A stretch of 32,000 nt of DNA, taken from the NCBI RefSeq assembly GCF_000260965.1, contig NC_017856.1:1470001-1502000 (forward strand), written 5' to 3'. The DNA comes from Methylophaga frappieri (GTDB lineage Bacteria > Pseudomonadota > Gammaproteobacteria > Nitrosococcales > Methylophagaceae). The translations under genes and the position numbers were made by a program. Below the pieces are notes generated by a model. That model was not told the origin of the DNA. It did not search any database and saw only the letters and a program-made list of their open reading frames with translations. The stretch's first letter is position 1; every line of letters begins with the position of its first letter. Shown piece after piece: positions 1 through 32,000 of this stretch.

Positions 1-1
1 C

Positions 2-271
2 GTTGCCTTCCAATCTCGCTTGGGCAGACAGGTATGGCTGGGACCCAATACTGAGGATATTCTCACCCAGTTGGCCAAAGAAGGGGCTCGGAATGTGATG
101 GTAATGTGCCCCGCTTTTGTTACCGATTGTTTGGAGACATTGGAAGAAATCGCGATTCGGGGAAAAGAAGTGTTTGTGGAGGCGGGCGGCGAATCATTAA
201 CGCTGATTCCCTGCTTAAATGTTCACCCTGCCTGGGTATCCACTTTGGCAAAATGGCTCAGACAAGCTTGA
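2..271 (+). CDS. hemH: ferrochelatase, C-terminal fragment (5' end lies outside the window)
   Basis: The frame is open from the window edge. The translation ...NVMVMCPAFVTDCLETLEEIAIRGKEVF... matches the conserved C-terminal ferrochelatase motif (E. coli HemH has MCPGFAADCLETLEEIA). Stop TGA at 269-271. Confidence 0.85.
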   Translation, partial: VAFQSRLGRQVWLGPNTEDILTQLAKEGARNVMVMCPAFVTDCLETLEEIAIRGKEVFVEAGGESLTLIPCLNVHPAWVSTLAKWLRQA

Positions 272-272
272 T

Positions 273-761
273 TTAAACCCGACCAATAAGGGGTTGCCGT
301 ACCACGCCACTGGTATATTCCCCACCCGGTCCATAAGCGGATGCTTCAGGATCCCGACCACGCAAAATACTCATCGCACGCTGCAAATATTGCCGGTTTA
401 CGCTGACAATTCCGCCATTAATTTGGTTATTCTGCTGACATGCCTGCGCGGTTTGCTTTAACGATGCCAGCATTTTTTGTAACGTTTCCGCCTGCGCTGG
501 TAGCTGATTGGCAATAAATGCCGCCATACCTTGCCGATCTGCCGGGAACCCGGCCTGTTTTAAAATCAGTTCCCGTTGTCTTCCAAGCGCCTCAAGTTGC
601 CTGACCAGCGGTTGCTTTTGTTTAAGACAATGATTCAGTTTAGTTTCATCACGATCCATTAACGCCTGACGTTCAACTTGGAGTAAGTTGGCAAATTCAT
701 TGGCAATTTGGCTTTCAGACTTGAGTGTCGATTGCATTTGCTGTGCTGGCGTCATGGTCAT
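273..761 (-). CDS. flgN: flagellar export chaperone FlgN-like protein
   Basis: 162 aa, helical, Q/L-rich, with FlgN-like segments (LLQVERQALMDRDETKL..KQKQPLVRQLEALGRQRE). Lies directly downstream of flgM in the conserved flgA-flgM-flgN order. Confidence 0.7.
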   Translation of the reverse strand: MTMTPAQQMQSTLKSESQIANEFANLLQVERQALMDRDETKLNHCLKQKQPLVRQLEALGRQRELILKQAGFPADRQGMAAFIANQLPAQAETLQKMLASLKQTAQACQQNNQINGGIVSVNRQYLQRAMSILRGRDPEASAYGPGGEYTSGVVRQPLIGRV

Positions 762-775
762 GGCATTGTCTCGAA

Positions 776-1078
776 TTAAAATTGACGCTCAAAATCAATC
801 ATATTTTGTGCCAGTTTTTCTGTATCGACTTGGTAATCCCCGTTATCTATTGCTTCACGAAGCGCGGCGATCCGTTGCTGATTTGTTTCCGGCATAGCAG
901 CAATCGTTTTTTGCAAACTTTGTAACTGGCTAGCGGTATCGGTCAGACTAAACGTATCTGAACTCACTGCCCGCGCATCAACGGTCCCGCCAGATGACTT
1001 TTCCCCTGCCACACCAGTCCGTGACGGATTGCTGGTATTGGGCAAATTGCCGGGTTTGATATTGTTAATTTCTGACAT
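776..1078 (-). CDS. flgM: anti-sigma-28 factor FlgM
   Basis: 100 aa from the ATG at 1078, with a GGAG RBS 6 nt upstream; the track start at 1090 is a TTG. The S/T/G-rich disordered N-terminus and C-terminal ...RIAALREAIDNGDYQVDTEKLAQNMIDFE are typical of FlgM. Confidence 0.85.
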   Translation of the reverse strand: MSEINNIKPGNLPNTSNPSRTGVAGEKSSGGTVDARAVSSDTFSLTDTASQLQSLQKTIAAMPETNQQRIAALREAIDNGDYQVDTEKLAQNMIDFERQF

Positions 1079-1105
1079 AACTGTCTCCAATAAGGCTTAA
1101 TGACC

Positions 1106-1132
1106 TTATCGGCCATTTCCCATAAAACTTAA
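1106..1132 (-). promoter_or_regulatory. sigma-28 (FliA) class-3 flagellar promoter upstream of flgM
   Basis: The minus strand reads TTAAGTTT-N11-GCCGATAA against the consensus TAAAGTTT-N11-GCCGATAA. The -10 element is perfect (complement of 1106-1113); the -35 has one mismatch (complement of 1125-1132). It sits between the flgA stop and the flgM start. Confidence 0.7.
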
Positions 1133-1146
1133 ATTAATTCCGAATT

Positions 1147-1851
1147 TCATAACGTCCCAACTCTGACCACACCGGCGGCATCGACGACGCCCTCAACGAT
1201 GCGCTCGGAACGCGTATTTTTCACTCTGACCCGCTGGCCCATTTCAGCATCTGCCATCGCCTCCCCTTTTACGCGAACCTCCATATTGCCAACGGCAGAC
1301 ACCAGCGTAATTAATTGACCTTTCTGAACGAGATGCTGAGGTTTAAATTGACGTTTTGACAAGACAGCGCCCATTGCCAAAGGCGATTTTAATTGTTGGC
1401 CGATTAGAGATTGCATATCGGTGGAATAACCACTTCGCATGGTAAGAATGTTCTGATTTGCCAGTTTAACATCGTCAGCAGTCATGATGTGGTCTGCAGA
1501 TAACGGCCGCGTTGTCACCGCAACGGCGCGCATGACTTCAATTGTAGCAGGAACGTAGACCGTCCATGCGACAGGCTGATGACATCGTACCCCCACGGTC
1601 AGCTTGCCGGAACGTAATTGGTCATTATTGGTAAAGGTTTCTAGATCACTGTCACAACGTTGCAAGCGTAAACGTTTATCAAGTGAGTCCACACTAACGA
1701 CCGGATTATTCCAACGGCTCTGTGCATCATTTAATGCAAATAGATACGCCGCATGTTCAATCGCATTTAATTCATGCAAATCCGCTGCATTCACAGGCAA
1801 TGTCAAAAACATGGCGTAGAGTGTCGCTGTGCAAAAAAACTGTTTAACCAT
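1147..1851 (-). CDS. flgA: flagellar basal-body P-ring formation chaperone FlgA
   Basis: 234 aa with an N-terminal signal peptide (..LTLPVNAADL). The C-terminal SAF/ChapFlgA-like segment KGQLITLV...MEVRVKGEAMADAEMGQRVRVKN..SERIVEGVV is typical of FlgA. Synteny with flgM and flgN. Confidence 0.85.
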   Translation of the reverse strand: MVKQFFCTATLYAMFLTLPVNAADLHELNAIEHAAYLFALNDAQSRWNNPVVSVDSLDKRLRLQRCDSDLETFTNNDQLRSGKLTVGVRCHQPVAWTVYVPATIEVMRAVAVTTRPLSADHIMTADDVKLANQNILTMRSGYSTDMQSLIGQQLKSPLAMGAVLSKRQFKPQHLVQKGQLITLVSAVGNMEVRVKGEAMADAEMGQRVRVKNTRSERIVEGVVDAAGVVRVGTL

Positions 1852-1984
1852 CTAGGTAGCCTTACTAGATTTTAACCTCGGATCGGTTTACAGATTGTTC
1901 GCCCAATCCCCTAGTAAAACTGAAGCAAGATTTGTACCGGCTAAAAAGTTTTTGAGCTTATTCAGGGCACTCATTGATGAATAG

Positions 1985-3112
1985 TTACGGTAGTAACATA
2001 CCTCTACCACTCATATCGGCGGGCATTGGTATCTGCTGACTCGACTCGGTCACAATATCAGCCCGAGCTCGCATCAAATTCGTACCCGTAAAACCACCAA
2101 CGCGATACACCCAAGGGGCCAACGTTTCATTCAGTTTCGCGATTTCATTTTCAACATTGTCACGACTTTTTAAAAGATCCAATTCAGCGATAGCAGGGGG
2201 GACCTTATCCAAATAATGATCATCATATTCCGCGCGGAAAGTCGCATAATAAAAACCATCAATGAAAGAGGTCTGAGAGGTAACCTTAAGGCCATCATAG
2301 GTGATAAACGTTGCCTCGACGACTTCGGCACCTTGACGACTGAAACCATTGACAGGGATAACTTCTTCAAGTCTTAGCTGGTATAAAGAGCCAGCTATGT
2401 CGTAACCTAATTGCTCATATTTAAAAACGGTATTCTTGCCCGATTCAGGTGTACCAAACTTGTCTTTTTCTCCCAGGTTAACAAGTGTGGCAGTTGAGCC
2501 ATCTGGCTGAATAATGTCTACGCGAGCAATACGTTCTCGACCAATACTCATTATTTCACCGTCAATCCAGTTCAGCATAAGAGGACTGATTTGTAGATAA
2601 CCTTCCGCCAGCCAACTTTGCGCTTCGCCACTGCGGCGGACAAACGTTTGACGAGGTCCTGCCTGTGCTGTAATGGCACGTGTTTCACCTAAAATCAGGC
2701 CGGCAAGCATCTCATCGTCATCATATAACTTAACTTCCAGTGCATCACCACCAGCTTCATTCGTCACCAGACCAAGAAATCCATGCTGTTTTTCGTTTGC
2801 GGTTTTTTCCTCAATAACAACCGCTTCAGATATATCGATGAGCATACGCTTCACAAGATCAAAGTCAGCTGGGTAATTAAAATAATCTGCAACAACCCAG
2901 TCTTCCTCGCCAACCTGCTTCAGCGTAAAGTTGCCATCGACACTGTCAAATGTCAGCGTGTCAACCTTAGTCAGTTGTGAAAATAAGGTGGGGTAAAGTA
3001 AGTTGTAATCATCTGATTCTGTATCCGCACGATAAATCGTAACGAACATTACCAAAACCATCATCGCCGTTAAAATTGCTAAAACTGTCAGATTGTTAAT
3101 TTTTTTCAGCAT
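1985..3112 (-). CDS. DUF4340-like protein with an N-terminal membrane anchor, partner of GldG-type ABC systems
   Basis: 375 aa with a single N-terminal TM helix (LTVLAILTAMMVLVMFVTIY). It lies 6 nt downstream of the GldG-like gene, the position DUF4340 proteins usually occupy. The family assignment is from memory and was not searched. Confidence 0.55.
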   Translation of the reverse strand: MLKKINNLTVLAILTAMMVLVMFVTIYRADTESDDYNLLYPTLFSQLTKVDTLTFDSVDGNFTLKQVGEEDWVVADYFNYPADFDLVKRMLIDISEAVVIEEKTANEKQHGFLGLVTNEAGGDALEVKLYDDDEMLAGLILGETRAITAQAGPRQTFVRRSGEAQSWLAEGYLQISPLMLNWIDGEIMSIGRERIARVDIIQPDGSTATLVNLGEKDKFGTPESGKNTVFKYEQLGYDIAGSLYQLRLEEVIPVNGFSRQGAEVVEATFITYDGLKVTSQTSFIDGFYYATFRAEYDDHYLDKVPPAIAELDLLKSRDNVENEIAKLNETLAPWVYRVGGFTGTNLMRARADIVTESSQQIPMPADMSGRGMLLP

Positions 3113-3118
3113 GTTATG

Positions 3119-5050
3119 TTAAGAACCTGTTTTATTTACGTTAAAGCGGCCATGTGTCCGTTTTCGCAGCCTTAACCAGCCGGTAATTAAAGCTAAAATT
3201 CCGACTAATATTGGCACTACCCCAATATTCACAAATTTAACAACGGCTTCTAACGCATCCAAATCCTGGCGCAAATTGCCCTTCACTGTTCGTAACTCTG
3301 CTTCTGTACGCTCAGCTAACAGGCGCGCTTCGTTGATTTCTTTTTGTTGCTCAGCGGTCAAAATTTGTTCACCCGTGCCTGAGCGCTGAACCTGCATACG
3401 GGCGATTTTTTGTTCCGTATCTTGAAGTCGCTGTTCAAGCTCACGTTCTGTTGCGCGATATCTTCGTTCAGCTTCACGTTCAATCTCGTTCACTAAGATA
3501 AAAGGCCTTGAAAAACCTGCACGTGACCGAACACTGATTAACCCATCTGTGCCAGTTAAGTCCTCAATAGCGTTGTAAACAAAGTCAAGATTGTTGGAAG
3601 TGTTAAATGCTAAATCTTGCCCATAAAAATCTTGAACCTGAACCCAAAACTGGTCATCAATCATATCCACGTCAGCTACAGCAATAATATCTATAGGCTC
3701 ATTTGCCATATCAAGATGATCGGGCATTTTTTGTAGGTCGCCCATATTGTTTTTTGCCCCATCTGGAAAGGCCGTTTTCACGTCACCAGTCACACGAACA
3801 GCCAATGGGTATTGCTTAGTTCCTGCTTCATACCTTGTCAGCAACCCAACAGGATCATTACGAAACTGCACAACCCGCTTATCTACCAGCATTGCTTCAT
3901 CACTCGATGAAACCAAGGGGGTCATCTGGGTGGTTGCGCCATCTAGTTGTTTAAAAAAACCACTGGTAGCCACATTTATACGTTTCAAACGAGAAGTGAT
4001 CTTCTCAGACATATTTAAAGAACCGTCATTGAGACCTAACCAAAGCACATAATCAATTGGCTCATTTCCCGTCCGCGCTCCGAAATCAACTTTACGTGCA
4101 AACTTGCGATCAGCGACCACAAATTGACCATCACGTTCAAAGCCCCAGGCATTAAACAACTCCGGCATATTAGAACCCCGTTGCGCTGTCAGAGCTGCCA
4201 TCGGGTTTTCTGGATCTTTTTCAGGTACATCGACTTCTGCGAAAGGATCAACAAAGGTGATGAGTTTTCCACCAGAGAGAACATATTGATCAATCGCATA
4301 CAGTGTCGAGTCTGTTAAGGATTTGGGGTGAATGACCATCAACACATCAAGCGAGGTTGGAATACGACGAATATCGTCAGGCAGCATGGAGACATCAAAC
4401 ATCATGCGTAACTGATCCATAACCGGCCAAGGCTTACTGCCAGCATCACTGATCACCTCGCCTTTGAGTGGATCATATTGTTCACCATCTAAGCTTAGCG
4501 AACTCAGAACCCCGATATTTTTGCGTTGTACATCGGACAGTTGAAAAATTAAACGTGTCAGATCATATTCCAGCGTATCTTCCTTTTCAGGCTGAAAGAA
4601 ACGAATGATTTCGAGTCCATTTAAAAGGTTCGTACCCGCGAGACCAAAATATAAAGGATCTTCTTCGCCCTCGATTGGAATTGACTGCAGTCCATATTGA
4701 TCGGCGCGATGTTCATCATTGGAGTAAGGCACTGGATCAATTATTTTCAGACGGATCATACCGCCAGAAGCGCGTTGATATTCACGTAATAACTCTTGAA
4801 CACGCTGACCATAGCTCTTCACCGCTGGCAACGCCTGTGCAACCCGCTCCGCATAGTACAAGCGCAGCGTAATTGGTTCCTGTAATCCGGACAAAATATT
4901 CTGTGTGCCCTCGGAAAGGGTATAAAGCTTATCTTCGGTCAAATCGACACGAAATGAACGTAAGTTTTCATTCACGACGATAATGAATGAAACGAATAAA
5001 ACCACCGCTAATGCAAGCCCGGTTTTTGACAACACACTTTTATTCATCAT
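3119..5050 (-). CDS. GldG-family ABC-transporter auxiliary component
   Basis: I set the start at ATGATG 5050 (MMNKSVLSKTGLALAVVLFVSF, an N-terminal TM helix), just downstream of the permease stop at 5058-5060. The track start at 5113 would overlap the permease gene. It has a C-terminal coiled coil plus a TM helix (VVPILVGILALITGWL), which is the typical GldG architecture. Confidence 0.7.
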   Translation of the reverse strand: MMNKSVLSKTGLALAVVLFVSFIIVVNENLRSFRVDLTEDKLYTLSEGTQNILSGLQEPITLRLYYAERVAQALPAVKSYGQRVQELLREYQRASGGMIRLKIIDPVPYSNDEHRADQYGLQSIPIEGEEDPLYFGLAGTNLLNGLEIIRFFQPEKEDTLEYDLTRLIFQLSDVQRKNIGVLSSLSLDGEQYDPLKGEVISDAGSKPWPVMDQLRMMFDVSMLPDDIRRIPTSLDVLMVIHPKSLTDSTLYAIDQYVLSGGKLITFVDPFAEVDVPEKDPENPMAALTAQRGSNMPELFNAWGFERDGQFVVADRKFARKVDFGARTGNEPIDYVLWLGLNDGSLNMSEKITSRLKRINVATSGFFKQLDGATTQMTPLVSSSDEAMLVDKRVVQFRNDPVGLLTRYEAGTKQYPLAVRVTGDVKTAFPDGAKNNMGDLQKMPDHLDMANEPIDIIAVADVDMIDDQFWVQVQDFYGQDLAFNTSNNLDFVYNAIEDLTGTDGLISVRSRAGFSRPFILVNEIEREAERRYRATERELEQRLQDTEQKIARMQVQRSGTGEQILTAEQQKEINEARLLAERTEAELRTVKGNLRQDLDALEAVVKFVNIGVVPILVGILALITGWLRLRKRTHGRFNVNKTGS

Positions 5051-5057
5051 CTTGTTC

Positions 5058-5798
5058 CTAATCGGCCTTACGGACATTGATGATAAGCGCGTTGGCAAAC
5101 AACCAAATTGCAATTAATGCCACAAAATACAGGATGTCACGTAGATCAATTACCCCCTTAGAAATTGCATCAAAATGCGTCAGGAAACTAAAAGAACTAA
5201 TTACGTTGACTAATGTTTGTGGTGCCCAGCTGCTAAAAAAATCCAGCACGATACCGAACCCTGCCAACACGAAAATCAAACTCACAATTAAACTGATTAC
5301 AAAAGCAATAACCTGGTTTTTGGTAATGGACGAAATAGACGCACCAATCGCGAGAAAACCACCCGCCATTAATAAACTCCCAATAAATCCAGTAAAGATG
5401 ACCCCGTTATCCGGGTTACCCAAAACATTAACCGTAACCCAAAGCGGAAAGTTCAGCAGTAAAGCCAGCCCTGTGAACGCCCATGCTGCTAAAAATTTAC
5501 CAATAACTGCCTCAAAAACAGACACAGGCAGCGTCATTAATAATTCGATTGAGCCACTTTTTCGCTCCTCAGCCCAAAGCCGCATTGATATTGCCGGGAT
5601 AAGCAAAATGTAGAGCCAAGGGTGCATGGAAAAAAACGGATATAAGTCTGCTTCACCTCTTTCAAAAAGATTGCCAACATAAAAGGTCGAAAAGCCAGCT
5701 AACAACAAGAAAATAATGATGAATACATAGGCTACCGGGGTGGCAAAATAGCCATTAAATTCGCGTTTCATAATGAACCAAATATTGCGTATGTTCAT
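5058..5798 (-). CDS. ABC-2 type transporter permease (GldF-like)
   Basis: 246 aa polytopic membrane protein with about 6 TM helices. Its ATG overlaps the upstream ATPase stop at 5798, indicating translational coupling. Confidence 0.8.
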   Translation of the reverse strand: MNIRNIWFIMKREFNGYFATPVAYVFIIIFLLLAGFSTFYVGNLFERGEADLYPFFSMHPWLYILLIPAISMRLWAEERKSGSIELLMTLPVSVFEAVIGKFLAAWAFTGLALLLNFPLWVTVNVLGNPDNGVIFTGFIGSLLMAGGFLAIGASISSITKNQVIAFVISLIVSLIFVLAGFGIVLDFFSSWAPQTLVNVISSFSFLTHFDAISKGVIDLRDILYFVALIAIWLFANALIINVRKAD

Positions 5799-6745
5799 TA
5801 ATTTATCTCCATCGATGCCCGAGTTGTAATCTGACGAAACACTTCATCTAAACGGCCACTTTCACTATAAAGCGACACAATATCCCACCCTTTTTCACGA
5901 ATTTTTTCTGATAATGGCAGCGTTATTTGCTGATGATTTAAAGGAAAAACTCGAAGCGTCAAATCACCAAGGACTTCATAGCTGTCGACAAAAGGGAGAG
6001 CAGTGACAAAGTCGGTTAGCGCTGTGGTATGCGTACCGCTGATGGTCATGACGACGGCATTGTGATAACGGGACAATGACTCTAGTTCGTGTGGGGTACC
6101 ATCAAACTCAATTTTGCCTCGCGAAATGAGCACATTTCGAGTACACAAAGCATGCACCTCTTCCAGAATATGCGTTGAAATAATGATGGCTTTATCATGC
6201 GCCATTTCGTTAATCAACGTTCGCACTTCATGCTTTTGATTAGGATCAAGCCCATCAGTGGGTTCATCCATGATCAAGATTGGTGGATTATGAAGAATTG
6301 CTTGTGCTAGGCCTACTCGGCGTTTGTACCCTTTTGAAAGTGTTTCAATCGGCTGAAACATCACCTCAACAACACGCGCTCGCTCAGCCGCAACAGCGAC
6401 AGCATCCCGTTTTGCCTTACCTGAAAAACCGCGAATATCGGCAATAAAACTCAAAAAACTGGCTGGCGTCATATCAGCATAAGCGGGTGCACCTTCAGGC
6501 AAATAGCCAATGCTCGCTTTAGCTGGAATCGATGCTTGCTGAACATCATGACCACAAACGCTAACACGGCCTCTTGTCGGTGATAAAAAACCGGTAATCA
6601 TTTTCATGGTGGTCGATTTACCAGCCCCATTCGGTCCAAGGAAGCCAAGCACCTCGCCTCGAGAGAGATTAAGATTGATGCCATCGACAGCTCTAATTTC
6701 GCCAAAATGCTTCACTAAATCTGCAATTTCTATCGCTTGCGTCAT
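5798..6745 (-). CDS. ABC transporter ATP-binding protein (GldA-like)
   Basis: Walker A GPNGAGKST, ABC signature LSKGYKRR, Walker B LIMDEPTDGLD, and an H-loop STHILEE. Confidence 0.9.
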   Translation of the reverse strand: MTQAIEIADLVKHFGEIRAVDGINLNLSRGEVLGFLGPNGAGKSTTMKMITGFLSPTRGRVSVCGHDVQQASIPAKASIGYLPEGAPAYADMTPASFLSFIADIRGFSGKAKRDAVAVAAERARVVEVMFQPIETLSKGYKRRVGLAQAILHNPPILIMDEPTDGLDPNQKHEVRTLINEMAHDKAIIISTHILEEVHALCTRNVLISRGKIEFDGTPHELESLSRYHNAVVMTISGTHTTALTDFVTALPFVDSYEVLGDLTLRVFPLNHQQITLPLSEKIREKGWDIVSLYSESGRLDEVFRQITTRASMEIN

Positions 6746-6943
6746 CTTGTCAGCATCCCCTGTTTTTCATACTGTTAGTCTTCAAGTGCGCCATTATTCA
6801 GACACAGACCAACAATAGTCAAGAATAATTCCCAGCATTTTTTAGGAATTATTACCCGATTCGCCCATGCGCCCAATTCAATTTGTCATCGTCATTTATA
6901 AAAGATTAAGCTAATAAACCAGTTTTGAAACTAGAGATTCGAC

Positions 6944-7993
6944 ATGGCTGATTCGTTATTTTTAAACGCTATTCGTCAACAAACCGCGGCTTTGTGGGCA
7001 CGCATCCGTCAGAGTCGTTTGAGCCTTTTTCTTAGTTTGGTCTTGGCAATGCTGCTCGGTATTTTCCTAGTATTGATGATCTGGTGGAGTATGCCACCCG
7101 CGGCTTTCTCACCAACCGACATTGCCCATCAACAAGCTGAGAGACAAGCTCAGGATATTGTGACCGGCTCGATAAGCACGGCAACCGTGATTCATTTGGC
7201 GGAAACCTTACTGGAAAAGCCCGGTGGCTATTTAAGTAATGATGTCATGCCACCCTCGGTGTGGATGGATAATATGCCTAACTGGGAGTTTGGTGTGCTC
7301 GTTCAGGTCCGTGATTACACTAGAGCACTGAGAAATGATCTGAGCCGTTCCCAATCGCAATCGGCTGAAGACAAAGATTTGGTTATTGCAGAGCCACAGT
7401 TTAATTTTGACTCGGAGTCCTGGTTATTTCCCCCAACAGAAGTCGAATACCGTGAAGCGATCGATGCCTTAAAACGCTATCACGCTCGCTTGAGCGATCC
7501 GCAGGCATCCGCGCAGTTTTATGCCCGCGCCGATAATTTAGTTGCCTGGCTGGCTATTGCAGAAAAACGCTTAGGCAGCTTATCTCAAAGGCTATCTGCC
7601 AGTGTCGGACAGGTTCGAATCAACACGGATCTGGCCGGTGACCCCGCTGCGCATCAGTCCACTGCCAATGCCTCGCAACAAATTACCAAAACGCCCTGGA
7701 CCGAACTTGATGATAATTTTTTTGAAGCACGGGGTAGCGTTTGGGCGCTGATTCATTTGCTTAAAGCCGCGGATAGTGATTTTGCCGATGTCTTAGCCAA
7801 AAAAAATGCCCGCGTCAGTTTGCAGCAAATCATCCGCGAATTAGAGGCCACCCAAAAAACGTTGTGGACGCCAATCATTTTAAATGGCAGTGGTTTTGGC
7901 ATGTTTGCCAATCATTCTTTAGTCATGGCGTCATATATTTCCCGTGCCAATGCGGCCATGATTGATTTGCGTCGACTCCTTGAACAGGGTTAA
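6944..7993 (+). CDS. DUF2333-like membrane-anchored protein
   Basis: 349 aa with one N-terminal TM helix (LSLFLSLVLAMLLGIFLVLMIWW). The segment NWEFGVLVQVRDYTRALRNDLSRSQSQS resembles DUF2333 family members as I recall them; not verified by search. Confidence 0.5.
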   Translation: MADSLFLNAIRQQTAALWARIRQSRLSLFLSLVLAMLLGIFLVLMIWWSMPPAAFSPTDIAHQQAERQAQDIVTGSISTATVIHLAETLLEKPGGYLSNDVMPPSVWMDNMPNWEFGVLVQVRDYTRALRNDLSRSQSQSAEDKDLVIAEPQFNFDSESWLFPPTEVEYREAIDALKRYHARLSDPQASAQFYARADNLVAWLAIAEKRLGSLSQRLSASVGQVRINTDLAGDPAAHQSTANASQQITKTPWTELDDNFFEARGSVWALIHLLKAADSDFADVLAKKNARVSLQQIIRELEATQKTLWTPIILNGSGFGMFANHSLVMASYISRANAAMIDLRRLLEQG

Positions 7994-8010
7994 TTCGTCA
8001 CGATGCCAAG

Positions 8011-8045
8011 CCCTGATGTGGGAAATCTGAAAAAACACATCAGGG
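8011..8045 (+). terminator. hairpin downstream of the DUF2333-like gene (possible weak terminator)
   Basis: Perfect 10-bp inverted repeat CCCTGATGTG (8011-8020) / CACATCAGGG (8036-8045) with a 15-nt A-rich loop. No clear T-tract follows, so a terminator function is uncertain. Confidence 0.3.
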
Positions 8046-8067
8046 CAAATTGTGCTTAAATCGGCTG

Positions 8068-9144
8068 ATGGAATTTACAATTGATTTTCACTGGCAGCTC
8101 AGTCATGGCAACCGCAAAAAAGCCATTGATCCGGTTTTGATTGCGTTATTAAAAAGTATTGAAGAATCTGGCTCATTGCAGGCCGCCGCGAAACAAGCGC
8201 AAATTTCTTACCGTTATGCCTGGGGCTTGATGGAAAAATGGCAAACCGAGCTGAGCCTGCCGCTGATTGAAAAACACCGTGGCCGTGGCACCGCGCTGGC
8301 GCCTGCCGGCCAATACTTTTTACGGGCTCATCAACAGCTACAGGCACGGTTGATGCCGCAATTAAGCAACCAGGCCACGCAACTTCGCCAACAACTTCAG
8401 CAGCTTCAAGCGGCGCAGCAAAACCTACGACTGACCTTATTTGCCAGTCATGGTTTGGTTGTCAATGCGCTGCGCGATAGATTAAATGAACTGGCTATCC
8501 CGATTGATCTGCACTTTCATGGCAGTCTGGAAAATCTGGAAGCATTAAAAACGGGGAATTGTGATGGCGCCGGTTTTCATATTCCCATCGGCCCTCTCGG
8601 CCAGCAGTTGACCCCTGACTACCTGGCATTATTAGATCCAAACAAAATTCAACTCATTTACCTGGTTCGCCGTCAACAAGGATTGATTGTCCAAGCAGGT
8701 AATCCCAAGTCGATTCGCACTTTGTCTGATTTAGCCCGTGCCGATGTGCACTTTATCAACCGCCAACAAGGTTCTGCTACGCGTTTTTTATTGGATCAAT
8801 TACTCAGGCAACAGGCCATTAACAGCCAACAAATTCAAGGCTATAGCCATGAAGAATTTACGCACATGGCTATCGCAGCGATTGTGGCTAGTGGTGTTGC
8901 CGATTGTGGTTTTGGGCTGGCCGCCGTGGCCCGCAAATTTTCGTTAGACTTTTTGCCTTTGGTTGAAGAACATTACTGTCTTGCGTTACCGGCCGATCGC
9001 TTGCAGGAAGCCCCTTTTCAGGAATTAATTAGAATTTTGCAATTACCCGAATGGCAGCGTTCTTTGGCGGATCTGGCAGGGTATGATCTTCGCCTGTCTG
9101 GACAACCGGTTAGTTATAGCGATATTTTTCAATCATCCAGCTGA
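8068..9144 (+). CDS. transcriptional regulator: ModE-type N-terminal HTH fused to a periplasmic-binding-protein-like (molybdate/tungstate-type) domain
   Basis: ATG at 8068; the track start at 8050 is a TTG. The N-terminus DPVLIALLKSIEESGSLQAAAKQAQISYRYAWGLMEKW...IEKHRGRGTALAPAGQYF parallels the E. coli ModE N-terminal domain (..LLKHIALSGSISQGAKDAGISYKSAWDAINEM..GGKGGGGAVLT..G). The C-terminal roughly 230 aa looks like a type-2 PBP fold. Confidence 0.65.
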   Translation: MEFTIDFHWQLSHGNRKKAIDPVLIALLKSIEESGSLQAAAKQAQISYRYAWGLMEKWQTELSLPLIEKHRGRGTALAPAGQYFLRAHQQLQARLMPQLSNQATQLRQQLQQLQAAQQNLRLTLFASHGLVVNALRDRLNELAIPIDLHFHGSLENLEALKTGNCDGAGFHIPIGPLGQQLTPDYLALLDPNKIQLIYLVRRQQGLIVQAGNPKSIRTLSDLARADVHFINRQQGSATRFLLDQLLRQQAINSQQIQGYSHEEFTHMAIAAIVASGVADCGFGLAAVARKFSLDFLPLVEEHYCLALPADRLQEAPFQELIRILQLPEWQRSLADLAGYDLRLSGQPVSYSDIFQSSS

Positions 9145-9159
9145 GTCTTTAGCCACGCT

Positions 9160-9639
9160 TTAGCATTCACGCTGCCAATTGCCGGATTGACCGCCAGACT
9201 TGGTTTCCAAACGAATATCTGTCATCTGCATGCCACGATCTACCGCCTTGCACATATCGTAAATCGTCAGCAAGGCAACCTGCACCGCCGTCAATGCCTC
9301 CATTTCAACTCCTGTCTGACCTGTCGTGCCGACTGTTGCCTGGCAGATCACGGCGGTATGCGCGGTATCAATCTCAAAGTTTACCGAAACTTTGCTTAAC
9401 GCAAGTGGGTGACATAAAGGAATCAAATCCGCTGTTTTTTTTGCTGCCATGATACCCGCCACCCGAGCAATTCCAAGCACATCCCCTTTTTTATGGCCAC
9501 CTTGGGTTATCAGGGTCAATGTTGCCGGTAACATGCTAATACGACCACTTGCCACAGCCTGACGCTGGGTAACCGCTCTCATCCCAACATCCACCATATG
9601 CGCATCGCCAGATTGATTAAAATGCGTTAATTCAGCCAT
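9160..9639 (-). CDS. moaC: cyclic pyranopterin monophosphate synthase MoaC
   Basis: Start at ATG 9639 ([18 protein letters not shown]). Conserved MoaC blocks [27 protein letters not shown] and [21 protein letters not shown]. Confidence 0.9.
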
Positions 9640-9682
9640 TGTCGATGTTATCCTGTGTTTATTTGAGTGCAACCATAACCCG

Positions 9683-9910
9683 ATGACCATTCAAGTCAAA
9701 TTTTTTGCCAGCTTGCGAGAGCAACTCGATATCAGTGAAATCACTATACCGGCAGTTGAGACGGTTTCCGAAGCATGGGATAACGCTACAAACAACGCCA
9801 GCAAACCTGCCAACCTGCTCGTTGCCGTTAATCTTGACTACGCCACGCTAAACAGTCCCGTTAAAGATGGCGATGAAGTCGCTTTTTTTCCGCCGGTCAC
9901 CGGAGGCTAA
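9683..9910 (+). CDS. moaD: molybdopterin synthase sulfur-carrier subunit MoaD
   Basis: 75 aa starting [13 protein letters not shown] and ending ..[14 protein letters not shown]. The C-terminal Gly-Gly is diagnostic. Confidence 0.85.
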
Positions 9911-9911
9911 A

Positions 9912-10346
9912 ATGAGCGTACACCTGCTTGAGCAGGGTTTTCAGCCCTACCAATGGTTAAGCGAATTTGAAACACAACTGCCGTCAGGACAGCATGGGGC
10001 ATCCGCCAGTTTCATCGGCACCATGCGCGATTTTAACGATAATGAATCTATTCAACACATGACACTGGAACATTATCCGGCGATGACGCAACGCTACCTT
10101 GAGCAATTAGAGCAGCGCGCCGAACAACAATGGCCACTCAATGCCTGCCTTATTGTCCACCGGTTTGGTGATATCCACATTGGCGATAGCATTGTCCTAA
10201 TTGGCTGTTGGTCAGCCCATCGCCGTGCCGCTTTAGATGCCTGTGCCTGGTTGATTGAAGAATTAAAATTTAACGCACCATTCTGGAAAAAAGAATATCG
10301 TCAGCACGGGACTGTCTGGGTTAGCGAAAACACCTCCGGCAATTAA
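9912..10346 (+). CDS. moaE: molybdopterin synthase catalytic subunit MoaE
   Basis: ATG at 9912, 2 nt after the moaD stop. Contains GASASFIGTMRD...LEHYPAM and ..APFWKKE motifs typical of MoaE. Confidence 0.9.
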   Translation: MSVHLLEQGFQPYQWLSEFETQLPSGQHGASASFIGTMRDFNDNESIQHMTLEHYPAMTQRYLEQLEQRAEQQWPLNACLIVHRFGDIHIGDSIVLIGCWSAHRRAALDACAWLIEELKFNAPFWKKEYRQHGTVWVSENTSGN

Positions 10347-10512
10347 ATTCACCAGCGCCACGCCTGTAGCAGCATAAACAAACCTTTCTCAGAATAATTC
10401 TTCTCTAAATCAAATTGTCACGTTAATCCGCTAGTTTCGAAACTTAGTTGATTGATTTCTTTCTAAAAAGGAAGAGATAAGAAGATCGAGGGTTGGCCTT
10501 TATTAAAGGGAG

Positions 10513-10536
10513 AAATAGGAAATAAATATCCTATTT
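10513..10536. promoter_or_regulatory. AT-rich perfect inverted repeat in the fds upstream region (candidate operator)
   Basis: AAATAGGA (10513-10520) - 8 nt - TCCTATTT (10529-10536), within the 273-bp AT-rich intergenic region between moaE and fdsG. Confidence 0.25.
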
Positions 10537-10588
10537 TTAACTGCCTGACAATCTGCTAAGTTCAAGTTGTCAATAATAAAACAAAAAT

Positions 10589-10608
10589 ATATGCACAAGA
10601 ATGCATAT
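10589..10608. promoter_or_regulatory. inverted repeat immediately upstream of the fdsG RBS (candidate operator)
   Basis: ATATGCA (10589-10595) - 6 nt - TGCATAT (10602-10608). It abuts the GGAGAGAGAGA RBS and the ATG at 10620. Confidence 0.3.
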
Positions 10609-10619
10609 TGGAGAGAGAG

Positions 10620-11111
10620 ATGTCAGTAACCGTATCCTGGCAGCGTGATCACATCAGAGCCGTGATCCGTCTGCATAAAGACAAACCGGGTGCGTTATTG
10701 CCGGTGTTACATGCTATTCAGCATGAAATCGGCTATATCCCGGACAACGTTGTACCTTTAATCGCTGAGGAAATGCGCCTTACCCGCGCAGAAATTCACG
10801 GCGTTATTAGCTTTTACCATCATTTTCGTAGCCATCCTACCGGACGTCATGTTGTCGAAATTTGTCGCGCCGAAGCCTGTCAGGCAACGGGATGTCGGCA
10901 ACTTGAACAACACGCAAAAAACACACTCGGCATTGATTTTGAACAAACAACCCCCTGCGGTAGCGTCACTCTGGAGCCAGTGTATTGTCTCGGAAATTGC
11001 GCAACAGGCCCATCAATTCGCATTGGCAATCAAATCTACGGACGTGTCACGTCTGATCGCTTCGATGCCTTGATGGATACTTGCCGGGACTCGATGCAGG
11101 AGGCTGGCTGA
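10620..11111 (+). CDS. fdsG: NAD-dependent formate dehydrogenase gamma subunit (NuoE-like 2Fe-2S)
   Basis: ATG at 10620 after a strong purine-rich RBS; the track start at 10608 is a TTG. Contains GALLPVLHAIQHEIGYIP, ISFYHHF, and the Cys pattern CRAEAC...C..C of the NuoE/FdsG family. Confidence 0.85.
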   Translation: MSVTVSWQRDHIRAVIRLHKDKPGALLPVLHAIQHEIGYIPDNVVPLIAEEMRLTRAEIHGVISFYHHFRSHPTGRHVVEICRAEACQATGCRQLEQHAKNTLGIDFEQTTPCGSVTLEPVYCLGNCATGPSIRIGNQIYGRVTSDRFDALMDTCRDSMQEAG

Positions 11112-12658
11112 TGGCGACTCGGATTTTTGTGCCGCGCGACACAACCGCACTGTCTCTGGGGGCAGATCAAATTGCAGCGGGTATTCAAACTGAAGCTATC
11201 AGACGCGGTTTGGAAATTGAACTGGTTCGTAATGGTTCGCGGGGCCTGTTTTGGCTGGAACCCCTGATTGAAGTTGAAACTTCAAATGGTCGGATTGGTT
11301 TTGGGCCAGTTACTGAACGTGATGTGGTCAGCTTGTTTGATCATGATTTCCAATCAGGCAATACAAGCCATCCTCTCTGTGTCGGTGAAGTTGAAGCCAT
11401 CCCCTACTTGAAAAATCAACAACGTCTGACGTTTGCCCGCAGTGGTATCACTGATCCGGTCTCACTAGAAGACTATTGTCAGTATGACGGTTTTCGTGGC
11501 TTGCAAAATGCCTTGCATCTCTCTGGTCAACAAATTGTTGATGAAGTCAAAACCTCCGGTCTACGTGGTCGTGGCGGTGCTGCGTTTCCAACGGGGATTA
11601 AATGGCAAACTGTGCTCGATACGCCAGACCCACAAAAATACATCGTCTGTAATGCTGATGAAGGCGACTCAGGCACCTTTGCTGACAGACTAGTAATGGA
11701 ATGCGATCCCTTCATGTTGATTGAGGGCATGACAATCGCTGGTTTGGCGGTGGGCGCCAATCAAGGCTATATCTATCTGCGTTCTGAATACCCGGTTGCC
11801 CACGACATATTGAATCAAGCCTTGGCGACGGCATATGAAAATAGCTACCTCGGCGACAATATCCTCGGCAGCGGTAAAGCATTTCATTTAGAAGTCCGAC
11901 TGGGTGCGGGCGCTTATATTTGTGGTGAAGAAACCTCTTTATTGGAGAGTCTCGAAGGTAAGCGTGGACTTGTCCGTGCCAAACCACCACTACCCGCCAT
12001 TGTTGGTTTATTTGGCAAGCCGACTGTGGTGAATAACGTGCTCTCGCTCGCCGCGATTCCTTATATTCTCGATAAAGGCGGTCAGGCTTATGCTGACTTC
12101 GGCGTTGGCCGATCTCGTGGCACGATGCCTGTACAACTGGCCGGTAATGTTAAACGCGGCGGTCTGGTGGAACTGGCCTTTGGCATGCCACTGAATCAAT
12201 TGATGAATGAGTTTGGTGGTGGTACGGCCTCGGGTCGCCCGTTGAAAGCCGTGCAAGTTGGTGGTCCGCTTGGTGCTTATTTACCAGAAAGTCAGTGGGA
12301 CACGTTGATCGATTACGAAGAGTTTTCTTCCGAACAAGCGGTATTAGGCCATGGTGGTGTAGTGATGTTCGATGATACCGCCAACATGGGAGAGCAAGCC
12401 CGATTCGCCATGGAATTTTGCAAGTTTGAGTCTTGTGGCAAGTGTACCCCCTGCCGAATCGGCTCAACCCGCGGCGTTGAAGTTATCGATCGTATTCGGG
12501 CCAGTGAAGCGGCTGACAATAATTGGGCATTGCTGGAAGATCTCTGCGAAACCATGGTCGATGGGTCGTTATGTGCCATGGGCAGTATGACGCCAATCCC
12601 AGTGCAGAGTGTGATGAAATTTTTCCCCGACGAACTGCGCCATGGGCGTCAGGAGTAA
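11111..12658 (+). CDS. fdsB: NAD-dependent formate dehydrogenase beta subunit (NuoF-like; FMN, NAD and 4Fe-4S binding)
   Basis: The ATG at 11111 overlaps the fdsG TGA (ATGA). Contains GLRGRGGAAFPTGIKW, CNADEGDSGTF, YICGEETSLLESLEG and ESCGKCTPCR. Confidence 0.9.
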   Translation: MATRIFVPRDTTALSLGADQIAAGIQTEAIRRGLEIELVRNGSRGLFWLEPLIEVETSNGRIGFGPVTERDVVSLFDHDFQSGNTSHPLCVGEVEAIPYLKNQQRLTFARSGITDPVSLEDYCQYDGFRGLQNALHLSGQQIVDEVKTSGLRGRGGAAFPTGIKWQTVLDTPDPQKYIVCNADEGDSGTFADRLVMECDPFMLIEGMTIAGLAVGANQGYIYLRSEYPVAHDILNQALATAYENSYLGDNILGSGKAFHLEVRLGAGAYICGEETSLLESLEGKRGLVRAKPPLPAIVGLFGKPTVVNNVLSLAAIPYILDKGGQAYADFGVGRSRGTMPVQLAGNVKRGGLVELAFGMPLNQLMNEFGGGTASGRPLKAVQVGGPLGAYLPESQWDTLIDYEEFSSEQAVLGHGGVVMFDDTANMGEQARFAMEFCKFESCGKCTPCRIGSTRGVEVIDRIRASEAADNNWALLEDLCETMVDGSLCAMGSMTPIPVQSVMKFFPDELRHGRQE

Positions 12659-12661
12659 GTC

Positions 12662-15532
12662 ATGAGAGTAGAAACATATAATCCAAACAAAGATTATGGC
12701 ACCCCGCCAAGTCTGTCAGAAGAACTGATTACCGTAGAAATCGATGGCGTGGAAATCACGGTACCAGAAGGTACCTCCGTCATGCGGGCTGCAGCATTAG
12801 CAGATATCAATATTCCTAAACTTTGTGCCACAGATAATCTGGAATCTTTTGGCTCCTGTCGCCTGTGTGCCGTACAAATTGAAGGCAAACGGGGTTATCC
12901 CGCCTCCTGCACCACAACCGTTGAAGCAGGCATGAAAGTCACCACGCAGAACCAGAAGCTCGGCAAACTGCGGCGGAATATCATGGAATTGTATATCTCC
13001 GATCATCCGCTGGACTGTTTAACCTGCCCCGCCAATGGCAACTGCGAATTGCAGGACATGGCCGGTGCCGTTGGTCTACGCGACGTGCGATATGGTTATG
13101 CTGGTGAAAATCATCTGGAAAGTGCCAAAGATCTCAGCAACCCTTATTTCGACTTTGACCCAAGCAAATGTATCGTTTGCTCGCGTTGTGTTCGGGCCTG
13201 CGAAGAGGTACAAGGCACTTTCGCCCTGACTATCGATGGCCGAGGCTTTGCCTCCGTCGTCTCACCCAGTCAGCATGAAGACTTCATGGATTCTGAATGC
13301 GTCTCTTGTGGTGCCTGTGTGCAAGCCTGTCCGACCTCAACACTCATGGAAAAAAGTGTCGTTGAAATGGGCCAACCTGAACACAGCGTGGTGACTACCT
13401 GTGCTTATTGCGGTGTTGGCTGCTCATTTAAAGCAGAAATGAAAGGCAACGAAGTGGTTCGAATGGTGCCGTATAAAGGTGGCGATGCCAACCACGGTCA
13501 TTCCTGTGTTAAAGGCCGGTTTGCCTTTGGTTACGCCACACATCAAGATCGCATTAAATCACCCATGATTCGCGATGCGATTACTGACGCGTGGCGGGAA
13601 GTCAGCTGGGAAGACGCGATTGCCTTTGCTGCAGACAAACTGAAACAGATCCAGCAAAAATACGGTCGCAACAGTATCGGTGGCATTACCTCTTCACGTT
13701 GTACCAATGAAGAAACCTATCTGGTTCAGAAACTGGTTCGCGCCGCGTTTGGCAACAACAATACCGATACTTGTGCCCGTGTTTGTCATTCACCTACCGG
13801 CTATGGTCTGAAAGCAACGATGGGGGAATCCGCCGGCACCCAGAATTTTGACTCAGTGATGAAAGCTGATGTCGTGCTGGTCATTGGTGCGAATCCGACT
13901 GATGCGCATCCAGTGTTTGGCTCCATGATGCGCCGCCGTCTGCGCGAAGGTGCAGAGCTTATCGTGGCCGATCCAAGACATATTGATTTGCTGGATACGC
14001 CGCACCTGAAATCGGGCCAGCACTTACCATTACGTCCCGGCACAAACGTTGCGCTGGTGAATGCCTTGGCACATGTTGTGGTTACTGAAGGGCTGGAAGA
14101 TATGGCCTTCGTCGAAAAACGCTGTGATATGGAAAGCTACCATAGCTGGCGTGACTTTATTCAGGATCCCAGACATTCACCAGAAGCCGTTGAGGCGATT
14201 ACCGGCGTTGCGGCGGAAAAACTGCGTATTGCCGCGCGTACTTATGCAAACGCACCTAATGCCGCGATTTATTACGGGCTTGGCGTGACCGAGCATAGTC
14301 AAGGCTCAACCATGGTGATGGGTATTGCCAACCTCGCTATGGCAACCGGTAATATTGGCCGTGAAGGCGTTGGCGTTAATCCGCTACGTGGTCAAAACAA
14401 TGTGCAAGGCTCTTGTGATATGGGCTCGTTCCCGCATGAATTACCGGGTTATCAGCACGTGAGTAATGATGAATCCCGGCAGCGGTTTGAGTCGGTTTGG
14501 GGCGTGTCAATTGATAACGAACCGGGGCTGCGTATTCCCAATATGTTTGATGCGGCGATTTCCGGTGAATTCAAAGCACTCTATGTTCAAGGTGAAGATA
14601 TTGCACAATCAGATCCGGGTACCCAGCATGTTGAAAGTGCCTTGAAATCATTAGAGTGCCTGATTGTGCAGGATCTGTTTTTGAATGAAACCGCTAAATT
14701 TGCCCATGTTTTATTGCCGGGTTCTTCATTCCTTGAAAAAGATGGCACCTTTACCAATGCTGAAAGACGTATCAACCGGGTGCGCAAAGTGATGCCAGCT
14801 CTCGCTGGTAAAGAAGACTGGCAAGTCACTATGGATTTATCGAACGCGCTTGGCTACCCGATGCATTACAACCATCCGTCCGAGATCATGGATGAAATCG
14901 CTGCGCTCACGCCGACGTTTACTGGCGTTAACTACAAACGGCTGGATGAGCTTGGCAGTATTCAATGGCCTTGTAATGATGACCATCCGATTGGTACGCC
15001 GACCATGCATGAAGTGGACTTCCCGATTGGTAAAGGTCAATTTAGTGTTACCGAATATGTGGCGACTGATGAGCGCACTAACAGCCGCTTCCCGTTGCTA
15101 TTAACAACGGGACGGATTTTGTCGCAGTACAATGTAGGCGCACAAACGCGTCGCACTCAAAACCAAATGTGGCATGACGAAGATCGGCTGGATCTACACC
15201 CACATGATGCTGAAGTGCGTGGTATCAAAGAAAATGACTGGGTAGGTATTACCAGCCGTGCTGGACAAACTGTGCTGCGGGCACGCATTTCAGAAGATGT
15301 GTTACCCGGTGTGGTCTATACCACTTTCCACCATCCCGGCAGCGGCGCAAATGTGATCACAACGGATAACTCTGACTGGGCAACCAATTGTCCAGAATAT
15401 AAAGTGACCGCAGTGCAAGTTGAGCGCGTTAGCCAGCCGTCGGAATGGCAACGTAACTTTAAAGCCTTTGAATCCATGCAACTTGGCTTATTGGAAGCGG
15501 CCAAGGAAGATTCGGTCACGGGACGAAATTAA
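12662..15532 (+). CDS. fdsA: NAD-dependent formate dehydrogenase alpha subunit (molybdopterin, Fe-S)
   Basis: 956 aa with an AGGAG RBS. N-terminal 2Fe-2S and 4Fe-4S Cys clusters (CxxCxxCxxxCP twice) and a MopB domain with active-site Cys-type ..CARVCHSPTGYG. No in-frame TGA, so it is not a selenoprotein. Confidence 0.92.
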   Translation: MRVETYNPNKDYGTPPSLSEELITVEIDGVEITVPEGTSVMRAAALADINIPKLCATDNLESFGSCRLCAVQIEGKRGYPASCTTTVEAGMKVTTQNQKLGKLRRNIMELYISDHPLDCLTCPANGNCELQDMAGAVGLRDVRYGYAGENHLESAKDLSNPYFDFDPSKCIVCSRCVRACEEVQGTFALTIDGRGFASVVSPSQHEDFMDSECVSCGACVQACPTSTLMEKSVVEMGQPEHSVVTTCAYCGVGCSFKAEMKGNEVVRMVPYKGGDANHGHSCVKGRFAFGYATHQDRIKSPMIRDAITDAWREVSWEDAIAFAADKLKQIQQKYGRNSIGGITSSRCTNEETYLVQKLVRAAFGNNNTDTCARVCHSPTGYGLKATMGESAGTQNFDSVMKADVVLVIGANPTDAHPVFGSMMRRRLREGAELIVADPRHIDLLDTPHLKSGQHLPLRPGTNVALVNALAHVVVTEGLEDMAFVEKRCDMESYHSWRDFIQDPRHSPEAVEAITGVAAEKLRIAARTYANAPNAAIYYGLGVTEHSQGSTMVMGIANLAMATGNIGREGVGVNPLRGQNNVQGSCDMGSFPHELPGYQHVSNDESRQRFESVWGVSIDNEPGLRIPNMFDAAISGEFKALYVQGEDIAQSDPGTQHVESALKSLECLIVQDLFLNETAKFAHVLLPGSSFLEKDGTFTNAERRINRVRKVMPALAGKEDWQVTMDLSNALGYPMHYNHPSEIMDEIAALTPTFTGVNYKRLDELGSIQWPCNDDHPIGTPTMHEVDFPIGKGQFSVTEYVATDERTNSRFPLLLTTGRILSQYNVGAQTRRTQNQMWHDEDRLDLHPHDAEVRGIKENDWVGITSRAGQTVLRARISEDVLPGVVYTTFHHPGSGANVITTDNSDWATNCPEYKVTAVQVERVSQPSEWQRNFKAFESMQLGLLEAAKEDSVTGRN

Positions 15533-16347
15533 TGTCAGATGACATGCCAACAACGCAATCCAGTGCGGTCGAAGTCATCGACAGCCGCACCCATCAGTCC
15601 CATTTTGGGCATGATGACGTGGCGGTCGAGGTGCCGGTCGCATTGCGTTATAACTGCATTTCACATGCAGTCATGATGGCCTCACCCGTTGATTTGGAAG
15701 ACTTTGCCATTGGTTTTAGCTTAACGGAAGAAATCGTCAGTCAGCGTGACCATATTTACTCCGTGCATGTGACGCCGGGACCGGATGGGGCGACCATCCG
15801 AATGCAAATTGCCGATGACGATTTTGACGCCCTCAAATCACGACGACGCAACATGATTGGCCGGACAGGGTGTGGACTTTGCGGCACGGAAACCTTGCAA
15901 CAAGCCATTCGGCCGATCCCTTCTGTGTTGGCGCCAACCGTCAGTCATGTTGCCGTTGATCGAGCATTAAATGCCATTCGTAAGGCCCAGCCTATCAATC
16001 ATCTGACTGGTGCCACGCATGCTGCGGCATGGTGCACACTTGCCGGCGAGATTGTGCTCGTTCGTGAAGATGTGGGCCGTCATAATGCGCTTGATAAATT
16101 AATTGGCGCCCTGTCTGGCATGACAGTTGATCGTCAGCAAGGCTTTGTTTTGGTAACCAGTCGGGCCAGTTATGAAATGGTGCAAAAAACCTGTATGGCT
16201 GGTATTGGCTGTCTGGTTGCGATTTCTGCCCCCACCAGCTTGGCTATCGAGCAAGCCCGTCAAGCCGGCTTAAAGCTGATTGGCTTTGCCCGGGCCAATA
16301 AACAAGTTATCTATCATGACCCCGCTCAACTGAGGCGGGCCATCTGA
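15532..16347 (+). CDS. fdhD: formate dehydrogenase accessory sulfurtransferase FdhD (FdsC)
   Basis: The ATG overlaps the fdsA TAA by 1 nt. Contains the conserved GRTGCGLCGTE and GRHNALDKLIG motifs. Confidence 0.9.
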   Translation: MSDDMPTTQSSAVEVIDSRTHQSHFGHDDVAVEVPVALRYNCISHAVMMASPVDLEDFAIGFSLTEEIVSQRDHIYSVHVTPGPDGATIRMQIADDDFDALKSRRRNMIGRTGCGLCGTETLQQAIRPIPSVLAPTVSHVAVDRALNAIRKAQPINHLTGATHAAAWCTLAGEIVLVREDVGRHNALDKLIGALSGMTVDRQQGFVLVTSRASYEMVQKTCMAGIGCLVAISAPTSLAIEQARQAGLKLIGFARANKQVIYHDPAQLRRAI

Positions 16348-16359
16348 CAAAGGGACACC

Positions 16360-16602
16360 ATGAGTCACGACACACACGACCAGACCGGTATTTTGATCAA
16401 AATGGTCAATCAAATCGCAGCCAATCTCAGCGCCTACCCACATGATGAAGCTGCCAGCCGTATTGCCCAGCATTTAACCAAATTCTGGGCACCCAAAATG
16501 CGTCAAGATCTGTTTGCTGCAGCAAATAATGGCGCCAGCCTATCCCCCGTTGTTTACGACGCGATTGCCCAAATGCAGAATCAAACCGCCCACTCAGCTT
16601 AA
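16360..16602 (+). CDS. fdsD: formate dehydrogenase delta subunit
   Basis: 80 aa with MVNQIAANL....IAQHLTKFWAPKMR, typical of FdsD. It sits at the end of the fds operon. Confidence 0.8.
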   Translation: MSHDTHDQTGILIKMVNQIAANLSAYPHDEAASRIAQHLTKFWAPKMRQDLFAAANNGASLSPVVYDAIAQMQNQTAHSA

Positions 16603-16680
16603 TACCGCCCGTATTTGACTCATACCGTTAATACCGGCTTAATACCAACAAATAATCAATAAAAACAAGGAACATGACCC

Positions 16681-18411
16681 ATGCTGGCCAGGCTCCATAA
16701 ACGGCATATTGTTGCAAAACCCGGTTTTAACCGCTGGCTGATTGCCCCCGCTTCTGTCTTCATTCATCTTTGCATCGGCTCTGTTTATGCCTGGAGCATG
16801 TTTAATCCGCCATTGGTGCGCCAATTAGGCGTCGTGGCCAGTGCGGCAGATGATTGGCGATTTGCCTCCGTCGTGTGGATTTTCTCAACCGCGATTGTGT
16901 TTTTAGGCCTAGCCGCTGCCATTGGCGGAAAGTGGCTGGAGCAAGTGGGGCCACGCGCAACCGGCTTTTTGGCAGCGTGTTTGTGGGGCGGTGGTTTTTT
17001 AATCAGCAGCCTCGGCTTATACAGCCATGAGCTATGGCTCATTTATCTCGGCTACGGGGTCATCGGCGGCTGTGGTCTGGGGCTTGCCTACGTCACTCCC
17101 GTCAGTACCTTAATTCGCTGGTTTCCTGATCGACGCGGCATGGCAACCGGGATCGCGATTATGGGTTTTGGCGGCGGCGCTATTATCGGTGCGCCACTCA
17201 AAGGCTATTTACTGTCTTTATTTTATGAAGCGCCAACCTATCTCGGTAAAGCCACCGATTTATCACTGATTACCGAAAATGGGCGTCGCTTTGTCGAGTC
17301 CGCTGGCGAAAAAATCGAAGTCGTTGTCACCACAGCAAAAGACATGGCTGCCTTGCCTGTTCCCGGCCCTGAAGGTGTGTATGTGGTTGGCAGTGGTACG
17401 ACCGGCGCGGCGACAGTTTTTCTGATTTTAGGGGTTGTCTATTTTCTGGTCATGACGATTGCCGCCTTTAGCTTTCGCGTGCCGCCAGCCAACTGGAAAC
17501 CGGCAGGTTGGAATCCAGATACCGCCAAAAAACCGGGTAAATCCCTGATTACCCAAAATCACGTCCATATTGATCAGGCGCTGAAAACACCGCAGTTTTA
17601 TCAGCTGTGGATCATGCTCTGCTTCAATGTCACAGCCGGTATTGGTGTGATTGGGGTTGCCAAAACCATGATCACGGATATTTTTGAGCCTAGCCTGCCA
17701 AGCATTGTCGATGCTGGCTTTGCGGCGACCTATGTGTTGATGATCAGCGTATTTAATATGGCCGGGCGGTTTTTCTGGTCGTCCTTGTCTGACTACATCA
17801 GCCGCCAAACCACCTACAGCATTTTCTTTATGCTCGGCGCCTTGTTGTATCTGTCGATACCGCTGATCGCAATGCAGGCCAGTGTCAGCCCATCGGTCAT
17901 GTGGCTGGTGTTGTTTTATGCCTTTACCATGTTGATTTTCACCATGTATGGCGGCGGTTTTGCCACGATTCCGGCGTATCTGGCCGATATATTTGGCACC
18001 TTGCATGTCGGTGGTATTCATGGCCGGCTGCTAACGGCATGGAGTGCCGCCGGTGTATTGGGGCCCGTGTTACTGACACAGTTGCGAGAAAACTCTATCT
18101 ATAAAGCCATTCATGAACTCGCCAGCACCGTTGATCCAACCGTGTTTATGAATCGGTTTGGTGCACCGATTTCGGAACTGGATACCCTCATTGCTTCAAG
18201 CACCGTCTCCATTAATGCCATGATGGAAATCGCCCCGGCGGGAACGGTTGATCCGACGCCCAGTCTGTATAACACCACGATGTATGTGATGGCGGCGCTG
18301 TTAATTGTCGCCTTAATCAGTAATCGCCTGATGCGACCCGTTGATAGCAAACATCATGTGCAAAACAGTCACGCGGCCTGGTGGCAAAAAGAACAGGCGG
18401 ATAAATCCTGA
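16681..18411 (+). CDS. MFS transporter, oxalate/formate antiporter (OFA) family-like
   Basis: 576 aa with about 12 TM helices. The N-terminus NRWLIAPASVFIHLCIGSVYAWSMFNPPL matches the OFA-family signature region. AAGGAA RBS 8 nt upstream. Confidence 0.75.
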   Translation: MLARLHKRHIVAKPGFNRWLIAPASVFIHLCIGSVYAWSMFNPPLVRQLGVVASAADDWRFASVVWIFSTAIVFLGLAAAIGGKWLEQVGPRATGFLAACLWGGGFLISSLGLYSHELWLIYLGYGVIGGCGLGLAYVTPVSTLIRWFPDRRGMATGIAIMGFGGGAIIGAPLKGYLLSLFYEAPTYLGKATDLSLITENGRRFVESAGEKIEVVVTTAKDMAALPVPGPEGVYVVGSGTTGAATVFLILGVVYFLVMTIAAFSFRVPPANWKPAGWNPDTAKKPGKSLITQNHVHIDQALKTPQFYQLWIMLCFNVTAGIGVIGVAKTMITDIFEPSLPSIVDAGFAATYVLMISVFNMAGRFFWSSLSDYISRQTTYSIFFMLGALLYLSIPLIAMQASVSPSVMWLVLFYAFTMLIFTMYGGGFATIPAYLADIFGTLHVGGIHGRLLTAWSAAGVLGPVLLTQLRENSIYKAIHELASTVDPTVFMNRFGAPISELDTLIASSTVSINAMMEIAPAGTVDPTPSLYNTTMYVMAALLIVALISNRLMRPVDSKHHVQNSHAAWWQKEQADKS

Positions 18412-18420
18412 TTCGCTCCG

Positions 18421-18452
18421 CGCCGGGGCGTAATCTCCCCGGCGTGTTTATT
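18421..18452 (+). terminator. rho-independent terminator between the convergent MFS gene and ubiD
   Basis: GC-rich stem CGCCGGGG (18421-18428) / CCCCGGCG (18437-18444) with an 8-nt loop, followed by TGTTTATT. Confidence 0.6.
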
Positions 18453-19920
18453 CCTGATCCAGTCCCAATTCAGCCCATATAGCATCAATACGTTCGACCA
18501 CCGCCGCATCCCGCACAATTGGTCTGCCCCACTCTCGGTCAGTTTCACCGGGCAGTTTATTGGTCGCATCCATGCCCATTTTAGAACCTAAACCCGACAC
18601 GGGCGACGCAAAGTCCAAATAATCAATCGGCGTGTTTTCCACCAGCGTGGTGTCACGCGCCGGATCCATTCGTGTGGTAATCGCCCAAATCACATCATTC
18701 CAATCACGCACATTCACATCGTCATCGACCACAATCACAAACTTGGTATACATAAACTGACGTAAAAACGACCACACGCCCATCATCACCCGCTTGGCAT
18801 GCCCCGGATATTGCTTCTTCATGCTCACCACCGCCATGCGATAAGAACAGCCTTCTGGCGGCAGATAAAAATCAACAATTTCCGGAAACTGCTTTTGCAA
18901 AATCGGCACAAACACTTCGTTTAATGCCACGCCCAAAATCGCCGGTTCATCCGGTGGGCGGCCAGTATACGTGCTGTGATAAATCGGATTTTTGCGTTGC
19001 GTAATCCGCTCAATGGTAAACACCGGAAAGGTATCCACTTCATTGTAATAACCGGTGTGGTCACCGTATGGCCCTTCCGGTGCCATATCATTCGGGTAAA
19101 TAAAGCCTTCGAGCACAATCTCGGCATTGGCGGGCACCTGCAAGTCATTACCGATGCTTTTCACCAATTCCGTTTTACTGCCACGTAATAAACCGGCAAA
19201 CGCATATTCCGATAACGTGTCCGGCACCGGCGTCACCGCACCTAAAATGGTGGCCGGGTCGCAACCCAACACCACACTAATCGGGAACGGTTCGCCGGGA
19301 TAGGTCTGTTGCCATTCTTTAAAATCCAACGCGCCACCGCGATGCGACAACCACCGCATAATCACCCGGTTTTTACCAATCACCTGCTGCCGATAAATGC
19401 CCAAATTCTGCCGTTCTTTATGCGGGCCTTTGGTCACCACTAATCCCCAGGTGATTAACGGTGCAGCATCTTCCGGCCAGCAGAGTTGAATCGGGTAATT
19501 GGCTAAATCAATGTCGTCGCCCTCAATCACCTGCTCCTGACACGCGGCTTTTTTAACGACTTTAGGCCCCATATTCAGCACTTGCTTGAAAATGGGTAAC
19601 TTCTCCCACGCGTCTTTCATGCCTTTGGGCGGCTCAGGTTCTTTCAAAAAAGCCAGTAACTTGCCGACTTCACGTAATGCCTCGACCGACTCCTCGCCCA
19701 TGCCCATCGCCACCCGTTTCGGGGTGCCGAATAAATTCACCAATGCTGGTACATTCGAGCCTTTCGGGTTTTCAAACAACAACGCCGGACCACCCGCCCG
19801 CAACACCCTGTCAGCAATTTCCGTCATCTCCAAAGCCGGATCCACTTCCATCTGAATTCGTTTCAACTCGCCTTGCTGCTCAAGGCCATCGATAAAGTCA
19901 CGCAGGTCGGTGTATTTCAT
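18448..19920 (-). CDS. ubiD: 4-hydroxy-3-polyprenylbenzoate decarboxylase UbiD
   Basis: 490 aa. [22 protein letters not shown]...[23 protein letters not shown] is nearly identical in pattern to the E. coli UbiD N-terminus. Confidence 0.92.
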
Positions 19921-19926
19921 TCGTCT

Positions 19927-20908
19927 TTATTTCTCTTTTAAATCCAGTAACTCAAGTGGGCTGACCACACCTTGCGCCCCCTGTTTCAGCACATGCGTAT
20001 AAATTTCGGTTGTTTTTACATCCGCATGTCCAAGTTGCTGCTGTACTGTCCGAATATCTGCACCTGATTGCAACAAATGGGTGGCAAAAGAATGACGCAA
20101 AGTATGGCCTGGTTACCTGCTTCGTAATGCCTGCGTGTTGCGCTGCAGTTTTAATCGCTTTATTCAAACCGCTTTCGTCAAAATGATGCCGTCGAATTTT
20201 ACCAGAACGTGGATCTACCGATAATTTTGAAGCAGGAAACAAATACTGCCACCCCAATTCAAAAGGCTGACCTGGATATTTTCTTGCTAACGCATCAGGC
20301 ATCCAGACACCATCATAATCATCATTTTTAGAATCCAGCTTTAACAGCCTTTCAACACGTTCAATTTCTAATTTCAACGGTTGGTGAAGCTTACCAGCCA
20401 AGGTAACAATCCTGTTTTTTGCCCCTTTACCATCCCATACATGAATTTGACTTAAATCAAATTCAATATCTTTTACCCGCAACCTGACAAGCTCCATCCG
20501 CCTTAAGCCGGAGCCATACAACAGAGAAATCATCAGTTTTTTGACACCCGAAGTCTGCTTGATCAAATCAGCAGTTTCATTAACCGTTAAGACAACAGGC
20601 AACTTTTTCTTACGAGTTGATTTTTTAAAGGCACCCACATACCCAACGTCCTGCTCCAAAAACCTGCGCTTTAAAAATACAAGGGCATTTAAGGCTATCG
20701 ACTGCGTTGCGGCCGACACATTTCGCTTTACAGCAAGGTACGTTAAAAACTTCTCTATATGGTCATCACCCAACTCCCTCGGGTGTTGCTTATCATTAAA
20801 GACTATGAAATATTTAATCCAATACAAATATGTGTCGACCGTTCTGCGACTATAACGCCTGGTCAACATAAAGGACTCAACAGAACCTAAAAATGCAGAT
20901 TTTTTCAT
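19927..20908 (-). pseudogene. intI: integron integrase gene disrupted by a 1-nt frameshift
   Basis: The N-terminal 260+ aa are typical IntI, including the integron-specific extra segment ALARKYPGQPFELGWQYLFPAS and RRHHFDE. After ..ITKQVT (about 20107-20116) the frame is lost. The next frame, from CAT at 20104-20106 to TAA at 19927-19929, encodes [52 protein letters not shown], which holds box II and the catalytic Tyr. Confidence 0.85.
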
Positions 20909-21028
20909 GCGAATTGTCTCTTCCTTGAAACATTAGCTGGTTAAAACATAGCAAAATACTGGCCTTTTAACTCTTAAAATAAAACATTTAACGCCGACTA
21001 AACAATAACTTACATAACACAAAAAGAG

Positions 21029-21094
21029 AATTATAAGGAAGCCCGTTTAATATTTGTTATAAGGCCGCCGGCCTTATAAAACACACTGTTAAGT
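21029..21094 (+). other. candidate attI recombination site
   Basis: GTTAAGT (21088-21094) fits GTTRRRY and lies 7 nt before the first cassette ATG. CCTTATAAAAC-ACACT-GTTAAGT resembles the attI1 L/R arrangement (CCCTAAAAC-AAA-GTTAGGC). TTATAAGG is present three times (21031, 21057, and inverted at 21072-21079), two of these forming a 23-bp perfect palindrome at 21057-21079. Confidence 0.5.
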
Positions 21095-21100
21095 TTACCC

Positions 21101-21565
21101 ATGAATCAGAGCCACGGAATAGAAGCAGATTATTACCTCTATGGAATAGAGCTGGGAATACTTCAATTTGAAGAGGCTATCGCTTGGGCAGATAAAATCA
21201 TCGAATCGGAAGATTTGCCTTCTGGTGAAATCATTGAAGTCGCATTAGGTAGGCCCAGAGGTCGCAATGGAGTTATGGAATCTCTGAAAGAGGTTTTAGG
21301 TGAAAGAAATCTGCAAGTTTCTGGGGCAATGTTACTTTCTGAACTGAGTAATAGGCTCGCGCAGGGAGAGAGTGTCCGATCAGTAGCACGAAAAGCATTG
21401 GATGTTGCGTAGATTACTCAGCTCCCAGAAGAAGTCCGTTGGGAGTTTGATCAAATAGATGATGAACTGTCGCTTGCTGAGCAAGGAATTTATGGTGACG
21501 TTGAGCAATGTAAATCCGAGTTAATAAATTCACTATCTAGGCACAAATGTCGTGAAAAAACTTAA
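21101..21565 (+). pseudogene. cassette 1 hypothetical protein interrupted by an in-frame amber codon
   Basis: The 103-aa ORF stops at TAG 21410-21412. The same frame then stays open for 50 more codons (ITQLPEEVRWEFDQIDDELSLAEQGIYGDVEQCKSELINSLSRHKCREKT) and ends at the TAA inside the attC R'' box (21563-21565), as other cassette ORFs do. Confidence 0.55.
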
Positions 21566-21649
21566 CAAAGCCAAGCACAATCGCCCAATGCAAAAAGCCG
21601 CATTGGGCTGGACCTCGCTGACGCTCGGCCTGTGTTGGCGGCGTTATCT
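21560..21649 (+). repeat. attC site 1
   Basis: R'' ACTTAAC (21560-21566), R' GTTATCT (21643-21649). L''/L' pairing GCCAA(G)CACA / TGTGTTGGC with an extrahelical base, and a central palindrome CCCAATGC..GCATTGGG. Confidence 0.85.
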
Positions 21650-21667
21650 GTAAGAACACGATGAACC

Positions 21668-22573
21668 ATGATCAAAAGTAAGCCAGAACCAAAAGACTTT
21701 GAAAAACAAAGTGTTCAGTACTTAATTCAAGCACTTGATCTCATTAGGTCAAATGAAGAAAACTTTGAATTTATTGAAGATTGCGATGTTAGAAAAGAAG
21801 ACTACTGGGAATATCATCAAGGGATACTAAACAATTCATTAACGCTACTTTTTTTAAGCTTGGAAAATTATTTAAAAAAAGAGATATGTAGAGTTTCACC
21901 ATTACTTCTTTTGGCAGGCGAACCCAAAAAATGGGGTTCAGCTAAAGAAAGTAAAAAGTTTAGTGAGTTATTTATTCACCAATTTGATGATCTTTTGGTG
22001 TTATATCAAGAGCTAGGACTTGGAGAGCTAACACCACAAACAAAGACCAAATTAGAAGACCTTAGAATAAAGCGGAATCAGATTACACACGGAGTAACTG
22101 AAGGGATCTTGACTCCCAACTATGTCATAGAGACGTTTTACACTGTTGCTGTCCATATTTGGGGGCCGAGAAAATGGTGGGATCAACTCAAAAATCATGT
22201 GTTTAATGAACCATTATTTGGCATATATGATAGTGACCACGAAAAGGCAAGTGTAACGACATATGTTGAGTTTTTGGTGTCCTATTTGGGCAAGGCGAAA
22301 TCTGGTGAGATGCTTGGTGTCAACTTAAAACAAAGAAATTACTATTGCCCATCGTGCCATTACTGGCTTAACCATGAGTATGATGTAACTGATTCAAATT
22401 ACGCTATTTTAAGTCCCAATACTCCAACATCTAAAAATCTATACTGTGTGGTTTGCGACCAAAATTATGAGGTGGAGCGGGAAAATTGCCAGGTGCCTGA
22501 CTGTAAAGGCAACGTAATTGGCGGTGACGGCTACTGCCTGACATGTTGGTCCGAGCAAGATGAAAACAGATAA
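21668..22573 (+). CDS. cassette 2: HEPN-motif protein with a C-terminal double zinc ribbon
   Basis: 301 aa. RNQITH (R-N-x3-H) at 22073-22090 in a helical N-terminal region. The C-terminus has four Cys pairs, CPSC, CVVC, CQVPDC and CLTC (22346-22546). Stop TAA equals the R'' TAA. Confidence 0.6.
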   Translation: MIKSKPEPKDFEKQSVQYLIQALDLIRSNEENFEFIEDCDVRKEDYWEYHQGILNNSLTLLFLSLENYLKKEICRVSPLLLLAGEPKKWGSAKESKKFSELFIHQFDDLLVLYQELGLGELTPQTKTKLEDLRIKRNQITHGVTEGILTPNYVIETFYTVAVHIWGPRKWWDQLKNHVFNEPLFGIYDSDHEKASVTTYVEFLVSYLGKAKSGEMLGVNLKQRNYYCPSCHYWLNHEYDVTDSNYAILSPNTPTSKNLYCVVCDQNYEVERENCQVPDCKGNVIGGDGYCLTCWSEQDENR

Positions 22574-22642
22574 CAAAGCAATCAACTACGCGCCTGCGGC
22601 GCCGGACGCTCGTACCTCGCGCCGGTTATTGCGGCGTTAGGT
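22568..22642 (+). repeat. attC site 2
   Basis: R'' ..ATAAC (TAAC at 22571-22574), R' GTTAGGT (22636-22642). The arms TAACAAAGCAAT(C)AAC / GGTTATTGCGGCGTTA are complementary. Confidence 0.8.
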
Positions 22643-22654
22643 ACCCCTACAATC

Positions 22655-23473
22655 ATGAAACGATACCGAGTATTAGCTTTTAGTTTCGATACGCGAGCTC
22701 GTTTACTTGCGACGGAAATTCAGGATTCTTGGGAGTCGCAAGTAAAGTCGCAATGGATGGAGAACAAGCGAAAAATCCGTGAAGGTCTTGTGCACGAGTT
22801 TGGAGCCCAAAATCACGAAGAGAAAATAGAGAACTTTATAGAGCTCGGAGCAAGCCCTTTATCACTCCTGGCATTTCATAACGCATTCTTAGGGCAATGC
22901 CGAAAATCCTTCGTCGTAGGCTCCTACTATTCCGCCTTGGTATCAGCTTGCACTTTGGGTGAGCGTATCTTGAACCGGCTCATCATTCATCTACGCGAAT
23001 ACTTCAGATCGACGACCGAATACAAAAAAATTTATCGTAAAGAGTCATTCGATAACTGGGAGTATGCGATTGGAACCTTAGAGTCATGGGAGGTGCTACT
23101 TCCGGCGGCTGCCGAAGATCTACGTCAGCTTGGAGGAATCCGACACCAAGCCGTCCACTTCAACCCGGAGACTGACCAAAATGCTCGAGAACTCGCAATC
23201 GAAGCAATTCATTTGCTTCAGAATATTGTTGAGAAGCAGTTTTCGGCGTTTGGGTCACAGCCGTGGTATATCGAGGGCGCTCGAGGAGCGGCTTACGTCG
23301 CAAAACAATATGAAGATTTTCCATTCGTAAAGGAAGTAGTCATTCCAAACTGTGTGTTAGTTGGCCCCCACCATAAGCTTGAGCATGGCTCAAACGGCTG
23401 GATTGTGCACGATGAGGATAATTACGAAGACAAAGAAATCACGGATGACGAGTTTTTATCATTGCTACGTTGA
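22655..23473 (+). CDS. cassette 3: HEPN-motif hypothetical protein
   Basis: 272 aa. RHQAVH (R-x4-H) at 23141-23158 within LRQLGGIRHQAVHFNPE, preceded by a helical segment ..ACTLGERILNRLIIHL... The overall layout is HEPN-like (DUF4145/Abi style). Confidence 0.5.
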   Translation: MKRYRVLAFSFDTRARLLATEIQDSWESQVKSQWMENKRKIREGLVHEFGAQNHEEKIENFIELGASPLSLLAFHNAFLGQCRKSFVVGSYYSALVSACTLGERILNRLIIHLREYFRSTTEYKKIYRKESFDNWEYAIGTLESWEVLLPAAAEDLRQLGGIRHQAVHFNPETDQNARELAIEAIHLLQNIVEKQFSAFGSQPWYIEGARGAAYVAKQYEDFPFVKEVVIPNCVLVGPHHKLEHGSNGWIVHDEDNYEDKEITDDEFLSLLR

Positions 23474-23479
23474 TCGGGC

Positions 23480-23582
23480 ACCTAACGAATCGCTGCAGTT
23501 GACCGCCCAAAGCGCTGCCGCGCTTCGGGTACTCTCCGCAGCCTTCCGCTGATCCGGCGGCAACTGAGCTTGGGCGTTAGGC
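23480..23582 (+). repeat. attC site 3
   Basis: R'' ACCTAAC (23480-23486), R' GTTAGGC (23576-23582). The arms CCTAACG..GCT(G)CAGTTG / CAACTGAGC..CGTTAGG are complementary. Confidence 0.8.
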
Positions 23583-23591
23583 GGTAAGTGA

Positions 23592-24266
23592 ATGGCCAAA
23601 GCTGCTCTTCATGTCAACAAACTGTCTGCTGCAAAGCGTCAGCTTCAAGCGGCAATTCGAATGTATTTTCAATCAGAGGACGAACTTGCAGTTCATACCA
23701 TCGCTGCGGCAGCTTACGGGTTGCTGAAAGATATAAAGAAGTCGCGCGGTATGAGCGAAGCCGCAGATACATATCTTGTCAGTGTTTTCTATATCGTGCG
23801 GGATTACCGACGCGGTAACCTTCCGGAGGAGATGACCAGAGATTCGGATTTTATGACTGAGATAGAGAGACTTGCTGAGAAGCTATCTTCTATTACTGCC
23901 GAATCGAGACTAAGCGATGTCCAAGCTTCTATAGGACCGGAATTGGAACGTCAGTATTGGAACGATACCAATCGAGCCGCAAACTTTTTGAAACACGCTG
24001 ATCGGGACCCTGAGCAAGCCATGCCACTTGATGTAATCGATAATGTACTTCTGCTAGGGAAGGCAGTTTCTTCCTATCAAGATGTTGCACCGGATGATCT
24101 AGGCAACGAAGGGCTCGTTTTTGCTGCGTTTTTGGCGGCCGCAAATGATTCCTATCAGCTTGGTGAGGGTTCGTTTAGCTCTGTTGTGGCATCGATGCGG
24201 AAGGTCCCTGTAGAGCGACGTATCGAGCTCTCTTACGAACTCATTACAAAAATGAATATTGAGTAG
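23592..24266 (+). CDS. cassette 4: hypothetical helical protein with an R-x6-H motif
   Basis: 224 aa. NRAANFLKHADRD (R128..H135, nt 23973-23996). All-helical appearance; the HEPN assignment is tentative. Confidence 0.4.
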   Translation: MAKAALHVNKLSAAKRQLQAAIRMYFQSEDELAVHTIAAAAYGLLKDIKKSRGMSEAADTYLVSVFYIVRDYRRGNLPEEMTRDSDFMTEIERLAEKLSSITAESRLSDVQASIGPELERQYWNDTNRAANFLKHADRDPEQAMPLDVIDNVLLLGKAVSSYQDVAPDDLGNEGLVFAAFLAAANDSYQLGEGSFSSVVASMRKVPVERRIELSYELITKMNIE

Positions 24267-24280
24267 CGTAGAGTGTACCG

Positions 24281-24341
24281 CCTAACAAGCACAGGTTGTT
24301 GGGACGGCCGTACCGGCCGCCCCAACTGTGAGCGTTATGAG
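24281..24341 (+). repeat. attC site 4 (short, 61 bp)
   Basis: R'' GCCTAAC (24281-24287), R' GTTATGA (24335-24341), central palindrome GGCCG-TAC-CGGCC. Confidence 0.8.
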
Positions 24342-24356
24342 CAATAGGAAAGAATC

Positions 24357-25154
24357 ATGAACGTAGATGGTGATGGATTCTTAACCGAGCAGGCAGATCA
24401 GCGCGCGGAATCGGCCATTCAGCCGCACTTGGCTGTGTTCGAAAGGTTGAATGAAATATTGGCGTTGATTCGAGCTTTTATAAAAGCTCACTCCGTTCCT
24501 GTTCAAGAGTCGGAAACCGATCACCAGCGAATTATCGCGCTGGTGTTGGCGACGAGGATTCTGGAGATATCAGAAGCGGGAATTCTTATCATGCGCAAAG
24601 GCATGACTAATGAATCAATGACGATGCTCAGAGTGTTTCTGGACGCGTATTTTGTGTTTGGGAACGTATGCACGAACCCTGGTTTTGTTAAGGAATATTT
24701 TCAAACCGATCTTAGAGCTAGACTCAAACTGATGAATGTATCGCAGCAGCATTCATCAACACTTTTTGCATCAGCTAGAGCCTATGCGGATCAGGAAAAG
24801 GACAACTTAAAAAGCACTGTTGATTCTGAAGGGGCAAAGGCATTCAAAAGTGAAGAATATGCAAAGAATATCGGGTGCAGCGAGATATACGATAGCCTAT
24901 ATAGGTTAACCAGTCCCTCCTTGCATACAACACCGAGATCCCTTGAGAAATATACTCAAGAAGATGACGCTGGAAACATCACTGACTTAGTTGATGGGCC
25001 GCAACCTGGCGATATTGGGCAGCACGCGTATGACTTTGCGCACTTTTTGATCAATGTCTTAGGTGGGCTTCGAGATGTTTTTGGTGAAACTGACAGCGAA
25101 AATCAAGATGAGCTGAAGGACAAGTTGAATGCCTCGGTCAACAAAATCTCATAA
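24357..25154 (+). CDS. cassette 5: hypothetical protein, possibly AbiV/DUF5677-like
   Basis: 265 aa with an AGGAAA RBS. YDSLYRLTSPSLHTTP (R183..H190, nt 24903-24926) resembles the Y..LS...H signature I associate with DUF5677/AbiV-type proteins; not verified. Stop TAA equals the R'' TAA. Confidence 0.45.
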   Translation: MNVDGDGFLTEQADQRAESAIQPHLAVFERLNEILALIRAFIKAHSVPVQESETDHQRIIALVLATRILEISEAGILIMRKGMTNESMTMLRVFLDAYFVFGNVCTNPGFVKEYFQTDLRARLKLMNVSQQHSSTLFASARAYADQEKDNLKSTVDSEGAKAFKSEEYAKNIGCSEIYDSLYRLTSPSLHTTPRSLEKYTQEDDAGNITDLVDGPQPGDIGQHAYDFAHFLINVLGGLRDVFGETDSENQDELKDKLNASVNKIS

Positions 25155-25241
25155 CAATCACACCAAGGTTTGCCCATTACGCTATCGCTCCATGGGCAGG
25201 GACCTCCGCTACGCTGCGGCCCCTTGTGTGTGGCGTTACAA
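25149..25241 (+). repeat. attC site 5
   Basis: TAAC at 25152-25155, R' GTTACAA (25235-25241), central palindrome TGCCCAT..ATGGGCA. Its flanks are related to attC sites 1, 7 and 8. Confidence 0.8.
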
Positions 25242-25243
25242 CT

Positions 25244-25549
25244 CTATGTCCCACGTTTGATATCACGGTAGAAATTTTCATGGGAGCCAAGCGCCATTAA
25301 TTCCAAAATCAACTGTCCTTCGTCAAAACTATATCCGAGCAAGGTCAGCTGTTTGTTCATCTTGAATTTATGTACACGCAAAAAAGCTAGGTCGCCTTTC
25401 TTCTGCTCCCCAAGTTTTGGGTCTTTCATCAGTGCTTTAATAGCTGTATCCAAATCCTTTTTTTGGTTTGGCTTCAACTTTTTCACCACCTTTTTAAACG
25501 TAGGTGTTTGTAATACACTAACGACCTTAGCCAAAGTCGTATTCCTCAA
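25244..25549 (-). CDS. type II toxin, RelE/ParE family (reverse-oriented cassette 6)
   Basis: About 100 aa. ..TPTFKKVVKKLKPNQKKDLDTAIKALMKDPKLGEQKKGDL...LILELMALGSHENFYRDIKR is a typical RelE/ParE pattern. The start is uncertain: the track start at 25549 is a TTG that overlaps the antitoxin 3' end. Confidence 0.75.
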   Translation of the reverse strand: MRNTTLAKVVSVLQTPTFKKVVKKLKPNQKKDLDTAIKALMKDPKLGEQKKGDLAFLRVHKFKMNKQLTLLGYSFDEGQLILELMALGSHENFYRDIKRGT

Positions 25550-25748
25550 GCTTTCCAGCCTCTTTTTCCGCCTTGGCTATGATCGCCTGCTTAACAAATT
25601 CATATGGCAAATCTGGGTTATCTTCCATCATTTCGCCAATTTTCGCCCAGTGCTCAATCTGCTTAGGCGGAGTTCTATTCAAGGCTTTTGCCATAATCGT
25701 GGCTTTATCAATCAGGTCTTGGTCTAATCGTATGCTTGTTGTAGCCAT
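25527..25748 (-). CDS. type II antitoxin, ParD-like family
   Basis: ATG at 25748 with a GGAGGA RBS; 73 aa. ..RTPPKQIEHWAKIGEMMEDNP resembles the conserved QIEHWA..G block of ParD-like (PaaA2-type) antitoxins. It lies upstream of, and overlaps, the toxin gene. Confidence 0.7.
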   Translation of the reverse strand: MATTSIRLDQDLIDKATIMAKALNRTPPKQIEHWAKIGEMMEDNPDLPYEFVKQAIIAKAEKEAGKLEEYDFG

Positions 25749-25810
25749 GGTCACATCCTCCGCAAGTCGGCATATTGCGGAATGTAGCATAATGCCACAA
25801 ATGGGGCAAG

Positions 25811-25901
25811 TTGTAACAAGGTGTTGTTGTCGCAGCGCAAAAGGCCGCGCTGCTGGGACGCCTTCGCTGGCGCTCCGGCGCCCCAAAACACGGCGTTATG
25901 T
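25811..25901 (+). repeat. attC site 6
   Basis: TAAC at 25814-25817, R' GTTATGT (25895-25901). The arms TAACAAGGTGTT(G)TTG / CAAAACACGGCGTTA are complementary. Confidence 0.8.
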
Positions 25902-25949
25902 GCTCTCATCTAAGGAAACCCTGTGCTAGCTGAATCAGACAGGAAGTTT

Positions 25950-32000: not shown

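Follow-up and report, generated by a model that had tools for sequence, protein, structure and literature searches.

What does a one-gene integron cassette do when its product resembles nothing with a name? The question is raised by cassette 2 of an integron array in Methylophaga frappieri, analysed here within a stretch of 32,000 nucleotides (the window). Recent work has established chromosomal integrons as repositories of compact anti-phage genes, and most of their cassettes are still unannotated. The protein family of cassette 2, whose 666 clusters (50% identity) are almost all of about 300 aa, is named by no domain or defence database searched. We hold it to be moderately probable that cassette 2 encodes a self-contained immune effector, a single protein acting by abortive infection.

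The genetic unit itself is well delimited. The open reading frame (21668..22573, + strand) encodes, exactly as the preceding reading made from the sequence alone (the sequence-only reading) had described, 301 aa from an ATG start, which is backed by the near-invariance of M1, I2 and P6 across homologs, while its TAA stop codon (22571-22573, + strand) falls within the R'' element of the attC site downstream. The upstream attC site found by pattern scan (21563..21648, + strand; R'' TAACAA, R' GCGTTAT) ends cassette 1, and its R' core GTTATCT at 21643-21649 places the start of cassette 2 at approximately 21644. This site shares 95% identity with the attC at 26601-26688, and its bottom strand forms a hairpin in which R' and R'' are paired (fold z = -2.97). 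The downstream attC (22571..22641, + strand) has the R'' ATAACAA and the R' core GTTAGGT at 22636-22642; its R and L boxes can be paired by direct reading (TAAC/GTTA and GCAAT/ATTGC with a 3-nt unpaired spacer), and the computed minimum-energy fold does not contain this pairing (z = -0.87). Taken from the R' cores of the two sites, the limits of cassette 2 are 21644..22636 (+ strand, 993 bp), of which the reading frame occupies 906 bp, leaving no space for a partner gene. Nucleotide similarity to a copy in Thalassolituus starts at 21643 in the R' core and stops at 22579 in R''; homology with that genome is confined to the cassette, which is thus an exact unit of homology. Together with the two attC sites, these homology limits bear out the term cassette used in the sequence-only reading.

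Cassette 2 is the second in an array with nine attC sites (R''...R', GTTRRRY core), which adjoins and is anchored by the apparently frameshifted integron integrase gene intI (19927..20908, - strand), identified by Phage_int_SAM_4 and Phage_integrase Pfam matches, with the catalytic C-terminus in a second frame. It thereby has the features of an integron cassette, a single promoterless reading frame bounded by attC sites in an array adjoining intI, and as one promoterless gene between two attC sites it is therefore movable by the integron integrase; the limits of the cassette and its mobility as a unit are established here. The attI/Pc region lies next to intI at 20909-21100, and cassette 2 is downstream of the position that Pc usually takes in integrons. 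Expression of the gene is presumed, since Pc was not located in the window, where a promoter and terminator scan stayed at background level. An Rfam search of the window gave no RNA family. Among the other cassettes of this integron are a TIR cassette and a ParDE-like one. The protein of cassette 3 has an R-H-x3-H motif of its own and shows no relationship to the cassette-2 protein by BLASTP.

The N-terminal part of the protein points to an enzymatic function. AlphaFold2 models and sub-threshold HEPN Pfam matches delimit an all-helical, HEPN-like domain of residues 1-216 (21668..22315, + strand), and the model of the full 301-aa protein reaches a pLDDT of 90 and a pTM of 0.86. Helices 1 to 4 are proposed by the models at residues 8-36, 51-76, 123-140 and 150-165, followed by three more, with an insert at 77-122. 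The helical nature of this part, recognized in the sequence-only reading, is thereby upheld, while its extent is about 216 residues in the model and not about 170; the peptides quoted there, SLENYLKKEI (residues 63-72) and the RN-x3-H-containing DLRIKRNQITHG (residues 131-142), are present as given. [quoted passage not shown] 2013, PMC3710099). The catalytic-type Rx4H motif R136-N137-Q-I-T-H141, read directly from the codons (22073..22090, + strand), has the required spacing and the polar residue N137 directly after the arginine. Its position agrees as well, as in both models residue 140 closes the helix 123-140, the loop opens with H141 and the next helix follows at 150-165, and helix 2 displays the motif E66-N67-x2-K70 (21863..21877, + strand), of which E66 is the predicted acidic residue near the HEPN active site.

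Conservation follows these residues closely. R136, N137 and H141 are each 100% conserved among 172 aligned diverse homologs and invariant in alignments A1, A2 and A4; in the same 172 sequences position 66 is glutamate in 92% and aspartate in 7%, and K70 is kept in 99%, with both invariant in the closer homolog set, although the mean pairwise identity of the HEPN part is only 28% among homologs. A Pfam scan of 117 members gave exclusively sub-threshold matches, to RiboL-PSP (21 members, best E 1.6e-4), Cthe2314 (7), MAE_28990 (3), Swt1 (3), DUF4145 (2), DUF3644 (2) and Csm6_HEPN (1), that is to seven HEPN families, four of them repeatedly, and to no other enzyme class. The matches span residues ~16-160, and DUF3644 overlaps the EC042_2821 HEPN family (Anantharaman et al. 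2013, PMC3710099). A Foldseek comparison, as the sequence-only reading had suggested, has a HEPN toxin (7ae6_A) as the top match of the N-domain model in the PDB, at a weak E of 0.5, a probability of 0.72 and a TM of 0.31-0.40, and the full-length model matches 7ae8_C with a target-normalised TM of 0.54, equally weak (E 4.6); nothing at E<=0.001 was found with the full-length model in PDB and BFVD or with the N-domain model in PDB. With no curated cut-off reached and no significant fold match, the HEPN assignment rests on motif, topology and sub-threshold matches. Alignment of the family profile with hhalign to the Swt1-HEPN neighbour of a homolog on a Sphingomonas plasmid gave a probability of 0.04, which is uninformative as the template was a single sequence. 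The invariant motif, the helix topology, the recurrent Pfam matches and the weak toxin match indicate, in agreement with the sequence-only reading, a HEPN-like domain, which, as judged from sequence and model, is probably a HEPN-type RNA-cutting domain.

Besides the HEPN-like domain, Cys conservation and the model delimit a putative zinc module of residues 221-296 (22328..22555, + strand). The cysteines are arranged in the pairs C227/C230, C260/C263, C274/C279 and C290/C293, separated by spacers of x29, x10 and x10; the four pairs had been correctly recognized before, whereas the last spacer had been counted as x9. All eight cysteines are 98-100% conserved in the 172 sequences. R223, Y225, R271, G281, N282 and V283 are further conserved residues of the module, and the segment 231-240 is hypervariable. 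In the AlphaFold2 model two tandem zinc-ribbon-like hairpins follow the HEPN-like domain, with beta strands at 246-248, 257-260, 265-268, 283-284, 289-290 and 295-296, and the eight cysteines reside at beta-hairpin turns or knuckles, with C260/C263 and C290/C293 at hairpin turns, consistent with the double zinc ribbon seen in the sequence-only reading. From this arrangement we infer zinc binding by the eight cysteines, and we propose a site 1 formed by C227/C230 and C260/C263 and a site 2 formed by C274/C279 and C290/C293. Matches of the module to known zinc folds are weak, among them zinc-ribbon, CoiA_N and CHY families and, by Foldseek, the Pirh2 CHY zinc finger.

With a mean pairwise identity of 38% versus 28%, the zinc module is the better conserved of the two parts, ahead of the HEPN part, which argues against a fast-evolving sensor of phage proteins and in favour of either a structural role or a conserved ligand. 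The better conservation of the module, including R223, Y225 and R271, compared to the catalytic domain would equally fit the conserved nucleic-acid ligand of a non-defence accessory protein, an RNA- or DNA-binding factor for RNA processing or a zinc-finger regulator carried as mobile cargo, in which Rx4H would serve substrate binding or housekeeping cleavage. Some loci, namely L015 and L019, indeed have no defence neighbours. The patchy, horizontally transferred spread over cassettes, plasmids and islands, the recurrence of defence genes as neighbours and the lack of a match to any characterised housekeeping family nevertheless make such an accessory role quite improbable.

The family is extensive and has no named match. 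The full-length architecture is common, far beyond what chance would give, to 34 close homologs and the 666 cluster representatives (E<=1e-3), with members in Gammaproteobacteria, Alphaproteobacteria, Verrucomicrobiota and Chloroflexota, among them Vibrio, Pseudoalteromonas, Methylophaga, Legionella and Sphingomonas plasmids, in a patchy distribution indicative of horizontal transfer; the genome scan was conducted with alignment A1, the wider alignment A2 being too diverse. Every named homolog is annotated as ‘hypothetical protein’. When queried with the single protein, Pfam, NCBIfam, PADLOC and the PDB sequences yielded no match at threshold; in PADLOC, of which v2.0.0 presumably contains the PD-T7-4 model, no entry matches the protein at E<=1, and the family profile has no relevant match among PDB chains at E<=10. 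A relation to perforin was rejected, the respective profile match to PDB being spurious (E 1.2). The sequence-only reading had bound its proposal to homologs that keep the Arg/His and Cys pairs and to the absence of a characterised non-defence family; both are kept in the 172 sequences, and no such family matches. Its statement that the architecture is not a named defence system likewise agrees with PADLOC and the literature consulted; RAZR/PD-T7-4, a functional analogue, has since been characterised. As viral contigs and GenBank phages contain no relative, we put aside the idea that the gene is of phage or anti-defence origin.

A survey of the genomic context of homologs, also suggested in the sequence-only reading, showed association with integrons and defence islands in a small sample of ~17 distinct loci without statistical control. 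In ~8 of the 17 loci the homolog is a single-gene integron cassette, and the one-gene layout recurs at L003/L006, L004, L005, L007, L008 and L011; a Vibrio superintegron homolog is a single-gene cassette 2 kb from intI. Outside integrons the neighbours include Gabija GajA/GajB, OLD nucleases, a TIR protein, a Dam methylase with BrnT/BrnA, and AAA_13, FRG and DUF4357 proteins; restriction-modification and toxin-antitoxin genes adjoin homologs there as well. One homolog resides within an island with a P4-type integrase, AlpA and DUF927, and homologs on plasmid islands neighbour VapBC, Swt1-HEPN, AAA and UvrD genes. Co-location is suggestive only, since toxins and cargo of other kinds are likewise found in integrons and defence islands.

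The same loci bear on whether the protein could be an addiction or stress-dormancy toxin, a HEPN RNase that inhibits growth at a low level or upon stress and thereby stabilises the array or mobile element or induces dormancy under stress, with no phage trigger. Such a role has been proposed for integron-borne HEPN domains (Anantharaman et al. 2013, PMC3710099), and toxin-antitoxin cassettes are common in these arrays, as exemplified by a ParDE-like cassette in the window and by VapBC and BrnTA beside homologs. The one-gene cassette, though, has no space for an antitoxin, and no conserved neighbour recurs between the loci examined. Selection would act against an inhibitor-free toxin, yet the family is extensive and its catalytic residues are retained, and the fused, conserved zinc module suggests regulated activation. 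With no second reading frame and no neighbour conserved between loci, we rank a toxin-antitoxin function below defence and regard the toxin explanation as unlikely.

Among characterised proteins the closest in layout is RAZR (ring-activated zinc-finger RNase; PD-T7-4), a phage-triggered single-stranded RNA nuclease (Zhang et al., Nature 2026, PMC13017515), in which an N-terminal Cys4 zinc ribbon precedes a divergent, DUF4145-type HEPN domain whose catalytic R146...H154 are required for defence (PMC13017515). RAZR is a stand-alone abortive-infection gene without partner, with the zinc finger as its most variable region (PMC13017515), and PD-T7-4 is common in chromosomal integron cassettes. The cassette-2 protein is predicted to share with it the combination of Cys4 zinc ribbon and HEPN in one polypeptide with no partner. 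The order is reversed, with HEPN (1-216) before the zinc module (221-296), two proposed Cys4 sites replace one, and the zinc part is the better conserved half of the family and not the most variable region. While the HEPN domain of RAZR is DUF4145, the cassette-2 motif is Rx4H and the sub-threshold matches of its family favour RiboL-PSP, Cthe2314, MAE_28990 and Swt1; DUF4145 gave no match in the window protein and matched only 2 of the 117 members, at E>=0.03. Neither the domain order nor a defence-system HMM match that would mark a RAZR member is found in the cassette-2 protein. Because of the reversed order, the second zinc site and the different HEPN subgroup, it is an analogue of RAZR and not a member.

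Similar in genetic setting are Esos and Taranis, single-gene HEPN cassettes of the Vibrio cholerae superintegron with anti-phage activity (Darracq et al., 10.1101/2024.07.02.601686), and the AbiU2-like HNPBCG_15845, also an anti-phage single-gene HEPN integron cassette (10.64898/2026.03.17.712381), all of which provide phage resistance via growth arrest or death of the infected cell (10.1101/2024.07.02.601686; 10.64898/2026.03.17.712381). Like these, cassette 2 is a one-gene, promoterless cassette with a HEPN-type domain from a marine gammaproteobacterial integron. Taranis matches Abi_C/AbiJ and HNPBCG_15845 matches AbiU2, whereas the cassette-2 protein matches neither Pfam group, and its conserved double zinc module has no counterpart in Esos as described (10.1101/2024.07.02.601686). 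No V. cholerae homolog is among the homologs found, and identity with Esos is unlikely. An ‘integron cassette HEPN’ family (PDB 3jrt) with intact Rx4-6H on gammaproteobacterial integron cassettes has been defined (Anantharaman et al. 2013, PMC3710099). It resembles the cassette-2 protein in motif and location and is not described with a zinc module; 3jrt was matched neither by phmmer nor by the family profile against PDB chains (E<=10), and it is absent among the 50 Foldseek matches listed for each model (E <= 5.1 and <= 3.6).

The best, weak structural match of the N-terminal domain is to the type VII toxin-antitoxin HepT/MntA (HEPN-MNT; 7ae6/7ae8, 5yep), with which the protein is predicted to share an RNase chemistry based on Rx4H and an active site composed by two subunits of a dimer. 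HepT, of ~140 aa, is neutralised by an adjacent MNT nucleotidyltransferase, while the cassette-2 domain has ~216 aa with an insert, extra helices and fused, putative zinc ribbons. Membership in HepT/MntA was rejected, as the cassette holds one reading frame, and an MNT nucleotidyltransferase gene is found neither in it nor beside a homolog at any locus examined. The RiboL-PSP-HEPN/Abi2 (AbiD/AbiF)/Swt1 group (PF18735, PF18731) provides the commonest sub-threshold matches, located over helix 3 and Rx4H, with best scores of 17-20 bits versus curated cut-offs of 27-28. Abi2-type proteins are stand-alone abortive-infection genes (Anantharaman et al. 2013, PMC3710099). The cassette-2 family is distinguished from this group by the lack of an L-PSP fusion and of a ParB operon, and by the C-terminal double zinc module, which is specific to it.

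The reading of cassette 2 as an immune effector is supported because R136/N137/H141 and E66/K70 are conserved despite ~28% domain identity, because topology, exclusively HEPN-type sub-threshold matches and the top fold match, a HEPN toxin, agree, and because the eight cysteines are conserved and located at knuckles or hairpin turns. It is likewise supported by the single-gene cassettes with no antitoxin space, present at six or more further loci as well as in the window, by the defence-type neighbours outside integrons and the TIR and ParDE-like cassettes in the same integron, and by the precedents of Esos, Taranis, the AbiU2-like protein and RAZR/PD-T7-4 together with the absence of members from phage collections. 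From these observations we infer RNase activity, dimer-dependent activation, a phage trigger and a defence phenotype of the cassette-2 protein. In the proposed mechanism, the gene would be moved by the integron integrase as a promoterless, attC-bounded unit. R136, N137 and H141, with E66 and K70 of helix 2 nearby, would form an active site that is complete only upon pairing of two HEPN domains, as in other HEPN enzymes. The C-terminal module, with two zinc ions bound via its eight cysteines, may keep the enzyme inactive until it engages the trigger, a protein assembly made by the phage or a nucleic acid. Activation would then reposition the HEPN domains for cleavage of RNA (mRNA, tRNA or rRNA), which by HEPN chemistry is predicted to need no metal and to yield 2',3'-cyclic phosphate ends, and the resulting stop of translation would lead to arrest or death of the infected cell before phage progeny is released.

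If the protein is a phage-triggered RNase, it would extend the range of HEPN immune proteins by a new layout of sensor and effector and offer a natural comparison to RAZR, with the same two building blocks in opposite order and with an opposite conservation pattern; if gating by a conserved double zinc module holds true, its activation logic would be unlike that of the variable zinc finger of RAZR. The hypothesis is directly testable, as the protein is small (301 aa) and partner-free and offers evident candidates for mutation among its catalytic and zinc-ligand residues. Annotation of integron cassettes and of defence islands would likewise benefit from a profile of the family.

More tentatively, and with considerable doubt, the family as a whole can be viewed as a hitherto unrecognised, widespread class of one-gene immune RNases, in which the conserved C-terminal double zinc module, in place of a rapidly evolving sensor, would gate the HEPN domain through recognition of a conserved structure that accompanies infection, for instance a particular form of RNA or DNA or a conserved phage assembly, with the plasmid variants of ~415 aa, translationally coupled to tyrosine recombinases, as a second functional offshoot. 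In two Sphingomonas plasmids a downstream tyrosine recombinase gene overlaps that of these long variants, whose C-terminal extension has no Pfam match, and integrases are located near the gene at L001 and L009, as would suit a helper of tyrosine recombinases in site-specific recombination or the biology of mobile elements, acting for example by binding or processing nucleic acid upon integration or excision. Many other loci have no nearby recombinase, the recombinase link is found only in the extended sub-variant, and as an integron cassette the gene travels passively, at varied array positions and far from intI. HEPN domains are not known to act as cofactors of recombination, and we consider such a role very improbable. 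The integrase of the window has 44% identity to the IntI encoded beside the Vibrio floridensis homolog.

The second cassette of the array carries an ORF at 21668-22573 (+), exactly as the sequence-only reading had delimited it, with an ATG start and a product of 301 aa, which is best supported as a putative stand-alone, phage-triggered abortive-infection RNase. Both peptides previously quoted from this protein, SLENYLKKEI (residues 63-72) and DLRIKRNQITHG (residues 131-142), are present, and the canonical Rx4H motif reads R136-N-Q-I-T-H141. A word-indexed search retrieved 34 homologs. When 1.84 billion cluster representatives were searched exhaustively with a family profile, 666 matched at E ≤ 1e-3, of which 246 reached E ≤ 1e-30; almost all are about 300 aa long and align end to end. 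Every named homolog is annotated as 'hypothetical protein'. Among 172 aligned full-length sequences with a mean pairwise identity of only about 28-38%, R136, N137 and H141 are conserved to 100%, the eight cysteines to 98-100% and K70 to 99%, with E or D at position 66 in 99%. By the homolog counts and the observed conservation of residues of catalytic type and of zinc ligands, the gene is clearly under selection.

The gene and its single-gene mobility are equally direct observations. At least nine attC sites (R'' TAAC(A/G)A, R' G(C/T)GTTA) lie downstream, at higher coordinates than the integron integrase gene intI (19927-20908, −), which is recognized by Pfam Phage_int_SAM_4 and Phage_integrase matches and 44% identical to the intI adjoining the Vibrio floridensis homolog. 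This intI is apparently frameshifted near 20090-20100, with ORF 19952-20908 encoding the N-terminal 283 residues and ORF 19927-20100, in a different frame, the catalytic C-terminus (RHSFATHLL..., EIYTHV); either the gene is a pseudogene, in which case the array would be immobile, or the shift is a sequencing error. The designation as a cassette holds, as attC sites recognized by the R''/R' pattern flank the ORF upstream (21563-21648, +) and downstream (22571-22641, +), the ORF stop TAA lying within R'' of the latter; by the R' cores the cassette spans 21644-22636 (+), whose 993 bp, 906 of them ORF, leave no room for another gene. The bottom strand of the upstream attC adopts the expected hairpin fold (z = −2.97); in the downstream site R and L boxes can be paired by eye and the minimum-energy fold is another structure. 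Since the 86% nucleotide similarity to the Thalassolituus sp. LLYu03 copy starts at 21643 and stops at 22579, thus beginning and ending at the cassette borders, the cassette is the mobile unit. The attC sites at ~21563-21650 and 26601-26688 are 95% identical to each other and 90-93% identical to the attC 3' of the Thalassolituus homolog (L005 10904-10993), which suggests that the window either derives from a related marine Oceanospirillales-type genome or has a cassette pool in common with one.

The N-terminal part, which had been described as helical over roughly 170 aa, is indeed helical, but extends to about residue 216 in the AlphaFold2 model computed with the family alignment (pLDDT 90, pTM 0.86), and a separate model of residues 1-218 is in agreement with it (pLDDT 89). 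Helix 1 (residues 8-36) and helix 2 (51-76, with conserved E66, N67 and K70) are followed by an insert (77-122), helix 3 (123-140, with conserved R133, R136 and N137), the conserved H141 as first loop residue, helix 4 (150-165) and further helices to residue 216. This HEPN-like topology, shown by the models, corresponds to the published description of the HEPN core, with its conserved acidic residue in helix 2 and variable insert between core helices (Anantharaman et al., PMC3710099). No curated model in Pfam, NCBIfam, PADLOC or PDB sequence searches reaches threshold; in a member-by-member scan, HEPN was the sole catalytic class to be matched, always below threshold, the families being HEPN_RiboL-PSP (14 of 32 and 21 of 117 members, best E 1.6e-4), Cthe2314, MAE_28990, Swt1, DUF4145, DUF3644 and Csm6_HEPN, which span residues ~16-160 including the motif. 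Foldseek returned no significant match for the models, the best PDB match of the N-terminal model being weak (E 0.5, probability 0.72) and being the HEPN toxin 7ae6_A. With the invariant Rx4H, the helix layout and the sub-threshold matches, the earlier assignment of the domain to HEPN is quite probably right.

Four Cys pairs had been read at the C-terminus, and are found as C227/C230, C260/C263, C274/C279 and C290/C293, although the spacers are 29, 10 and 10 residues and the last not nine. In the AlphaFold2 model the C-terminal 75 residues form short strands (246-248, 257-260, 265-268, 283-284, 289-290 and 295-296); hairpin turns hold C260/C263 and C290/C293, and knuckles ahead of them hold C227/C230 and C274/C279. 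Cysteine conservation and modelled placement are consistent with the two zinc knuckles proposed from sequence, and the module would fit two tandem zinc ribbons; alternatively, it may be cross-braced. Zinc-ribbon, CoiA_N and CHY models match weakly. The module, with conserved R223, Y225, R271 and G281-N282-V283, is more similar among the 172 sequences than the HEPN part (38% versus 28% pairwise identity). As the better conserved half, with variability concentrated in the short segments 31-40, 191-200 and 231-240, it may recognize a ligand that is itself conserved, for instance a nucleic acid, or may serve in assembly, and the variable patches may provide specificity.

Two precedents underlie the proposed mechanism, in which HEPN dimerization would form a composite active site, the zinc module would control activity, a phage-derived trigger would activate the protein and RNA cleavage would arrest translation. 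One is the validated single-gene HEPN cassettes of Vibrio integrons, Esos and Taranis (10.1101/2024.07.02.601686) and an AbiU2-like protein (10.64898/2026.03.17.712381); the other is RAZR/PD-T7-4, whose N-terminal Cys4 zinc ribbon binds ring-shaped phage proteins, so that its C-terminal HEPN domains become arranged as an active nuclease that cuts ssRNA non-specifically (PMC13017515). In RAZR, phage specificity is determined by the zinc finger, which varies more than any other region (PMC13017515), whereas the zinc module is the better conserved half here, which speaks against a simple transfer of the RAZR model. Integron cassettes carrying a compact HEPN abortive-infection gene are a known kind of system. 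Membership in RAZR was rejected, as the domain order is reversed (HEPN precedes the zinc module), the HEPN subgroup differs, a second zinc site is present and PADLOC gives no match; a HepT/MntA module was rejected as no MNT gene is present. The 3jrt integron HEPN family has no detectable relation in PDB sequence and profile searches or among the Foldseek matches listed. Identity with Esos is unlikely, as it is described without a zinc module and no Vibrio cholerae protein is among the homologs. The combination of HEPN and double zinc module, and the family as such, have no description in the searched databases or literature, in agreement with the initial view that this is not a named defence system. 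Its size, lack of annotation and ready testability make the family worthwhile, as does its usefulness as a counterpart to RAZR.

A survey of homolog neighbourhoods, suggested along with the first interpretation, directly places the family among integron cassettes, defence genes, islands and plasmids. Besides the window, attC sites lie on both sides of the gene in Pseudomaricurvus albidus (L003/L006), a marine metagenome scaffold (L004), Methylophaga (L007), V. floridensis (L008, VCR-type repeats, intI 2 kb upstream) and an uncultured Pseudomonadales contig (L011). The Thalassolituus locus has a canonical attC 3' and upstream only a GTTATCT core, possibly attI; Vibrio parahaemolyticus (L017) has partial attC evidence, an R'-like end upstream only, and a TIR protein and an OLD-like nuclease as neighbours. 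Elsewhere the gene adjoins a complete Gabija pair immediately downstream and an integrase upstream (Cellvibrio, L009), an OLD-family nuclease (Legionella bozemanae, L012), Dam methylase with an unknown gene and BrnT/BrnA (metagenome, L016), FRG, DUF4357 and AAA_13 proteins (metagenome, L013), a P4-type integrase/AlpA/DUF927 island (Ca. Thiodiazotropha, L001), or VapBC, a DEAD/DEAH helicase, a Swt1-HEPN protein and an AAA + UvrD pair (Sphingomonas plasmids, L021 and L022); L015 and L019 have no telling neighbours, and IMG/VR contigs and GenBank phages contain no relative. A toxin for addiction or stress dormancy, as proposed in 2013 for integron HEPN domains (Anantharaman et al., PMC3710099), is weakened as an explanation because neither an antitoxin gene nor a conserved neighbour accompanies the family. 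A non-defence RNA- or DNA-binding role fits in part, agreeing with the conserved zinc module, but the patchy, mobile distribution and the defence neighbours disagree with it. A link to recombination is suggested solely by long variants of ~415 aa on the Sphingomonas plasmids (L021 7001-9297, NZ_CP013917.1; L022 7001-9327, NZ_CP037914.1), which have an extra C-terminal segment of ~110 aa without Pfam match and whose genes overlap a tyrosine recombinase gene that comes next; about 8 of the 150 best representatives reach this length.

The window array carries further cassettes. Cassette 1 (21101-21560) is occupied only in part by a 103-aa ORF (21101-21412) without family match, leaving ~150 nt between stop and attC. 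Cassette 3 (22655-23473, +) encodes a 272-aa protein with its own R-H-x3-H motif (GGIRHQAVHF) in helical context, which has no match in Pfam, NCBIfam or PADLOC and no detectable similarity to the cassette 2 protein, and possibly represents another HEPN-like cassette, unrelated to the first. At 24357-25154 (+) a DUF5677 protein (E 6e-25) belongs to a family of unknown function. The reverse-oriented two-ORF cassette at 25244-25886 (−), with 70-75% nucleotide identity to a ParE-like/ParD-like toxin-antitoxin region of L004 and also to an unannotated stretch of L007, is probably a toxin-antitoxin cassette stabilizing the array. The cassette at 27463-28335 (+) encodes a 290-aa protein with a TIR_2 domain (E 4e-31), of a kind typical of defence effectors that degrade NAD; the V. 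parahaemolyticus homolog likewise has a TIR protein next to it.

In the Cellvibrio MAG (L009 4362-9663), ORFs of 698, 900 and 180 aa without Pfam or PADLOC match lie between integrase and homolog and may constitute an uncharacterized multi-gene defence system. Homologs at L010 10001-10994 (Caldilineaceae MAG) and L011 8175-9028 align as two pieces in different frames and are likely pseudogenes or assembly errors; P0033, a 167-aa fragment, and L010 share one 4-Mb Caldilineaceae contig.
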